DNA of 64,000 nt. It comes from Thermoplasmatota archaeon (GTDB lineage Archaea > Thermoplasmatota > Thermoplasmata > UBA10834). The stretch spans positions 32,001-96,000 of the forward strand of contig JBFMHR010000004.1 in assembly GCA_040751795.1 (NCBI GenBank). Direction: 5' to 3'. Below are positions 1 through 64,000 of the stretch, piece by piece. Every line of letters starts with the position of its first letter. Position 1 is the stretch's first letter. The notes under the pieces were generated by a model. That model saw only the letters and a list, made by a program, of their open reading frames with translations, was not told the DNA's origin and made no database searches. Both the position numbers and the translations under genes were made by a program.

Positions 1-1675
1 CCTCGGGCCTGGGCGCGACCGCGCTGACCTGGCCGCCGGCGAAGGCCTTGCCCCCGCCGTCGCGGGTCCTCACCAGCACCACCCCGAACTCCTCGTTCGG
101 GACCACGTCCCCGATGGTCTTGAGCACCTCGGAGGTCTGCGGCAGCGGCCTCGCCTCGGGGAGCGCGATGACCGCGTCCACGGAGTAGCCCCCGGCGGTG
201 CACGGGCTCACGCCCTTGATCACCCTGAGCGCCAGGGAGTCGGCCCTCTTCGGGGAGACCTTCATCCCGAGCCTGTCGGCGAGCTCCTTCATCTTCGGAG
301 GCAGCTCCTTCCACCGCCAGAACCCGTAGGACACGAACTCCTTCGGGAGGGAGTTCTCCTCGGCCCACGCGGCCAGCTTGGCCTGCCACGCCCTCGAGAG
401 CTCAGGGCTGATTCGGGCCATCTCCTCGCTCTCGCTCGCGAGCGAGGAGGGGCACATCCAGCACCCGACCCTCTCGATGTCCTCGTCGTAGAGCGGGTTG
501 TACGGGAGCTTCGCCGAGATGATGTGGAGCCACACGTCCAGCGCGGTCCAGTCCCTGATCGGGTTGACTATGACCTGTCCAGGGACGAAGGGGTTCTCCT
601 CGATGAGGCCTATGCCGGCCCTCGAGAAGGACTCGAGCCTCCGGTTGCCCTCGACCGTGAGGGTGCCCTCCGGGAACCTCTCCTCGATGAGCTTCGCCGC
701 GGGCGCCAGCTTGCAGACCTTGCAGCACCACCTGAAGTCCTTCGCGGGGGGCCCGAAGGCAGGCATGTTCTCGTCGAAGGCGTCCTCGGCCCGGGCGGTC
801 AGGAGCCGGAGCCCCTGCGACTCCGCGAATGTCTTGACGTACTCCCGGGTGCTGGGGTGCTCCAGCCCCGTGTCGATGAACAGCGTCGCGAAGTCGCCGG
901 TGACGGATCTGGCGAGGTCCAGGACGACGAGGCTGTCCTTTCCGCCGCTGAAGGAGACCGTGAGGGGCAGCGGGTGCTCCTCCATCGCGTGCCTGATCTC
1001 GTGCTCGGCCTTCGCCCTCTTGGCGGCCACGTAGTGCTGGTTCGCCCGCACCACGGCCTTCGTCCACACCCTCTTGCCGAGGACGAGCGGGTCGGCCCTC
1101 GCGAACTCGCGGACCTTTATCCCCTTGTCCGAGGAGCGCAGCTGCGCCGCGTCCACCTTGGCGGCGCCGCAGCCTATGAACCTGCCCATCCTGAGGACGA
1201 CCTCGTCGCCGGCGCGTATCCCGGGGTCGAACGACTCTACCGTGTCGGGGGCGACGTGCTTCCCCTTCATGTGCCCCTCGGCCCTGCTTAGCACCACTGT
1301 CTTCTTGGAGTCCATGGCGGCGAGCATCCTCGCGCCCTCGAGCCTGAGGGTGAACCTGTAGTCGCGTGCCTCGAGGTCGTACCAGAGCTTCGCGACCCTG
1401 TGCCCGTCTATGATGACCTCCTCCGCCCGGTCCTCCCCGGAGGTCTTGTTGAGGAGGACGACCTCGGGGACCAGCTGCTGGACGCCGAAGTGCCTCAGGA
1501 AGAGGTACCTCAGCCTGCGCTTCGACCCTTCGAGCGCGATCCTTACCTCGCCGGGCGGGAGGAGCTCCACCTGCCTCGTCCCGCCGCCGCACTTGCCGCA
1601 GCTCCTCCCTATGACGGGGACGTTGCAGGCGTCGCACCAGAACAGCTCCGTCTGGACCTCGTGGCCGTGCTGCAT
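1..1675 (-). CDS. PAPS-reductase-family protein (N-terminal Cys cluster, probable PUA-like region); 3' end runs off the window
   Basis: Not in the ORF track because it has no stop in the window. Manual translation from ATG 1675 gives MQHGHEVQTELFWCDACNVPVIGRSCGKCGG..., then the PP-loop SFSGGKDS, RWCCKVCK and RVGCWMCP. Confidence 0.8.
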   Translation of the reverse strand, partial: MQHGHEVQTELFWCDACNVPVIGRSCGKCGGGTRQVELLPPGEVRIALEGSKRRLRYLFLRHFGVQQLVPEVVLLNKTSGEDRAEEVIIDGHRVAKLWYDLEARDYRFTLRLEGARMLAAMDSKKTVVLSRAEGHMKGKHVAPDTVESFDPGIRAGDEVVLRMGRFIGCGAAKVDAAQLRSSDKGIKVREFARADPLVLGKRVWTKAVVRANQHYVAAKRAKAEHEIRHAMEEHPLPLTVSFSGGKDSLVVLDLARSVTGDFATLFIDTGLEHPSTREYVKTFAESQGLRLLTARAEDAFDENMPAFGPPAKDFRWCCKVCKLAPAAKLIEERFPEGTLTVEGNRRLESFSRAGIGLIEENPFVPGQVIVNPIRDWTALDVWLHIISAKLPYNPLYDEDIERVGCWMCPSSLASESEEMARISPELSRAWQAKLAAWAEENSLPKEFVSYGFWRWKELPPKMKELADRLGMKVSPKRADSLALRVIKGVSPCTAGGYSVDAVIALPEARPLPQTSEVLKTIGDVVPNEEFGVVLVRTRDGGGKAFAGGQVSAVAPRPE

Positions 1676-1767
1676 GACGGGCCGTGCTATGACGGAGGCC
1701 TGTAATTAAGCTGTGCGCCCGCGCGCGGGCGGAACGTATAACTATCGCTTAGCGGCCATCGGGTTGC

Positions 1768-2442
1768 ATGTCCTGGGGCAGTGACCCGGAGCGCGAGGTC
1801 GTCGGGCCGAGCTACACCTACAGCTATTCGGTGTCGCCCTACGGTCCGGCCGCCCCGAGGAGGCAGGGCTTCTTCGGGAGGACCGAGGTCATCCACATAG
1901 CCATCGCCGTCGCCGTCCTCACCGCGGCCTTCACCTTGATCATGTGGGACGGCTCCTCGGACACCCTGCTCTGGTCACTTGCCGTCGCCGCCCCGACGGT
2001 CGTCCTGGGCTTCTTCCTGCACGAGATGGCCCACAAGTACATGGCGAGGAGGTACGGGTGCTGGGCCGAGTTCAGGGCCTACAACATGGGGCTCTTCCTG
2101 GCGCTGGCCATGTCGTTCTTCGGCTTCCTATTCGCGGCGCCTGGGGCCGTGTACATCGCGGGGAGCATAACCAGGGAGCAGAACGGGAGGATCAGCCTCG
2201 CGGGGCCCGCGACCAACCTCGTCATCGCCATGGCCTGCCTGCCCTTCGCCTTCAGCGACGCCCTCCCCTCGGCGGCGGAGGACATGGCCTTCAGCCTGTT
2301 GTTCTTCAACTCGTTCCTGGCCGTGTTCAACCTGGTGCCGGTGGCCCCGCTGGACGGTTCGAAGGTGTGGGCGTGGAACAAGCCGGTCTACGTGGCATCC
2401 ATGGCCATGGCCGTCTCACTGCTCGTCCTTGCATGGCTCTGA
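1768..2442 (+). CDS. Site-2 protease family (M50) membrane Zn metalloprotease
   Basis: HEMAH (HExxH), AGPATN and NLVPVAPLDG motifs; multiple hydrophobic segments. Confidence 0.9.
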   Translation: MSWGSDPEREVVGPSYTYSYSVSPYGPAAPRRQGFFGRTEVIHIAIAVAVLTAAFTLIMWDGSSDTLLWSLAVAAPTVVLGFFLHEMAHKYMARRYGCWAEFRAYNMGLFLALAMSFFGFLFAAPGAVYIAGSITREQNGRISLAGPATNLVIAMACLPFAFSDALPSAAEDMAFSLLFFNSFLAVFNLVPVAPLDGSKVWAWNKPVYVASMAMAVSLLVLAWL

Positions 2443-3894
2443 GCCGGGGCACGCGGGGGCGCACTTCTCGTCCAGGAACGCGGGGTACCTCAGCTCGTAG
2501 ATGATGCTGCCCTCCCAGTCGAAGATCTTCCCGGGGTTCATGATGTTCTTCGGGTCGAGCGCCTTCTTGATCGCCTTCATGGCGCCTATCGAGTCGGCGC
2601 GCTCCTTCTTCATGTACGGGGCCTTGGTGATCGACACGCCGTGCTCGCCCGTGACGGTCCCGCCGAGCTCCAGGACCTTGTCGTAGATCTCGCCGACCGC
2701 CTGCTCCCCGGCCTTCCAGCTCTCCTTGGAGTAGGGCTCCACGAGCATCTTGGTGTGCAGGTTGCCGTCGGCCGAGTGGCCGTAGGTTCCCACGATGACG
2801 CCGTGCTTCTTGGCGATGCCCTGGAAGGCGACGACCGCCTCGGGGATCTTGGATATGGGGACGGACATGTCGTCCGCGAGCGCGACGGACACGAACTTCT
2901 CGCCGTACCTGCTCAGCGAGGGCATGATGGCCTTCCTCGCGAAGGTCCACTCGTCTATCCTCTTCTTGTCCCTTGACTTCTCGGTCGAGACGGCGCCGCT
3001 CTGCCGGCAGATCTCCTCGACCGTGGCCATCTCCTCCTCCACCGCGAGCGGGTGCCCGTCCACCTCGATCATGCAGAGGGCCTCGCAGTCGGGCAGGCCG
3101 ATGCCCATGCACTTGTTGACGGCCTTGATGCAGACGGAGTCCATGAGCTCTATCGCCGAGGGCAGGAGCGGCTTCGCGATGATGTTGGAGACGCACTGCC
3201 CGGCGTCCTTCAGCGAGTCGAACGCGGCGACCGTCATGCCCGACGCCTTCGGCTTCACGGTGTACCTCATGGTGATCTCGGTGATGACCCCGAGGGTGCC
3301 CTCGCTGCCGACCATGAGCCGGTCGAGCTGGTACCCCGAGGAGTTCTTGAGCGTCCGGGTCCCGGTGTGGATGATCTCGCCGGTGGGCAGGACGACCTCT
3401 AGGCCCAGCACGTAGTCCCTGGTGGCGCCGTACTTGATGGCCCTCATCCCGGAGGCGTTCGTGGCGACCATGCCGCCAATGGTGCAGGCCTCGCCGCTGC
3501 CCGGGGTGGCGGGGAACCAGAATCCCCTCTTGCCCAGCTCCGCGTTGAGCTTGTCGTATATGACGCCCGGCTCCACGACGCAGTACAGGTCCTCGACGCT
3601 GATCTTCCTGATCCTGTTCATGTGGGTCATGTCGAGTATGATGCCGCCCTTGACGGGGACGGTGTGGCCGCACATCGCCGTTCCCGCGCCCCTCGGTATG
3701 ATGGGGGTCTTGGTCCGGTTGGCGAGCTTGACTATCTCGGAGACCTCCAGTGCGCTCGCGGGCTTGACGACTGCGTCGGGGGTCACGTGGTGTATGGAGG
3801 CGTCGAAGCCGTAGACGTAGAGGTCCGCCGCCTTGGTGGACATGCGCTCCTTCCCCACGATCTTCTCCAGCTCCTCTACGACCATCCGCCTCAT
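2416..3894 (-). CDS. glcD: FAD-linked oxidase, GlcD / D-lactate dehydrogenase family
   Basis: PRGAGT, TIGGMVATNASG, GSEGTLGVITE, GHSADGNLH, GEHG and NPGK motifs. Confidence 0.85.
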   Translation of the reverse strand: MRRMVVEELEKIVGKERMSTKAADLYVYGFDASIHHVTPDAVVKPASALEVSEIVKLANRTKTPIIPRGAGTAMCGHTVPVKGGIILDMTHMNRIRKISVEDLYCVVEPGVIYDKLNAELGKRGFWFPATPGSGEACTIGGMVATNASGMRAIKYGATRDYVLGLEVVLPTGEIIHTGTRTLKNSSGYQLDRLMVGSEGTLGVITEITMRYTVKPKASGMTVAAFDSLKDAGQCVSNIIAKPLLPSAIELMDSVCIKAVNKCMGIGLPDCEALCMIEVDGHPLAVEEEMATVEEICRQSGAVSTEKSRDKKRIDEWTFARKAIMPSLSRYGEKFVSVALADDMSVPISKIPEAVVAFQGIAKKHGVIVGTYGHSADGNLHTKMLVEPYSKESWKAGEQAVGEIYDKVLELGGTVTGEHGVSITKAPYMKKERADSIGAMKAIKKALDPKNIMNPGKIFDWEGSIIYELRYPAFLDEKCAPACPGSEPCKDEQ

Positions 3895-4016
3895 GTGGAC
3901 CGGATGGTCAAGCGTCCCGCCCGGATAAAATCATTGTCACAGACCAGGGCGGTGCCCTCCTCGGGCGCGGGTCAGGAAACGATAAGTACGTCTTGACGGA
4001 TGCTTCGCCCGGTACA

Positions 4017-4658
4017 ATGCTGAAGCTGATAATCTTCGGCCCGCCGAGCGCGGGCAAGGGCACCCAGGCCCAGAGGCTCTCGAAGGAGTACGGTCTGCCG
4101 CAGGTCTCCACCGGGGACCTGCTCAGGGAGGCCGTGGCGAAGAAGACCCCCCTCGGAGTGAAGATCAAGTCCTACCTGGACACGGGCAAGCTCGGCCCGG
4201 ACGACCTCATAGTGCAGCTCATCAAGGAGCGCGTGTCGAAGCCGGACTGCGCGAAGGGCTACCTCCTGGACGGCTTCCCCAGGACCATGGGGCAGGCCAA
4301 GGAGCTCGACAAGATGACGGACATCGACCTCGTCCTGAACATAGTGGTGGACCACGAGTCCCTGGTCGAGCGCGCCGTGGGCCGCAGGATATGCATGAAG
4401 TGCAACTCGGTCTACAACGTCGCGTCCAACCCCCCGAAGAGGGCGGGCGTCTGCGACAAGTGCGGCTCGGAGCTCATCCAGAGGGACGACGACAAGGAGG
4501 CGACCGTCCGGAACAGGCTCAAGGTCTACCAGGAGCAGACCGCCCCGCTCATAGAGCACTTCAGGAGGAAGGGCAACATCGTCGACATCGACGGGTCGAA
4601 GGGCATCGACGGCGTCTACTCGCAGATGACGGCCGCGATAAGGAAGCTCGGCAGGTGA
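4017..4658 (+). CDS. adk: Adenylate kinase, bacterial-type long form with Zn-LID
   Basis: GPPSAGKGTQA P-loop, STGDLLR, LDGFPR, LID CMKC...CDKC, RDDD. Confidence 0.93.
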   Translation: MLKLIIFGPPSAGKGTQAQRLSKEYGLPQVSTGDLLREAVAKKTPLGVKIKSYLDTGKLGPDDLIVQLIKERVSKPDCAKGYLLDGFPRTMGQAKELDKMTDIDLVLNIVVDHESLVERAVGRRICMKCNSVYNVASNPPKRAGVCDKCGSELIQRDDDKEATVRNRLKVYQEQTAPLIEHFRRKGNIVDIDGSKGIDGVYSQMTAAIRKLGR

Positions 4659-4696
4659 CCCAGGCCCGCGGGCCCGGGCGCCGTGCTTTCTAACTT

Positions 4697-4704
4697 CTTA
4701 TATA
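4697..4704 (+). promoter_or_regulatory. TATA-like box upstream of tRNA-Gln
   Basis: cttatata about 30 nt before the tRNA 5' end, in a GC-rich background. Confidence 0.5.
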
Positions 4705-4734
4705 CAGGGAGCGGAATAGCGCCACTTACAGCGA

Positions 4735-4829
4735 AGCCCCGTAGTGTAGTGGTCAATCATGCGGGACTCTGGATTGCACATCCTGCAAGGAGAGATCCTG
4801 CGACGGAGGTTCGAATCCTCCCGGGGCTA
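4735..4829 (+). tRNA. tRNA-Gln(CTG) with 22-nt canonical intron at 37/38 (4773-4794)
   Basis: Acceptor AGCCCCG/CGGGGCT; anticodon stem CGGGA/TCCTG; anticodon CTG at 4769-4771; T-arm GGAGG-TTCGAAT-CCTCC. Bulge-helix-bulge: CTCT/GGAG central helix, GGA and AGA bulges, TTGCA/TGCAA intron stem. Confidence 0.95.
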
Positions 4830-4831
4830 CC

Positions 4832-5038
4832 TCACCTCTTACCGTGCGAGCCCCGGTACTCGTTCGCCCTGAAGAAGTCGAGCATCTCCGGGTCCCTCTC
4901 GAGCGTCTCCTTCCACCACGCGGCCCTTATCTTGGGGTTGAGCTTCGAGGCCGCGGCGACGTACTGCTTGAACCTGTCCTGCGCCGTGTCGACCACTCCG
5001 AAGTCGTCCAGGCGCGTCATCCCATCCCTGTCCTTCAT
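4832..5038 (-). CDS. Small hypothetical protein (68 aa)
   Basis: ATG preceded by a GGGAG SD-like motif; protein-like composition; fills the gap between rnhA and the tRNA. Confidence 0.55.
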   Translation of the reverse strand: MKDRDGMTRLDDFGVVDTAQDRFKQYVAAASKLNPKIRAAWWKETLERDPEMLDFFRANEYRGSHGKR

Positions 5039-5070
5039 GACGCTCCCGTGTCAGTAATGCGTTCGGTGAT

Positions 5071-5493
5071 TTAGAAACCTTGCCTGTCGAGTTCGGCGTT
5101 GACCAACGCGTCGACGAGCTGGATCCGCTCGTCCTCCCTCGGGAGGTTCACCAGCCTGAAGCTCCGGAACCCGGCCGCCTCGGCCCTGACCCTGTCCACG
5201 AGCGGCCTGAGGTGCTCCTTCCTCACCTGGTAGACCCCGTTCACCTGCCGCACCATGAGCTCGCTGTCCGAGTGGAACCTCACGTCCCCGCTTGTGATGG
5301 CCTTGGCCCGCTGGATCGCCCATATCAGGGCCTCATACTCCGCCTCGTTGTTGGTCCGCCTGCCCAAGGCCTTCGCACCCTTCTCGACCAGCCTGCCGTC
5401 CGGGCCGAAGATCGCGAACCCCGCCCCCGCGGGCCCAGGGTTCCCCCTCGCCGCCCCATCGGTGTACACTAGAAGTTCCGCGCGCGCCGGCAG
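5071..5493 (-). CDS. rnhA: Ribonuclease HI (start uncertain: CTG 5493 or GTG 5469)
   Basis: YTDGAARGNPGPAGAG, TNNEAEY and SDSELMV motifs. Confidence 0.88.
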   Translation of the reverse strand: MPARAELLVYTDGAARGNPGPAGAGFAIFGPDGRLVEKGAKALGRRTNNEAEYEALIWAIQRAKAITSGDVRFHSDSELMVRQVNGVYQVRKEHLRPLVDRVRAEAAGFRSFRLVNLPREDERIQLVDALVNAELDRQGF

Positions 5494-5613
5494 AGCCCAT
5501 CACCCGCTGTTCGGCGAGCGTATGGCTGGGGCGTACTAAGAACCTGCGTCCGCTCCCCCCGACCATAAATAGAAATACGCACGGCCGTTTCATTCCGTCG
5601 GGGGAGCAGGGCA

Positions 5614-8241
5614 GTGGGAAGAGCGGCCACGCCGATGATGGAGCAGTACTTCCGGATCAAGGAGCAGCACAGGGACTGCCTCCTCTTCTTCCGCCTCGGA
5701 GACTTCTACGAGATGTTCGGCGAGGACGCCGTCGTCGGCTCCAAGGAGCTGGAGATCACCCTCACCTCCAGGGACAAGGGGAAGAAGGAGAGGATCCCGC
5801 TCTGCGGCGTCCCGTGGCACGCGCTGGACTCCTACCTCCCCAAGCTCCTGAGCAAGGGCTACAAGGTCGCCATATGCGAGCAGATGCAGGACCCGAGGTA
5901 CGCGAAGGGCATAGTCGACCGGGACGTCGTCAGGATAGTGACGCCGGGCACGGTCATCGAGGGCGCGGTCCTCGACAGCAGGTCGAACAACTACCTGATG
6001 TCCATCGCACGCTCCGGGGACAGGTTCGGCCTGGCCTTCGCGGACATATCCACGGGGGAGTTCCTCACCACGGAGATAGGGCCCGACCAGCCCGGGTCCA
6101 GGGTCCTGACCGAGTTCGCCCAGAGGTCCCCGAAGGAGGTCCTGCACGCCGAGGGCCTGAGCGGCGACGGCCTGTTGGACGAGATGTCCGCGGCCGGCGC
6201 GGCGATGACCAGGCTCGACGACACGGCCTTCCTGGAGGAGGCCTCCGAGTCGCTGATCAAGCGCCACTTCGGCGTCAAGTCGCTGGAGGGGCTCGGCCTC
6301 GCGGACAAGCCCCTCGCGGTCTCCAGCGCTGGTGCCGTTCTCCGCTACCTCGAGTCCACGCAGAAGCGGAGCCTCGAGTTCCTCGGCCGTCCGCGCTACT
6401 ATTCCACATCCGACAAGCTCGTCCTCGACCAGACCACCCTGAGGAACCTCGAGGTCCTTAGGAACGTGAGGGACGGGCGGCAGGAGGGGACCCTCGTCGA
6501 GGTCCTGGACCACACCCTCACGCCCATGGGCTCCCGCCTCCTGAAGTCGTGGCTCACCGAGCCGCTGATGGACGTCGACGCCATAGACCGCCGCCTGGAC
6601 GCCGTCGGCGAGTTCGTCTCCGACACGCTCGCGAGGAACGACGTCGCCTCCTCGCTCAAGGGCGCGAGGGACCTCGAGCGCCTCATATCCAGGGTCATGT
6701 ACGGCAGCGCGAACGCGAGGGACCTGCTCGCGGTGAAGGACTCCCTCGGCTCCGTCCCGGGGGTGAGGGAGGTGCTCTCCGCCGCGCGCTCTGAGCTCCT
6801 GAAGGAGCTCGCCTCGGGCATGAGGGACGTCGGCCACGTCGCGGACCTCATAGGCAGGGCCATCGCCCCGGACCCGCCCGTGGCGCTGAAGGAGGGAGGG
6901 CTCATCAGGGAGGGGTTCGACCCGGCCCTCGACTCGCTCCGCACCCAGGCCAGGGAGGGCAGGGAGTGGATCGCGTCGCTGGAGGAGAAGGAGAGGGAGA
7001 GGACGGGCATAAAGAACCTCAGGCTGGGGTTCAACAACGTCTTCGGCTACTACATCGAGGTCACCAAGGCGAACGCGAAGCGCGTCCCCCCGGACTACGA
7101 GAGGAAGCAGACCCTGACCACGGGCGAGAGGTACGTCACCCCCGAGCTGAAGGAGAAGGAGCAGTCGATACTCGCGTCGCAGGAGCGCTCCTGCGCGATG
7201 GAGTACGAGGCCTTCCTCAAGGTGAGGGACGAGGTCGCGCGGTCCGGGGCCGACATACGGGACACGGCCCGCGCCCTCGCCGCGGCGGACGTCCTCAGAT
7301 CCTTCGCCGAGGCGGCTGTCATGTACGGCTACTCCAGGCCGAAGGTCGACGGGTCGGACACGATACTCCTGAAGGATTCGAGGCACCCGGTGGTCGAGCG
7401 GTTCCTCCGCGGTTCGTTCGTCCCCAACGACGTCCACCTGGACACGAACCTCAACAGGCTCATCATACTCACGGGCCCGAACATGGCCGGCAAGTCCACC
7501 TACCTCAGGCAGATCGCGCAGGTCGTGGTCATGGCGCAGACGGGCTCCTTCGTCCCCGCGTCGGAGGCGACCTTGGGCATCGTGGACCGCGTGTTCACCA
7601 GGGTCGGCGCCTTCGACGACCTCGCGCGGGGACAGTCGACGTTCATGGTCGAGATGACGGAGCTGGCCAACATCCTCAACAGCGCCACGAGGCGGAGCCT
7701 CATACTCCTCGACGAGGTCGGCAGGGGGACGAGCACCTTCGACGGCCTCGCGATCGCGTGGGCCGTGTCGGAGCACCTCTACGACCATGACAAGGTCGGG
7801 GCCAAGACCCTCTTCGCTACGCACTACCACCAGCTCACGGAGCTCGCCGACTCGCTGGAGGGCGTCAAGAACTTCTCCATGTCCGTGAAGGAGCAGGGCC
7901 CGGAGGTCGTGTTCCTGAGGAAGGTCGTCCCCGGCAAGGCGAACAAGAGCTACGGGATACAGGTCGCGAGGCTCGCGGGGGTCCCCAACGAGGTGATAGG
8001 CCGCGCGGAGCAGGTCCTCAGCAGGATCGAGGAGGAGAACGTCCTCGAGGTGAAGGCGGGCAGGAAGGCGCACAGCCAGTCCCTGCTGGTTCCGCCGAGG
8101 GAGGAGGTGCCGCCGTCGGTGCTGGAGGAGCTCAGGTCGGTCGACCTGGGCTCGATGACGCCCATGGAGGCGTACGTCACGCTCAACGCGCTCAAGAAGA
8201 AGGCGGGTGGAAGGTCTGGGAAGGATAAGGGTACTCGATGA
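5614..8241 (+). CDS. mutS: DNA mismatch repair protein MutS
   Basis: TPMMEQY, GDFYEMF, TGPNMAGKST, STFMVEM, DEVGRGT, FATHY and SYGIQVA motifs. Confidence 0.97.
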   Translation: MGRAATPMMEQYFRIKEQHRDCLLFFRLGDFYEMFGEDAVVGSKELEITLTSRDKGKKERIPLCGVPWHALDSYLPKLLSKGYKVAICEQMQDPRYAKGIVDRDVVRIVTPGTVIEGAVLDSRSNNYLMSIARSGDRFGLAFADISTGEFLTTEIGPDQPGSRVLTEFAQRSPKEVLHAEGLSGDGLLDEMSAAGAAMTRLDDTAFLEEASESLIKRHFGVKSLEGLGLADKPLAVSSAGAVLRYLESTQKRSLEFLGRPRYYSTSDKLVLDQTTLRNLEVLRNVRDGRQEGTLVEVLDHTLTPMGSRLLKSWLTEPLMDVDAIDRRLDAVGEFVSDTLARNDVASSLKGARDLERLISRVMYGSANARDLLAVKDSLGSVPGVREVLSAARSELLKELASGMRDVGHVADLIGRAIAPDPPVALKEGGLIREGFDPALDSLRTQAREGREWIASLEEKERERTGIKNLRLGFNNVFGYYIEVTKANAKRVPPDYERKQTLTTGERYVTPELKEKEQSILASQERSCAMEYEAFLKVRDEVARSGADIRDTARALAAADVLRSFAEAAVMYGYSRPKVDGSDTILLKDSRHPVVERFLRGSFVPNDVHLDTNLNRLIILTGPNMAGKSTYLRQIAQVVVMAQTGSFVPASEATLGIVDRVFTRVGAFDDLARGQSTFMVEMTELANILNSATRRSLILLDEVGRGTSTFDGLAIAWAVSEHLYDHDKVGAKTLFATHYHQLTELADSLEGVKNFSMSVKEQGPEVVFLRKVVPGKANKSYGIQVARLAGVPNEVIGRAEQVLSRIEEENVLEVKAGRKAHSQSLLVPPREEVPPSVLEELRSVDLGSMTPMEAYVTLNALKKKAGGRSGKDKGTR

Positions 8242-9907
8242 CATCACCGTGAACAAGATCGCGGCGGGCGAGGTGGTGGAGAGGCCCGCGTCGATAGTCA
8301 AGGAGCTCGTGGAGAACTCACTTGACGCGGGCGCGGACTCGGTGCACGTGTCGGTCGTCGACGGGGGCAGGAGGTCGGTATCCGTCCGCGACGACGGGTG
8401 CGGGATGTCGGCCGAGGACGCGGTCACGGCCTTCGCCAGGCACGCGACGAGCAAGATCTCCTCGGTCGAGGACCTCAGGGCCCTGAGCTCATACGGCTTC
8501 CGGGGCGAGGCTCTGGCGTCCATCGCCGCGGTGTCGAAGGTCGTGCTCAGGACGAGGGAGCACGGCAGCGGCGAGGGCACCGAGGTCGAGGTGTGGGGCG
8601 GCAGGGTCGTGGCCCAGCGCCCGGTCGGCTGCCCTCCCGGGACGGAGGTCGTCGTGGAGGACCTCTTCTACAACGTGCCCGCGCGCAGGAAGTCCGTTCG
8701 GTCGAGGGCGACGGAGCTCGCCCACTGCAGGGACGTCGTCGTCGACTTCCTCCTCTGCCGTCCCGGGATGTCGTTCTCCTTCTCTTCCGACGACGAGCTG
8801 GAGCTCGTCCACTCGTCCGCAGAGGACATCGGAGGCTCCCTCTCCGCCGCCTTCGGGGACGCCGTGGCCGCGGGGATGGTCCGCGGCGAGGCCGACGGGG
8901 ACGGCGTCCGGGTCGAGGCGTTCCTCGGGAGGCTGGAGCACACCCGCTCGTCCCCCGTCGACCTCCGCCTGTTCGTGAACGACCGGCCGGTGAGGAGCCC
9001 GAGGGCGGTGTCCGCCGTGGTCAAGGGCTACGGCTCGAGGCTCATGAAGGACAGGTACCCTGTGGGCCTCGTCAGGGTGTTCGTCGACCCAGCCGCCGTG
9101 GATGTGAACGTGCACCCGACGAAGAGGGAGGTGCGCTTCGACGACGAGCACCTCGTCCTGGACGCGGTCGGGAGGTGCGTGGAGTCGGCGCTGAAGGGGC
9201 CGGACCTCACATACAGGTACGACCTCACCAAGTTCTCCCGGTCCTTCGAGCCGGAGGCGCCGGAAGCGGCCGCCGGCCACGTGGCCCGGGTGCAGTCCGT
9301 GCTGGAGGTCAAGGAGGACGAGGCCGGGGGCGAGAAGCCCCTGGTCGTGCCCCTCGCGCAGATCATGGACACGTACATACTCGCCGAGTCGCGGGGCAAC
9401 CTGCTGCTCATCGACCAGCACGCTGCCTCCGAGCGCGTGGTCTACGAGGGCGTCCTCCAGGCGATGCGGTCGGGGAGGGAGATATCCCAGCGCCTCCTGA
9501 CCCCGCTGGTGCTCAGACTCACCCCCTCCGAGGCGAAGGCCCTGGAGGAGAACAGGGAGCTCGTAGGGAGGGCGGGCTTCTCGGTGGAGCCGTTCGGCGG
9601 CGGCTCGTACGCTGTGAGGTCTATCCCGACCGTGCTCGGCGTCGCCCAGGGTGAGGGCGCGCTCAGGAACATACTCGGGGAGCTGGCCCAGATGCCGTCG
9701 CACAGGAGGCTGGGCCTCGACATCATATGGAGGGTCGCGTGCCACACAGCGATCAGGGCCGGCCAGACCCTCTCCAGCGGGCAGATGCGCCAGCTCGTCG
9801 CGGACCTGATGAGGACGGAGAGCCCCTACACGTGCGAGCACGGAAGGCCGACCGTGATAGTGCTCTCCCCCGCGGACCTCGAGAAGCTCTTCAAGAGGCG
9901 CCTGTGA
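8207..9907 (+). CDS. mutL: DNA mismatch repair endonuclease MutL
   Basis: IAAGEVVERP, KELVENSLDAG, GFRGEAL, DVNVHPTK, DQHAASER, ACH and CEHGRP motifs. Confidence 0.97.
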   Translation: MEGLGRIRVLDDITVNKIAAGEVVERPASIVKELVENSLDAGADSVHVSVVDGGRRSVSVRDDGCGMSAEDAVTAFARHATSKISSVEDLRALSSYGFRGEALASIAAVSKVVLRTREHGSGEGTEVEVWGGRVVAQRPVGCPPGTEVVVEDLFYNVPARRKSVRSRATELAHCRDVVVDFLLCRPGMSFSFSSDDELELVHSSAEDIGGSLSAAFGDAVAAGMVRGEADGDGVRVEAFLGRLEHTRSSPVDLRLFVNDRPVRSPRAVSAVVKGYGSRLMKDRYPVGLVRVFVDPAAVDVNVHPTKREVRFDDEHLVLDAVGRCVESALKGPDLTYRYDLTKFSRSFEPEAPEAAAGHVARVQSVLEVKEDEAGGEKPLVVPLAQIMDTYILAESRGNLLLIDQHAASERVVYEGVLQAMRSGREISQRLLTPLVLRLTPSEAKALEENRELVGRAGFSVEPFGGGSYAVRSIPTVLGVAQGEGALRNILGELAQMPSHRRLGLDIIWRVACHTAIRAGQTLSSGQMRQLVADLMRTESPYTCEHGRPTVIVLSPADLEKLFKRRL

Positions 9908-9919
9908 GCCGCGCCGTCC

Positions 9920-11368
9920 TCAGAAGATGAGGGAGCCGTCCTTGCGCACTATGCCGTGGCGCCTGCATATCCCGCCGACCTTCCCGGCCGCCTCCGGCTC
10001 CAGGGGCTCCGGCCTGTGCTTCGACAGGATCTCCTTCACCCTGGCCTTCGCGTACCCGACCATCTCGTCCCTCGTCGGGTCAGGCTGCCCCATGGGGTGG
10101 TAGGCCGTGACCTGCGGGACCAGGAGGTCCTTCCTCATGTGCCTCAGGGTGTGGGGGTCCGAGAGGAACGTCCCTCCCGGTCCCTGCCTCCTGATGGCGT
10201 CGAGCCCGAGCCTCTCCTCGTCGACCGCGACGCCCTGCCTCAGCCTCTTGAGCCACCGCCACGCCTCGCAGTCCATCACGAGCTTCTCCGCCGACATCAT
10301 GGCCGCCCGGTCGAGGCCCCCTAGGCCCACGACCAGGTCCGACCCCGCGAGGGCGGCGGCCATCGCGGTCATCGCCGTCTGGTAGCCCGACTCGGCGTGC
10401 AGCGAGCGTGAGGCGTTCGAAGGCCCGCCCGCGCAGGAGGGCAGGCCATAGTGGTGGGCCATCTCCGTCGCGGCGCTGTCCATGAGGATGCCCTCGGGAG
10501 TCCCGCACAGGAACACCCCGGACCGGAGGTCCGTGACGCCGGAGAACGAGGAGTAGATGCACGGGGCCCCGGGGCTGGCGGCCTGGGACATCGTGATGCC
10601 GCACAGGTTCTCCGCGGCGATGATGGCCAGTGTGCCCGCGACGGTGACGGGGGACACCGACCCGGCGATGCCCATCGAGAGGTGGACCACGGGGATGCCG
10701 GCCCTCGCGAGCTCGACGAGCCCCTCCGCCTCCCCCCTGTCGTACCTGAGCGGGGAGATGGGCGTGCACACGTCGGAGAAGATCGGCCTCCTCCTCAACT
10801 CCTCCGCGGACCCGAGGACCGCGGAGCACACCTCGACCTGGAACCTCGCCTCCTCCGCGGAGGCGGCCCCGTGCTGGACGTGCTTCGATGTGTTGGCCAG
10901 GGTGGCCACGAACTCGAAGTATGATGATCTGTCAGATGGCATGTCGGTCGCCACGACCGGGGGCCACACGAAGTCCACCTCGGGCAGCGCGTCCGCGACG
11001 ACCACGAGGTCCACCAGGTCCTTCAGCGTCGAAGCCCTCTTGACGCCCCTGTCGAGGTCGAGCACCGCGGGCGGCTCCCCGTCCGTCGAGATGAGCTGCA
11101 CGCCATCCTCGGGCACCGTGTGGTCCTTCCCGCCGCGGGAGCAGATGCGGACCTTCTTCGGGGCGGTCCTGAGCGCCTCGTCGACGACGCGCTCGTCCAG
11201 CCACGCCCTCATGGCGCCCTCGTCGACCCGTGCGCCGGCCCGGGCGAGCAGCCCGAGGGCGGTCGGGCTCTCGACGATGACGCCCGTCTCGCCCAGGATC
11301 CGGAGCGCCGCCTGGTGAAGTTCCTCCCTGTCGTCCCTGGACAGCACGCTCATGCTCGCCTTGGCCAT
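9920..11368 (-). CDS. MttB-superfamily (trimethylamine methyltransferase-like) corrinoid methyltransferase, non-pyrrolysine
   Basis: NTSKH, PISPL, SPVTVAGT...AENL, G(T)PE, GPGGTFL...HT; no in-frame TAG. Confidence 0.85.
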   Translation of the reverse strand: MAKASMSVLSRDDREELHQAALRILGETGVIVESPTALGLLARAGARVDEGAMRAWLDERVVDEALRTAPKKVRICSRGGKDHTVPEDGVQLISTDGEPPAVLDLDRGVKRASTLKDLVDLVVVADALPEVDFVWPPVVATDMPSDRSSYFEFVATLANTSKHVQHGAASAEEARFQVEVCSAVLGSAEELRRRPIFSDVCTPISPLRYDRGEAEGLVELARAGIPVVHLSMGIAGSVSPVTVAGTLAIIAAENLCGITMSQAASPGAPCIYSSFSGVTDLRSGVFLCGTPEGILMDSAATEMAHHYGLPSCAGGPSNASRSLHAESGYQTAMTAMAAALAGSDLVVGLGGLDRAAMMSAEKLVMDCEAWRWLKRLRQGVAVDEERLGLDAIRRQGPGGTFLSDPHTLRHMRKDLLVPQVTAYHPMGQPDPTRDEMVGYAKARVKEILSKHRPEPLEPEAAGKVGGICRRHGIVRKDGSLIF

Positions 11369-11525
11369 GCTAGCTCCTCCGCGGTGGATCGGGCCCGTCC
11401 CGTCCCCACCGGGCAGGCCCGAGTACCCTGAGGCCCACCGGCTAGATTAACGCTGCGCCCCCCTGCCCTCCTGCGAAAACTATTACTCCGCATAATGTGT
11501 CAACCGCCCGTCGGAAGGTGCCCCA

Positions 11526-12254
11526 ATGGGACTCAACATGGCTATCACCGAGCTGGAGACCGAGAAGGCGCTGTGCAGGACCAAGAAGATGACGCTGGCC
11601 AAGGTCTACGTCGACGACCCGTCGAAGTGGGCGGGGCTGGTCGAGGTGGACAGGGTCGTGGACCTGAAGAAGGCCGCGGCGAAGCTGGGCAAGGAGAAGG
11701 TCGACGCCATCCTGAAGAAGGGAAGGCTGGCCCCGGAGGGCGACGAGCTGTACCTCGAGAAGGTCAAGGACCCCGAGGACCAGAAGGCCCTCGCGCCGCT
11801 CGCGGCGGAGGTCAGGACCAACTGGATCGTCCTCGAGAAGGTGCCCGCGGAGAGGAGGAAGGAGGTCATCGCGGCCGCGAACAGGCCCAACTCCGTCACG
11901 GAGTGGGACCTCGTCGAGTTCGACGACATGTACGCGACCTGCGCCAAGTGCGGCCTCTCGTGGGACAACAAGAAGGGGTGCGTGGGCAACTTCGGCCCGT
12001 CGGCGTCCCCGGTCCCCGACCTCGCGAAGAAGTACGGCCTCCCCCTGCTCGCCAAGGTCGCGGAGCTCGGCGAGAAGAAGGCCGTCCTCACCCCCAAGGA
12101 CGCCGAGGAGCTCCTCAGGGAGGTCAAGGTCATCAGGGAGAGGTCCCCGGCCGAGGGCAAGATGACCGTGCGCCGGATCGAGGGGACGCTCAACAGGCTC
12201 GAGGCGATGGCCAACTGCTCCAAGGAGTTCGGCGTGGGCTTCTACTTCTTCTGA
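11526..12254 (+). CDS. Hypothetical protein (242 aa) with CxxC...C
   Basis: Long ORF with codon usage like neighbouring genes; CAKC and GC cysteines. Confidence 0.75.
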   Translation: MGLNMAITELETEKALCRTKKMTLAKVYVDDPSKWAGLVEVDRVVDLKKAAAKLGKEKVDAILKKGRLAPEGDELYLEKVKDPEDQKALAPLAAEVRTNWIVLEKVPAERRKEVIAAANRPNSVTEWDLVEFDDMYATCAKCGLSWDNKKGCVGNFGPSASPVPDLAKKYGLPLLAKVAELGEKKAVLTPKDAEELLREVKVIRERSPAEGKMTVRRIEGTLNRLEAMANCSKEFGVGFYFF

Positions 12255-12269
12255 GCGATTGGTGGGCCG

Positions 12270-13352
12270 ATGCTTTCCGAGGGGGACGCCGGGGCGGAGA
12301 GGGCGAGGGTCGTCCTGGTCAAGGGGCCCGAGGGCGCCCTCTCCGTCGAGCTCATGCCCCTGAGGGAGGGCGCGACCCGGGGGTTCCTAAAGCACTCCCC
12401 GAGGGGCCTGCGCCTCTCGCCGGACGGCTCCCGGAGGCTGAGCGCGGAGCTCGCGGAGGGCGTCAGGGGCAGGCTCCTGGTCACGGACGCGAGGAAGAGG
12501 CTGCTCGCGCGCTCCCTCGAGCCGCACGGGTGGTCGGTCTCCAGGGCGGTGGCGCCCCGCGTGGACAAGGAGTGCAGCCTGTGCACGACGTACGACATCC
12601 CCCTCGAGGAGAGCCTCCAGGACGACCGCGGCGAGAAGCCGGACATCAGCAACACGTCGCACATGGTGGGGGTGAGCATGGACCTGGGCGACAGGTGCGC
12701 CTTCGGGTTCTACACGGACGACGGCGAGACCGCGAGGGTGGTGTCCGAGGGGCCCAGGAAGCAGGGCATGCTGGTCGCCCAGTCGTCCGAGGACATGGCG
12801 GACGCGGCGGACTGCCTCGTCAGGTTCCTGGCGGCCGCGAGGAAGAAGTGGGCCGTCTTCTCGGTCGACATGGGCAGGTTCGTGAGGCGCTACGAGCCCA
12901 TGGTCATGCACAGGATGGTCCTCGAAGGGCCCAGGGGGTACGACCACTCCGTCAGGCCCGTGTCCAAGGAGGGCAGGAGGCCCCTGCTCCGTATGTTCTC
13001 CGAGTACTACGACGAGGGCGCCTTCCAGGCCTCCATGAGGCTGAGGGCGATGCTCGCCGACCGCTCCTTCTCCGTATTCTCGGCGGAGGGCGGCTTCGTC
13101 GTCACGAGGCTCGAGGGCGAGTCGGGCCTCATATACGACATATACGTCACCCCCGCCCGCCAGGGCGAGGGCCTCGGCGGCGAGCTCATGAGGTGCGGCC
13201 TGTCCAACCTCGCGGGGCGCGCGTCGAGCGTGTACCTGCATACTAGCTACCCGAGGGCGAAGGCCCTGTACGAGAAGTTCGGGTTCAGGTCCGTGTACTC
13301 GCAGCTCGCGGTGAGGCTCGACGAGTCGTCGTTCCTGCCCCCCTCAAGTTAG
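12270..13352 (+). CDS. Protein with C-terminal GNAT acetyltransferase domain
   Basis: IYVTPARQGEGLGGELM (acetyl-CoA motif A) and AKALYEKFGF. Confidence 0.75.
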   Translation: MLSEGDAGAERARVVLVKGPEGALSVELMPLREGATRGFLKHSPRGLRLSPDGSRRLSAELAEGVRGRLLVTDARKRLLARSLEPHGWSVSRAVAPRVDKECSLCTTYDIPLEESLQDDRGEKPDISNTSHMVGVSMDLGDRCAFGFYTDDGETARVVSEGPRKQGMLVAQSSEDMADAADCLVRFLAAARKKWAVFSVDMGRFVRRYEPMVMHRMVLEGPRGYDHSVRPVSKEGRRPLLRMFSEYYDEGAFQASMRLRAMLADRSFSVFSAEGGFVVTRLEGESGLIYDIYVTPARQGEGLGGELMRCGLSNLAGRASSVYLHTSYPRAKALYEKFGFRSVYSQLAVRLDESSFLPPSS

Positions 13353-13418
13353 TTATATCACGAGAGTGATAGGCTCGGCGCACACCCGGCTCAGCGCCGG
13401 AACCAGGGGGGTACCAGC

Positions 13419-14576
13419 ACGATTCCCAGGGAGAAGATACTCGGCGCCCTCGAGGGGTACGACCTCTCGAAGGCCAAGATCGGCATGGTGGCGTCGCACT
13501 CCGCGCTCGACGTCTGCGACGGGGCGGTCGAGGAGGGCTTCAGGACCCTCGGGATATGCCAGGAGGGACGCGAGAGGACCTACGCCAGGTACTTCAGGTG
13601 CCAGCGGGACGCGAGGGGGAAGGCCATCAGGGGCGTCGTGGACGAGTGCTGGACGCTGAAGAAGTTCAAGGAGCTGATGACGCCCGAGTACCAGGCCCGG
13701 CTGAGGAGGGAGAACGTCCTCTTCGTGCCCAACCGGTCCTTCACCTCCTATGTCCCGCTCAAGGAGATCGAGGAGGACTTCGCCGTCCCGCTGGTCGGGA
13801 CCAGGGGGCTCCTCAGGAGCGAGGAGCGCGGGGAGGACCGCGACTACTACTGGCTCCTCGAGAAGGCGGGCCTGCCGTTCCCGAAGAGGGTCGAGGACCC
13901 CAAGGACATAGACCGGCTCGTGATAGTCAAGCTCCACCACAAGATCAAGAAGCTCGAACGGGGCTTCTTCACCGCCGCCTCGTTCCAGGAGTACAGGGAG
14001 AAGTCGCGGCAGCTGATATTCAACAACGTCATAACCGAGGAGGACCTCAAGGAGGCGAGGATAGAGGAGTACGTCATCGGCCCGGTCTTCAACCTCGACT
14101 TCTTCTACTCCCCGTTGGAGTCGAAGATGGAGCGGATAGAGCTCATAGGGGTGGACTGGAGGTTCGAGACCTCCCTCGACGGGCACGTCCGCCTCCCCGC
14201 GCCGCAGCAGATGACCCTCCATGGGGCGCAGGCGACCCCGGAGTACACCGTGTGCGGGCACAACTCCGCCACCATGAGGGAGTCCCTGATCGAGGGGGCC
14301 TTCGACCTGGCGGAGAAGTACGTGAAGGCGACGCAGGAGCACTACGCCCCGGGGATCATAGGGCCCTTCTGCCTGCAGACCTGCGTCGACAAGGACCTCA
14401 GGTTCCACATATACGACGTCGCCCCGAGGGTCGGAGGGGGAACCAACGTGCACATGTGGGTCGGCCACCCCTACGGGAACACGACTTGGCGCACCAACAT
14501 GAGCACGGGCAGGCGCTTGGCGGCCGAGGTCCGCCGGGCGGTGGAGACGGACCAGGTCGACAGGATAGTCACTTAG
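13419..14576 (+). CDS. purP: PurP-family formate-dependent AICAR formyltransferase (ATP-grasp); probable non-canonical start upstream of ATG 13485
   Basis: ASHSALDVCDGAVEEGF, VPNRSF, ERGFF, IGPFCLQ, DVAPRVGGGTN and MSTGRRLA motifs. Confidence 0.88.
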   Translation, partial: TIPREKILGALEGYDLSKAKIGMVASHSALDVCDGAVEEGFRTLGICQEGRERTYARYFRCQRDARGKAIRGVVDECWTLKKFKELMTPEYQARLRRENVLFVPNRSFTSYVPLKEIEEDFAVPLVGTRGLLRSEERGEDRDYYWLLEKAGLPFPKRVEDPKDIDRLVIVKLHHKIKKLERGFFTAASFQEYREKSRQLIFNNVITEEDLKEARIEEYVIGPVFNLDFFYSPLESKMERIELIGVDWRFETSLDGHVRLPAPQQMTLHGAQATPEYTVCGHNSATMRESLIEGAFDLAEKYVKATQEHYAPGIIGPFCLQTCVDKDLRFHIYDVAPRVGGGTNVHMWVGHPYGNTTWRTNMSTGRRLAAEVRRAVETDQVDRIVT

Positions 14577-14604
14577 GCGCCGAAGGCCTGGCAGGGCCTG
14601 CTGG

Positions 14605-14626
14605 CCGGGCCCCGGAAGGGGCCCGG
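14605..14626 (+). terminator. GC-rich 9-bp hairpin with GGAA tetraloop after purP (possible 3'-end structure)
   Basis: ccgggcccc-ggaa-ggggcccgg perfect stem; no U-tract. Confidence 0.35.
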
Positions 14627-14728
14627 GGAATCCCTAAAGCTTATAAAGGGGCAATCTATTCGCCGGAGTACCTTTCTCAAAGAGGGGGTCCGTTGCTTTC
14701 GGTTCCCAGGAGAGGGAGGGGACATTGG

Positions 14729-17700
14729 ATGAAGACAGGCGCAATGAGTAAGCTATCAGCCGCCCTCATCGTACTGGTGATGGCGTTGTCCGCCATGGTG
14801 GCGCTCCCGACTATGAGCGTCAACGCAGCGGACGGGACGAACGACATAAGCCTACTGGTTCTGGACGCATCGAACGGTGCAACCGTCGAGACCGCGACTG
14901 TCACCCTCATCAACCTGTACACCGGGGAGGTAATCGACGCCCCATACTCATCCGGGATGTACGTCGCATCCGAGCCCCAGCCCGGGGTATACAGGGTTGA
15001 GGTGACGGACGACGACTACTACGACAAGATCGACGCCGTGCCACAGGGCATATCCTTCAGCGGGCTCGCCCCCTACGCGGGCGACCCGATAGACCTGGAC
15101 CCGCTGCCGCCCAAGGTGTACACGTGGAACGTCACCGTCGAGAACTCGCTCGGGCAGCCCCTCTCGGGCGCCACCGTCGGCTTCTACGACGACAGCAGCC
15201 GCGAGGCGGTCTCGAAGGCGGTCACGAACTCCGAGGGCTGGGCCCTCGTGGACATGTTCAGCGTGCCCGCGCTCACCGACATCTACCTGTTCGCCAGCAA
15301 GGACAACTACGAGACGTACGTGGACCCGGTCACGGTGGTCGCGGACGCGACCCCGACCGTGGCCCTCTCGTCCGCCAAGATCGTCAGGGGCCTCGTCAAG
15401 GACGCCGACGGGTACCTCGCGACCAACACCGTGGCATACCTCGTCAACGACGACACGACGGTCCCGTGGGTCAAGAGGGTCCTGAGGAGCGACCTCGGCG
15501 GCGGCTCGTACGTGCTGTACGGGTACGAGGGCGAGTTCACCCTGTCCGTGGACGCGGACGGCCTCAAGGCCGAGTTCAGGGACATATCGATCACGCCATC
15601 CACGACCTACCAGTTCGTCGACCTGACCCTGGAGGCGCAGACCCAGAGGACCGAGTCCGTCGCGATCGACTACGGCGCGGACATGAACTCGTTCGGGTTC
15701 ACCTCCGAGACCGTCTGGTCCTTCGACGACAAGGTCCCGGGGATGCCCTACGCCGACGCGGGCAGCCTCAGGATGCAGATCGACCTCAACTCCGCGACGT
15801 GCGACGGCACGGTCGACGCGGTCGAGGCGGGCCTCTTCGAGGCGACCCTCGCCGACTACGGCCCGGAGTACGTCTCGAGCGCAAGGCTCCTGACGGTCAA
15901 CGACACCGTCTACTCGTGCTCCGGCTCGTTCGGCCTGTTCACCCTCGGCTCCGTCGAGGGCGCGGTCTCGCTCGAGACGGGCGTGCAGTTCGACTACACG
16001 GCGGCATACTCGTCGGTCGACGCCATAGACGTGGGCGCGCCCGAGTACTCCGCCGACGCGTTCGTCAAGTACGACGACCCGTCCGTGGACTACGTGTTCG
16101 CGGTCGCCCTGCCCGCCTCGTACGAGATGGTCGCCAACTCGACCGGGGGCGCCGACAGCCACGTGAACTCGACCGGCTTCACCACCGTGACGCTGGACCC
16201 GCAGGAGTACGTGGGCGGCCCAGAGCACGTCTCGATGACCATCGAGGCCTCCGAGGGCCCGTCCGCGGGCGCGGGGGTCGTCGAGTCCGAGCACGTGTAC
16301 GCGGTCACCAACGAGACGGGGGTCGTCCTGAGCTACATCGTCGCCGTCAACGAGGAGGTCAACTTCACCGCCGTCGACTCCATGGACCCGAACGGCAACC
16401 CGCTCCAGTTCACATGGGACTTCGGGGACGGGACGCCGGACGTGACGACCTTCAACGTGACCTGCCCGCACACCTACCTGTCCGCCTCCGCTGCGAGGAC
16501 GGTCAACCTGACCGTCACCGACATGGGCGGCCTCGTCAACTGGACCGAGATAGAGGTCATGTGCGACGTCAGGGGCCCGGTGCCCGTCATAACGGTCAAG
16601 GAGCTGACGGTCAACGCCACCTCGGGCATGCTCGAGGTCGACCAGGGCGAGCTCGTCTGGTTCAACGCGAGCGGGTCGAGCGACGACGCGGTCAGCGCGG
16701 ACGACAGCCTCGGCACCATACAGTTCTTCGAGTTCCTCTACGGCGAGGGCAACAGCTCCGGCCGCGTCTACACCACGGAGGACCAGCAGAACGTCTCCTA
16801 CTCCTGGGAGGACGCGGGCGAGTACACCCTCACCCTGAACGTGACCGACGCGGTCGGCCACTGGAAGAACACGACCCTGGTGGTCAAGGTCAACGACACG
16901 GAGGCGCCCTCCGCCTCGTTCATCGTAAAGAACGAGACCTGGGGCACGAGCCTCGTCGAGGGCATGGCCCTGGTGTTCGACGCCAACGCGACGAAGGACA
17001 ACCTGGACAACAAGTCCGCCATGTACTTCTCGTGGTACTTCAACGACGACAAGGGCGAGGACTCCTGGCTCAACGGCACCGGCCTGTGGAACGTGACGCA
17101 CGTCTTCGACACCGCCGACAGCTACGCCGTCAGGGTCAACGTGACCGACACCGAGGGCAACTGGAACGGCTACACCAAGACGGTGACGGTCGTCTCCGGC
17201 CCGAGGCCCAACCTGATCATCGACGACGTGTACTTCGACCCCGAGGAGTTCACCGAGGGAGCGACCGGCCTGATCAAGGTCAACCTGACCAACAAGGGGA
17301 CCGCCGCGGCCACCGAGGTCGTCCTCAAGTTCTACATCGAGAACGCCGACGGCACCGAGGACCTCCTCGGGACCTGGACGGTCGTGCTGAACGGGACGAC
17401 AGGGGCCGAGACCACCAGCGTCGCCAAGGGCGGCACCGCGAGGGTCGAGTTCCCGTACAAGTTCAGCAGCCCCGGCACCTACACGGTCAGGGTCAACGTG
17501 ACCTGCGCCGACCAGCTCGTGGTCGACGAGGACGTCGGGAGCGTGACGGTGAAGGAGGCGGGCTGGAAGAAGATCGCCCTCTGGGGCGGCGTCCTCGGGG
17601 TAATGGTCCTCGTGCCGCTGCTGATCTACGTGCGCGGCAGGTGGTCCAAGCGCGAGAGGAAGGGCCCGAGGCGCGAGAAGCCCGAGAAGCAGGAGAAGGC

Positions 17701-17770
17701 CGACAGGAAGGCCGAGAAGGCGGAGAGGGCCGAGAGGTTCGAGAAGCCCGAGAAGGACGAGGACCTCTGA
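14729..17770 (+). CDS. Large cell-surface protein (signal peptide, Ig-like/PKD repeats, CARDB-like domain, C-terminal TM anchor), ~1013 aa
   Basis: Hydrophobic signal after MKTGAMSK; PKD signature FTWDFGDG; PNLIIDDVYF...VNLTNKG; many N-x-T/S sequons; TM followed by a charged tail. The true start is inside the 13556 ORF; promoter-like aaagcttataaa at ~14637. Confidence 0.85.
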   Translation: MKTGAMSKLSAALIVLVMALSAMVALPTMSVNAADGTNDISLLVLDASNGATVETATVTLINLYTGEVIDAPYSSGMYVASEPQPGVYRVEVTDDDYYDKIDAVPQGISFSGLAPYAGDPIDLDPLPPKVYTWNVTVENSLGQPLSGATVGFYDDSSREAVSKAVTNSEGWALVDMFSVPALTDIYLFASKDNYETYVDPVTVVADATPTVALSSAKIVRGLVKDADGYLATNTVAYLVNDDTTVPWVKRVLRSDLGGGSYVLYGYEGEFTLSVDADGLKAEFRDISITPSTTYQFVDLTLEAQTQRTESVAIDYGADMNSFGFTSETVWSFDDKVPGMPYADAGSLRMQIDLNSATCDGTVDAVEAGLFEATLADYGPEYVSSARLLTVNDTVYSCSGSFGLFTLGSVEGAVSLETGVQFDYTAAYSSVDAIDVGAPEYSADAFVKYDDPSVDYVFAVALPASYEMVANSTGGADSHVNSTGFTTVTLDPQEYVGGPEHVSMTIEASEGPSAGAGVVESEHVYAVTNETGVVLSYIVAVNEEVNFTAVDSMDPNGNPLQFTWDFGDGTPDVTTFNVTCPHTYLSASAARTVNLTVTDMGGLVNWTEIEVMCDVRGPVPVITVKELTVNATSGMLEVDQGELVWFNASGSSDDAVSADDSLGTIQFFEFLYGEGNSSGRVYTTEDQQNVSYSWEDAGEYTLTLNVTDAVGHWKNTTLVVKVNDTEAPSASFIVKNETWGTSLVEGMALVFDANATKDNLDNKSAMYFSWYFNDDKGEDSWLNGTGLWNVTHVFDTADSYAVRVNVTDTEGNWNGYTKTVTVVSGPRPNLIIDDVYFDPEEFTEGATGLIKVNLTNKGTAAATEVVLKFYIENADGTEDLLGTWTVVLNGTTGAETTSVAKGGTARVEFPYKFSSPGTYTVRVNVTCADQLVVDEDVGSVTVKEAGWKKIALWGGVLGVMVLVPLLIYVRGRWSKRERKGPRREKPEKQEKADRKAEKAERAERFEKPEKDEDL

Positions 17771-17827
17771 GCCCCCCTAGACCTGCCAAACCTCTTAACG
17801 CCCCTTTTCATTCTCTCATGCGCTAGC

Positions 17828-18565
17828 ATGGGCGACGTTTGGCGCCTCCTTGACAGCGGCACCGTGCCGCCTGCCGTGTCGGCAGCGTTGGACGAGGCGG
17901 TGCTGGAGGCCCATTCCAGGGGCTCCGTGCCCGACACCCTCCACTTCTACGTCCGGTCGTCGCCGACCGTGTCGGTGGGGTACTTCCAGGGGGTGGGAGA
18001 GAGCGTGGACCTGGAAGCGTGCGGGCGGCACGGGGTGCACGTCGTGCGCCGCGGCTCGGGCGGGAGCACGATATACACCGACCCTGGGCAGCTGATCTAC
18101 GGCCTGGTCGTGCGCTCCGACGAGCTGCCGCCAACGCCCGATGCCTCCTTCGCCCTCGTGTGCGGCGCCGTGGCGAGGGCCGTGTCCTCGTTCGGCGTCG
18201 AGGCGAGGCACAGGCCCGTGAACGACGTCGAGGTGGGCGGGAGGAAGGTCTCGGGCAGCGCGCAGCTGAGGCGCCGCGGCTCGGTCCTGCAGCACGGCAC
18301 GATCATCCTGGACACCGACCTCGCGGCGATGGACGCGGTACTCAGGGGCGGCGGTCGGAGGCCGTCGGAGAGGGTCGCCACGCTCGCATCCCTCCTCGGG
18401 CGCGCGCCCGACATGGAAGAGATGAAGCGGAGGGTGAGGAACGAGGTGGGCCGGGCCTTCGGGGCGGCCATCGAGGAGGGCTGCCTCACGGACGCGGAGA
18501 GGGCGGACGTGGAGCGCCTGGTGGCGGAGCGGTACTCGAGGGACGAGTGGAACCTGAGGCTGTAG
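17828..18565 (+). CDS. lplA: Lipoate-protein ligase A family
   Basis: RRGSGGSTIY, NDV...KVSGSAQ and LQHGT motifs. Confidence 0.88.
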   Translation: MGDVWRLLDSGTVPPAVSAALDEAVLEAHSRGSVPDTLHFYVRSSPTVSVGYFQGVGESVDLEACGRHGVHVVRRGSGGSTIYTDPGQLIYGLVVRSDELPPTPDASFALVCGAVARAVSSFGVEARHRPVNDVEVGGRKVSGSAQLRRRGSVLQHGTIILDTDLAAMDAVLRGGGRRPSERVATLASLLGRAPDMEEMKRRVRNEVGRAFGAAIEEGCLTDAERADVERLVAERYSRDEWNLRL

Positions 18566-18567
18566 GC

Positions 18568-20286
18568 CTACATCTCCTCCGGCGCTTCCATCCCCAGGCA
18601 CGAGAGGGCGTTCCTGAGGGCCCACATGCTCGCCTCGACCAGGGCCAGGCGCGCGGCGAGGGCGTCCCCCTCGGCCTTCAGCACCGGCACGTACCTGTAG
18701 AACTGGTTGAACTGGGCGGCGAGGTCCTGGGCGTACGCCGCCAGGGTGTGCGCGCGCCTGTTCTCGGCGCACTCATCGACCACGGACGGGAAGCCGGCGA
18801 TGAGCTTCGCAAGGGCCTTCTCGTGGTCCGTCGCGAGCCTCCGCGCGTCGAACCCGCCCGTGCGCGCACCCGCCTTCTTCAGTATCGAGCACGCCCGTGC
18901 GTGCGCGTACTGGACGAACGGGGCGCTCGCCCCCTCGAAGTTGAGGGCGTCCTCCCATTTGAAAACGATCTGCTTCTCGGCCTGGATCCTTATGATGTTG
19001 TACCTGAGGGCCCCGACGCCCACGACGCGCGCGATCTCCCTCATCCTCTCCTCGGACAGGTCGGTCCTGCGCTTCCTGACCTCGTCGTACGCCCGGTCCA
19101 CGGCCTCGTCGATGAGGTCGTCGATGTAGACCACCCTCCCCTTGCGGGTGGACATCTTCCCCTCGGGCAGCGACACGAAGGCGTAGAAGACTATCTCGGG
19201 CTTCTTCTCCACGCCCATGATCGTCAGGGCGGCCGCGAGCTCCTGCATCCCCAGCTTCTGGTCCTCGCCGAGGACGTTGATCGCGACGTCCGTCCTGGTG
19301 AACTTGTCCATGTGGTACGCGAGGTCCCTGGTGGTGTAGAGCGATGTGCCGTCCGCCCTGGTGAAGACCCACTTGGTCTCCCTGCCGGTTATGCCGAAGC
19401 TCTCGAGCTCGAGGTGGAACGCCCCGTCGGCCTCCCTGCTGTGCTCCGATTCCTTCAGCCTCTCGATGATGCGGTCCACGGAGCCGTCCTGGACGAACCT
19501 GGACTCCCATGTGAAGCCGTCGTATGAGATGTTGATCCTGCCCATGCTCGCCACTATCGCTGCGAGCACCTTCTCGCAAGACTCCCTCGCGAGCCGGACC
19601 GTCTCCCCGTCCCCGTGCTCGAGCTTGAGGAGCATCTCGTCGACCTGGCCCACTAGTTCCGGGTCCTCCTCGAGGCGCCTGTTGGCCTGCTGGTAGTAGA
19701 GCACGTGCCTGAAGTGGTCCTCGTCCCTCTCCGGCTCCCGGTCCAGCTCGAGGTGCTTGACCCCCCAGGCCATCACGATCACCTGGCGGCCCACGTCGTT
19801 GACGTAGAACTCCGTCGTCACGTCGTAGCCGGCCATCCTGAGTATCCTCGCGATGGTGTCGCCGATGATCGGGTTCCTGGCCCTGCCCACGTGGAGCGGC
19901 CCGGTCGGGTTGGCGCTGGTATGCTCCAGGAGTATCTTGACGCCCTTCGGTTCGCCCGCCCCGAACCTGTCCTTGCGTGCGACGGCGTCCTCGAGCGAGG
20001 CCTGGGCGAGGTCCTCGAACCTCACATGGAAGTTGACGTAGCCGCCCTTGGCCTCTACGCGCTCGACCATGCCCTCGGGGACGATCCTGGCGGCGAGCTC
20101 CTGGGCTATGGCGTTCGGGGCCTTGCGCAGCTGCTTCGCCAGCGGGAAGCAGGGGAACGCGAGGTCGCCCATCCCCTCGGGGGGCCGGTCCAGGGCCGGC
20201 TCCGCCCGGACGCCGAGCTCGGCCAGCGCCCTGGAGAGGGTCTGGGAGGCCTGCGCCCTGAAGGTCTTGAACGGGTCCTGCGCCAT
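18568..20286 (-). CDS. argS: Arginine--tRNA ligase
   Basis: EHTSANPTGPLHVGRARN, KMSTRKG, YAHARACS and C-terminal PEEM. Confidence 0.96.
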   Translation of the reverse strand: MAQDPFKTFRAQASQTLSRALAELGVRAEPALDRPPEGMGDLAFPCFPLAKQLRKAPNAIAQELAARIVPEGMVERVEAKGGYVNFHVRFEDLAQASLEDAVARKDRFGAGEPKGVKILLEHTSANPTGPLHVGRARNPIIGDTIARILRMAGYDVTTEFYVNDVGRQVIVMAWGVKHLELDREPERDEDHFRHVLYYQQANRRLEEDPELVGQVDEMLLKLEHGDGETVRLARESCEKVLAAIVASMGRINISYDGFTWESRFVQDGSVDRIIERLKESEHSREADGAFHLELESFGITGRETKWVFTRADGTSLYTTRDLAYHMDKFTRTDVAINVLGEDQKLGMQELAAALTIMGVEKKPEIVFYAFVSLPEGKMSTRKGRVVYIDDLIDEAVDRAYDEVRKRRTDLSEERMREIARVVGVGALRYNIIRIQAEKQIVFKWEDALNFEGASAPFVQYAHARACSILKKAGARTGGFDARRLATDHEKALAKLIAGFPSVVDECAENRRAHTLAAYAQDLAAQFNQFYRYVPVLKAEGDALAARLALVEASMWALRNALSCLGMEAPEEM

Positions 20287-20290
20287 GTCC

Positions 20291-21514
20291 TCAATTCACC
20301 CTGAAGCGTAGTATGCCTGCGATGCCGCCGAAGGCCTTCTTCAGCAGCTCGCCCTCCTCGGATTCACCTGATATGAATTCAACCTTCGTGTTGTTGTCTT
20401 CGGCGACCTTGTGGAGGTCCCCGACCAGGTCGTGGACCTGCTCTACGTCCATGATCGCCTGGCACTTGTCGCACTTGAACTCCTCGGTCGAGTCCTTGGC
20501 GGTCCCCTCCTTGGTGTAGCCGCACGAGGGGCACTTGAGGTCCAGCTTGACCTTCCTCATGTCCTCGGAGAGGAGGAGCTTGTCCACCGCCCCTATCATG
20601 AGGGCGTCCCTCACCTGCTCCTCTCCGTATATCGAGAGGCCGCCGTCGGGCTTCCTGATCTCCTCGAAGAGCCTCTGCATCAGGTCCTTCTCCCTCATTA
20701 GGTCGATGTCCCTGAGCGCCTCCCTGGCCTTCTCGACCAGCTCCCTGAGCCCGTACTCGTCCGTGTAGCCGACGTCGAAGGTGTCGATGATCAGCTTCTG
20801 GAGCTCGTAGTGGAGGTACTCGCTCTTCACGAAGTACTCCTTGGTCGGGCCCGGCCCACCCACGAGTATCCCCTTCAGGTTCTTCTGGAGGAAGGACTCG
20901 TTGACGAGGTCCGCCACCTTCTTGTAGAACTCGTGGGCTGCGATCTCTATGAGCCTCTCGAACCTGCGCGCCGACTGGCCGCCCCTGCCGTGCTTGCTGG
21001 GGACCAGGGACGGGATGTTCTTGACGGGCTCGATCCGCTTGCCGTGGAGCAGGCCGATGGTGGCCTCGCCCCGGTCGATGACGATGAGGCCGTAGGTGTC
21101 CTTGTGCTCGAGCATCTGCTCGATCGGCTCCGTGAAGAACCCGGAGTCGCATCGGTATATGAAGGTCTGGACCGGCTCCGGCGGCTCGAGCACGTACTGC
21201 ACCATCTGCGTCTGGTCGGCGGAGGTGGACCTGTGGCCGACGAAGAAGACGAGGCCGTTGTCCGGCGGGACCCGAAGCCCCTTGAGCCTCGCGAGTATCG
21301 AGGATATCGCCGACTGCACGTTCTTCCTCGTGCTCGCCGACTTTATGTTCGAGGACTGCGAGTACTCGTTCCTGAGGTAAGCCGCGACATCCGATATCTG
21401 TCTCGCCGGCGGTATGTACAGAGATATGAGCTCCGTGCCCCTCCCGGAGATCTTCCGGACCTCCTCGAGGCTCCGGCGGAACTCGTACTTCTGGAGCTCT
21501 GTGAGATCGGTCAT
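20291..21514 (-). CDS. prf1: Archaeal peptide chain release factor aRF1
   Basis: GTELISLYIP, NIKS, YRCDS, GGQS and FGGIAGILRF motifs. Confidence 0.96.
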   Translation of the reverse strand: MTDLTELQKYEFRRSLEEVRKISGRGTELISLYIPPARQISDVAAYLRNEYSQSSNIKSASTRKNVQSAISSILARLKGLRVPPDNGLVFFVGHRSTSADQTQMVQYVLEPPEPVQTFIYRCDSGFFTEPIEQMLEHKDTYGLIVIDRGEATIGLLHGKRIEPVKNIPSLVPSKHGRGGQSARRFERLIEIAAHEFYKKVADLVNESFLQKNLKGILVGGPGPTKEYFVKSEYLHYELQKLIIDTFDVGYTDEYGLRELVEKAREALRDIDLMREKDLMQRLFEEIRKPDGGLSIYGEEQVRDALMIGAVDKLLLSEDMRKVKLDLKCPSCGYTKEGTAKDSTEEFKCDKCQAIMDVEQVHDLVGDLHKVAEDNNTKVEFISGESEEGELLKKAFGGIAGILRFRVN

Positions 21515-21579
21515 GGTGCAGTCCAGTCCGAAGCTTTTTGTACGGGTTAGAGCGTTCTTCGGTATAAAGGTTGACCACA

Positions 21580-22260
21580 ATGGACGTAGTAGTTTTATCG
21601 CTGGGTGGGTCGGTCCTGGTGAAGGACGAGGACCCGTCCGCGTACCTGGAGGAGCTCGCGAAGATGCTCGTGGAGGTGTCGTCCGCGACGAAGGTCTACG
21701 TGGTCACAGGCGGCGGCAGGATCGCGCGGTTCTACATCAGGGCGGGGAGGGCGCTCGGCGCCACGGAGCAGTACCTCGACCTGATGGGGATAGACGCGAC
21801 CCGCCTGAACGCGAGGCTCGTGATAGCGGCGCTGAAGGGCCTCGCGTGCCCCGAGCCCCCGAAGGACTACGACGAGGCGGTCCGCGCGGGCGCCTCCCAC
21901 CAGATAGTGGTCATGGGCGGCGTGACACCCGGCGTGACGACGGACGCGGTCTCGGCCAGGCTCGCCGAGAGGGTGAGGGCGACCAGGCTGGTCAACGCCA
22001 CCTCGGTGGACGGGGCGTACACCGCCGACCCGAAGAAGGACGTGTGCGCGAAGAGGATCCCACGGATGTCGCACGAGGAGCTGGTCAGGCTGGTCAGCGG
22101 GACGGCGAAGGGGGCCGGCCCCACGACCGTCTTCGACCCGGTCGGGGCGGAGGTCCTCGCCAGGACGCGGATCCCGCTGGTGATCGTCGACGGGCGCAGC
22201 ATGAAGAACCTGGGACTGGCCCTTGAGGGCAGGGAGTGCGTCGGGACAGTCGTCGGCTGA
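21580..22260 (+). CDS. pyrH: UMP kinase
   Basis: SLGGS, GGGRIAR, PGVTTDAV and VDGAYTADP motifs. Confidence 0.93.
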   Translation: MDVVVLSLGGSVLVKDEDPSAYLEELAKMLVEVSSATKVYVVTGGGRIARFYIRAGRALGATEQYLDLMGIDATRLNARLVIAALKGLACPEPPKDYDEAVRAGASHQIVVMGGVTPGVTTDAVSARLAERVRATRLVNATSVDGAYTADPKKDVCAKRIPRMSHEELVRLVSGTAKGAGPTTVFDPVGAEVLARTRIPLVIVDGRSMKNLGLALEGRECVGTVVG

Positions 22261-22265
22261 ACCGG

Positions 22266-23093
22266 TCACAGCGGCTCGAGGTCCTCGCTCCTGATCTCCT
22301 CTATGCCGAGGGACGAGAACCTCTCGCTGAGATCCCTGTGCTTCGGCTTGGGCATGCTCTTCTTGTGGAAGTAGACGAGATTCGCGCCGCCGCTCCTCTC
22401 GGACATCTGGACGATCATCTCGTCGGTGAGGGAGTCGAGCGCGTAGTTCGCGGCCATGTGGCCGATGGACGCCTTCCTGCCGAGGGCGATGTCCGTGAAA
22501 CGGGGCGCGTAGTGGCCCCCGCCTACGCCGAGCACCTTCGGGTGCCCTTCGTCCTTGACGGACAGTATCGACGAGGCGATCGCCTCGGCCGCGTCCTCCC
22601 TACCCCAGAGCTCCTCGTAGCTCCCGATCTCGATGTAGAAGACAGGGGCACCGAGGACCGGCCCGTGGTGCGTCGTCTCGAACGACACGTTGAACCCCAT
22701 CCCCTGCGCGTTGACGGCCAGGCTCCTCAGCGCGGAGGTCATGAGCCCCGGATTGGCCGGGCTCAGGGTCGATGGCCGGCCGCCGAAGTCCGCGGATGAG
22801 TAGTTGCCCACAGGGTGCACGGTCAGGGTCGGTATCCGCGACTCGGCCCTGTGCCTCGACGCGAAGATGACCACTTCCGGCCTCGTCCCTGAGGCCTTCT
22901 CGAACCTCTCGTCGATGAAGTCCTCGTCGAGGTGTATGCGGTCCACCTGGACCATCCGGAAGTCGCCGTGCGCCAGGACCGGGTGTGAGTCGAACGTCCC
23001 CGACTCCGTCCACGGTTCCTTCTCGAGGAGCCTCGCACGGATGTTCATGGAGGCGTTGTCCTCGGAGGAGGTGACTATCAGCTTCACGGACAC
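22266..23093 (-). CDS. dtdA: Archaeal D-aminoacyl-tRNA deacylase
   Basis: DNASMNI, SRH, LTVHPVGN, ETTHHGP, EIGS and GGGHYAP motifs. Confidence 0.92.
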   Translation of the reverse strand: MSVKLIVTSSEDNASMNIRARLLEKEPWTESGTFDSHPVLAHGDFRMVQVDRIHLDEDFIDERFEKASGTRPEVVIFASRHRAESRIPTLTVHPVGNYSSADFGGRPSTLSPANPGLMTSALRSLAVNAQGMGFNVSFETTHHGPVLGAPVFYIEIGSYEELWGREDAAEAIASSILSVKDEGHPKVLGVGGGHYAPRFTDIALGRKASIGHMAANYALDSLTDEMIVQMSERSGGANLVYFHKKSMPKPKHRDLSERFSSLGIEEIRSEDLEPL

Positions 23094-23175
23094 CGAACCG
23101 TCGAGGGGGCTGTTAACCCTTTCACCTCCGCCCTGTCGGAAATGCCTTATACCCATACCCGTCTTGTCAGAGGCG

Positions 23176-24102
23176 ATGCCAGGGCCCCTCACGACCACGA
23201 CGATAGGCAGCCTCCCGAGGTACTCGGAGGACATCGGCGAGGCGCTCGGGAAGGCGGTCGAGTTCCAGAGAGCCATGGGCCTCGACCTGCTCACGGACGG
23301 CGAGCAGAGGACCGACATGATCACCTACTTCGCCGAGGCGTTCGAGGGCCTGCAGGTGAGGGGCGGATTCCCCGTCGTGACGGGGAGGATCGGCCTCAGG
23401 GGCGCCCCTGACGAGTTCACCAAGGTGAAGGACCTGGACCTCTTCAGGAGGAGGTTCCCGGACATCGCGCCGAAGGTCGCGATCACAGGCCCGACCACCC
23501 TGGGCATGACCTGCGCCTCGAGGAAGGTCGAGTCGCACTACAGGGGCCTCTCCGACTTCTCCCTCTACCAGGACAGCGCCGCGGCCCTCGCGCCCATCGC
23601 GAAGGCGCTCGTCGACCGGGGGGCGCACGTGCAGATAGACGAGCCCTTCCTCTCGCAGGGGTTCAAGGACCTCCCAGAGAGGGTCGCCCTGCTGGACGAG
23701 GTCGCGCGCGGGCTTCCGAGGGAGCGCGTGAGCGTGCACGTGTGCGGGTTCATAGGGCGGTTCGGCGTCGTCGGACACCTCCTGCGGCTCCGGGACGTCT
23801 CCACGCTCAGCTTCGCCTTCGCCGGGAGGCTCGAGGAGCCCAACATAGGGCATGTCGAGAGGCAGGCCTTCGAGCGGCACGGGAAGAGGCTCGGGGCGGG
23901 GTGCATATCCGTCACCCCGATGTCCGAGGCCGAGGTCCACACCCCGGAGCAGGTCCGCTCGAAGCTCGCGGACATTTCCGGCAGGGTGGGAAGGGAGAAC
24001 GTCGCCTACGCTCACCCGGACTGTGGTTTGAGGGCAACCAAGAAGGAGCTCGTGCCCATAATCTTGAGGAACATGCGCGCCGGGGTCGACCTTCTCGGCT
24101 GA
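23176..24102 (+). CDS. Short (single-barrel) cobalamin-independent methionine-synthase-like protein
   Basis: TTTIGSLPR, TDGEQR, ITGPTT, QIDEP, HVC and PDCGL motifs; ~308 aa with no N-terminal folate barrel. Confidence 0.8.
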   Translation: MPGPLTTTTIGSLPRYSEDIGEALGKAVEFQRAMGLDLLTDGEQRTDMITYFAEAFEGLQVRGGFPVVTGRIGLRGAPDEFTKVKDLDLFRRRFPDIAPKVAITGPTTLGMTCASRKVESHYRGLSDFSLYQDSAAALAPIAKALVDRGAHVQIDEPFLSQGFKDLPERVALLDEVARGLPRERVSVHVCGFIGRFGVVGHLLRLRDVSTLSFAFAGRLEEPNIGHVERQAFERHGKRLGAGCISVTPMSEAEVHTPEQVRSKLADISGRVGRENVAYAHPDCGLRATKKELVPIILRNMRAGVDLLG

Positions 24103-24123
24103 GCCCGGCAAGAGGCAGATCGC

Positions 24124-25440
24124 TTGAGTCAGAGTCTGTTGGACGAGGCAGCGGCCAGGAGGAACGTCAACTACCTGGCCGGGCTCGACTTCATCATAAG
24201 CCTGGGCTTCGGCCTCATAATGCCGATGTTCCCCCTGTACACGTCGCTCCTCGAGGGCGGGGACACGGACGTCGGCCTCGAGATCGGGATACTGTTCTCG
24301 TCGTTCGTGTTCACGAGGGCGGTGATGGCCACCCCGTTCGGCAACCTCTCCGACAGGCTGGGGAGGAAGAGGATCATCCTCGCGGGGAGCTTCCTGTACG
24401 CGTTCCTGGCGGTCCTGTTCACCGTGCCGGACAGCTGGCTCGGCCTGGTCTTCGTCCGGGGGCTGCAGGGGGTCGCGAGCGCGATGGTCTGGCCGGTGAG
24501 CGAGGCCCTCGTCATAGACTCGAGCCCCGTGAAGATGCGCGGCGCCTCGATAGGGAAGATAGTGATGGCCGCGAACCTGGGGATGGTCGTGGGGCCGTTC
24601 ATAGGGGCGGCGCTGTTCTCCATGGCTCAGAACGTCCTCGGCCTGTCCCTGATGGACAGCTACAAGTTCCCCTTCTACTTCACGGCGCTCCTCTCCCTCG
24701 GGGGCGCCGTCCTCGTGTGGGCGAACGTCACCGACGCCATCGCGCCGTCCAGGGCGAAGTCGAAGATGAGCATCAGGAGCCTCCTCCACCCGGAGGGCAT
24801 GGACAGGCAGGGCGCGAGGAACCTGAGGATACTCTACGCGAACGCCCTCATGGAGGGCTTCGCCTTCGCTAGCGTGGGCCCGCTCCTCGCGCTCTTCCTC
24901 GTCCTGGAGTACCCCGACCTCGCCCAGGACAGCATATCGACGATAATCGGCGTCGCTATGGGGGTCGGCGCCCTGGCGGCCTTCCCCTCGGGGAGGCTCT
25001 CGGACAAGGTCGGCCGGAAGAGCATATTCGTGGTATCGGGCTACATAGCGTTCGCGGGCGTGGTGCTCATCCCGTTCGCATGGACCCTCGCGATACTCAT
25101 AGCCTTCATGGCCATGCGGTCCTTCGCCTGGCAGGTCTCCAGCCCCGCGCTGAGGGCGCTCCAGGCCGACACCGTCCCGGAGAACGTGCGCGGGCGGCTG
25201 ATAGGCACCCTCGAGTCGATGTCCAACCTCGGCTCGATGATAGGCGCGCCACTGGGCGGCGTGATGCTCGACCACTTCTACGACGTGGACTTGGGCCTCG
25301 GGCACGTGCTCGACGGCTCGGCCATACCGTTCATCCTGGCCGGAGGGATAGGCATGTTCACGATCTCGCTGGTGATGGTCTACGTGAAGGAGCGCGTCGC
25401 CTCCGCCAGCGTGCCGGCGGAGCCCGAGGTCATCCCGTGA
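24124..25440 (+). CDS. MFS transporter
   Basis: GNLSDRLGRK and GRLSDKVGRK motif A; about 12 hydrophobic segments. Confidence 0.9.
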   Translation: MSQSLLDEAAARRNVNYLAGLDFIISLGFGLIMPMFPLYTSLLEGGDTDVGLEIGILFSSFVFTRAVMATPFGNLSDRLGRKRIILAGSFLYAFLAVLFTVPDSWLGLVFVRGLQGVASAMVWPVSEALVIDSSPVKMRGASIGKIVMAANLGMVVGPFIGAALFSMAQNVLGLSLMDSYKFPFYFTALLSLGGAVLVWANVTDAIAPSRAKSKMSIRSLLHPEGMDRQGARNLRILYANALMEGFAFASVGPLLALFLVLEYPDLAQDSISTIIGVAMGVGALAAFPSGRLSDKVGRKSIFVVSGYIAFAGVVLIPFAWTLAILIAFMAMRSFAWQVSSPALRALQADTVPENVRGRLIGTLESMSNLGSMIGAPLGGVMLDHFYDVDLGLGHVLDGSAIPFILAGGIGMFTISLVMVYVKERVASASVPAEPEVIP

Positions 25441-25508
25441 CGCACATGCGTGTTGCTGTTGCATGTGGTGGTTGGGTTTAAATAACCGCATCTCGGATTC
25501 TTCGGGGC

Positions 25509-27950
25509 ATGGGTGGAACTCTAACCGTCTCGGAACGGATCCTCTACCATCTCAGCAGCTACGTGAAGCACGAGGACAAGTTCGAGGTCCCCTTCGACGT
25601 GACCCAGGACGGCATCTCCCAGGCGATATCGATATCGAGGGCGCACGCCGCGATCGAGCTCAAGAAGCTCAGGTCGTCGGGCGCCATCGAGGAGCGACTG
25701 TCGCACGTGAGGAAGGGGAAGGCCCGGCGCAAGGCCTACTTCCTCACCGCCCAGGGCAAGGCCTCCGCCGCGACTGTGGTGAGGTACGTCAAGGACAACG
25801 GCATAGACCCCATGGTGGACCCGTCCAAGGTGTCCCCCGAGGTGGTCGCAGCGGCGGGGAGGGCCCGCTCCTCTAGGAGGTCGTCCCCGATCCCCCCCAC
25901 GAGGGAGTTCCACGGCAGGGAGAGGGAGCTGTCCTCGCTGAGGAAGGCCATGGACTCCCCGTCGGTCAAGGTCGTGTCCATCACCGGCATCGCAGGCATC
26001 GGCAAGACGTCGCTCGCCTCCAGGCTCGCGTCCGGGCTCTCGGACCAGAGGGTCTTCTGGTACACCGCCAAGCCGTGGGACGTCCCCAGGACCGCGACCG
26101 AGTCCCTCGCGAGGTTCTTCCTGGACAACGGCTGCAAGAGGCTCCACTCCTACCTCTCGTCGGACCGCGTCGAGCTCGGCGAGCTCAGCGTCCTCCTGGA
26201 CGAGGAGCTCTCGGAGAACGGCTACACGTTCGTCTTCGACGACGCGGACTGCGCGGAGGGCCTCCAGGACCTCCTGCGGATGTTCAGGCACAGCAGCGGG
26301 GCCGCGAAGATGGTCGTGACGGCGGAGAACGTGCCCCGCTTCTACGACCGGTCGGACGTGGTCGCGAGGAGCGAGGTCTTCGAGCTGGAGCTCGGCGGCC
26401 TCGACCGCGCGTCCGCCGCCAAGGTGCTGGCGTCCAGGGGCATCACCGGGGAGTCGGCCGAGAAGCTGGTGGCGCTGACCAAGGGGCACCCGCTCTCGCT
26501 CGAGATGATCACGGTCTCGGGGCTGAGCGAGGCGAGGACGCAGGTCGCGCGGTTCCTCGAGGACAAGTTCTACTCCGGCCTCTCCGAATCGGAGAAGTCC
26601 CTCCTGCAGCTCGCATCCGTCTTCAACAAGCCGTTCCCCTCCGAGGCGATACCCAGGGACCTTCGGGGGTCCCGCAAGGGCTCGATGCTCAGGGAGGTCG
26701 CCAGGGGGAGGTTCGAGATCCACTCGTCCCTCAGGGAGTTCGTGTACGACTCCATGACGGCCGAGGAGCGGTCCAGGTGGCACAGCGCGGCCGCGGACCA
26801 CTACCTGCGCGAGGGGGACCACGCCGAGAGGCTCTACCACCTCATCAAGGCGAACAGGTCGCTCGAGGCCGAGATGGCCGTCGCGCGGTACGGCGACTCC
26901 CTCTTGGACCAGGCGAACGTCCAGAGGGTCTGGGGCGTACTGAGGGACTACTCCCCGGGGAAGGAGAGGTACTCCAGGGGCGTCCTGCTGCTCAAGGCCA
27001 AGGCCGCGAGCATGGTGGGCGACTACGCCTCGTCGATGCGCAGCCTAGAGCCCCTGTCGGGGGACCCGCAGGCGGCGGTGAGGTCCGAGGCGCTGACCGA
27101 GATGGGCAAGGTGCTCAGCAAGCAGGGGAGGCTGGAGGAGGCCTCCTCCCTGTTCGCCCGCGCCCTCGAGGGCTGCGCCGACCAGCCGGGGACCAGGTCC
27201 AAGGCCCTGCGCGGGCTCGGCGTCGTCGAGAACAAGCTCGGGAACCACAGGAGGGCCCAGGAGCTCCTCGAGGAGAGCGCCAGGGACGCCATGGCGGCCA
27301 TGGACACGAGGGGCATGCTCCTCGCGCACCTCGAGCTGGGCAACGTGTTCATCGGGCGCGGGCTGTACGAGGAGGCGATATCCCACTTCTCCAAGTGCGC
27401 GGCCGGGTTCGGCCCGGTCGACCTCGCGAACGTGCTCACCAACATGGGGATCGCCTGCGCCCACCTCGGCCGCACGGGGGAGGCGAGGGCCCACCTCGAG
27501 AACGCGGTCAGGCTGGCCGACGAGACGGGCCAGCCGAGGGCCAGGGCCTACGCGCAGACATCCCTCGCGGAGATCCTCGTGCGCTCGGGGGAGCTGGAGG
27601 CGGCGAAGGAGAGCTGCTTCGGAGCCATCGAGGTCCTCGGCGGGCTGGACGACAGGGTGGGCGCGTCGGCCGCGTACGCGAACCTCGGCATGGCGGAGCG
27701 GGCGTCCGGCGACCTCGGCGCCGCGGAGGGGCACCTCAGGGAGAGCATATCCATGCTCGCCGGCGTCAGCGTCCCCCGCAGCCTCGGCGCGAGGAAGATG
27801 GAGCTCGCCTCGCTGCTCCTGGAGAAGGGCGGGCGCGCGGAGGCCCGGTCCCTGTACGATGAGTGCTGCCAGCACTTCAGGGAGGCGGGGTCGGACGACC
27901 TCCTCGCCCGCGCCGAGGGAGGCCTCAGGTCGGCCGCGGGAGGCCGATAG
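25509..27950 (+). CDS. wHTH + STAND-type P-loop NTPase + TPR-repeat protein
   Basis: N-terminal HTH (TQDGISQAISISRAHAAIELKKL...YFLTAQG); FHGREREL; Walker A GIAGIGKT; Walker B FVFDD; GHPL; C-terminal TPR-like repeats. Confidence 0.8.
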   Translation: MGGTLTVSERILYHLSSYVKHEDKFEVPFDVTQDGISQAISISRAHAAIELKKLRSSGAIEERLSHVRKGKARRKAYFLTAQGKASAATVVRYVKDNGIDPMVDPSKVSPEVVAAAGRARSSRRSSPIPPTREFHGRERELSSLRKAMDSPSVKVVSITGIAGIGKTSLASRLASGLSDQRVFWYTAKPWDVPRTATESLARFFLDNGCKRLHSYLSSDRVELGELSVLLDEELSENGYTFVFDDADCAEGLQDLLRMFRHSSGAAKMVVTAENVPRFYDRSDVVARSEVFELELGGLDRASAAKVLASRGITGESAEKLVALTKGHPLSLEMITVSGLSEARTQVARFLEDKFYSGLSESEKSLLQLASVFNKPFPSEAIPRDLRGSRKGSMLREVARGRFEIHSSLREFVYDSMTAEERSRWHSAAADHYLREGDHAERLYHLIKANRSLEAEMAVARYGDSLLDQANVQRVWGVLRDYSPGKERYSRGVLLLKAKAASMVGDYASSMRSLEPLSGDPQAAVRSEALTEMGKVLSKQGRLEEASSLFARALEGCADQPGTRSKALRGLGVVENKLGNHRRAQELLEESARDAMAAMDTRGMLLAHLELGNVFIGRGLYEEAISHFSKCAAGFGPVDLANVLTNMGIACAHLGRTGEARAHLENAVRLADETGQPRARAYAQTSLAEILVRSGELEAAKESCFGAIEVLGGLDDRVGASAAYANLGMAERASGDLGAAEGHLRESISMLAGVSVPRSLGARKMELASLLLEKGGRAEARSLYDECCQHFREAGSDDLLARAEGGLRSAAGGR

Positions 27951-28028
27951 GGCCCTGAGCCGACGACCAGCGACGTCCACAAGTGACCGACATGTTGAAG
28001 AGCGCCGTCCGCGCCTCAGGTGCCTACC

Positions 28029-29300
28029 ATGGAAGGCGGGCAGGCCGGGGCGGACGAGAAGAGGCTCATGCGCAGGTTCTTCGTGATATGGGGCGCGCAG
28101 GCGTTCTCGCTCGTCGGCAGCGCCCTGGTGCAGTTCGCCCTCGTGTGGTGGCTCACGCTCGAGACCGGCTCGGCGAGCGTCCTGGCGCTCGCGATGACAA
28201 TGGCGCTGCTGCCGCAGATCGCCATAGGCCCCTTCGCCGGCGCCCTCGTGGACAGGTGGAACCGCCGTCTGGTCATGATCTGGGCGGACGTGTCCATAGC
28301 CGTCGCCACGGTCGTCCTGATGGCGCTCTTCGCCGCGGACCTGGTGCAGGTGTGGCACATATACGTCGTTCTGCTGGTGCGGTCGGTGGGCGGGTCGTTC
28401 CACTTCCCCGCCATGGCCGCTTCGACGACCCTCATGGTCCCTGAGAAGCACCTCGCCAGGGTGGGCGGCCTCAACCAGGCGGTCCAGGGCGCGGTGAGCA
28501 TCGCCGCCCCGGCCCTCGCCGCCGCCCTGCTCCTGATCCTTCCCATGTGGGGAGTGTTGTCGCTGGACGTCGTCACCGCGGCCATCGCCGTCGCCCCCCT
28601 GCTGTTCATCAGGATCCCCCAGCCGGTGAAGCGGACTGACGGGGAGGGCAAGCCCTCGTCGGTCCTCTCCGACATGCGGGACGGGCTCAGGTTCCTGAGG
28701 GGTTGGCGCGGGGCCATGACCCTCATCCTGATGGTGATGGTCATCAACCTCCTCTTCACCCCGGCCGTCACGCTCATGCCCATCTTGGTCACCTCCTACT
28801 TCGGCAAGGGCCTGGTCGAGTTCGCGACGATGGAGATGGTGACGGGCGCCTCGTTCGTCGTCGGCGGCCTGGCCCTCGGCGCGTGGGGCGGCTTCAGGAG
28901 GAAGGTGGTGACGATGCTCCTCACCGGCACCGTCGCCGGCTTCGGGACCGTGTTCGTCGGCGTCCTCCCGGAGAGCGGCTTCTACCTCGCGGTCGGGGGC
29001 ATGTTCCTCGTGGGCTTCATGGTGGCCATGGTCAACGGCTCGGCCTCGGCGCTGATGCAGGCGACCATACCGCCGGACAAGCAGGGCCGCGTGTTCGGGC
29101 TCATGGGCAGCCTCATCGTGGCCATGACCCCGATCGGACTGGCCTTCGCCGGGCCCGTGTCCGACCTGGCGGGGGTCCAGATATGGTTCATCGTGGCAGG
29201 CATCGGCCTCGCGGCGATCATGGCGAGCGGTTTCTTCATGAGGTCGGTGATGGCCGTCGAGGACGTCTCCAAGCAGCGGGTCGCGGTCGAGGAGAAGTGA
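28029..29300 (+). CDS. MFS transporter (MefA/macrolide-efflux-like)
   Basis: GQAFSLVGS-like N-terminus, GALVDRWNRR and QGRVFG. Confidence 0.88.
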   Translation: MEGGQAGADEKRLMRRFFVIWGAQAFSLVGSALVQFALVWWLTLETGSASVLALAMTMALLPQIAIGPFAGALVDRWNRRLVMIWADVSIAVATVVLMALFAADLVQVWHIYVVLLVRSVGGSFHFPAMAASTTLMVPEKHLARVGGLNQAVQGAVSIAAPALAAALLLILPMWGVLSLDVVTAAIAVAPLLFIRIPQPVKRTDGEGKPSSVLSDMRDGLRFLRGWRGAMTLILMVMVINLLFTPAVTLMPILVTSYFGKGLVEFATMEMVTGASFVVGGLALGAWGGFRRKVVTMLLTGTVAGFGTVFVGVLPESGFYLAVGGMFLVGFMVAMVNGSASALMQATIPPDKQGRVFGLMGSLIVAMTPIGLAFAGPVSDLAGVQIWFIVAGIGLAAIMASGFFMRSVMAVEDVSKQRVAVEEK

Positions 29301-29312
29301 GCCGGTCCGGCC

Positions 29313-30842
29313 TCAGAGCTGCGGCGCCTTCTTCAGCCAGTCCACGTCCGAGACGTAGATGTCCCTGATGTCGGAGAGGCCCCACATGAGCATCCCGAGC
29401 CTCTCGAGGCCGAGGCCCCACGCGAGCACCGGCTCCTTAACTCCGAGCGGCTCGGTCACCTCCGGCCTGAACACGCCCGCCCCGCCGAGCTCCATCCACT
29501 GGCCCTTCCAGAGGATGTCGACCTCGAGGGACGGCTCGGTGTAGGGGAAGTAGCCCGGCCTTATCCTGATCCGGTCGGAGCCCATGCGCCTGTAGAACTC
29601 CTTGAGGAGGCCGCAGAGCATGTCGAAGTCGGCCCCCTCCTCGCAAACGATCCCCTCGATCTGCGTGAACTCCGGCAGGTGGGTCGAGTCCATCGCCTCG
29701 TTCCTGAAGATCCTGCCTATCGAGAAGACCTTGAACGGCAGTTGGGGGTTCTTGTAGATGTGGCGGACGGTGTTGACGGTGGTGTGTGTCCTCAGGAGCG
29801 CCCTCTGCGCCTCCTCCAGGCTCCATCCGTACCTCCACCCGAGGGAGCCGGTCCTCCAGCCGTCCTCGTGGACATGCCTCACGATGTCGACGAACTCCCC
29901 GTCCTCGGAGAGGTCGATCCTCGACGGGTTCTCGAGGTAGAAGGTGTCCTGCATCTCCCTCGCCGGGTGGTCCTGGGCGGTGAAGAGGGCGTCCATGTTC
30001 CAGAAGGCGCTCTCTATGTACTGCCCCCTGATCTCGGTGAAGCCCATGGTGAGGAAGGCGTCCCTGACCTTCTCGATCAGCACTGTCATCGGGTGCTTCC
30101 TGCCCCCGGCCGCGGTCGGGGCGAAGGCCTTCACGTCGTACCTCCGCAGCTCGACCTCCCTCCACCTCCCTGTCTGGATCAGCTCGGGCGTCAGCTGCGC
30201 CACCTCCTCCCTGACGTCCAGCGGGAGCGCGGCGACCTCCCTGCCCAGGTCTGTGAGCTCGACGGTCCTCTCCACGAGGTGCTTCTCGGAGAGGAAGTCC
30301 TTCCGCTGCCTCAGGGAGTCGAGGACCGCCCTGTCGGAGTCCCTCTCGTGCACCTCCCCCTTCGCCAGCCTCTCGATCAGGAGCTCGTCGTCCCCCTTCC
30401 GGCCCAGCGCCTGCCGGCCCTTCTCGTTGATCGCGATGAACGTGTCGTTGCCCTGCTTCGAGACCTCTCCCCACCCCTTCCTCTTGACCCAGCCCAGGGC
30501 GATCTGGATGTCCTCGTTTGTGAGCTTCCCGGTGGCCTTGAGGTCAGCGAGCGACCCCTTCCCGCCGAGGTCTCTGACGAGGACCTCCGCGACGGCCCTC
30601 TCCGCCAGGGGCCTCGAGGCCGCGTCCCTGCGCTTGAGCGAGTAGGTCTTGGTGATGCTCTCGCGGATGGTGACGAGCCCCTTCGTCTGGAGCCAGGAGG
30701 CGGCGTTCATGACCTCGACGGGCTTGTCGAAGCCCCCCGCGTCGCGTATCGCCTCGGGGGACGCGCCGCCCAGGGTGCCCAGCGCCTTCAGCACCCTCTT
30801 CTCGGAGTGGCTGAGCTGCGCGACCAACTCGTCATGCGTCAT
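29313..30842 (-). CDS. pheS: Phenylalanine--tRNA ligase alpha subunit (archaeal long form)
   Basis: QDHPAREMQDTF, LRTHTT, FRNE...THLPEF, YFPYTEPS and WGLGLER motifs. Confidence 0.96.
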   Translation of the reverse strand: MTHDELVAQLSHSEKRVLKALGTLGGASPEAIRDAGGFDKPVEVMNAASWLQTKGLVTIRESITKTYSLKRRDAASRPLAERAVAEVLVRDLGGKGSLADLKATGKLTNEDIQIALGWVKRKGWGEVSKQGNDTFIAINEKGRQALGRKGDDELLIERLAKGEVHERDSDRAVLDSLRQRKDFLSEKHLVERTVELTDLGREVAALPLDVREEVAQLTPELIQTGRWREVELRRYDVKAFAPTAAGGRKHPMTVLIEKVRDAFLTMGFTEIRGQYIESAFWNMDALFTAQDHPAREMQDTFYLENPSRIDLSEDGEFVDIVRHVHEDGWRTGSLGWRYGWSLEEAQRALLRTHTTVNTVRHIYKNPQLPFKVFSIGRIFRNEAMDSTHLPEFTQIEGIVCEEGADFDMLCGLLKEFYRRMGSDRIRIRPGYFPYTEPSLEVDILWKGQWMELGGAGVFRPEVTEPLGVKEPVLAWGLGLERLGMLMWGLSDIRDIYVSDVDWLKKAPQL

Positions 30843-30867
30843 GTCCTGGGTTCATCGGACAAAGGTC

Positions 30868-31305
30868 TTATCTAGTTTTCTTGGCCCGGCGCCTCTGTGC
30901 GCCGTAGACGGACCCCACCTCGCCGTCGAAGGGCTTGACGTCCCAGACCGGGCTGCCGTCGTACGCGTCCAGGCCGCGCACCCTGACCAAGCGCCCCCTC
31001 ACCCCGAGGAGCTCGACCTTCGTGAGGCCCAGCCTGTTCGGCCGTTTGGGGGAGCGGGTCGCGAAGACTCCGACCAGGGGCCTCGCCGGGTCGTGCATCG
31101 GGTGCACCCGCGGGGTCCAGCCCCTCTTCCTGTCGAAACCGAAGATGACCCACATGTGTTTGAACCGGTCCAGTCTGTAGAGCCCGGGGACGTACTCCGG
31201 CTCGAATACGAGCTGCGACTCCACATCGTCCCAGTCGTCCGGGTCGTCCGTGACGCCGTTCCTGACGAACGCTATCGGCCTGAGCCTCAACGCAGTCCCG
31301 TCCAC
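30868..31305 (-). CDS. tsaA: TrmO/TsaA-like tRNA m6t6A37 methyltransferase
   Basis: GVFATRSPKRPNRLG and GLDAYDGSPVWDVKPF; this is the C-terminal part of the 30868..32487 ORF. Confidence 0.88.
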   Translation of the reverse strand: MDGTALRLRPIAFVRNGVTDDPDDWDDVESQLVFEPEYVPGLYRLDRFKHMWVIFGFDRKRGWTPRVHPMHDPARPLVGVFATRSPKRPNRLGLTKVELLGVRGRLVRVRGLDAYDGSPVWDVKPFDGEVGSVYGAQRRRAKKTR

Positions 31306-31334
31306 CGGATTGCCGCCGTGGGAGATTAACCCTG

Positions 31335-32453
31335 TCAGTCCCGGACGAAGAACTCCTGGACGACGTCCTTGGCCTTCTCCCTGCGCCTCTGGTGCTCCTC
31401 GAGGAACTTCCAGACCTTCTCGAAGAGGAGGGCCTTGCACTCGCCGCACATGATAGCGCCAGATTTGCAGTCGGCCTGCAGCTTGGCGAGCTTCGCGTCG
31501 TCGGGCTCGAAGAAGTACGCCTGGTACTGGTACACGGAGCAGATGTCGGGGTCGCCGCCGAGCTTCTTCTGCTCCTCGACCGAGACGCGCCCGCCGGTGA
31601 AGGCGTTCATGACCTTCTTCCTGACGACCTTCTGGCCGTCGGTGGTGAAGATGGTCGTGTCGGCCTTCGTCGACGTGGACATCTTCTCCGCGCCGGCGAG
31701 GGAAGGCATCAGCTTCGCGTGCACCAGGGCGGGCTTGTAGTAGCCGAGCCCCTCGGCGACGTCCCTCGTGATCCTGAAGTGCGGGTCCTGGTCGATGCCG
31801 CAGGGGATGAGGCACGGGACCTTCCTCCCCTTCTCGACCGACTCGAGGAAGCACGGGACCGTCTGGATGCTCGTGAAGAATATGCTCCCGATGTTGTTCG
31901 AGTTGTCGAAGCCGAAGACTGCCTTGATTGTGGAGAAGTTGATCTTCTTCGCGGCCCTGATCGCGAGGGGGTACATCGTCTTGATGTACTCGGTGTCGAG
32001 GAAGATCTTCGTGAGCTTCTGGTCGAATCCGAGGGCGATGATGTCCAGGGCGTTCTCGTAGCCCCACTTCTTGGTCTCCTCGAGGGTCAGGTGGTCGTAG
32101 AACATGAACTTCTCGTCGTCCGTCAGCTGGAACCAGAGGTTGACCTTGAACACGTCCTGGAGGTACTTGGTGAACTCCCAGGGCATCAGGTGCCCGAGGT
32201 GGATCGGCCCAGAGGGCCCGCGTCCGGTGTAGAGCGCGAACTTGTTCCCCTTGTCGTACTCGTTCAGCACCCAGTCGAGGTCCCTGTGGGAGTAGAAGAC
32301 CTCCCTCCTGAGCATGTGGTGGAGCGGGCCGTACCTGGAGATCCTCTTCAGGAGCGCCCCGTCTATCCTCTTCGTGCCGAAGCGCTCGACCAGGACGTCG
32401 TAGTCGACCTCGCCCGAGACCCCGTAGGGGGTGACGACGAACTCTTTGTTCAT
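31335..32453 (-). CDS. trpS: Tryptophan--tRNA ligase (archaeal/eukaryotic type)
   Basis: YTGRGPS, HLGH, QLTDDEK, IDQDPHF, KMSTS and AFTGG motifs. Confidence 0.95.
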   Translation of the reverse strand: MNKEFVVTPYGVSGEVDYDVLVERFGTKRIDGALLKRISRYGPLHHMLRREVFYSHRDLDWVLNEYDKGNKFALYTGRGPSGPIHLGHLMPWEFTKYLQDVFKVNLWFQLTDDEKFMFYDHLTLEETKKWGYENALDIIALGFDQKLTKIFLDTEYIKTMYPLAIRAAKKINFSTIKAVFGFDNSNNIGSIFFTSIQTVPCFLESVEKGRKVPCLIPCGIDQDPHFRITRDVAEGLGYYKPALVHAKLMPSLAGAEKMSTSTKADTTIFTTDGQKVVRKKVMNAFTGGRVSVEEQKKLGGDPDICSVYQYQAYFFEPDDAKLAKLQADCKSGAIMCGECKALLFEKVWKFLEEHQRRREKAKDVVQEFFVRD

Positions 32454-32582
32454 CCGCTATCGGGGCCTCGGTTAGAGGTTCTGACATTATATTCCTTTGC
32501 CATGTGGCGGGGCCTCCAGCCGGGGAAGGTTTTTACCCTGCCACCCCTCTCTGCGACCAGCACAGTGTCGGAAGGTGTCGAG

Positions 32583-33515
32583 ATGGGAATGTGGAAACAG
32601 GCAGTCGTGTGCGCGCTCTCTCTGGTGGCAGTCATGTCCGTGTTCGCGGCCCCCGCTGCGGCCACGGACCGCTCGGAGGGCGACTACTGGGTGTACGAAG
32701 GTGAGATGGAATACGAGGGGATCGCGGTCACGGGAACGTTCAGATACGAGTTCGAGGAGAAGGACTCCCTGACGGTCGGCTCGGAGACCTATGATGTCAA
32801 CGTCATGAAGGTGACGGGCTCGATGACGGGCGAGACCGACGACTTCCTGGGCATCTCGGCCACGGTGGAGATGACCTTCGACGGATACTCCTACGACCTA
32901 GTGGGTGGCATGGCCGTGGTCAAGGAGGACATGCACATGTGGGCGAACCTCACCATCGGGACTGGCTCGCTGGCCATCGTCACGATGGTGGAGACGCAGG
33001 ACGTCACCACGAACTCCCCGCCGTTCATGTCGGGGTTCGTCGACGGCGAGACCGGGGCCGGGGACCAGTGGAACGAGACGGTCGAGGTCTCCACGACATC
33101 CACTACATGGATCGACGGTGCGATGGAGGACACGTACAGCGGCACCTACACCGAGGACCACGCCTTCACCGTCGCCGCGGCCGAGGAGAGCGTGACTGTC
33201 GACGCCGGGACGTTCTCGTGCCTCAAGATCACCGCCACGGGGGAGTGGGACGACTACATCGTCTACTGGTACTCACCTGACGTGGCCGGCTGGGTGAAGA
33301 TGTCCTCGTACTCGATGGGCGAGACCTCGCCGTACATGACCATCGAGCTCTCCGAGTACACCCACGGCGGGCTCTCCGCGACGATGGTCCTCATGATCGT
33401 CGGGGCCGTGGCCATCATCGCGGTCGTCATCGTGGTCGCGCTCCTCATGCTCAGGAGGGGCAGGACCCCGACTCAGGTCCCGCCGCCGATGCCCCCGCCG
33501 CCTCCGACAGGGTGA
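32583..33515 (+). CDS. Membrane-anchored secreted hypothetical protein with Pro-rich cytoplasmic tail
   Basis: Signal peptide ending AAPAAA; acidic/Thr-rich beta-like body; VTVDAGTFSC; C-terminal TM then RRGR and PPPMPPPPP. Confidence 0.8.
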   Translation: MGMWKQAVVCALSLVAVMSVFAAPAAATDRSEGDYWVYEGEMEYEGIAVTGTFRYEFEEKDSLTVGSETYDVNVMKVTGSMTGETDDFLGISATVEMTFDGYSYDLVGGMAVVKEDMHMWANLTIGTGSLAIVTMVETQDVTTNSPPFMSGFVDGETGAGDQWNETVEVSTTSTTWIDGAMEDTYSGTYTEDHAFTVAAAEESVTVDAGTFSCLKITATGEWDDYIVYWYSPDVAGWVKMSSYSMGETSPYMTIELSEYTHGGLSATMVLMIVGAVAIIAVVIVVALLMLRRGRTPTQVPPPMPPPPPTG

Positions 33516-33521
33516 TGGCAG

Positions 33522-34025
33522 GTGTCCCCTGACCATGCGGTAGCCAGGAGGGTCTCCGAGTCGAGGTCGGTCGTCGCCAGGGTGATGATGCCCCAGGACG
33601 CGAACATCGCCGGGAACGTCTTCGGGGGGACCATACTCAAGACCGTCGACGAGATCGCCTACGTCGCGGCCACTCAGCACGCGCGCGCGAACGTCGTCAC
33701 GGCGTCGGTCGACCGGATGGCCTTCCTGTCCCCGGTCCACGTGGGCGACCTCCTGACACTCAAGGCGAACGTGAACGCCGTGTGGAGGTCGTCGATGGAG
33801 GTCGGCGTCCGCATCGAGGCCATGGACCCCAGGACGGGAGAGGTGAGGCACACCGGGTCTTCGTACCTGACGGTCGTCGCCCTTGGGCCCGACGGCGCCC
33901 CGTGCCCCGTCCCACGCCTCGAGCTGGAGACGGACGAGGACGTGCGCCGGAACCGCGAGGCACTCGCCCGCAGGGCGAGGAGGCTCGAGGAGAAGGCCGT
34001 CGAGAGGTTCAGGTCGAAGGCGTGA
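33522..34025 (+). CDS. Acyl-CoA thioesterase (YciA/hotdog fold)
   Basis: PQDANIAGNVFGG, VTASVD and SSMEVGV motifs. Confidence 0.9.
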   Translation: MSPDHAVARRVSESRSVVARVMMPQDANIAGNVFGGTILKTVDEIAYVAATQHARANVVTASVDRMAFLSPVHVGDLLTLKANVNAVWRSSMEVGVRIEAMDPRTGEVRHTGSSYLTVVALGPDGAPCPVPRLELETDEDVRRNREALARRARRLEEKAVERFRSKA

Positions 34026-34117
34026 CCCCGCCCCGAGGGGTATTTCAAACTTCTGCACGCGGGGACTCCGGGGTATTTATCGGAGAACCAGTTTCACCCT
34101 CATAGCAGGAGGATAGA

Positions 34118-35578
34118 TTGTCCAAAGCGGTTTTCGACCCCCTGAGCAAGGAGCAGGAGGACGCGGTGCACCTGGAGTCCATCAGGATCCTGGAGCAGGT
34201 GGGCATCAAGGTGACGAGCCACAGGGTGCTCGCCATGCTGAAGGAGAAGGGCGCGGTCGTGGACGACCGGAGCCAGGTCGCCCGGCTCTCGGAGGCGATG
34301 GTGGAGGAGGCCCTCTCGAAGGCGCCGAAGGAGTTCGTGATGGCCGCCAGGGACCCGCGCTGGGACCTGTCCCTCCCCGCGACCAGCAGGGTCTACGGGG
34401 TCAACGACGGCCAGCCCACCGACGTCTGGGACATGGACGCCCAGGTGAAGCGGAAGTCGACCGCCCGCGACCTCGTGGACCTCACCCTCGTGTGCGACGC
34501 GATGCCGGAGGTGGACCTGTACTGGCCCGAGGTGGTCGCCACCGACCTCCCCCCGGACGTCTCCAACAGCCACGAGTTCGTGGCGTCGCTCTTCAACACG
34601 GGCAAGCACATCCAGCACGGCGCGGGGTCGGTCGAGGACGCGAGGTTCCTGATCGACGCGGCCGCAGCGGTCGTCGGGTCGGAGAAGGACCTGGCCAAGA
34701 GGCCCATCATCTCGATCACGCACACGCCCATCACGCCACTGAGGTACGAGGAGGGGGACATCGAGGCCGCGGTGGAGTTCGCCCTCGCAGGACTCCCCGT
34801 CGTGCACCTCTCGATGGCCATCTCGGGCTCCGTCGCCCCGGTGACGCTGGCGGGCACGGTCGCCCTGGTGAACGCGGAGAACCTGGCGGGATTCGTGATC
34901 TCCCAGGCCGCCAAGGCCGGCGCGCCCGTCCTGTACAGCTCCGAGTCCGGCCCGATGGACATGAAGACCGGCGTGTTCCTCTCCGGCTCGACCGAGGGCG
35001 CCCTCATCAACTCGGCGGGGTGCCAGATGGCGCGCAGGTACCGGATGCCCTCGCAGGTCGGCGGCACCGCCGCATCGGGGTGCAGGCCGGGGTACGAGGT
35101 CGGCTACCAGAAGGCCATCAGCGGGCTCCTCCCGGTCATGGCGGGCGCGGACCAGGTCGTAGGCATAGGCGGCTTCGAGCGCTCGGGCTGCGAGTCCGTC
35201 GAGCAGGTCGTCATGGACTGCGAGCTCTGGAGGAACATCCTCCGCGCGTGGAGGGGCATCGACGTCGGGAGGGAGACCCTCGCCTTCGACGCCATCTCCA
35301 GGGTGGGCCCGGGCGGCTACTTCATGAAGGACGTCCACACCCTCAGGCACTTCAGGAGGGAGAACCTCCTGCCCAGGATCGCCATGCTCCCGCCGCCCCA
35401 GGACTCCGCCGAGGAGCCCATCAGGGTTGCGGCCCGCAGGGAGGCCAAGAGGATCCTCGCCGATCACAGACCGCCGCCGATCGAGAAAGGCGCCGCCGAC
35501 GAGGTCAAGGCCATTCTGAGGAGGTACGACGAGGCGACCATCAAGGCGGCCGTCCCGACGGACTACCTCAGGTACTGA
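34118..35578 (+). CDS. Second MttB-superfamily methyltransferase, non-pyrrolysine
   Basis: NTGKH, PITPL, APVTLAGTVALVNAENLAG and VGPGGYF...HT; TTG start with AGGAGG SD; no in-frame TAG. Confidence 0.87.
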   Translation: MSKAVFDPLSKEQEDAVHLESIRILEQVGIKVTSHRVLAMLKEKGAVVDDRSQVARLSEAMVEEALSKAPKEFVMAARDPRWDLSLPATSRVYGVNDGQPTDVWDMDAQVKRKSTARDLVDLTLVCDAMPEVDLYWPEVVATDLPPDVSNSHEFVASLFNTGKHIQHGAGSVEDARFLIDAAAAVVGSEKDLAKRPIISITHTPITPLRYEEGDIEAAVEFALAGLPVVHLSMAISGSVAPVTLAGTVALVNAENLAGFVISQAAKAGAPVLYSSESGPMDMKTGVFLSGSTEGALINSAGCQMARRYRMPSQVGGTAASGCRPGYEVGYQKAISGLLPVMAGADQVVGIGGFERSGCESVEQVVMDCELWRNILRAWRGIDVGRETLAFDAISRVGPGGYFMKDVHTLRHFRRENLLPRIAMLPPPQDSAEEPIRVAARREAKRILADHRPPPIEKGAADEVKAILRRYDEATIKAAVPTDYLRY

Positions 35579-35649
35579 ACGCCACCGCGCGAGTAGTGGC
35601 CTGTGAAGGGTTATCTTCACCGAGACCGATGACCGGCCGCTGTGATAGC

Positions 35650-36768
35650 ATGGGCTTCTCCGATGGGTCAGGGTACGACAGGTCGCTGAGGGCGGGGGCG
35701 AGGGCGTGCGTGGACGACGTCCTCGGCCTGAAGAAGGGCGAGACGCTGCTGGTCATAACCAACCCGAACCGCGAGGTCCGGGAGATCTCCATGGCCATAT
35801 TCGACGCCGCCGAGGGGGCGGGCGCGTCCCCCGTTGTGGCTTTCCAGCCGGAGAAGGGCCAGTTCGACTTCACCGAGGCGTCCATAGTCGCTGCGATGCG
35901 GGCGGAGCCGGACGCCATACTCTCCATGAGCGCGGACAGGCTGGGCAAGGACAGGGTCGGGCTCCAGAAGGGCTACAAGGGGAAGAGGAAGTACAACGAC
36001 TACTTCGAGCTCCTCTACGAGGAGAAGAAGTCGAGGGCCTTCTGGTCCCCGGGGATCACCAAGGACATGTTCAGGCGGACGGTCCCGATCGACTACACGA
36101 GGCTGAGGTCGGACTGCAGGCGGCTCGTCAAGCTGCTGGCCGCGTCCTCCGAGGCCAGGGTCACGGCGCCGGGAGGGACCGACATCCGCATCGGCGTCAA
36201 GGGCAGGAAGGCCCGGCCCGACGACGGGGACTTCAGGAGGCCCGGCGCGTCCGGGAACGTCCCGTCGGGAGAGGTGTACGTGTCGCCCGCGCTGGGCACC
36301 GCCCAGGGCGTCATCGCGTTCGACGGTTCCATGGTCCTCAACGAGGGCGAGGTCGTGATCAGGACGCCCATAGTCGCCGAGGTCGAGGGCGGGTTCATCA
36401 CCGCGATCTCCGGGAGGTCTGAGGCCGACAGGCTCAGGGCCTCTATAGCCTCCGCCCGGTCCAAGACGAGGAAGATGGTCTCCCAGGGCCTCCTCCCGAG
36501 GAAGAGCCTCGAGTCCTACTCCAGGAACGCCTCGTCGATAGGGGAGCTGGGGATAGGGCTCAACAGGCGCGCGAGGATCGTCGCGAACATGCTCGAGGAC
36601 GAGAAGGTCTACGGGACGTGCCACTTCGCCGTGGGCAGCAACTACGACGGGGACGCGGAGGCGCTGATCCACCTGGACGGGATAGTCAAGAGGCCGACCA
36701 TCACCCTGGTCTCCCACTCCGGCAAGGAGACGGTAGTGATGGAGTCCGGGAAGCTGAGCTGGGACTGA
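35650..36768 (+). CDS. Aminopeptidase, M29 (AmpT-like) family
   Basis: NVPSGEVY, IGELGIGLN, EDEKVYGTCHFAVG and HLD motifs; this is the C-terminal part of the 34492 ORF. Confidence 0.85.
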   Translation: MGFSDGSGYDRSLRAGARACVDDVLGLKKGETLLVITNPNREVREISMAIFDAAEGAGASPVVAFQPEKGQFDFTEASIVAAMRAEPDAILSMSADRLGKDRVGLQKGYKGKRKYNDYFELLYEEKKSRAFWSPGITKDMFRRTVPIDYTRLRSDCRRLVKLLAASSEARVTAPGGTDIRIGVKGRKARPDDGDFRRPGASGNVPSGEVYVSPALGTAQGVIAFDGSMVLNEGEVVIRTPIVAEVEGGFITAISGRSEADRLRASIASARSKTRKMVSQGLLPRKSLESYSRNASSIGELGIGLNRRARIVANMLEDEKVYGTCHFAVGSNYDGDAEALIHLDGIVKRPTITLVSHSGKETVVMESGKLSWD

Positions 36769-36805
36769 GAGAAGGTTTAACTGCAGGCCCTCACTTCCGA
36801 GACGC

Positions 36806-37642
36806 ATGGAGGAGCGGGTCCTGCCGGGCGCGGCGGACCAGGACAGGTTCGACAGGTCCAGGAGGGTCGGATGGCTCGACCTCGAGTCGGTCTTCCGGTC
36901 CAGGGTCCTCATGCTCGGGGCGGGCGCCCTCGGCAACGAGGTCGCCAAGTGCCTCGCGCTCTCCGGCTTCAGGAGGGTCACCGTCGTGGACATGGACCAC
37001 GTCGTCGGCTCGAACCTGAACAGGTGCCTCTTCTTCACGTCGGAGGACGCGACCGCCCGCAGCAGCAAGGCGGAGGTCGTGGCCAGGGGCATCGAGCGGC
37101 TCTCCCCGGAGGCCAGGGCGAGGGCCATCGTGGGGAGGCTCGAGGACATCCCGGACGGCCTCTACCGGGAGTTCGACGTCGTCGTGGGTTGCCTCGACAA
37201 CATAGGCGCCAGGGTACACGCGAACTCCCGCGCCTACATGGCCGGGAGGCCGTACATAGACGGGGGCATGGAGGGCTTCTCCGGGAAGGTGATGGTCTGC
37301 CTCCCGCCGGACGGGCCGTGCGTCCAGTGCGGGATGAACAGGTCCCACGCGAGGGTCGCCGGGCTCAGGTTCAGCTGCACGGGCAAGGGGGTGGTGTTCC
37401 ACGAGCCGAGGCTGGCCGCGGAGATCACGACCACCAGCGTGGTGTCGGCGGTGATGGTCAGGGAGTGCCTGAAGGTGGTCTCGGGCAGGGGTGACACGGC
37501 CTTGAGGAACACGCTCTACTACGACGGGCAGAGGAACGTGGCGGAGGAGCTCGAGGTCCCCCTCGACCCGAGGTGCCCGAACCACCCGGCGAAGGTGCTA
37601 CAGGTATCCGAAAACCATATAACATCAGGCTCTGTCCAGTAG
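36806..37642 (+). CDS. E1-like ubiquitin/Ubl-activating enzyme (ThiF/MoeB superfamily)
   Basis: DRFDRS, GAGALG, DMDHV..SNLNR, CLDN..AR; Zn ligands CVQC (172/175) and CPNH (257/260); candidate catalytic Cys191 in RFSCT. Confidence 0.9.
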   Translation: MEERVLPGAADQDRFDRSRRVGWLDLESVFRSRVLMLGAGALGNEVAKCLALSGFRRVTVVDMDHVVGSNLNRCLFFTSEDATARSSKAEVVARGIERLSPEARARAIVGRLEDIPDGLYREFDVVVGCLDNIGARVHANSRAYMAGRPYIDGGMEGFSGKVMVCLPPDGPCVQCGMNRSHARVAGLRFSCTGKGVVFHEPRLAAEITTTSVVSAVMVRECLKVVSGRGDTALRNTLYYDGQRNVAEELEVPLDPRCPNHPAKVLQVSENHITSGSVQ

Positions 37643-37655
37643 GCAGGTGGTCGCC

Positions 37656-37895
37656 ATGACGTTCAGGCTCAAGGTGAAGAATGCCGAGACGGGGGCGACG
37701 GTGGAGATGGAGCTGGACGACGACAACACCGTCGACGAGATGATCGAGAGCGCTGCCACGTTCTGGAACAAGGACATGGGCGCGTACGTGCTCAGGAAGG
37801 GCAAGAAGGTCCTCCGGGGCGGGTCCACGCTCAAGGAGTCCGGCGTGATGGCCGAGGACGTGCTGGAGCTCATCCCCGACCCCGAGGGCGGATAG
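37656..37895 (+). CDS. Ubiquitin-like protein (79 aa) with free C-terminal Gly-Gly
   Basis: Beta-grasp-like pattern FRLKVKN...VEMEL...TVDEM...GKKVL...STLKESGV...LELI; ends PEGG-stop; AGGTGG SD. Confidence 0.85.
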   Translation: MTFRLKVKNAETGATVEMELDDDNTVDEMIESAATFWNKDMGAYVLRKGKKVLRGGSTLKESGVMAEDVLELIPDPEGG

Positions 37896-37900
37896 TCCGG

Positions 37901-38422
37901 ATGTCCCTGCCGATAGACGTCCTGAGGCTGCGCATCAAGAACGAGATCGACGCATGCCAGCGAGAGCTGCGCCACCACATCTCCGTCTCGGACCCGACGC
38001 TCAGCCGCTTCCCCATCCAGATCAACGTTCATCTCCTCCGCGTCCCCGGCCCCGCCTGGGAGGACGGGAGGGTTGTGCACCTCTTCGTCCACAAGTTCGC
38101 GCTCATCATAGGCGAGGACTACCCGATGGAGAAGCCGATCGTCAAGTGGATGACGCCCATATTCCACCCCAACATCATGCCCCCCGAGGACGGGGGCTAC
38201 GTCTGCACCAAGCTCCTCGAGAACTGGGACCTCAGCTCGAGCCTGTCGGCCTTCATAATCGGCCTAGAGTCCCTGCTCTCCAACCCGAACCCCGGGAACC
38301 CGTTCGGCTCGGACGCGTGCACGCGTGCGGCCGCCTACTTCAACAGGAACAGGTACTCGCCCCCCTCGCAGATGGACCAGTCGGACAGGAGGGTCAGGAT
38401 CGTGGGGGCGTCCCATGGCTAG
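37901..38422 (+). CDS. E2 ubiquitin-conjugating enzyme (UBC fold)
   Basis: RLRIKNEI N-helix; EDYPMEKPIVKWMTPIFHPNI; GYVC102; W...SL...LESLLSNPNPGNP. Confidence 0.92.
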   Translation: MSLPIDVLRLRIKNEIDACQRELRHHISVSDPTLSRFPIQINVHLLRVPGPAWEDGRVVHLFVHKFALIIGEDYPMEKPIVKWMTPIFHPNIMPPEDGGYVCTKLLENWDLSSSLSAFIIGLESLLSNPNPGNPFGSDACTRAAAYFNRNRYSPPSQMDQSDRRVRIVGASHG

Positions 38423-39059
38423 GCCGAAGGTGGTGAGGGAGACCAGGCGGAGCCCGGAGGAGAGGCGCCCGCCGGCCGCGGGCTCGCTGCGCCCTCACGG
38501 GTGGCTGTCCCCGGACTCCTTGGCCGCGTACGAGGAGGCTCTGTCCTCCGGGGCACCATTCCCCCTGTACATCTCCTCGCACGCCGAGGCGCTGATGCGC
38601 TCCCACGCCGAGAGGGAGGCGCCGCGGAGGCTCGAGGTGATGGGATTCATGCTCGGGGAGGTCGCCTCCTGGGAGGGCTCGGTGTACGCGACAGTGAGGG
38701 ACGCCGCCTCGACGGACCTGAAGAGCAGCCCCTCGAAGGTCAGGTTCGACCGCGACGCCTTCCCGAAGCTCTTCGGGGACATGGACGGCTCGGGCTTCGA
38801 CTACATCATCGTCGGGTGGTACCACTCCCACCCCGGCCACACATGCTTCCTCTCGAGGACGGACCTGGAGACCCAGAGGACCATGTTCGACCAGCCCTAC
38901 CACTCCGCCCTCGTGATAGACCCCCTGAGCGAGGACGTCAAGGCGTTCAGGCTCGCCGGCCGGGGGTACGAGGAGGTCCCCTTCGCCGTCACCGACGCGA
39001 TCTCCCCCGCCAGGCGGGTGGGGGGAAGGACCCGGAGGCTCAGGGCGGGCCAATCCTGA
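38415..39059 (+). CDS. JAB/MPN+ (JAMM) metallo-isopeptidase, Rpn11/CSN5-like
   Basis: EVMGFMLG, IVGWYHSHPGHTCFLSRTDLETQ and ALVIDP; overlaps the E2 stop by 8 nt. Confidence 0.92.
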   Translation: MARPKVVRETRRSPEERRPPAAGSLRPHGWLSPDSLAAYEEALSSGAPFPLYISSHAEALMRSHAEREAPRRLEVMGFMLGEVASWEGSVYATVRDAASTDLKSSPSKVRFDRDAFPKLFGDMDGSGFDYIIVGWYHSHPGHTCFLSRTDLETQRTMFDQPYHSALVIDPLSEDVKAFRLAGRGYEEVPFAVTDAISPARRVGGRTRRLRAGQS

Positions 39060-39106
39060 GGGAAAAGCTATTCGTGCCGCCCGTCTTAGGGTCCTATCGG
39101 TGTGAG

Positions 39107-40240
39107 ATGGCCCCTGGATGTACGCCCGCCCTCCTCATCGCGCTCGCGTTCCTGTCCATGTGTGCCTCGGGGCTCGCCGCAGGCGAGGACGGGGACGACT
39201 ATGCGATCTTCTACAGCGTCGACGACACGAAGGTCAGCATAGTCTCGGGCAACCTCACCGTGGCCGTCACCAGGGACTGGCCGAGGGTGCTCTTCTGGCA
39301 CTCGGATGACCCGTTCTCCCCCACCTTCGAGGTCGGTTTCCCGAAGCTCTACCTGTTCAACGACACCGACAGGGACGGCAGGTTCTGCAGGTCGGAGGCC
39401 GTCTACACCGTCTACCTCGACTCGAACCGGGTGGAGTGGAACCTCTCCTCGGTCTCGTTCGGCTACGAGGGCGAGCTTGGGGAGTCCATATCCTTCTCGA
39501 TGACCGCAAGGGCGAACGCCTTCAACGACACGCTCGACGCGCCCCCGGCCGTCGAGTCGTGGGCCAACGTGACGTTCTGGTTCAGGGTCGCCGAGAACAC
39601 GACCACCGTCGCCAACCCCGCCGGCTCGTACGGCCTGTCGGGGAAGACGGAGATGCTCGTCGACATGAGCATCGAGGTCACCAACAGGACTGAGTTCGAC
39701 GCGGTCGCCCTGGAGCGCTTCCTGCAGGGCGGGGGCACGACCGACATGTTCGAGATACTCGAGGACGGCCGGGACGGGGCCGTGAGCGCGGTGCTCTCTG
39801 GCAGGGTCGACGAGAGCGCCGGTGACGGGGACTTCACGAGGCCCCTGAACATGACGGACTCCGCAGTCCAGAGCATCGAGTTCGCGAAGGACGACGGCAC
39901 GGTCCAGGCGTTCTACAGCTGGGGCTCGGAGGCCGTGGACGCGAGCGGGTCCACGCCAGGGGTCCACCTCAACTCGTCGTGCTTCACGACCGGGGCCGGG
40001 CTCATCCTTCACTCCGTCGTGCCGCTGTCCAACGGGACCGCATCCATCTCGCACGACTCGAGCGTCGGCCTGGTCGAGGAGGGCTTCGTCGGGGCCATGA
40101 CGGACTGGATAAGGGAGCACGGCCTCGTGCTGGGGTCGGCAGCGGCCGTCGCCGCCGTGGCGGGCGTCGTCGCGCTGCACCTGGTCCTGAGGCGGAGGCG
40201 CTTCGGAGGGGAAGGCCCCGAGGAGAGAGGCGCCAAGTGA
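39107..40240 (+). CDS. Membrane-anchored secreted hypothetical protein
   Basis: Signal peptide; several N-x-S/T sequons; C-terminal TM followed by RRRR. Confidence 0.78.
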   Translation: MAPGCTPALLIALAFLSMCASGLAAGEDGDDYAIFYSVDDTKVSIVSGNLTVAVTRDWPRVLFWHSDDPFSPTFEVGFPKLYLFNDTDRDGRFCRSEAVYTVYLDSNRVEWNLSSVSFGYEGELGESISFSMTARANAFNDTLDAPPAVESWANVTFWFRVAENTTTVANPAGSYGLSGKTEMLVDMSIEVTNRTEFDAVALERFLQGGGTTDMFEILEDGRDGAVSAVLSGRVDESAGDGDFTRPLNMTDSAVQSIEFAKDDGTVQAFYSWGSEAVDASGSTPGVHLNSSCFTTGAGLILHSVVPLSNGTASISHDSSVGLVEEGFVGAMTDWIREHGLVLGSAAAVAAVAGVVALHLVLRRRRFGGEGPEERGAK

Positions 40241-40244
40241 GCCG

Positions 40245-40781
40245 TCAGACCCATATCGCGTGCCGCTTCCTCATCTGGCCCTCGCCCTGGCCGAGCTTCT
40301 CCATCAGCCGGGCGACTATGCCGTCGAGGTAGATCAGGGTGGCGTCCTCGAAGAGCGTGCCGAGGGGCGCGAGCGTGCGCCGGTCCTCGTCCTTCGGGGG
40401 CGTTATCGATATGACGACGTTGGAGGCGCTCGCGAGCTTCGAGTGCGGGTTGGCGGTTATCGTGATGACCCTCGCGCCGACCCTCCGGACTATGTTCGCC
40501 GTCTGCACGGCCGACATGGTCTCGCCGGTGTGGGACACGATGACGACGAGGTGGCCCTCCTCGACTATCGGGGTCACGGTCTCCCCGACGAAGTAGACCT
40601 CGAGCCCCATCTGGACGAGCCTTATGGCGAACGCCTTGGCGATGAGCCCCGAGCGGCCGACCCCGTAGATGAAGACCCTCCTGGCACCGATGATGGCCTC
40701 GACGAACTCGTCCGTCCCCTCGATCTCCCCCTCGAGGGTCCTGCCAATCATCCTGACTATGTACTCGGTGCTCTCCTTCAT
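40245..40781 (-). CDS. hxlB: 6-phospho-3-hexuloisomerase (SIS domain)
   Basis: GVGRSG, RLVQMG..VYFVGET, SHTGET and APLGTLFE motifs. Confidence 0.9.
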   Translation of the reverse strand: MKESTEYIVRMIGRTLEGEIEGTDEFVEAIIGARRVFIYGVGRSGLIAKAFAIRLVQMGLEVYFVGETVTPIVEEGHLVVIVSHTGETMSAVQTANIVRRVGARVITITANPHSKLASASNVVISITPPKDEDRRTLAPLGTLFEDATLIYLDGIVARLMEKLGQGEGQMRKRHAIWV

Positions 40782-41827
40782 CTCGACCCGGCCTTCTCCT
40801 TCTTGTTGTTCACGGTCTCCTTGCCCTCCCTCGAGACCCTCTTGGAGAGGACCCTCTCCAGTATGACCTTCATGTACATCGCGTCGTGCTCGAGCAGCGG
40901 GGAGCCGGATATGATCGTGATGGGGTCGTTCCTGTCGACCAAGGCCTCGGCCAGCGGCTCGAACCTGAGGTCCCCCTTCTTGATGGAGGTGTAGCGCTTC
41001 TCGTTGCCGTCCTCGTGCTCGACGCCCGAGAAGTGGGTGTAGAACTCCCCGTCGGAGAGGTCGGACAGCGAGTCCAGGAGCTCGTCGAAGTCCTTCGGCT
41101 CCTTGAGCTTACCGTGCTCGCGCGCGTGGTAGTGCGCGAAGTTGACCACCGGGACGACGCCCTCGATCTCCTTGCACAGCTTCGCGACCTCGGGGAGGGA
41201 CCCGAAGATCTCCCTGCGCCCGCTGAGCTCGAGCCCTATCGGGGCCTTGATCCTCTGCTTCTTGTACCAGGCCGAGAGCTCCTTGACCCTGCCCCTGATG
41301 CGCTTGAAGGCGGTCTTGTCGTCCACGTCCCCGTACAGCCCGAGGTGGGTGACGACCATCGAGCCCCCGAGGGCCTTGGCGATGATGCCGCCCCACCTGA
41401 TCGAGTCCATGCTCTTGAACGAGAGCTCCCCCTCGCTGACGAGGTCCATGTAGTAGGGCGTGTGGATCGACATGGCCACGTCGAGCTCGTCGGCCATCAC
41501 CCTGAGCTTGTCCAGGTCCTGGTAGTTGGTGGCCAGGCCGCTCGTGAGGGCGACCAGGGTGTCCTCGGCCTTTATGGGGGTGTCGAGGTCGTACAGGACC
41601 TCCTCCTTCACCCCCTTCTTGCGCACGATCTCGATGACCATGTCGCTGGTGAGCTCGAGGGGGGTCATGCCGACCTCCTCGGGCTCGGCCGTGCGCTCCT
41701 GGACGCTAGCCCTGACGAGCTGCGTCTCGAGGGCCGTGAGGCCGAGGTGGTGGACGTCCTCGATTCCGTCCTTCAATGTGCGCCCCTTGCAGGAGAGTGG
41801 GATTCCCGCGGGGCCAAAACGTATCAT
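40778..41827 (-). CDS. Endonuclease IV-like TIM-barrel protein (AP endonuclease 2 family)
   Basis: IRFGPAGIP, IHTPYY, ELSG, NFAHYHAR, HFSG and SPLLEHDA motifs. Confidence 0.82.
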   Translation of the reverse strand: MIRFGPAGIPLSCKGRTLKDGIEDVHHLGLTALETQLVRASVQERTAEPEEVGMTPLELTSDMVIEIVRKKGVKEEVLYDLDTPIKAEDTLVALTSGLATNYQDLDKLRVMADELDVAMSIHTPYYMDLVSEGELSFKSMDSIRWGGIIAKALGGSMVVTHLGLYGDVDDKTAFKRIRGRVKELSAWYKKQRIKAPIGLELSGRREIFGSLPEVAKLCKEIEGVVPVVNFAHYHAREHGKLKEPKDFDELLDSLSDLSDGEFYTHFSGVEHEDGNEKRYTSIKKGDLRFEPLAEALVDRNDPITIISGSPLLEHDAMYMKVILERVLSKRVSREGKETVNNKKEKAGSR

Positions 41828-42046
41828 CAGAGACCACTGATATGAGCTGAGTTTCCGGAGTATGCCTTATGGCGTATATATCTATTCGTGGACGTCGTAT
41901 ATTGGTCCGCCCGCCCGCCAGCCCGCGCCCTCGCGCCCCGCGCGGCGTGGCGGATGACATCTGGCCAGGGTCCCGGGGGCATCCAAAGCTTTATAAACGG
42001 TTCCCCCATTTACTCGCCTGCTCTCTGGTTGTCGGAGGAGTCAGAT

Positions 42047-42412
42047 ATGGGTAAGATCTCTAAGAAGACGAATCCCAACCTCGTAGGCCTGATCAAGCGT
42101 CTCAAGGACGCGAGCAGGACCAACGAGGCACCTGTCTGGCGAGACATCGCAGCACGCCTGGAGGGCCCTCAGCGGAACTGGGCCGAGGTCAACGTCGGGA
42201 AGCTCCACCTCTATGCGGAGGAGGACGACGTGATCGTGGTCCCGGGGAAGCTCCTGGGCTCGGGCGAGCTCGCGAAGAAGCTCACCGTCGCGGCATACAG
42301 GTCATCGGGACAGGCGAAGGACAAGGTTGCGAAGGCGGGCGGGACAAGCATGTCCATAGAGGAGCTCATGGCTAAGTACCCCAAGGGCTCCAAAGTCAAG
42401 ATCATGGGGTGA
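42047..42412 (+). CDS. rpl18e: 50S ribosomal protein L18e
   Basis: KTNPNL, APVWRDIA, AEVNVGK and VVPGKLLGSG motifs. Confidence 0.96.
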   Translation: MGKISKKTNPNLVGLIKRLKDASRTNEAPVWRDIAARLEGPQRNWAEVNVGKLHLYAEEDDVIVVPGKLLGSGELAKKLTVAAYRSSGQAKDKVAKAGGTSMSIEELMAKYPKGSKVKIMG

Positions 42413-42417
42413 AGGCC

Positions 42418-42843
42418 ATGGCCGTCATAGATGCAGAAGGGCTCGTGCTAGGGAGGCTCAGCACCCACGTCGCAAAGCGCCTCCTCAGCGGCGAGGAGAT
42501 CGTCATAGTCAACGCCGAGAAGGCCGTCATCTCGGGCGACAAGGTCCAGTTGCTCGCTCACTACAAGCACAGGAGGGAGAGGGGCACGAGGAACCACGGG
42601 CCGTTCTTCCCGCGCGACGCCGACGCGATCCTCAAGAGGACCGTCCGTGGGATGCTCGAGCACAAGAAGCCCTCGGGACGCGCCGCCTACAGGCGCCTCA
42701 AGGTCTACGTGGGCGTCCCGAAAGGGCTCCAGGCCGAGAAGGCTGAGACCCTCGAGTCGGCGAAGAAGCCCCAGCTGTCCAAGTACACGACCCTTGCTGC
42801 GATATCCAAGGAGCTCGGGTCCAAGAGGGAGGTCCGCACATGA
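42418..42843 (+). CDS. rpl13: 50S ribosomal protein L13
   Basis: [20 protein letters not shown] and RTVRGML motifs. Confidence 0.96.
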
Positions 42844-43238
42844 AGGTCGTAGTCGCCAGTGGCAAGAGGAAGAGCGCGGTCGCGAGGGCCAGCGTCAGGA
42901 AGGGCCGCGGTCTCGTCAGGATCAACAGCGTCCCGGTCGAGATATACGAGCCGTCCCTCGCGAGGACGAAGATCATGGAGCCGCTGACGCTCGCAGGCGA
43001 CAAGTCCACGAAGGTGGACATCGACGTGAACGTCGAGGGCGGCGGTGTCATGGGCCAGGCGACCGCCTCCAGGACCGCGATAGCCAAGGGGCTGGTCCAG
43101 TTCCTGGAGGACCAGGACCTCGAGGCCATGTTCATGAGGTACGACCGCTCGCTCCTCGTCTCGGACGCGAGGAGGAAGCTGCCGAAGAAGCCTCTGGGCA
43201 GGGGCGCGAGGAAGAAGAGGCAGAAGTCGTACAGGTGA
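42840..43238 (+). CDS. rps9: 30S ribosomal protein S9
   Basis: [18 protein letters not shown] and C-terminal QKSYR. Confidence 0.97.
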
Positions 43239-43245
43239 TGTTGAG

Positions 43246-43434
43246 ATGATCATACCCGTAAGATGCTTCACGTGCGGCAAGGTCATAGGCAGCGCCTTCG
43301 AGGAGTTCGTGAAGAGGGTCGACATGGGGGAGCCGCCGAGGGACGTCCTCGACGCCCTCCACCTGGACCGGTACTGCTGCCGCAGGATGATCCTCACCCA
43401 CGCAAACCTCATAGACGAGGTCGCGCCCTACTGA
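43246..43434 (+). CDS. rpoN: DNA-directed RNA polymerase subunit N (Rpo10)
   Basis: [12 protein letters not shown]...RYCCRRM. Confidence 0.97.
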
Positions 43435-43462
43435 GGGCGCCCTCGGCAACCATTTCTCCCAC

Positions 43463-43535
43463 GGGCCCGTGGGGTAGCTTGGTATCCTTCCAGCTTGGGG
43501 TGCTGGTGACTCGCGTTCAAATCGCGACGGGCCCA
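43463..43535 (+). tRNA. tRNA-Pro(GGG)
   Basis: Acceptor GGGCCCG/CGGGCCC; anticodon arm CCAGC-TTGGGGT-GCTGG; T-arm TCGCG-TTCAAAT-CGCGA. Confidence 0.95.
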
Positions 43536-43687
43536 CATGGCCATTTAGTCAATTAGCAGGAATTGGGATTTCAGTCACATAGGGCGCCAGTGATTGTCTT
43601 CAGAGCAAGACATTGGCTTTGGTGAATACTCGGAAATGCCCCTAAGGCAGCCAATCTGTTTATTAGCGCGGTTTTGGATGACAAGCT

Positions 43688-44608
43688 GTGAACAGCCGCA
43701 ACCACGGCAACGTCGGAGCTGCGGCAGCCACGAGGCCACTTCTAATTGCCATCATGGTTACGAGCTCGTTCACGGTCATTGAGTTCATTGGCGGCATCCT
43801 GACCGACAGCCTGGCATTGATGAGCGACGCTGGTCACATGTTCACCGATACTCTCGCTCTGGCTTTGAGCCTAGGGGCCATGAGGGTGGCTATGCGCCCG
43901 TCCAGCGAGGAGATGACCTTTGGCTTCCTTCGAGCGGAGATCCTGGCTGCGTTGGTCAACGGCGCCACTCTGATTCTTGTGTCGCTGTTGATCTTCTCCG
44001 AGGCCCTCGAGCGAATCCTGGAACCGCCAGAGATAGAAGCTCCTCTTATGCTTCTTGTCGCCGTCCTCGGCCTCGCGGCAAATGCAGCAGGCATCTACCT
44101 GCTTCACGACAAGTCCAAGGGGAGTCTCAATGTCAGGGGTGCCTTCCTGCATATGCTCGGGGACCTTCTGTCCTCAATCGCAGTCATTGTCGGAGCGCTT
44201 CTCATCATGCTCTTTGACTTGAGGATTGCCGACCCATTATTGGGCATTCTGATCGGTGCCATCATACTGTACGGCTCCTGGAAACTCGTGACCCAATCGA
44301 CAGCCATCTTGCTGGAATCAGTCCCAAGCCATCTGAAGCTCGGAGACATACGGATGTCACTTCAGAGTGTTGGGGGAGTTGTTGAGATACACGATCTCCA
44401 TGTGTGGACGCTAACATCAGGTCTCCACGCGATGAGTGCGCATGTCGTAGTGGAGGACAGGCGGATCAGTGACTGCGCAGGGATCGTCCAGGAGTGCGAA
44501 AGGCTACTCAAAGAGCGATTCTCGATATCGCACACGACATTTCAGCTAGAGTTCAAGACCTGCGGAGAGAACGCATGTGTGTTTGTCTCTACCCGGCCAC
44601 TACATTGA
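43688..44608 (+). CDS. czcD: Cation diffusion facilitator (CzcD/ZitB-like Zn/Co/Cd exporter)
   Basis: SLALMSDAGHMFTD, NVRGAFLHMLGD, HDLHVW and HTTFQLE motifs. Confidence 0.92.
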   Translation: MNSRNHGNVGAAAATRPLLIAIMVTSSFTVIEFIGGILTDSLALMSDAGHMFTDTLALALSLGAMRVAMRPSSEEMTFGFLRAEILAALVNGATLILVSLLIFSEALERILEPPEIEAPLMLLVAVLGLAANAAGIYLLHDKSKGSLNVRGAFLHMLGDLLSSIAVIVGALLIMLFDLRIADPLLGILIGAIILYGSWKLVTQSTAILLESVPSHLKLGDIRMSLQSVGGVVEIHDLHVWTLTSGLHAMSAHVVVEDRRISDCAGIVQECERLLKERFSISHTTFQLEFKTCGENACVFVSTRPLH

Positions 44609-44723
44609 GGGATGTCCAATCTGATTGAAGTAGGTGAGCGGCCCGAAGGGTCCAGAGGGCAGCGGGGCGAATCCCAATCCGCGCGAATAGAGCATTTAGC
44701 CAGTAGTGCCTGTCGCGGCTCAG

Positions 44724-44745
44724 GTTCAAATCGCGACGGGCCCAC
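44724..44745 (+). repeat. attR-like copy of the tRNA-Pro 3' end
   Basis: Identical to 43515-43536. Confidence 0.9.
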
Positions 44746-44806
44746 TCGGGCAACTTCGTTGAGGGGCTGCGTGTCGGGCAGGCAGGTCTATATAGGCCGG
44801 CGTCAT

Positions 44807-44823
44807 TGACTGACGGTCAGTCA
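44807..44823. promoter_or_regulatory. Perfect 8-1-8 palindrome, probable TetR operator
   Basis: TGACTGAC-G-GTCAGTCA lies between TATATA (44789-44794) and the TetR ATG (44833). Confidence 0.75.
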
Positions 44824-44832
44824 GGTGTGCCG

Positions 44833-45516
44833 ATGCCACGCGTCACGAAGGAGCGGGATGAGCGAAGGGAGGAGTTCATAGAGGCCTCGAAGGCCCTCTT
44901 CAACAAGAAGGGCTTCGAGAATACGACGGTGGACGACATAGTCGATGCGGTGGGAGTCGCGAAGGGCCTCTTCTACTACTACTTCGAATCGAAGGACGCC
45001 CTCCTCGATGAGATCACGGATGCTTTCGTGCAGGAGATCAAGATGGCCATCACCAGTGCAGCCTCCCGCGGGGACCTTTCGGCGGTCGCCAAGATGGAGC
45101 TGCTGCTCGAGGCTTCTGGCGACATCAAGGTGAAGTCGATGGCCCTTGTGAGATACTTCCACGAGGCGAGGAACAGGCACCTGCACCTGGCGGTCGAGGA
45201 GCGCGTGATGGAGTTCCTGGTCCCCGCCCTCCAGGACATCATCCGACAGGGGGTCGAGGAGGGGGTCTTCGATACCAAGCAACCTCACCATGCGTCCCTG
45301 GCCATCATCGGCGCAGGGAGGGCGATATCCCACGAGTGGACGGACCGACTCTCGGCGGGGGAGGTGATGGAGATGGTCTCCGCGTACCAGGCCTTGGCCG
45401 AGAGGATGCTCGGCGCCCGCCCAGGCACCCTTGACGTCTACAGCCGTTTGGTGAAGAAGAACCTGGCCAAGGTCACATCGTCAGGCCGAAGGGGCCCGAG
45501 GAGGCAGGGGAAGTGA
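44833..45516 (+). CDS. TetR/AcrR family transcriptional regulator
   Basis: LFNKKGFENTTVDDIVDAVGVAKGLFYYYFESKD. Confidence 0.92.
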   Translation: MPRVTKERDERREEFIEASKALFNKKGFENTTVDDIVDAVGVAKGLFYYYFESKDALLDEITDAFVQEIKMAITSAASRGDLSAVAKMELLLEASGDIKVKSMALVRYFHEARNRHLHLAVEERVMEFLVPALQDIIRQGVEEGVFDTKQPHHASLAIIGAGRAISHEWTDRLSAGEVMEMVSAYQALAERMLGARPGTLDVYSRLVKKNLAKVTSSGRRGPRRQGK

Positions 45517-47078
45517 GCGACGGGACCCAGGACGCCAGCGGCGGCGGTGCGGCGAGGGACGCCGGCTCACGGAGGTTCATAATGGCCGGGTTGACGCTGG
45601 GGCTGCTCCTCGCTAGCCTGGACCAGACCATTGTGGGCACGAGCCTCCCCAAGATCGTGGGCGAACTCGGAGGCCTCGACAGGTTCTCTTGGCTGTTCAG
45701 CGCGTACATGCTCGCCGCGACCATAATGATCCCCATGGCGGGGAAGATGAGCGACAGGTACGGCCGCAGGCCGGTCTTCCTCCTCGGCATGGTCTTCTTC
45801 CTCTCGGGCTCCGCTCTCTCCGGCCTCGCCCAGGACATGGACCAGCTCATCATCTTCCGGTTCGTCCAAGGGTTCGGAGGCGGCGCGATGTTCCCCGTTG
45901 CGGTCGCGACGGTCGCCGACCTGTACGCGCCCTCCGAGCGCGGCAAGATGCAGGGGGGGCTGGGCGCGGTCTTCGCGCTGGCGAGCATAATAGGGCCGTT
46001 CGTGGGCGGGTGGATCGTGGACAACATCGACTGGAGGTGGGTGTTCTACGTGAACCTCCCGATCGGCGTGGCTGCCATAGCGGTCACCTCGGTCAAGTTC
46101 CCGAGGGTCCGGGCCGACTCGCGGCAGCCCGTGGACTACCTGGGGATAGCCCTGCTCACGGCCGCCCTCTCCGCGGGCCTTCTGATAACGTTCTGGGGCG
46201 GCACGACGTACGGGTGGGCGAGCATCGAGATACTGTCACTGGGCGTCGTCTGCGCCCTGCTCTCGGTCGCCTTCATCTACGTCGAGACCACCGCCGCGGA
46301 CCCGATGCTGCCGCTCAGCCTGTTCAGGGAGCCGGTCTTCGCGCTCAGCTCCCTCTCCCTGATGGTCATGGTGATGGGCCTCCTCGGCGTGGTGGCGTTC
46401 CTCCCGCTGTTCCTGCAGGCCATCATCGGCATGTCCGCGACGTACAGCGGGGAGCTGCTCGTCCCGCTCATGCTGACCTCGATGGCGGGGGCCATAGTCA
46501 GCGGGTTGATGCTCAAGAAGACGGGCTACAAGGTCTGGATCCTCGCGGGTCCGCTCATCGCGGCGCTGGGGCTCTACCTCCTCTCGACGCTCCACAGCGA
46601 GAGCGGCGCCCTCGAGGCCGTCGCCTATCTCATGGTCTCCGGCCTCGGGCTGGGGTTCACGATGGCCAACTACGTGGTCGCGGGTCAGAACGTCGTTTCG
46701 AGGGAGATGATGGGTGTCGCCTCCTCGACGCTCACGCTCTTCAGGACGCTCGGCGGCACCATAGGGGTCACCGTCCTGGGAGTCGTGGTGAACAGGCGGT
46801 TCTCCGCCGAGCTGTCGGGAACCATCCCGCCCGGGTGGGAGTCCCTCGAGTCCCAGGACATGAGCACTCTGGGGAACCTCCTGCTCAGCGCGGAGGGGGA
46901 TGCGTTCCCTCCAGAGGTCATCGAGGGAATCAGGACCGCCCTCAGCGAGAGCATCACCTTCGCCTTCCTCGTGAGCGCCTTCGTGGTCCTCGGTGCCTTC
47001 GTGGTGACGCTATTCATCAAGAACGTGCCCCTGAAGAGCGTCGAGGAGCCGTCCGAGGGAGGGGACCCGCCTCGCTGA
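45513..47078 (+). CDS. DHA2 (EmrB/QacA) family MFS efflux pump
   Basis: LDQTIV, GKMSDRYGRR and WRWVFYVNLPIG; about 14 TM; overlaps the TetR stop. Confidence 0.92.
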   Translation: MSDGTQDASGGGAARDAGSRRFIMAGLTLGLLLASLDQTIVGTSLPKIVGELGGLDRFSWLFSAYMLAATIMIPMAGKMSDRYGRRPVFLLGMVFFLSGSALSGLAQDMDQLIIFRFVQGFGGGAMFPVAVATVADLYAPSERGKMQGGLGAVFALASIIGPFVGGWIVDNIDWRWVFYVNLPIGVAAIAVTSVKFPRVRADSRQPVDYLGIALLTAALSAGLLITFWGGTTYGWASIEILSLGVVCALLSVAFIYVETTAADPMLPLSLFREPVFALSSLSLMVMVMGLLGVVAFLPLFLQAIIGMSATYSGELLVPLMLTSMAGAIVSGLMLKKTGYKVWILAGPLIAALGLYLLSTLHSESGALEAVAYLMVSGLGLGFTMANYVVAGQNVVSREMMGVASSTLTLFRTLGGTIGVTVLGVVVNRRFSAELSGTIPPGWESLESQDMSTLGNLLLSAEGDAFPPEVIEGIRTALSESITFAFLVSAFVVLGAFVVTLFIKNVPLKSVEEPSEGGDPPR

Positions 47079-47180
47079 GATGGAGGAAGATGTCCGGCTC
47101 GCTTGCCGTGGCCGAGTCCTACGGGGGGGGGAGGTGCGCCTTCAAGATTGTCGGATTCCCGCGCCCCTGCTTGGTCGGCG

Positions 47181-47456
47181 CTACACCCCAGTCCTGTTCT
47201 GCGTGTCCTCTCCGGGGAACGGTTCGTCGTCGAACGGGTTGCAGTTGTTGTCGTCGTAGTACCCGTCGTCCTCGCCGTGGGTGAGCTGGTTCTGGTCCCC
47301 TCCCGCGAGTGCCACGCCTATCCCGGACACCGCCACCGCGGCGAGGGCGACCGCGATCCCGATCGTCAGCGCCCTCTTCCCGAAGCGACCCCTGCGTTCC
47401 CCATCCTTCCCTATCCTCATGCGGCCGTCCGAGCCCCTCTCGAGTCTGATGCCCAT
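47181..47456 (-). CDS. Small secreted or membrane-anchored hypothetical protein (91 aa)
   Basis: Basic N-region, hydrophobic helix, then an acidic tail; AT-rich promoter-like region upstream. Confidence 0.55.
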   Translation of the reverse strand: MGIRLERGSDGRMRIGKDGERRGRFGKRALTIGIAVALAAVAVSGIGVALAGGDQNQLTHGEDDGYYDDNNCNPFDDEPFPGEDTQNRTGV

Positions 47457-47547
47457 GCTGAGCGGGAGCGGCCGGCGGGGTACAAGAACCTGGGCAGCAG
47501 ATTTGCAGTGGTTATATCAATTGTGATAACGCGGCCCGCCCGCCAGC

Positions 47548-49365
47548 TCACCGCTTGTGGTTGCTGCCGTTGCCGGCCTTCTTGAGGAGGACGACCATCA
47601 CCGTCCCCTTGGTGTAGTCACCGGCCGCCCGGTTCTCCGCCCAGACGAGCCCGCCGCAGGCCCTCGCGATCCTCCGCACGACGAACAGGCCCAGGCCGGT
47701 CCCGGCGACGCCGGTGTCCCCACGGTAGTACCTCTCGAAGATCTTCTCCTTCTCTCCCTCGGGTATCCCCTTGCCGCGGTCCGCCACCCGAATCGACCAG
47801 TACTCGGTCCCCTTGTGGGTGACGGGCTCGATCGTGACGTCGATGACGACCTCCTCCGCCGGGTCGAACTTGGCCGCGTTGGTCAGGAGGTTCACGAACA
47901 TCCTCATCAGGAGGGTGCTCCCCTCGACGTAGCAAGTGGGCCCGGGCTTCTTGACCGATATGCTGATGCGCTTGTCCGGGTAGAGCCTCCTGGCCTCGTC
48001 TATGGCCTCGTCGCACATGCTGCATATGTCCGTGGCGTCGCGGCACTCCCCTTCCCCGAGCGCCTCGGCCCGGGAGAGGTCCCTTATCACCGACGCCAGC
48101 TCGTAGGCCCCGCGGACGTCCTTCGCGACGATCTCGATGGCCTTCCTCTCGTCCTCCGTCAGGCCCCGGGACCCCGGCATCTTGTCCAGGAAGTGCATCG
48201 CGGCCGACATGTAGTTCACTATGTCGTGCGACAGTACGTCGTTGAAGAACTCGCACTCCGTCTTCGCCTCCTCCATCTTGGTCTTCAGGAGGTTGCGTTC
48301 GGTGACGTCCCGCACGAACAAGTGGACGCTCCGCTCGGGGTGCGTCTCGTGCAGCCTGGCCGACACCTCCCCGACGACCTTCCCGCCCTTCTTCTTGACG
48401 AAGTCGAACTCCTGGTTCCTGAGCACGCCCTCCTTGTTCACGAGCCAGACGCACCTCTCCCAGGCGTTGGCCCCGCCCAGGAGCAGCCTCGAGACGTTGC
48501 ACGACTCGAGGCGGTCCTCGGGGCCGTACCCGAGCATGGCGAGGGCGGCCTCGTTGAGCGACGAGATGGTCCCGTCCAGGAGGCAGACTATGATCGGGTC
48601 GGGGGAGAGGTTGACCAGGGCCCTGTACGCGTCCTCCGACCTCTGGAGCTCCTCCGCCCTCCTCCTCACCTGCCTCTCGAGGTCGAGGTTGAGGTTCTGC
48701 AGGTCCAGGTTCCTCGTGAGTATCTCGTCGTTCAGGCGGAGGGTGTGCTCGGAGACGGACTCCCTGTCCGCCTCGGTGGCGTGCCCGAGCCTCTGCAGCA
48801 CGGCCCTCTTCCCGACGACGAACCTGCACTCGGGGTCCCCGGCCGCCGTGCACGTTCTCTCCATGGCGACTATCTCGCCCAGTCCGTCACAGTCGACCCC
48901 CCCGAAGACATGCTTCCCCGCGCCCGCGAGCAGGCCGCAGATGAACGAGCACGAGGGCCCCTTCTGGATATCGCCGTGGCTGAGGTACCCCATGGCCTCG
49001 AGCGAGTCGGGGCAGGTCACCTCCATCGACGACCCCTCGGCATCGAAGGCGACGACCTTGAATGTGGCCAGCCCGTCGCGGGCGAAGGCGTCGACGAGGA
49101 GGTCCATCAGGGCGCGCGGGTCGGATGCGTCCGCGTCGGAGAACTCCCGGTGCATGTAGCAGTGGAACATCTCGGCGCCGGCCCTGTACGTGAGGTCCTT
49201 CTCGAACCGTCCGACGTCGCTCCTGAGGGTCCTCTTCAGCGCGCACAGCGTATGGGCTGTGTTGGCAAGGACCCTGTCTGAGACTGTCTTCCCCTGTCCG
49301 GATTCGGGGCCCGGCTCGGCCTGCCCCGACTCGCGGCCGCTGTCCCGTCCGCTCAGTTGACCCAC
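47548..49365 (-). CDS. V4R + PAS sensor histidine kinase
   Basis: V4R-like C...CSFICGLLAG...ERTC...CRF; PAS (SPDPII...NEAA); H-box SHDI; NLLTNAAKF, DRGKGI and GTGLGL. Confidence 0.87.
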   Translation of the reverse strand: MGQLSGRDSGRESGQAEPGPESGQGKTVSDRVLANTAHTLCALKRTLRSDVGRFEKDLTYRAGAEMFHCYMHREFSDADASDPRALMDLLVDAFARDGLATFKVVAFDAEGSSMEVTCPDSLEAMGYLSHGDIQKGPSCSFICGLLAGAGKHVFGGVDCDGLGEIVAMERTCTAAGDPECRFVVGKRAVLQRLGHATEADRESVSEHTLRLNDEILTRNLDLQNLNLDLERQVRRRAEELQRSEDAYRALVNLSPDPIIVCLLDGTISSLNEAALAMLGYGPEDRLESCNVSRLLLGGANAWERCVWLVNKEGVLRNQEFDFVKKKGGKVVGEVSARLHETHPERSVHLFVRDVTERNLLKTKMEEAKTECEFFNDVLSHDIVNYMSAAMHFLDKMPGSRGLTEDERKAIEIVAKDVRGAYELASVIRDLSRAEALGEGECRDATDICSMCDEAIDEARRLYPDKRISISVKKPGPTCYVEGSTLLMRMFVNLLTNAAKFDPAEEVVIDVTIEPVTHKGTEYWSIRVADRGKGIPEGEKEKIFERYYRGDTGVAGTGLGLFVVRRIARACGGLVWAENRAAGDYTKGTVMVVLLKKAGNGSNHKR

Positions 49366-49507
49366 CTTAGGAAGAGTGCCCTGCCCCGTCCACAGGGGCC
49401 CGGGTGCGCCCTCGTTGGTAGTGTGTCAGCGATAGCTAGGTTAAATATCTTCGCCGCTACGGGCGCCAAGTGCGCCGGGGAGGGGGGATAGCTTCATAAA
49501 CTCCCGC

Positions 49508-50386
49508 TCACGCCCGACGGATCACCGGGACGGCGACCCTCAGGGCCCGGACCGTCTCAGCGACGTCGTGCACCCTCACGACGTCCGCGCCGTTCCGCAC
49601 CGCGAGGACCGCCGCGGCGAGGGACCCCTCGAGCCTCTCCCCCGGGGGGAGCCCCGTGAGCTTGCCGATGAACGCCTTCCTCGACACCCCGATGACGACC
49701 GGCTTCCCGAGGGACCTCAGCTCCCCGAGCCTCGCGATGATCTCCAGGTTGTGGTCGAGCGTCTTGCCGAAGCCGATCCCGGGGTCCACCATGATCCTGT
49801 CGGGCCGTATGCCCGCGTCCTCGGCCGCGCCAACGCGCTCCTGGAGGAACGACCGGACCTCGGAGACGACGTCCTTGTACCTCGGGCTGGCCTGCATGGT
49901 CCTGGGTTCGCCCTTCATGTGCATGACTATGACGGTCGCGTCGTGCTCGGCGACGACCTCGGCCATCCTCGGGTCCCTCAGGCCGGTGACGTCGTTCACG
50001 ATGGACGCGCCGGCGAAGAGGGCCCTCTCCGCCACCTCGGGCTTGTAGGTGTCGATGGAGACGCGCCCTGGCCTCCCCGCGCTGAGCGCCTCGACCACGC
50101 CGACCGTCCTCGAGAGCTCGACCTCGACGGGCACCGGCTCGGCCCCGGGCCTGGTGGACTCGCCGCCCACGTCCACGATGTCGGCGCCCGCGGAGAACAT
50201 GTCCAGCCCCCTCGATATGGCGCCCTCGGCGTCGCCGGCTATGCCGTCCCCGGAGAACGAGTCCGGGGTGATGTTGACGATGCCCATGACCCGCGGCACG
50301 TCGAACCTGAGCCTGCAGGTCCCGACCATCACGGAGGAAGGCCCGGGACGTCCCTTCGCGCGCTTCGAGGTCGCCATCGTCCCCAT
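49508..50386 (-). CDS. folP: Dihydropteroate synthase (bacterial type)
   Basis: MGIVNITPDSFS, DVGGESTRPG, DPGIGF, SRK and RVHDV motifs. Confidence 0.94.
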   Translation of the reverse strand: MGTMATSKRAKGRPGPSSVMVGTCRLRFDVPRVMGIVNITPDSFSGDGIAGDAEGAISRGLDMFSAGADIVDVGGESTRPGAEPVPVEVELSRTVGVVEALSAGRPGRVSIDTYKPEVAERALFAGASIVNDVTGLRDPRMAEVVAEHDATVIVMHMKGEPRTMQASPRYKDVVSEVRSFLQERVGAAEDAGIRPDRIMVDPGIGFGKTLDHNLEIIARLGELRSLGKPVVIGVSRKAFIGKLTGLPPGERLEGSLAAAVLAVRNGADVVRVHDVAETVRALRVAVPVIRRA

Positions 50387-50387
50387 C

Positions 50388-51500
50388 TCACTGGATGAGG
50401 AGGTCATCGACGACCTCGGCTATGTCCCTTATCCCTATGTCCAGCCTGACCACCTCGTTGCCGTACCGCAGGTTGGTCACGCAGAATGGGCACGCGGTCA
50501 CGAGGATGTCGGCGACCTCGGACGCCGCCTTCACCCTCCTCGAGGCGATCCTCTGGGCCGCCCCGGGGTCCGCCGAGCGCACGCCGCCACCGCCGCCGCA
50601 GCACCTCGCCGAGTCCTTGCTCTCCTTCATCTCGACGTAGGTCGCCTCCGGGATCATCCTGAGGACCCCCCTGGGGGCGTCGTAGATCTTCAGGTGCCGG
50701 CCGATGTGGCACGGGTCGTGGTAGGTGATCCTCTTCTTCAACGGCCTCAGCTTCAGGTCCCTCTTGGCGAGGAACTCGACCAGGTGCTCGGTCTCGAATG
50801 GGACCTCGATGTGCTTAGGGTACTCCTCCCTGAACATCTTGAGGCAGCCAGCGCACGTGAAGATGAGCTTCTTGACGCCGAGCCTCTTCGCCGCCTCGAC
50901 GTTCGCGGCCATGAGCTTCTTCACGAGCTTCTCGTCCTGGCCGGTCCTCATCAGGGTGCTGCCGCAGCAGACCTCGTCGACGAGGGTGAAGTCCACGCCG
51001 AGCTTCCTGAGTATGGATATGGTGTGCCTGGCGACCTCGGGCATCCTGTAGCGGGCGGTGCACCCGACGAAGTACCCCACCTCGGCCCTCTTGACCTCCG
51101 CACCGAGGTCCACCTCCGCCTCCTCGCCGTAGGGGTTCTTGGTCTTCCTGATGTTCTTGACGATCCTCTTGTGCGCGGGCAGGGCGCGCCCGGCCTCGAC
51201 CAGGTCCGCCCTGGCCGCCTCGACGATGTTGACGACCTGGATGTTGGAGGGGCACCTCCTCTCGCAGTCCTTGCAGGTGGTGCACTGGTAGAGTCTCTCT
51301 ACCACGGAGTCGTCGGCGGGTATCTCCCCTCTGCTCAGCCCGTAGGCGAGGATGACCTTCCCCCTCGCGACGGACGGGTCCCACTGGTTGTCCTCGAAGT
51401 ACGGGCATACGCTCTTGCAGAAGCCGCAGAGGGTGCATGTGAGCATCTCCTTCTCGAGCTTCTTGGTCCGTTCGGCCTTGATGACCTTCCTTCGAGCCAT
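50388..51500 (-). CDS. Fe-S oxidoreductase, GlcF/HdrD-like (2x4Fe-4S plus two CCG domains)
   Basis: CTLCGFCKSVCP, CTTCKDCERRCP, CCG twice, YHDPCH and ACPFC. Confidence 0.88.
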   Translation of the reverse strand: MARRKVIKAERTKKLEKEMLTCTLCGFCKSVCPYFEDNQWDPSVARGKVILAYGLSRGEIPADDSVVERLYQCTTCKDCERRCPSNIQVVNIVEAARADLVEAGRALPAHKRIVKNIRKTKNPYGEEAEVDLGAEVKRAEVGYFVGCTARYRMPEVARHTISILRKLGVDFTLVDEVCCGSTLMRTGQDEKLVKKLMAANVEAAKRLGVKKLIFTCAGCLKMFREEYPKHIEVPFETEHLVEFLAKRDLKLRPLKKRITYHDPCHIGRHLKIYDAPRGVLRMIPEATYVEMKESKDSARCCGGGGGVRSADPGAAQRIASRRVKAASEVADILVTACPFCVTNLRYGNEVVRLDIGIRDIAEVVDDLLIQ

Positions 51501-51538
51501 GGGAACCGCCGGGTGCGCCGTTCAGTGATGCGCTGTGC

Positions 51539-52780
51539 TCACTGGACCTTCGGCACAGTAATCACAGCGTCCATAATAAAAGTCACCTTGGACTTGGGCC
51601 CCAGGTCGGCGAGCGCCCTGTCCACCGCCTCCTGGAGGCTCCCCACCGGCTCCATGTGCGCCTTCCTCGCGACCTCGGGGTCCAGCTTCGTGACGGCCAT
51701 CATCCTGCACTTCAGGCCGATCTCTGCCATCTTGGCGGCCTTGTGGTACCCCAGCTTGTAGGTGTGGGAGATCTTCTCGAGCGCGTCCTTGGGGGTGTTG
51801 GCGCTCGCGAGGAGGTTGAGGAACGTCTCGGGGCCGACCCCGGTCCTGCACGCGCTCACGAGGATGATGATGCCGCCGTCCCGGACGGCGTACTTCGCGT
51901 TGTCCAGGGCCTTCTGCGACTGGTAGAGGTCTATGTCGTACGGGAACGCGGTCACCGCGACCACGACGTCCGCCTTCCGCTTGAGCTTCATGACGAAGAC
52001 CTCGTCGGCCTTCTTCACCGCCGACCTCCACGACCTCGTCAGGTTGCCGGCCGCCGCATGGCATATGCGGTGGTGCTTGTCCAACACGACCATCACCGAG
52101 AATATGCGCTTGTCCCTGAGGGCCTTGGCCATGTCCTCCATGTCCTCGCTGACCGGGTTCCCCTTGAGCCTCAGGGCCTGCGCCTCCAGCCTCAGGGCGA
52201 GCTTGTGGTTCTGCTCGATCGTCTCGTAGGCCGAGACGCCCGGCAGGAAGGACTTCCTGCCGCCGGTGTAGCCGGCGAAGTAGTGCGGCTCGACGCTGCT
52301 GATCACGATGATCCGGTCCGCGTCCATGACCTTCCTGTTCACGAGGAGCCTCGTCCCGTTCCTCGAGGTCCCGATGAACGTGGTCTCGCTGGTCTTCGAG
52401 TCGTGGACGGTCACCCGGTCCTTCACCCTCTCGTAGACCGGGCCGAATATGAACCGGTACTCCTCCTCGGTCGGGGCGCGGTGCATCCCGGTGGCTATGA
52501 TGTAGCTGACGTCCTTGCCCTCGAGGACGGGCATCATCTGCTCCAGGACCCTCCCCGTCGGCGTGGGCCTCGTGCCGTCGTTGACCACAACGAGGACGTT
52601 CTTGGCCCGGCGGACGAACTCCTCCAGGGTCGACGGCCCAAGCGGGCTCCTGAACGCGCTCGTGAGGGTCTCACCCTCGTCCAGGGGGGGCAGGTCCTTC
52701 GGGTGCACGACCTCCCCGACATTCACGTCGGGAAGCTCGACCGCCTCCCTCCCATCCCCGTACTGGACCTCTATGCGCAT
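51539..52780 (-). CDS. larA: Nickel-pincer-dependent lactate racemase family (LarA)
   Basis: DGTRPTP, ATGMHR, PHYFAGYTGGRKS, NH and YQSQKA motifs. Confidence 0.9.
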   Translation of the reverse strand: MRIEVQYGDGREAVELPDVNVGEVVHPKDLPPLDEGETLTSAFRSPLGPSTLEEFVRRAKNVLVVVNDGTRPTPTGRVLEQMMPVLEGKDVSYIIATGMHRAPTEEEYRFIFGPVYERVKDRVTVHDSKTSETTFIGTSRNGTRLLVNRKVMDADRIIVISSVEPHYFAGYTGGRKSFLPGVSAYETIEQNHKLALRLEAQALRLKGNPVSEDMEDMAKALRDKRIFSVMVVLDKHHRICHAAAGNLTRSWRSAVKKADEVFVMKLKRKADVVVAVTAFPYDIDLYQSQKALDNAKYAVRDGGIIILVSACRTGVGPETFLNLLASANTPKDALEKISHTYKLGYHKAAKMAEIGLKCRMMAVTKLDPEVARKAHMEPVGSLQEAVDRALADLGPKSKVTFIMDAVITVPKVQ

Positions 52781-52904
52781 GCGGAATACCGGGCTGGAAT
52801 AGGGGTTGGTCTATTAGTAGGTTGCCAAGGTGTGTCACGGCTTCGCAGGCCCCCCTCCAGGCCCCTTCAAAGGGTTAATTAGGTCGTATGAATCTCTAGC
52901 GCCC

Positions 52905-53882
52905 GTGAAGACCGTAGGTACTCTCGGCGAGCGGGGCGTCATACGCGTGATAGACGGCATCGTCAAGAGCGACGCCTCCGTCGGGATCGGCGACGACTGC
53001 GCGGCGATAGACCTCGGCGACAAGTACCTCCTCGTCACGACGGACATGATGGTCACCAAGACCCACATCCCCAAGGGGATGGGCCCCTACGACGTGGGGT
53101 GGGCGCTCGTCGCGGTCAACCTCAGCGACATAGCCGCCATGGGCGGGAAGCCGCTGGGGGTCGTCACGGCCATCGGCATCACCAAGGGCCACCCGATCGA
53201 GTTCCTCGAGCAGATGGTCGACGGCATGAACGACTGCGCCCTCAGGTTCGGGACATCCATCATCGGCGGCGACACCAAGGAGCACGAGGACCTGATCCTC
53301 TGCGGGACCGCCGTGGGCGAGGTCTCCAAGTCGGGGATCCTGCTGAGGAAGGGCGCGAGGGCGGGCGACCTGATAGCGGTGACGGGCGCGCTGGGCAAGG
53401 CCGGCTCGGGCTTCCTCTCGCTCAAGCGGGGCCTGAACCTGAAGGACGCCGAGGACAGGCTCAAGCGGCCGTTCCCGAGGGTCAAGGAGGGCATGGCCCT
53501 TTCGGCGTGCGGCTTCGTCACCTCCTGCATGGACATATCGGACGGCCTGTCCAGCTCCATATTCGAGTTCTCGAGGAACTCCGGCATGACGCACGAGATC
53601 GACTACGCCAAGGTGCCGAAGGCCCCCGAGGTGGACATGGTCTTCCACGACCTCGAGAGGCAGAAGGACCTGGTGCTGAACTTTGGGGACGACTTCGAGC
53701 TCCTCTTCACCGTGAAGCGGGAACACGAGCAGGACCTGCCGGCGCTCGCCGAGGGCATGGGATGCCCCATATCAGTGATAGGGAAGGTCACCAGCGGCGA
53801 GGAGAACATCCTGGTCGACAACGGCAAGCGGGAGAAGCTGGAGAACCTTGGCTATGAGCACTTCAGGGCTAGGAAGTACTGA
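52905..53882 (+). CDS. thiL: Thiamine-monophosphate kinase
   Basis: GIGDDCA, NLSDIAAMGG, GGDT, DISDGL and DFELLF motifs. Confidence 0.94.
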   Translation: MKTVGTLGERGVIRVIDGIVKSDASVGIGDDCAAIDLGDKYLLVTTDMMVTKTHIPKGMGPYDVGWALVAVNLSDIAAMGGKPLGVVTAIGITKGHPIEFLEQMVDGMNDCALRFGTSIIGGDTKEHEDLILCGTAVGEVSKSGILLRKGARAGDLIAVTGALGKAGSGFLSLKRGLNLKDAEDRLKRPFPRVKEGMALSACGFVTSCMDISDGLSSSIFEFSRNSGMTHEIDYAKVPKAPEVDMVFHDLERQKDLVLNFGDDFELLFTVKREHEQDLPALAEGMGCPISVIGKVTSGEENILVDNGKREKLENLGYEHFRARKY

Positions 53883-54876
53883 GGCGCGGTTCTACACGCC
53901 CGAGGGCGGGAAGGTGAGGTGCGCGCTGTGCCCCCACTCGTGCCTGATCCCCGAGGGCAGGCGCGGGATATGCGGGGTGCGCGAGAACAGGGAGGGGAAG
54001 CTGTACTCCCTCATCTACGGCCTCGCCTCGTCCGTGCACCCGGACCCGATCGAGAAGAAGCCGCTCTTCCACTTCATGCCGGGGACGACCTCGATCTCCT
54101 TCGGCAGCGTCGGCTGCAACCTCTCGTGCCTGCACTGCCAGAACTCATCGATCTCCAGGGCTGGGCCGGACGCGCATGGCCTCACCCCGATTACCCCCGC
54201 GGACGTCGTCGAGTACGCGCGCTTCTCGAACGCTAGGTCGGTGTCATGGACGTACAACGAGCCCTCCATTTGGCACGAGTTCACGACGGTCGCGTCGAAG
54301 GCGGCCCACGACGCCGGGCTGAAAACGGTCTACGTCACCAACGGCTTCATCCAGGAGGAGCCGCTGAGGGAGCTGAAGGGCGTCATCGACGCGATGAACA
54401 TAGACGTGAAGGCGTTCAGGGAGGAGTTCTACAAGCGCGTTTGCGGGGGGCGCCTCGCCCCGGTCCTGAGGGCCTGCGAGCTCGCGAAGGGGCTCGGGAT
54501 GCACGTCGAGCTGACATACCTCATCATCCCGGGCCACAACGACGGGGAGGACGAGATCAGGGAGTTCTCCGAGTGGGTCGCGGGCTCCATGGGCGCAGGC
54601 GTGCCCGTGCACTTCTCCGCGTTCCACCCAGACTACAAGCTGACATCGGTCCCGGCTACGCCTGTGAGCACCCTGCTGAAGGCGTACGGTGTGGCGAGGA
54701 CGGCGGGGCTCGACTTCGTCTACATCGGGAACGTGCCGGTGGGGGACAAGGACGACACTGTCTGTCCCAAGTGCAGGTCGCTAGCCGTCGAACGCGACGG
54801 GTTCTACGTCAAGTACAATGGCCTGAAGGAAGGGAAGTGCGGCAGGTGCGGCGCGGACCTCGGCTTCGTGGTGTGA
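53854..54876 (+). CDS. amrS: AmmeMemoRadiSam system radical SAM enzyme
   Basis: CALCPHSC, DPIEKKPLFHF, CNLSCLHCQN, TYNEP and YIGNV motifs. Confidence 0.88.
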   Translation: MSTSGLGSTEARFYTPEGGKVRCALCPHSCLIPEGRRGICGVRENREGKLYSLIYGLASSVHPDPIEKKPLFHFMPGTTSISFGSVGCNLSCLHCQNSSISRAGPDAHGLTPITPADVVEYARFSNARSVSWTYNEPSIWHEFTTVASKAAHDAGLKTVYVTNGFIQEEPLRELKGVIDAMNIDVKAFREEFYKRVCGGRLAPVLRACELAKGLGMHVELTYLIIPGHNDGEDEIREFSEWVAGSMGAGVPVHFSAFHPDYKLTSVPATPVSTLLKAYGVARTAGLDFVYIGNVPVGDKDDTVCPKCRSLAVERDGFYVKYNGLKEGKCGRCGADLGFVV

Positions 54877-54891
54877 GCCCCGGGGACCGCC

Positions 54892-55785
54892 TCAGAGCCC
54901 CATGACCAGGACGAGGAAGTTGCCGACCACCGCGGCGAAGGCCATGGCGATGGTCATCGGCACGATGAACGGTATCTTTGGGGTCACCCAGAGCCGCGTG
55001 TGGCCCACGGAGACGAGCCTGTCCACCTCCGCTCCGAGGTCCTCGTCCCTCCGGGGCCTCGTGTACCTCCGGTGGACCCCGTCCTCGACCCTCTCCATCA
55101 GCCACACCTTCCGGGCCTTGACGTCCTGGGCGTCCAGCCTGTACCCGAGTAGCGCGTAGGGCACCTCGAACTCGCCCGCGGCGAGGTTCCTGGCCGCGAA
55201 CGCCACAGGGGTGAACGCGACGATGACCGCTGCGGTGACGAGCACGACGAAGGAGAACGGGAACACTATCTCCGCGTAGGTGCCCTCCGCCGCGATGAGC
55301 GGGACGGGCCCGAGGTAAGGGTAGAACGGGAACATGACCGAGAGGGCCATGAGGGCCTTCGCGTCCGCGCCCCCCCTGATCATGTCGAGCATGTACATGA
55401 CCACGATGGCCATCATCATGACCGGAGCGGTCAGGAGGTGGGCGAAGTAGGTGTCGTCGGCCCACATGTACCCCAGGATGACGGTGGCCACGATGGCGGC
55501 CGCGTATGATGCGACGGGCAGCGCCCTCGCCCACCCGCCGGACTCCCCCGAGGGCCCGTAGACGTCCGCCAGGACCGCCAGCACGGGGACCAGGACGAGC
55601 AGGTACTCCAGCGGGGCCTCGTCGACGGCCACGCGGGCGGCCAGCAGGGCCATGGCCAGGGCGGACAGCACCATCCAGATGCCGTTGCCGACCTTCCTGG
55701 TCCTCCAGTCGAGGCCGGAGGCGTAGGAGAGGATGGCTAGGGTTACAGCGAGCTGAACCGCCGTCACGGCGTCCTGTGCATCCAC
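54892..55785 (-). CDS. Prepilin/prearchaellin peptidase (A24 family)
   Basis: DWRTR Asp site, GGADAKAL and WVTPKIPF; multiple TM segments. Confidence 0.87.
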   Translation of the reverse strand: MDAQDAVTAVQLAVTLAILSYASGLDWRTRKVGNGIWMVLSALAMALLAARVAVDEAPLEYLLVLVPVLAVLADVYGPSGESGGWARALPVASYAAAIVATVILGYMWADDTYFAHLLTAPVMMMAIVVMYMLDMIRGGADAKALMALSVMFPFYPYLGPVPLIAAEGTYAEIVFPFSFVVLVTAAVIVAFTPVAFAARNLAAGEFEVPYALLGYRLDAQDVKARKVWLMERVEDGVHRRYTRPRRDEDLGAEVDRLVSVGHTRLWVTPKIPFIVPMTIAMAFAAVVGNFLVLVMGL

Positions 55786-55832
55786 GCGACTGGATTAGGA
55801 TGACCGTACTTAATGCATTCGCGGACGGGCCG

Positions 55833-56837
55833 TCAGTCCGCTGGCTCCAGCCCGAGGCCGTCGGCGATCCGGACGGCCTCCTCGTACTCCGAGGTCCTCA
55901 GCCTCCGCGATATCTCAGGGAACTCCCGGGCCCGGTGCTCCGGCCTGTACTGGGCCATCACGTTGACCTTGACGTCCACGAGGTTCGACGCTATCCACTC
56001 CAGCGCAGGCCTCGTGCAGCACTCGACATGCCCAGGCAGGACGAGGTGCCTGATGATCATCTCCGCGTGGGCCCTCGCCTTCAGGTGGTTCCTGGTGACG
56101 ACCCGCATGTACTCCGGCACGCCGGAGAGCCTCATCGCGCAGGCGTCGTTGCCGTACTTGAAGTCGGTCAGGTAGACGTCCACGACCGGGTCGAGCAGCT
56201 CCATGGCCTCCTCCGAGAGGTACATGTTGGAGTTCCAGACCTGCGCGATGTCCGCATCGCACCCCTGGAGGGTCCGGAGTATGTACGGCAGGTTCGAGGT
56301 CGGGTCCCCGCCCACCCAGTTCACGTTCCTGGCAGCGGCCGTGCGCAGCCCCCGGGCGCGGCCGGCCCTCCCCTCGATCATCCGGGCCAGCTCGTCGGGG
56401 GGGATGCGGATACCTGAGCGCGGGCGCGTGCTGATCTCCCAGTTCTGGCAGTAGACGCAGTCGAAGGTGCAGCCTGCGAAGAACACGGTGTACGATGGCA
56501 CCAGGTCCGGTTCCTCGCCCATGTGGATGAACTCGCTCGTAACCCTCGCGTCCAGGACCTCGCAGTGTCCGGCCTGTCCCTCGCCCCTCCTCGCGCGGCA
56601 CCTCCTCTCGCAGAGGACGCACTCGGACTGCAGCCTCTCCGCGAGTTCGGCCTTGAGGCTCAGCAGGTCGGCGCCGTCGCCGTCACCTCCGCGCAACGCC
56701 CTCCGATGTGCGGCCCAGAGCTCGTCCGTGCTGGCAGAGAGGTCGGCGTCCGTGCGCCGTTCCCTGCAGGCGAGGTACCTGGCCCTCTCCTCGCCGGCAA
56801 GGACCCTGTAGTATCTCTCGAGAGCCCGCGAGCCCAT
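55833..56837 (-). CDS. PflX-like radical SAM protein
   Basis: CVLCERRC, HMGEE, CTFDCVYCQN, DFKYGN, RHLVLPGH and MAQYRP motifs. Confidence 0.87.
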   Translation of the reverse strand: MGSRALERYYRVLAGEERARYLACRERRTDADLSASTDELWAAHRRALRGGDGDGADLLSLKAELAERLQSECVLCERRCRARRGEGQAGHCEVLDARVTSEFIHMGEEPDLVPSYTVFFAGCTFDCVYCQNWEISTRPRSGIRIPPDELARMIEGRAGRARGLRTAAARNVNWVGGDPTSNLPYILRTLQGCDADIAQVWNSNMYLSEEAMELLDPVVDVYLTDFKYGNDACAMRLSGVPEYMRVVTRNHLKARAHAEMIIRHLVLPGHVECCTRPALEWIASNLVDVKVNVMAQYRPEHRAREFPEISRRLRTSEYEEAVRIADGLGLEPAD

Positions 56838-56892
56838 GCCAGTACAGTTGACGGAATAGGGATTTAATACTTCCAGGCCCGTGCGAAGGGCG

Positions 56893-57852
56893 ATGCGGCC
56901 ATCCGGTCTCGACGACATCCCCGACCTGTGGAAGGCGACCTACGACCTCGTGGCCCAGGTGCCGATGGGCAGGGTGACGACGTACGGCGAAGTCGCGAGG
57001 GCGCTCGGCGACGTCGTGGCGAGCAGGTTCGTCGGGCTGGCGATGAGCATGAACGACGACATCGTCCGGGTCCCCTGCAGGAGGGTGGTGCAGTCGGACG
57101 GCCGGGTCGGCGGGTACACCGGCGGCGGGCCCCGCCGCAAGGCCGCCCTCCTGAGGAAGGAGGGCGTCAGGGTGGAGGGCGGCGTCGTGCTGGACCTGGC
57201 CGACCTGATGTTCACCGACTTCGTCTCCGACCAGCCCCTCAAGGGGCTGAGGCGCCGCCAGGCCAGGCTCAGGGGCCGCGTCGACGTGCCCTCGCGCGAT
57301 ATAGATGTCGGGTACGTGGCCGGGGTGGACGTCGCATACGGCGGCGAGCACTCGTACGCGGTCGCAGCCGTGTTCGACTGGGCGACGGGCGGGATGGTGC
57401 GCCACTCGGTCCAGGAGGGGGATGCGTCGTTCCCCTACGTCCCGACCTACCTTGCGTTCAGGGAGCTCCCTCTCGTCCGGCCACTGATCGAGGACCTCCC
57501 GGAGGGGACGGTCCTCATGTACGACGGCAACGGGCTCCTCCACCCGGAGGGCATGGGGATTGCCACCCATGCGGGCGTGGCCTTCGGGGTCCCGACGATA
57601 GGGGTCGCCAAGAGCTACCTGTGCGGCGAGCGCGGAAGGCGCCTCCGGGGAGGCGTCGTCCCGCTCTCCATGGGCGGGGAGGTGGTCGGCTACGAGCTCT
57701 CGGGAGGCGGGTCCGCCTGGCCCGTCTACGTCTCCGTGGGGAGCGGCATAGGCCCGGGCCAATCCCTCACGGTCGTCAGGCGGTTCATGCGGCACAGGGT
57801 CCCTGAGCCGACGAGGGCCGCCCACATCCTCGCGAACAGGGCCCGTGGGTGA
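56893..57852 (+). CDS. O6-alkylguanine-transferase domain fused to endonuclease V
   Basis: GRVTTYG and VPCRRVV (Ogt-like), then GVDVAY, PYVPTYLAFRE, DGNGLLHP, GVAKS and PEP (EndoV). Confidence 0.87.
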   Translation: MRPSGLDDIPDLWKATYDLVAQVPMGRVTTYGEVARALGDVVASRFVGLAMSMNDDIVRVPCRRVVQSDGRVGGYTGGGPRRKAALLRKEGVRVEGGVVLDLADLMFTDFVSDQPLKGLRRRQARLRGRVDVPSRDIDVGYVAGVDVAYGGEHSYAVAAVFDWATGGMVRHSVQEGDASFPYVPTYLAFRELPLVRPLIEDLPEGTVLMYDGNGLLHPEGMGIATHAGVAFGVPTIGVAKSYLCGERGRRLRGGVVPLSMGGEVVGYELSGGGSAWPVYVSVGSGIGPGQSLTVVRRFMRHRVPEPTRAAHILANRARG

Positions 57853-57891
57853 GCAAGCCACAAATAACCGCTAGGCCGTCAGCGTCACCTG

Positions 57892-58794
57892 ATGCGGATA
57901 GTGGTCTTCGGGGCAGGCTCCCTCGGCTGTGCCCTGGGCGGGCTCCTCGCGAAGAGGCACGAGGTCGTCCTGATCGGAAGGAAGGAGAACACGGACGCCG
58001 TCAGGGAGAACGGCCTGCGGCTCGAAGGCGAGGTCGAGGCCAGGGTCGGACTGGACGCACGCGAGACGGTCGACGGCCTGTCCCCGCCGGACCTCGTCGT
58101 CCTGACCACAAAGGCCTACCATACGAGGGACGCCGTCGATGTCCTCTCCGCGGCGCCATGGCCTGACGCGCGGGCCATCACGCTGCAGAACGGCCTCGGG
58201 AACCTCGAGGTCCTGCGCGGGTGGAAGGGGGCCAAGGCCTTCGGCGCGACGACGACCATGGGCGCGTCGCTCGTCTCGCCGGGGAACGTGAGGCTCTCGG
58301 GCCTGGGCAGGACGGTGGTCGGGGCCGACCTGGACGAGGACGGGGCCTGGGGGATAGCCGGGGCGTTCTCCGCATGCGGGCTGAAGGTGGATGTCAGGAG
58401 GGACATCGCGGGCGAGATATGGGCGAAGGCGGTTGTGAACTGCTGCATCAACCCGCTGACCGCGGTGCTCCGCGTGCCCAACGGTAAGCTGCTGGAGAGC
58501 GAGCCGGTGTCGCGCCTGATGTCCGACATATGCATTGAGTGCTCCGCCGTCGCTCTGGCCGCGGGCGTCGCCCTTCCCGAGGGAAGGATGATCGACCGGG
58601 TCAGGGCGGTGGCCGAGGACACCGCGGGCAACAGGTCCAGCATGCTCAGGGACGTCGAGCTGGGGAGGAGGACGGAGATAGCGCAGCTGAACGGCGCGGT
58701 CTGCAGGGTGGGCTCCGCCCACGGGATTCCGACGCCGCTGAACAGGGCCGTGGCGGCCATGGTGGAGGCGCTCGAGCCAGCCACCGTGCAATGA
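57892..58794 (+). CDS. panE: 2-dehydropantoate 2-reductase
   Basis: GAGSLG, KAY, LQNG, WAKAVVN, SSMLRD and TEI..LNG motifs. Confidence 0.92.
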   Translation: MRIVVFGAGSLGCALGGLLAKRHEVVLIGRKENTDAVRENGLRLEGEVEARVGLDARETVDGLSPPDLVVLTTKAYHTRDAVDVLSAAPWPDARAITLQNGLGNLEVLRGWKGAKAFGATTTMGASLVSPGNVRLSGLGRTVVGADLDEDGAWGIAGAFSACGLKVDVRRDIAGEIWAKAVVNCCINPLTAVLRVPNGKLLESEPVSRLMSDICIECSAVALAAGVALPEGRMIDRVRAVAEDTAGNRSSMLRDVELGRRTEIAQLNGAVCRVGSAHGIPTPLNRAVAAMVEALEPATVQ

Positions 58795-58842
58795 GTAAAA
58801 AGGTTAATATCGTAACATGATGCTCTTCAGGGCCGTGATAAG

Positions 58843-59481
58843 ATGGTAGATGTGAAGGAGCTGGCAGCCAACGCCAAGGTCCTCAGGAAGAAGGGCCTGA
58901 GCGTCCGCGAGATAGCCGACGAGTTGCACCTCTCGATCGACACGGTCAACTACCTGATAGAGTACGGTGCGGAGGGCCTGCCCCCATCGGACGTGAAGAT
59001 CGGCTGGCGGTCGATCGGCGTCTCAGGGTACCGCATAGGGCTGATGTCCGAGCTCATGGCCGACATGGCGCTCGAGGAGCTCTCGAAGAAGGAGCAGCTC
59101 GCCGACGTCGTCATGGGGATATCCATAAACGGGGTCCCGTTCGCGTGCAAGATATCGGAGCTCATGGGCATCGACTTCGGCGTCTACAGACCTCACTCGG
59201 AGTCCGAGACGGGCGGGGCGTTCAGCTCCAACTTCGCCTCCACCGGCGACAAGAAGAAGATCATAATCGTTGACGACGTGCTCAGCACGGGCGCGACGAT
59301 CAAGGGCGCCATCCACGACATACGGGAGGCGGGCGGCGAACCGGTCCTGGTGCTCGTGATAGTCAACAAGAGCAGCATGAACGAGGTCGACGGCGTCCCG
59401 CTGAGGGGCCTGATTAGGGCCCGGTCGCTGGGCGGGACGATACTGGGCGGCGCCGTCAAGAAGGGCTTCCCGTACGACTAG
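58843..59481 (+). CDS. HTH + orotate phosphoribosyltransferase-like protein (archaeal PyrE-like/GfcR-type regulator)
   Basis: GLSVREIADELHLS HTH, DVKIGWRSIG and PRT motif IVDDVLSTG. Confidence 0.85.
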   Translation: MVDVKELAANAKVLRKKGLSVREIADELHLSIDTVNYLIEYGAEGLPPSDVKIGWRSIGVSGYRIGLMSELMADMALEELSKKEQLADVVMGISINGVPFACKISELMGIDFGVYRPHSESETGGAFSSNFASTGDKKKIIIVDDVLSTGATIKGAIHDIREAGGEPVLVLVIVNKSSMNEVDGVPLRGLIRARSLGGTILGGAVKKGFPYD

Positions 59482-60698
59482 GACCTCTTCGCCGACTCCC
59501 TGAGCGCCTCGATCACGGGCATTGGCTTCCCGAGCATGAACCGCTCGAGGGCGCCCCCTCCGGTGCTGCAGTAAGAGAACCTGTCCTTCAGCCCGAGCTT
59601 GTTCGCGGCGGCGCTGGAGTGCCCTCCGCCTATGACCGAGAACGCCCCCGACTCGACTATGGCCTGGTAGACGTCCCTCGTCCCCCTGGAGAACTCCTCC
59701 CTCTCGAACACCCCCGGGGGCCCGGAGAGGAAGACGGTCTTGGACGAGCGGATGATCTCGGTGAACCTCCCGATGGTGTCCTCCCCGATGTCCATCACGG
59801 CCGCCCCCTTGGGCATGGAGCCGAGAGGGTACTCCCTCCTCGCCCCGCCCTCGTCGACAGCGCCGTCGGATGGCAGCACGATCTTGTCCTGGTGCTCGGA
59901 CCAGAGCCTCCGGGCTAGGTCTGCGGACTCGAGGCCCATGTCCTTCCTTATCATCTCCTCGGTGCCGGAGCCGACGCTCTTCCCGAGGCACCAGAGGTAG
60001 CCGTAGCCGGCCAGCCCTGCGACCAGTATGTGGTCCACGGAGTCCCTCTTGACGAGCGCCTCGATGGCCTGGAGGGCGTCGGAGAGCTTCTTCCCGCCGA
60101 AGATGTAGGTCGACGGGCGCTTGGGCGCCTGGAAGACGTCCGACAGGGTCCTGATCTCCTTCTCCAGCAGCCTCCCGGCCGCCGAGGGCAGCACCGCGGT
60201 GAACCCGACCAGGGATGCGTGCGACCTGTGGGACGAGGCGAATGCGTCGTTGACGAAGAGGTCGAACTTGGGGGCGAGCGACCTGACCATGTCCGACCTG
60301 GCGTGCTCCTCGGGGCTCCTGCTGGCCTGCTCCTCCCCGAAGTACCTCACGTTCTTCATGAGGACGCACTCCCCCTCGGCGAGGCCGTCGATGGCCTTCA
60401 GCGCGTGCCCCCCGAAGATGTCGTCCACGTAGCGGACCTTCCTGCCGAGGTACCTGCTGAGGAAGGCCGCGTGTTCGTTGAGCGGTATGAAGTCGTAGTC
60501 GCCGGGCCGGCCCTGGTGGGCGAGCACGACCAGCTTCCCGCCGCGGTCGACGATCTCCCTGATGGTGGGGACAGACGACAGTATCTTGGAGCCGTCCTCC
60601 AGGGCGAGGGTCCTCTCGTCCACCGGGGAGTTGATGTCCACCCTGAGGAGCACCCTCTTGCCGCGCAGGTCGAAATCGTCCAGTGTGTGGAACCCCAT
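59478..60698 (-). CDS. pgk: Phosphoglycerate kinase
   Basis: RVDINSP, AHQGRP, NDAF..SHRSH, GPPGVFE, GGGH and STGGGA motifs. Confidence 0.95.
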   Translation of the reverse strand: MGFHTLDDFDLRGKRVLLRVDINSPVDERTLALEDGSKILSSVPTIREIVDRGGKLVVLAHQGRPGDYDFIPLNEHAAFLSRYLGRKVRYVDDIFGGHALKAIDGLAEGECVLMKNVRYFGEEQASRSPEEHARSDMVRSLAPKFDLFVNDAFASSHRSHASLVGFTAVLPSAAGRLLEKEIRTLSDVFQAPKRPSTYIFGGKKLSDALQAIEALVKRDSVDHILVAGLAGYGYLWCLGKSVGSGTEEMIRKDMGLESADLARRLWSEHQDKIVLPSDGAVDEGGARREYPLGSMPKGAAVMDIGEDTIGRFTEIIRSSKTVFLSGPPGVFEREEFSRGTRDVYQAIVESGAFSVIGGGHSSAAANKLGLKDRFSYCSTGGGALERFMLGKPMPVIEALRESAKRS

Positions 60699-61033
60699 CC
60701 CGCTGCCCCCGTCCAAGCCTCTGCCCGAGTCTCTTCCCCCTTCTCCGCCCGCATGCGCCGGCCTGCGCCGGCGCGAGGACCCGTCGGAACCGTCCGTCAA
60801 GGCCGATGCCCCCGCGCACCGCGCCTGCCCGGCGCCAGGTGCGCGCCCTTACCGTTGTACCGGATTGGACGTTCGATATAAAGCATTGACGTCGCTATCA
60901 CTCCTGGGAAGGGGACAGAAAGTATTTTGTCAGAGCATCAGCATTGCTGAGGAAAGATGGGCGCGCACGAGGTTTTTGGCGATTTGGCCCGTCCACGGAT
61001 GTGTTTCGTTTGAAGGCGATTGCGGTAGACAAG

Positions 61034-62164
61034 ATGCTCGTGAAGGACATCATGAGCCCCCCGGCTCTGACGGCCAACAAGGGAGATACGGTCTCAGAGG
61101 TCATCTCGAAGATGAAGAAGAACAACGTCAGGGAGATACCCGTGGTCGAGGGGGGCAAGCCCCTGGGGCTCGTGAGCCACAGGGTCCTGATCGCCCGGAG
61201 GAACGTCCCACTCAGCGCCAAGGTCGAGCACGTGATGATCCCCGCGCCCAGGCTCGAGGAGGACATGAAGGTGCTCGAGGCCGCGGAGGAGATGCTCTCG
61301 TCCGGGGTCAGGGGCGCCCCCGTGGTCAGGAACCACAAGATGGTCGGGTTCGTGTCCAGGACGGACATAGTGAGGATGCTGCCGAAGGTGGACGAGCTCC
61401 GCTCGAAGAAGGTCTCCGAGATCATGAGCAGGAACCCCCACGCCGTGACCAAGGACGAGACCATCAGGAAGGCCCAGGTCATGATGACCGGCCTTGACGA
61501 GAAGGCGCTCCCGGTGGTCGACAAGGACGAGAGGCTCATCGGCGCGGTCGGTATGACGGAGGTCATGGACGTGATATGGTCGCCCAAGGCGTCGAAGCCC
61601 CCGAACGAGATCATGGGCAGCGGGAGGGACGCCGTCGACGTCAAGGTCGGGGGCATCATGAACGACTCCCCCACCTTCGTCCTGCCGGACGACACCCTGG
61701 AGAAGGCCGTCTCCGTGATGATGGACAAGAAGCTGTCCACCCTCTTCGTGACCTCCGAGGGCAGGCTCGTGGGGGTCGTCTCGCAGGTCGACCTCATCGA
61801 GCAGGCGATCGGCCTCCTCCCGAGGGAGGGCGTCTACGTCCAGATCACGGGCCTCGACGTCGGGGACCCAGAGGTCTACGACGTCCTCTACGAGCTCATA
61901 GGCAAGTCGATGAAGAGGATCGACAGGATCGTGCCCCCGAGGGTCTTCTCCATGCACGTGAGCACGTACCACCACGAGGGCCTGAAGAGCAAGTACAGCC
62001 TGGGGGCCCGGCTCACGACCTCGAAGAGCATGCACTACGTTAAGAGCGTCGACTGGGACCTGTACAAGGCCACCGACGCGCTCCTCGACATGCTCGAGGC
62101 CAACGTCAGGCGGGACCACGAGAAGCAGCTGGACCTGGTCAAGAAGAGGAAGCCGAACCTATAG
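61034..62164 (+). CDS. 4xCBS domain protein with C-terminal HPF/RaiA-like domain (candidate ribosome hibernation factor)
   Basis: Four CBS repeats, then YVQITGL...KYSLGARLTT...DWDLYKATDALLDMLE; the start may be GTG 61001. Confidence 0.75.
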   Translation: MLVKDIMSPPALTANKGDTVSEVISKMKKNNVREIPVVEGGKPLGLVSHRVLIARRNVPLSAKVEHVMIPAPRLEEDMKVLEAAEEMLSSGVRGAPVVRNHKMVGFVSRTDIVRMLPKVDELRSKKVSEIMSRNPHAVTKDETIRKAQVMMTGLDEKALPVVDKDERLIGAVGMTEVMDVIWSPKASKPPNEIMGSGRDAVDVKVGGIMNDSPTFVLPDDTLEKAVSVMMDKKLSTLFVTSEGRLVGVVSQVDLIEQAIGLLPREGVYVQITGLDVGDPEVYDVLYELIGKSMKRIDRIVPPRVFSMHVSTYHHEGLKSKYSLGARLTTSKSMHYVKSVDWDLYKATDALLDMLEANVRRDHEKQLDLVKKRKPNL

Positions 62165-63175
62165 GTCCCAGTACTCCGACGCGTTCCTCATGCACCTCTC
62201 GACGGTGCCGCGCCCGAGGCAGCTGTTGTCCACCATGTCGGTGAACTCCAGGGGCACCTCGACCCCCTCCATCGCGCCGACTATGCCCGCGACCACCTCC
62301 GAGAGGGAGGGGATGTCGTACCCCCCCTCCAGCATGAAGGTCGTCCTCCCCCCGCACGCCCTCCTCCCGAACGAGAGCAGCTGCCTGGCCTGGCGCACGT
62401 GCCCGTCCGAGGAGAGGCTGAGCGACGCGAGCGGGTCCCTGTAGTGGTTGTCGACGCCCATGCTGACCAGGAGCGCGTCCGGCTTGAACTGCTCCAGTAT
62501 CGGCTCGACCACGCTCCCGTAGGCGAGGTCGAAGGTGGAGTCGCCGCAGCCGGAGGCCAGGGGCATGTTGAACGTGAACCCCTGGCCCTCCCCCTTCCCC
62601 ACGAAGTCGAGGCTCCCCGTGCCCGGGAAGATCCCCGTCTGGTGGGTGGAGATGTAGAGCACGGTGGGGTCGGCCGCGAAGACCTGCTCGGTCCCGTTGC
62701 CGTGGTGGACGTCCATGTCGACTATCGCTATCCGACGGTCGCCGCCCCTCTGGAGGTGCCTCGCCGCGATGGCTATGTTGTTGAAGTAGCAGAACCCCAT
62801 CCCGAAGTTCGGCCCCGAGTGGTGCCCCGGCGGACGGGTCAGGGCGAAGGTAGGCCTCCCGTGCTCCTTCGCGTGGGCGACCGCGTCTATGGCCGACTCC
62901 GCGGAGAGCGCCGCGATGCCGAAGGTCTCGTGGTGGACCCGCGTGTCGAGGGTGAGGTTGCACTCGCCGCAGGTCTCTATGAAGTCGATGTAGTCCTCCT
63001 CGTGGACGAGCCTGAGGTGCTCCTTGCTCCCGGCCCTCGAGGAGCGCACGTCCTTCCAGAGTCCGTGGGCCTTCAGCTTCTGGACTATGCCCCTCAGCCT
63101 CTCGGGCGACTCCGGGTGGAAGGGGTCCTGGACATGACCGTAGAACTCCTCGTTGAAGAATATGGCCACGTCCAT
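62159..63175 (-). CDS. Histone deacetylase family (Zn-dependent) protein
   Basis: HPESPER, RPPGHH, GFCYFNN, DVHHGNGT, FPGTG and LEGGY motifs. Confidence 0.92.
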   Translation of the reverse strand: MDVAIFFNEEFYGHVQDPFHPESPERLRGIVQKLKAHGLWKDVRSSRAGSKEHLRLVHEEDYIDFIETCGECNLTLDTRVHHETFGIAALSAESAIDAVAHAKEHGRPTFALTRPPGHHSGPNFGMGFCYFNNIAIAARHLQRGGDRRIAIVDMDVHHGNGTEQVFAADPTVLYISTHQTGIFPGTGSLDFVGKGEGQGFTFNMPLASGCGDSTFDLAYGSVVEPILEQFKPDALLVSMGVDNHYRDPLASLSLSSDGHVRQARQLLSFGRRACGGRTTFMLEGGYDIPSLSEVVAGIVGAMEGVEVPLEFTDMVDNSCLGRGTVERCMRNASEYWDL

Positions 63176-63260
63176 CCCTTAACCTGGTGTCCGTAGATAA
63201 GATTTGTTCCAGACCGCGCGGGCCGGGCCGAAAGTAACATAACGCTCGAGACCCGGTTCA

Positions 63261-63659
63261 GTGGCAGGTGTCCCCTTGAGCATCGAGCAGCTGATCCTGC
63301 TACTGGTGGCCGTCCTCCTCGTCGCCCTGATATTCTTCGCCAGCTCGGCCCTGGTGGCGAGCGACTGGTCCATCGACGGGCCGTTCGTGCTCCGCCTGCT
63401 CCTAGTGTCCCTCATCGCCGTGCTGGTGATACCATTCGTGAGCGGCGTCGCGCACGACCTCGGGATCGACGAGCTCGGCCTCCTCTTCGGCTTCGTGATA
63501 CTCATATTCGTGGTGAGGTACGTGCTGGTGGAGGAGCTCCCGGTCGCGGACGACTGGCTGGCCTCGATAGTGATAACCCTCCTCGGCGTGGTGCTCATCT
63601 TCGCGGTGCAGGAGCTGGCCGACAGGTTCTTCGACACCCGGATGCTGACGGTGTTCTAG
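63261..63659 (+). CDS. Small integral membrane hypothetical protein
   Basis: Four hydrophobic helices. Confidence 0.65.
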
Positions 63660-64000
63660 ATCTCCCTGAACTCCTTCGAGCACGGGGTGAGGGTCTGGCA
63701 GCCCTTCCTGGTCACCAGGACGTCGTCCTCGATCCGGACCCCGCCGAACCCGGCTATGTACGCCCCCGGCTCGACGGTGAGGACCATGCCCTCCCGGAGG
63801 GTCATGTCCCTCGCGGGCGATATCCCGCCCGGGTCGTGGACCGACACGCCTATCCCGTGGCCGGTGCTGTGGATGAACCTGCCGCGGAACCTGCTGCCGT
63901 CGATGATCCTCCTTGCCGCGCCGTCCACGTCCTTCCCCTGGACGCCGTCGCGGATCGCGTCTATCGCGGCCATCTGCGCCCTCAGGACGACGTCGTACAT
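63656..64000 (-). CDS. Xaa-Pro peptidase (M24), 3' part only
   Basis: [18 protein letters not shown] and GVRIEDD; the 5' end lies outside the window. Confidence 0.9.

Follow-up and report, generated by a model that had tools for sequence, protein, structure and literature searches.

A probable ubiquitin-like conjugation operon with a predicted housekeeping role in Thermoplasmatota archaea

Introduction

Discussion of eukaryote-like E1-E2 ubiquitin cascades in archaea has usually centered on Caldiarchaeum and the Asgard lineages, all of them hard to grow, and tagging by an E1 without an E2 (sampylation) is established in archaea. A 64,000-nucleotide stretch of a Thermoplasmatota genome (contig JBFMHR010000004.1, assembly GCA_040751795.1; hereafter the window) contains four adjacent genes resembling an E1, a ubiquitin-like modifier (Ubl), an E2 and a JAB protease. 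Do these genes encode an E1-E2 conjugation system, and does it serve the cell's own housekeeping, antiviral defence or sulfur transfer? Our favored answer, with a probability of about 0.8, is a resident, vertically inherited Ubl-conjugation operon of the eukaryote/Caldiarchaeum type, engaged in housekeeping regulation or proteostasis and not in phage defence or sulfur transfer; its chemistry, targets and role are those we infer below.

Results

The cassette occupies positions 36806-39059 of the forward (+) strand and comprises co-directional ORFs in the order E1-Ubl-E2-JAB. ORF coordinates reproduced the tight packing claimed by the original prediction, with gaps of 13 nt (E1/Ubl) and 5 nt (Ubl/E2) and an 8-nt overlap of E2 and JAB. 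Synteny across Thermoplasmatota was also borne out: the four genes were adjacent and in identical order in 62/80 related loci, a recurrence that places the operon far beyond chance, and contig ends interrupted 5 further loci. E1 was absent from the vicinity in 8/80 loci; where E1-separated loci were tested, an orthologous E1 (45-53% identity) was encoded elsewhere in the genome (5/5). GC content was flat along the window (0.61-0.70), in agreement with the host-like composition noted previously.

A TATA-box-like TTTAAC lies at 36776-36781 (+), 25-30 nt upstream of the E1 ATG. An A/T-rich pentamer was found at -40 to -18 in 51/62 orthologous loci, compared with 0/62 in same-size control windows within the E1 coding sequence and 4/62 in windows further upstream. 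TTTAAC is probably an archaeal promoter that yields a leaderless or near-leaderless transcript.

The E1 (278 aa; 36806-37642, +) scored 160.3 bits on PF00899 ThiF (Pfam cut-off 28.1) and is MoeB-sized, with a full-length alignment to MoeB (249 aa). It displays a Gly-rich ATP loop (G40-G43), N70/R73, K88 and D131/R136, along with a Zn site composed of C172xxC175 and C257xxH260; the first Zn motif had been predicted correctly, whereas the second is not a CxxC. G40/G43, N70, R73, K88, D131, R136, C172, C175, C191, C257 and H260 were invariant in 66/66 sequences, a comparison in which the C-terminus was not conserved. C191, the lone invariant Cys within the loop following the first Zn motif, is the candidate catalytic Cys. 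C175 and T209 are separated by just 33 residues, and the 278-aa protein contains neither a separate catalytic-Cys domain insert nor a ubiquitin-fold domain. Best solved relatives were UBA3, Uba1 and UBA2 (~81 bits), followed by MoeB (65.7 bits); UBA5 was also among them (2e-10), and BubCD was a distant match (30.8 bits).

The Ubl (79 aa from the ATG; 37656-37895, +) terminates in ELIPDPEGG directly before the stop codon and is predicted to be made in mature form with no need of trimming. An alternative GTG start at 37647 would give a protein of 82 aa. On the Pfam ubiquitin model the Ubl scored only 17.5 bits, under the cut-off of 25.4. Despite this score, its AlphaFold2 model (pLDDT 88.6) points to a ubiquitin fold, with Foldseek TM values of 0.88 to ubiquitin and 0.85 to Caldiarchaeum ubiquitin. 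A PDP[ET]GG tail was found in 68/68 orthologues, of which 27 extend 1-10 residues beyond the GG, implying processing. JAB was adjacent in 25 of these 27 loci, the remaining 2 being cut by contig ends. In 61/64 loci, conservation among the four genes was highest for the Ubl.

The E2 (173 aa; 37901-38422, +) scored 54.7 bits on PF00179 UQ_con (Pfam cut-off 27), and within Pfam it matched UQ_con alone and no Prok-E2 family. The HPN motif (H89-P90-N91) and the catalytic C102 were invariant in 81/81 sequences, and C19, H64 and C140 were likewise invariant or nearly so. An AlphaFold2 model (pLDDT 88) adopted a UBC fold, and the best 60 solved relatives were eukaryotic E2s throughout.

The last gene, with its ATG at 38415, encodes an Rpn11-like JAMM/MPN+ metalloprotease (JAB, 214 aa; 38415-39059, +) that scored 44.1 bits on PF01398 (cut-off 22.5), with a lower score on Prok-JAB (31.1 bits), and was the sole PF01398 match in the genome. 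Its motif consists of E74 and H137-S-H139-x7-S147-x2-D150, with E74, H137, H139, S147 and D150 invariant in 73/73 sequences. Rpn11 (8.5e-14) and the Caldiarchaeum Rpn11 homologue 6fjv (2.6e-12) were the best solved relatives. JAB is a predicted deconjugase, and a predicted maturase as well in lineages with tailed Ubls. It was not found in 4/4 near-complete genomes of one genus that keeps E1-Ubl-E2; therefore, reversibility is not universal. Overall, the HMM searches placed ThiF, UQ_con and JAB above their Pfam cut-offs, and these domains, the Ubl fold and the invariant catalytic residues agree with the identities and motifs first proposed for the four proteins. Judged by their best solved relatives, E1, E2 and JAB appear closest to eukaryotic E1s, E2s and Rpn11, and not to bacterial-defence or sulfur-carrier proteins.

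A MoeB-sized E1 that scores on ThiF/MoeB/UbaA models, a JAB with 36.2 bits on the NCBI desampylase model and the archaeal precedent of sampylation would also fit a sulfur-carrier or SAMP-like system, in which the Ubl is thiocarboxylated or is conjugated by E1 alone and the E2-like protein is a non-catalytic partner. We regard this as very improbable. Cys102 and HPN of the E2 are invariant, as they need not be in a non-catalytic partner, and this disfavors such a role. NCBIfam scores fell far under cut-off for UbaA (81.9 bits versus 450) and desampylase (36.2 versus 130), as did that for MoeB (94.1 versus 449). Moreover, the genome encodes a separate canonical ThiF/MoeB/UbaA-type E1 with 238-246 bits on the MoeB/ThiF/UbaA models, where the cassette E1 scored 82-108, and carries three ThiS/MoaD genes elsewhere, while Pfam ThiS models gave no match to the cassette Ubl at E values up to 1. 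Finally, E2 and Ubl co-occur almost perfectly, as the proposed co-occurrence check revealed: in a 401-genome sample of the phylum, 86 genomes had both, 5 E2 only, 3 Ubl only and 307 neither. Matches in the five E2-only genomes were weak throughout (E 2.4e-20 or worse).

The cassette system was found in 91/401 phylum genomes and 50/162 sampled genera. Four well-sampled families had it in 0/36, 0/26, 0/24 and 1/53 genomes, and evolution has been able to dispense with the ubiquitin-like system. The cultured methanogen Methanomassiliicoccus luminyensis carries an orthologue. E2 identity was 75-88% within the genus, 65-78% within the family, 63-71% within the order and 32-59% within the class; because identity drops with decreasing kinship, the operon appears resident and vertically inherited. 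Genes for SIS, TIM-barrel and L18e/L13/S9 proteins lie downstream of the cassette, even at distant loci, and the L18e/L13/S9 ribosomal-protein genes were found beside it across the class, consistent with the housekeeping setting described earlier. No defence or mobile genes were detected in the cassette flanks examined.

These distribution data bear on whether the operon is an antiviral module like Bil, Bub or CBASS Cap2-Cap3, placing Ubl on viral proteins or an immune effector upon infection. Such a role is very improbable, in our estimation. Its phyletic pattern is patchy, as a defence system's might be, and E1, Ubl, E2 and JAB without an operon E3 is the content of bacterial four-gene Ubl operons, some of which are reported to be antiphage. 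E1 gave partial matches to PADLOC 'E1-E2' models (up to 47.8 bits) and JAB gave weak ones; however, the E1 matches span just the generic ThiF core, and neither E2 nor Ubl matched any PADLOC family (0 each). The NCBIfam 6A-MBL cap2_3 model returned 40.8 bits (cut-off 320), and the E2 belongs to UQ_con, not to a Prok-E2 family. The locus is fixed class-wide at L18e/L13/S9 and metabolic genes, divergence tracks kinship, composition is like that of the host, and pattern scans of viral contigs found no relative with the patterns used. Of the resident proteostasis-or-defence function originally suggested, we favor the first half; defence is disfavored by the ribosomal-gene locus, the lack of an E2 match in PADLOC and the lack of viral-contig relatives in the pattern scans.

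The system had also been called self-contained, a description that the data do not establish. While no RING finger or other E3 gene was present in or beside the window operon, nor in any of 80 related loci, RING-like fingers (candidate E3s) are encoded in the source genome, unlinked to the cassette, and in four other Thermoplasmatota families they directly adjoin it. Among other classes, a finger was adjacent to the cassette in 5/10 assessable loci, and these fingers were borne by proteins with a single membrane pass or by one giant scaffold. On Prok-RING_1 (PF14446, cut-off 29.1), the finger of the giant protein G000:C1 scored 35.2 bits when its 57 aa were searched alone, 33.4 bits in a genome scan and 28.6 bits in the context of the full-length protein (1503 aa). 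Cassette-adjacent fingers scored 26.2 and 27.7 bits on PF14446, or matched just zf-RING_2 at 17.6-24.2 bits. A 10-sequence finger profile matched RING E3s in PDB, eukaryotic ones included (best 8.9e-5). The candidate RING-finger family was found in 39/41 relatives, including 5 genomes without a detected E2; it does not track E2.

The membrane- or scaffold-mounted fingers of other classes suggest localised action. Together with the single E2, the single Ubl, the absence of an expanded E3 set in the genome and the fixed position beside ribosomal-protein genes, they could indicate a modifier dedicated to one or a few proteins, such as a membrane or ribosome-associated factor, instead of general tagging. 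Cassette neighbor genes vary between families, however, and nothing points to a substrate. We consider a dedicated modifier about as improbable as antiviral defence; it is a narrower form of the main explanation and does not contradict it.

Discussion

Taken together, the data favor a resident Ubl-conjugation pathway that would operate as follows. From its own TATA-box promoter, an E1-Ubl-E2-JAB transcript would be made. Ubl would be produced with a free C-terminal Gly-Gly, the short tails of its relatives first being trimmed by the JAMM protease. The small E1, probably a MoeB-like dimer, would adenylate Gly79 of Ubl with ATP and then probably accept it on Cys191, in the loop following the first Zn motif. 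By transthiolation, Ubl would pass to Cys102 of the UBC-fold E2, with the HPN motif assisting, and from there to lysines of cellular targets, either directly or via RING-like finger proteins encoded elsewhere in the genome. The Rpn11-like JAMM protease would remove the tag.

Charging of an E2 by so small an E1 has a parallel in the UFM1 pathway, where UBA5, a minimal E1 without a separate Cys domain and with a post-core loop Cys, charges the dedicated E2 UFC1. UFC1 lacks an HPN motif, whereas the E2 here has one, and the E1 here carries no recognisable UFC1-binding tail. With haloarchaeal sampylation (SAMPs, UbaA, HvJAMM1), the operon shares a MoeB-sized E1 with a Zn site and loop Cys, a GG-ended beta-grasp protein and, by prediction, a tag-reversing JAMM protease. 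Sampylation and MoaD/ThiS carrier systems have no E2, in contrast to the catalytically intact-looking E2 of this operon; furthermore, the window proteins score far under NCBI UbaA and desampylase cut-offs, and a separate canonical set is present in the genome.

The operon of Caldiarchaeum subterraneum (Aigarchaeota) consists of Ub, E1, E2, a small RING E3 and Rpn11 (Nunoura 2011, PMC3082918; Hennell James 2017, PMC5654768; Fuchs 2018, PMC6043591). Both systems combine a GG-ended, Ub-fold modifier with a ThiF-type E1, an HPN/Cys UBC E2 and an Rpn11-like JAMM protease, and as in Caldiarchaeum, many orthologues here (27/68) are precursors tailed beyond the GG. The Thermoplasmatota operon differs in having no RING gene, in its E1-Ubl-E2-JAB order and in a MoeB-sized E1 without the ~60-residue catalytic-Cys domain that a review gives the Caldiarchaeum E1. 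Also distinct are the window Ubl, with no apparent need of trimming, the different phylum, and a fixed locus that seems to have been inherited across many families. With Asgard and eukaryotic systems it shares an E1 adenylation core, E2 and Rpn11-type protease that score best on eukaryotic proteins, but it has a single E2 and a minimal instead of multi-domain E1, and no ESCRT/UEV genes were seen in the flanks. Bacterial four-gene Ubl-E1-E2-JAB operons (Iyer, Burroughs and Aravind 2006, PMC1779556), with the defence forms Bil, Bub and CBASS Cap2/Cap3, have the same four parts, no need of an operon E3 and an E1 without eukaryote-type inserts. The E2 here is instead a classical UQ_con protein with HPN, not of Prok-E2 or Bil type, and the context is housekeeping and apparently vertically inherited, not a defence island.

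Novelty of the system, as first proposed, stands only in part. These proteins are already annotated at NCBI as 'ubiquitin-conjugating enzyme E2', one of them in M. luminyensis; an Rpn11 orthologue in the latter organism was noted by Fort et al. 2015; and an E2 tree in a 2023 preprint contains a 'Ca. Thermoplasmatota E2' clade. No description of the operon itself was found in the literature.

The cassette-adjacent fingers raise the tentative, rather doubtful possibility that the Thermoplasmatota ancestor possessed a five-part RING-E3/E1/Ubl/E2/Rpn11 system. Its E3s would have been a family of C4HC3 RING-like fingers, carried by single-pass membrane proteins or by a giant helical-repeat scaffold of 1,500-3,100 residues, and in the window lineage the E3 genes would since have moved off the operon. 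If true, an entire E1-E2-RING-E3 cascade that uses a MoeB-sized E1 would be ancient and common beyond the Asgard and TACK archaea, the minimal-E1 cascade would plausibly stand midway between tagging by E1 alone and the cascade of eukaryotes, and a full RING-E3 cascade could be studied in culturable Methanomassiliicoccus.

On our preferred reading of a resident conjugation system, the Ubl/E1/E2/Rpn11-like core would be an old, vertically inherited trait of a euryarchaeal phylum, carried at a fixed locus, with a bearing on the age of the E1-E2-Rpn11 core in archaeal evolution. Two testable questions follow. One is how an E1 of MoeB size, with no Cys domain and no ubiquitin-fold domain, would charge a UBC E2; the other is whether a minimal-E1 system was already served by E3s of the RING type. 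M. luminyensis would provide a tractable organism for asking what role a minimal prokaryotic ubiquitin system plays.

The four genes of the cassette

Four genes on the forward strand of the window (36806-39059) had been predicted from sequence alone to form a complete E1-Ubl(GG)-E2-JAB ubiquitin-like conjugation operon, and profile searches agreed for all three enzymes. The E1 gene (36806-37642) encodes 278 aa matching ThiF at 160.3 bits, the E2 gene (37901-38422) 173 aa matching UQ_con at 54.7 bits, and the JAB gene (from an ATG at 38415 to 39059) 214 aa matching the Pfam JAB family at 44.1 bits, all above the curated cut-offs. The ubiquitin-like protein (Ubl; 37656-37895) is 79 aa from its ATG, or three residues longer if translated from an alternative GTG at 37647. 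It terminates in ...ELIPDPEGG directly before the stop codon and scored 17.5 bits on the ubiquitin model, below the cut-off of 25.4. The open reading frame list reproduced the predicted spacing, with intergenic gaps of 13 and 5 nt and an 8-nt overlap of the final gene pair. GC content of 0.61-0.70, even in 2-kb steps over the window, likewise bore out a host-like composition. The window (C34:32001-96000 in our contig numbering) derives from a 2.05 Mb genome in 53 contigs that is 92.8% complete.

Residue conservation was scored in aligned orthologues drawn from the best 80 of 161 related loci. Invariant in all 66 E1 sequences were G40 and G43 of the Gly-rich loop, N70, R73, K88, D131, R136, the zinc ligands C172xxC175 and C257xxH260, and C191 within an S-C-T-G motif. 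The nucleotide-binding, zinc and candidate cysteine motifs of the original prediction thus stood, except that the second zinc pair is CxxH and not CxxC. The E1 has neither a Cys domain nor a ubiquitin-fold domain. The HPN and cysteine signature claimed for the E2 was invariant in 81/81 sequences (H89-P90-N91 and C102), together with W109 and P129-N130, as was the claimed JAMM motif in 73/73 JAB sequences (E74, H137, H139, S147 and D150). Two further E2 residues, H64 and C140, were also invariant (81/81) and C19 was present in 80/81; these could form a metal site or a disulfide.

The same genome encodes a second ThiF-family protein that scored 258 bits on PF00899 and 238-246 bits on the NCBI MoeB, ThiF and UbaA models, versus 82-108 for the cassette E1. 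Three ThiS/MoaD genes are located elsewhere in the genome, in which the cassette JAB is the sole PF01398 match and the cassette E2 the sole UQ_con match. Judged by these sequence comparisons, the cassette is not the sulfur-carrier set of the cell.

Structural and sequence affinities

AlphaFold2 models were built from the orthologue alignments and compared by Foldseek. The Ubl model (pLDDT 88.6) had the strand and helix order of a beta-grasp fold and superposed on ubiquitin (TM 0.88) and Caldiarchaeum ubiquitin (TM 0.85); SUMO was also matched. The E2 model (pLDDT 88) matched eukaryotic UBC enzymes with a target-normalised TM of up to 0.73. Prediction of an E1+E2 complex scored 0.01 versus a mark of 0.32, a result that counts neither for nor against binding.

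Among sequences in the PDB, those nearest to the E1 were subunits of the eukaryotic E1s for NEDD8, ubiquitin and SUMO (5.8e-22 to 4e-21, about 79-82 bits), versus 65.7 bits for MoeB, 64.2 for ThiF and 30.8 for bacterial BubCD. All of the best 60 of 250 E2 matches (E <=0.01) were eukaryotic E2s (best 2.1e-14), and the nearest relatives of the JAB were Rpn11 (8.5e-14), the Rpn11 homologue of Caldiarchaeum (2.6e-12) and CSN5. Searches with PADLOC defence models matched the E1 in the generic ThiF core only (<=47.8 bits) and the JAB weakly, and returned no match to E2 or Ubl. NCBIfam scores fell far under every cut-off (UbaA, 81.9 versus 450; desampylase, 36.2 versus 130). Because of these PDB affinities and the PADLOC and NCBIfam scores, the cassette proteins were classed as of eukaryote and Caldiarchaeum type, not of the type of bacterial Bil or CBASS defence systems or of archaeal sampylation (SAMP). 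An E2 profile searched against 1.84 billion representative sequences gave 5,838 matches at E <=1e-3 and 31 at <=1e-30; among 10 matches looked up, the sole named organism was a rotifer.

Conservation of the operon

With each species represented by a single genome, an E2 scan returned 161 relatives, and the 80 best loci were retained. These belong to Thermoplasmata and Thermoplasmatota MAGs, with Methanomassiliicoccales and Methanomassiliicoccus MAGs at ~50% identity. Adjacent genes in the order E1-Ubl-E2-JAB occurred in 62 of the 80 loci, a conserved operon. Eight loci had Ubl-E2-JAB without a nearby E1, two had all four genes rearranged, five were cut by a contig end and three were a lone E2 paralogue. 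Five of the eight genomes without a nearby E1 were searched and all encode one elsewhere, orthologous to that of the window (45-53% identity) and distinct from the canonical ThiF of the same genome (25-32%). The Ubl was the best conserved cassette gene in 61/64 loci, with a median identity of 73% (E1, 61%; E2, 61%; JAB, 50%). Single loci showed variations: in L091 the E1 comes after the JAB and does not head the operon, and long JAB orthologues of 533 and 629 aa carry an extra part without clear family (loci L059:1650-3248, L091:5527-7413 and L112:12149-13069), one of this set having C-terminal hydrophobic segments that resemble membrane anchors.

The predicted housekeeping context was also conserved. 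Genes downstream, among 81 sources, encoded a SIS-domain protein (59), a TIM-barrel protein (AP_endonuc_2; 55) and the ribosomal proteins L18e (42), L13 (40) and S9 (39), and among the 43 most distant loci the same genes were found in 16-27, within flanks of 5 kb. Upstream, an MttB-family methyltransferase gene (34118-35578; 259.9 bits, reading frame open throughout from a TTG start) and an M29 aminopeptidase-like gene (35650-36768; 39.3 bits), directly followed by the operon, are kept within the family (66-90% and 57-86% identity, respectively) and not in more distant loci. The JAB gene is followed by a gene (39107-40240) whose 377-aa product, a predicted type-I membrane protein without a Pfam match, has a signal-like N-terminal segment, a hydrophobic C-terminal segment and a short basic tail; this neighbour is shared only by relatives at the family level (27-55% identity).

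Direct reading of the upstream DNA revealed TTTAAC at -30 to -25 from the E1 ATG, and an A/T-rich pentamer at -40 to -18 was present in 51/62 loci versus 0/62 and 4/62 in control windows. This pattern fits an archaeal TATA box that would drive a leaderless operon transcript. A scan for sigma-70 patterns, which are bacterial and were applied here to an archaeon, gave no promoter-like and two terminator-like sites versus 1.9 expected.

The Ubl C terminus was strictly conserved as ...PDP[E/T]GG in all 68 orthologues. The stop codon directly follows GG in 41 of these, and 1-10 further residues are present in the other 27, including N, I, R, A, G, Q, NR, SR, KI, FSGPPY and RRLRREAGRR. A JAB gene adjoins 25 of the 27 tailed genes, and the remaining two loci stop at a contig edge. 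A tail with an adjacent JAB is the pattern expected if the protease exposes GG before activation. Such processing has been demonstrated for Caldiarchaeum pro-ubiquitin, in which GG is exposed by Rpn11 (PMC5654768); the tailed Thermoplasmatota Ubls resemble this precursor.

Distribution across Thermoplasmatota

E2 was present in 32/41 close genomes, its identity declining with relatedness: 75-88% within the genus, 65-78% within the family, 63-71% within the order and 32-59% within the class. An even sample of the phylum (401 genomes, 162 genera) was searched for both E2 and Ubl. E2 was found in 91 genomes (50 genera) and Ubl in 89. As had been predicted for related genomes, the genes co-occurred: 86 genomes had both, five E2 only, three Ubl only and 307 neither, counts over related, non-independent genomes to which no probability is attached. 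The five E2-only cases were all weak matches (E 2.4e-20 to 2.4e-6). Several well-sampled families were nearly or wholly without E2 (0/36, 0/26, 0/24 and 1/53, an absence meaning not found with the query used); therefore, the system appears to have been lost often.

Four genomes of one genus (g10) have adjacent E1-Ubl-E2 genes, and no JAB was found in any of the four (98-99% complete) with the window's JAB as query. Their Ubls are more divergent (31-44% identity) and all terminate exactly at GG. An in-frame TGA in the E2 matches of this genus was considered as selenocysteine or decay; both readings were rejected, as the codon genuinely terminates the E2, which is shorter here and keeps its cysteine. 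Two large genomes of 3.8-5.5 Mb (G199, contigs C27, C47, C84, C237 and C462; and G166) each contain 5-7 matches to E2, some of which fall in open frames of 552, 692 and 1,057 aa, and 6-14 zf-RING_2-like matches versus 0/14 control genomes, which suggests an expanded ubiquitin-like network in these lineages.

RING-like zinc fingers

No RING gene was found in the window operon, and a canonical RING-H2/HC regular expression had no match in the genome. A PF13639 (zf-RING_2) search of the genome gave two 18-bit matches only. The reading that the genome lacks RING proteins was nonetheless dropped, as both weak matches prove to be a C4HC3 variant with the pattern C-x2-C-x12-C-x-C-x4-H-x2-C-x6-C-x2-C. 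One finger forms the C terminus of a ~1,500-residue helical-repeat protein encoded outside the window (G000:C1:145018-149550; locus L101:1040-5551), a second (contig C51) precedes zinc ribbons, and a third weak match is on contig C12. The giant protein consists almost wholly of helical repeats followed by a CARDB-like beta domain (23.8 bits) and the finger; frames of 1,500-1,650 aa that carry this finger occur repeatedly in the class, even where no E2 was detected. On Prok-RING_1 (cut-off 29.1), the finger of the giant protein scored 35.2 bits in isolation, 33.4 when the genome was scanned and 28.6 when the entire protein was searched. A profile of ten fingers best matched, among solved structures, RNF24 (8.9e-5), then RNF165/Arkadia, EL5, CNOT4, RLIM and AMFR; zf-RING_2 was matched by 10/10 of these fingers and Prok-RING_1 by 9/10 (E <=1).

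In other classes, fingers were directly beside the cassette in 5/10 judgeable loci (4/8 families), from 14 loci chosen in genomes with E2 matches, four being too short to judge. On one strand, G043 encodes a small membrane-anchored finger, E1, a 3,155-aa giant finger protein, Ubl, E2 and JAB, and its relative G055, of the same family, a giant finger and then Ubl-E2-JAB. Same-strand arrangements also include a membrane-anchored finger followed by E1-Ubl-E2-JAB (G107) or E1-Ubl-E2 (G076), and a finger beside two E2 paralogues and JAB (G199). The 3,155-aa protein, directly upstream of Ubl-E2-JAB, is a relative of the giant protein of the window's genome. The membrane protein at 39107-40240 was compared with the membrane-anchored finger proteins as a possible relative lacking the RING; this was ruled out by a lack of similarity.

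A finger family that tracks E2 was rejected, as 39/41 relatives carry fingers, including five without detected E2. No finger was found within 5 kb in any of the best 80 of 161 loci, which, with the fingers of these five genomes, counts against an obligatory link to the cassette. The fingers are accordingly candidate E3s and not established parts of the system.

Discussion

The scheme proposed here draws on established E1, E2 and JAMM chemistry and on the invariant residues. The E1 would adenylate Gly79 of Ubl, and Cys191, in a short loop after the first zinc motif, probably accepts Ubl as a thioester. The active cysteine of MoeB-like E1s such as UbaA, ThiF and UBA5 sits in the loop after the first zinc motif. 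Ubl would then be handed on to Cys102 of E2, which may attach it to lysines in cellular proteins, either unaided or together with a RING-like partner. The Rpn11-like JAMM enzyme would strip the tag and, where needed, mature the precursor. As read from the sequence, the tryptic remnant of the window Ubl would not be diGly; it would span 19 residues, ESGVMAEDVLELIPDPEGG.

Proteostasis and defence had both been put forward as resident functions. The evidence favours a resident role in regulation or proteostasis over one in defence: the housekeeping context is fixed, descent is vertical, and in the viral contigs scanned two peptide patterns gave 11 matches, none of them a relative.

Parts of the system have been noted before. 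In NCBI and JGI records, many of these proteins already bear the name 'ubiquitin-conjugating enzyme E2' or 'ubiquitin-protein ligase', among them a Methanomassiliicoccus luminyensis protein 50% identical to the window's E2. In the text available to us, Fort et al. 2015 (PMC4453063) place an Rpn11 orthologue of M. luminyensis beside that of Caldiarchaeum with its neighbours unmentioned, and a 2023 preprint (10.1101/2023.07.25.550441) includes non-Asgard archaeal PF00179 proteins in an E2/UEV tree, with a 'Ca. Thermoplasmatota E2' branching deep within the archaeal clade. The accessible portions of Grau-Bove et al. 2015 (PMC4327156) list, for Euryarchaeota, only a marine group II genome, and those of Koonin 2015 (PMC4571572) and of a 2024 review (PMC11354881) are confined to Caldiarchaeum and Asgard. 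The present genes may be included in the supplementary tables that accompany Grau-Bove 2015, Fort 2015 and the 2023 preprint. Novelty therefore does not extend to the E2 names, Rpn11 or the E2 clade. It may hold for the description of the operon: searches of full main texts, with subscription journals thinly covered, yielded no account in Thermoplasmatota of the four-gene operon or how it is conserved, nor of tailed precursors or adjacent RING-like genes.

Collectively, sequence data from samples of related genomes make a real and functional ubiquitin-like system in Thermoplasmatota well supported. Its evolutionary reach is moderately novel, and the RING-like fingers provide a new lead to candidate E3s.
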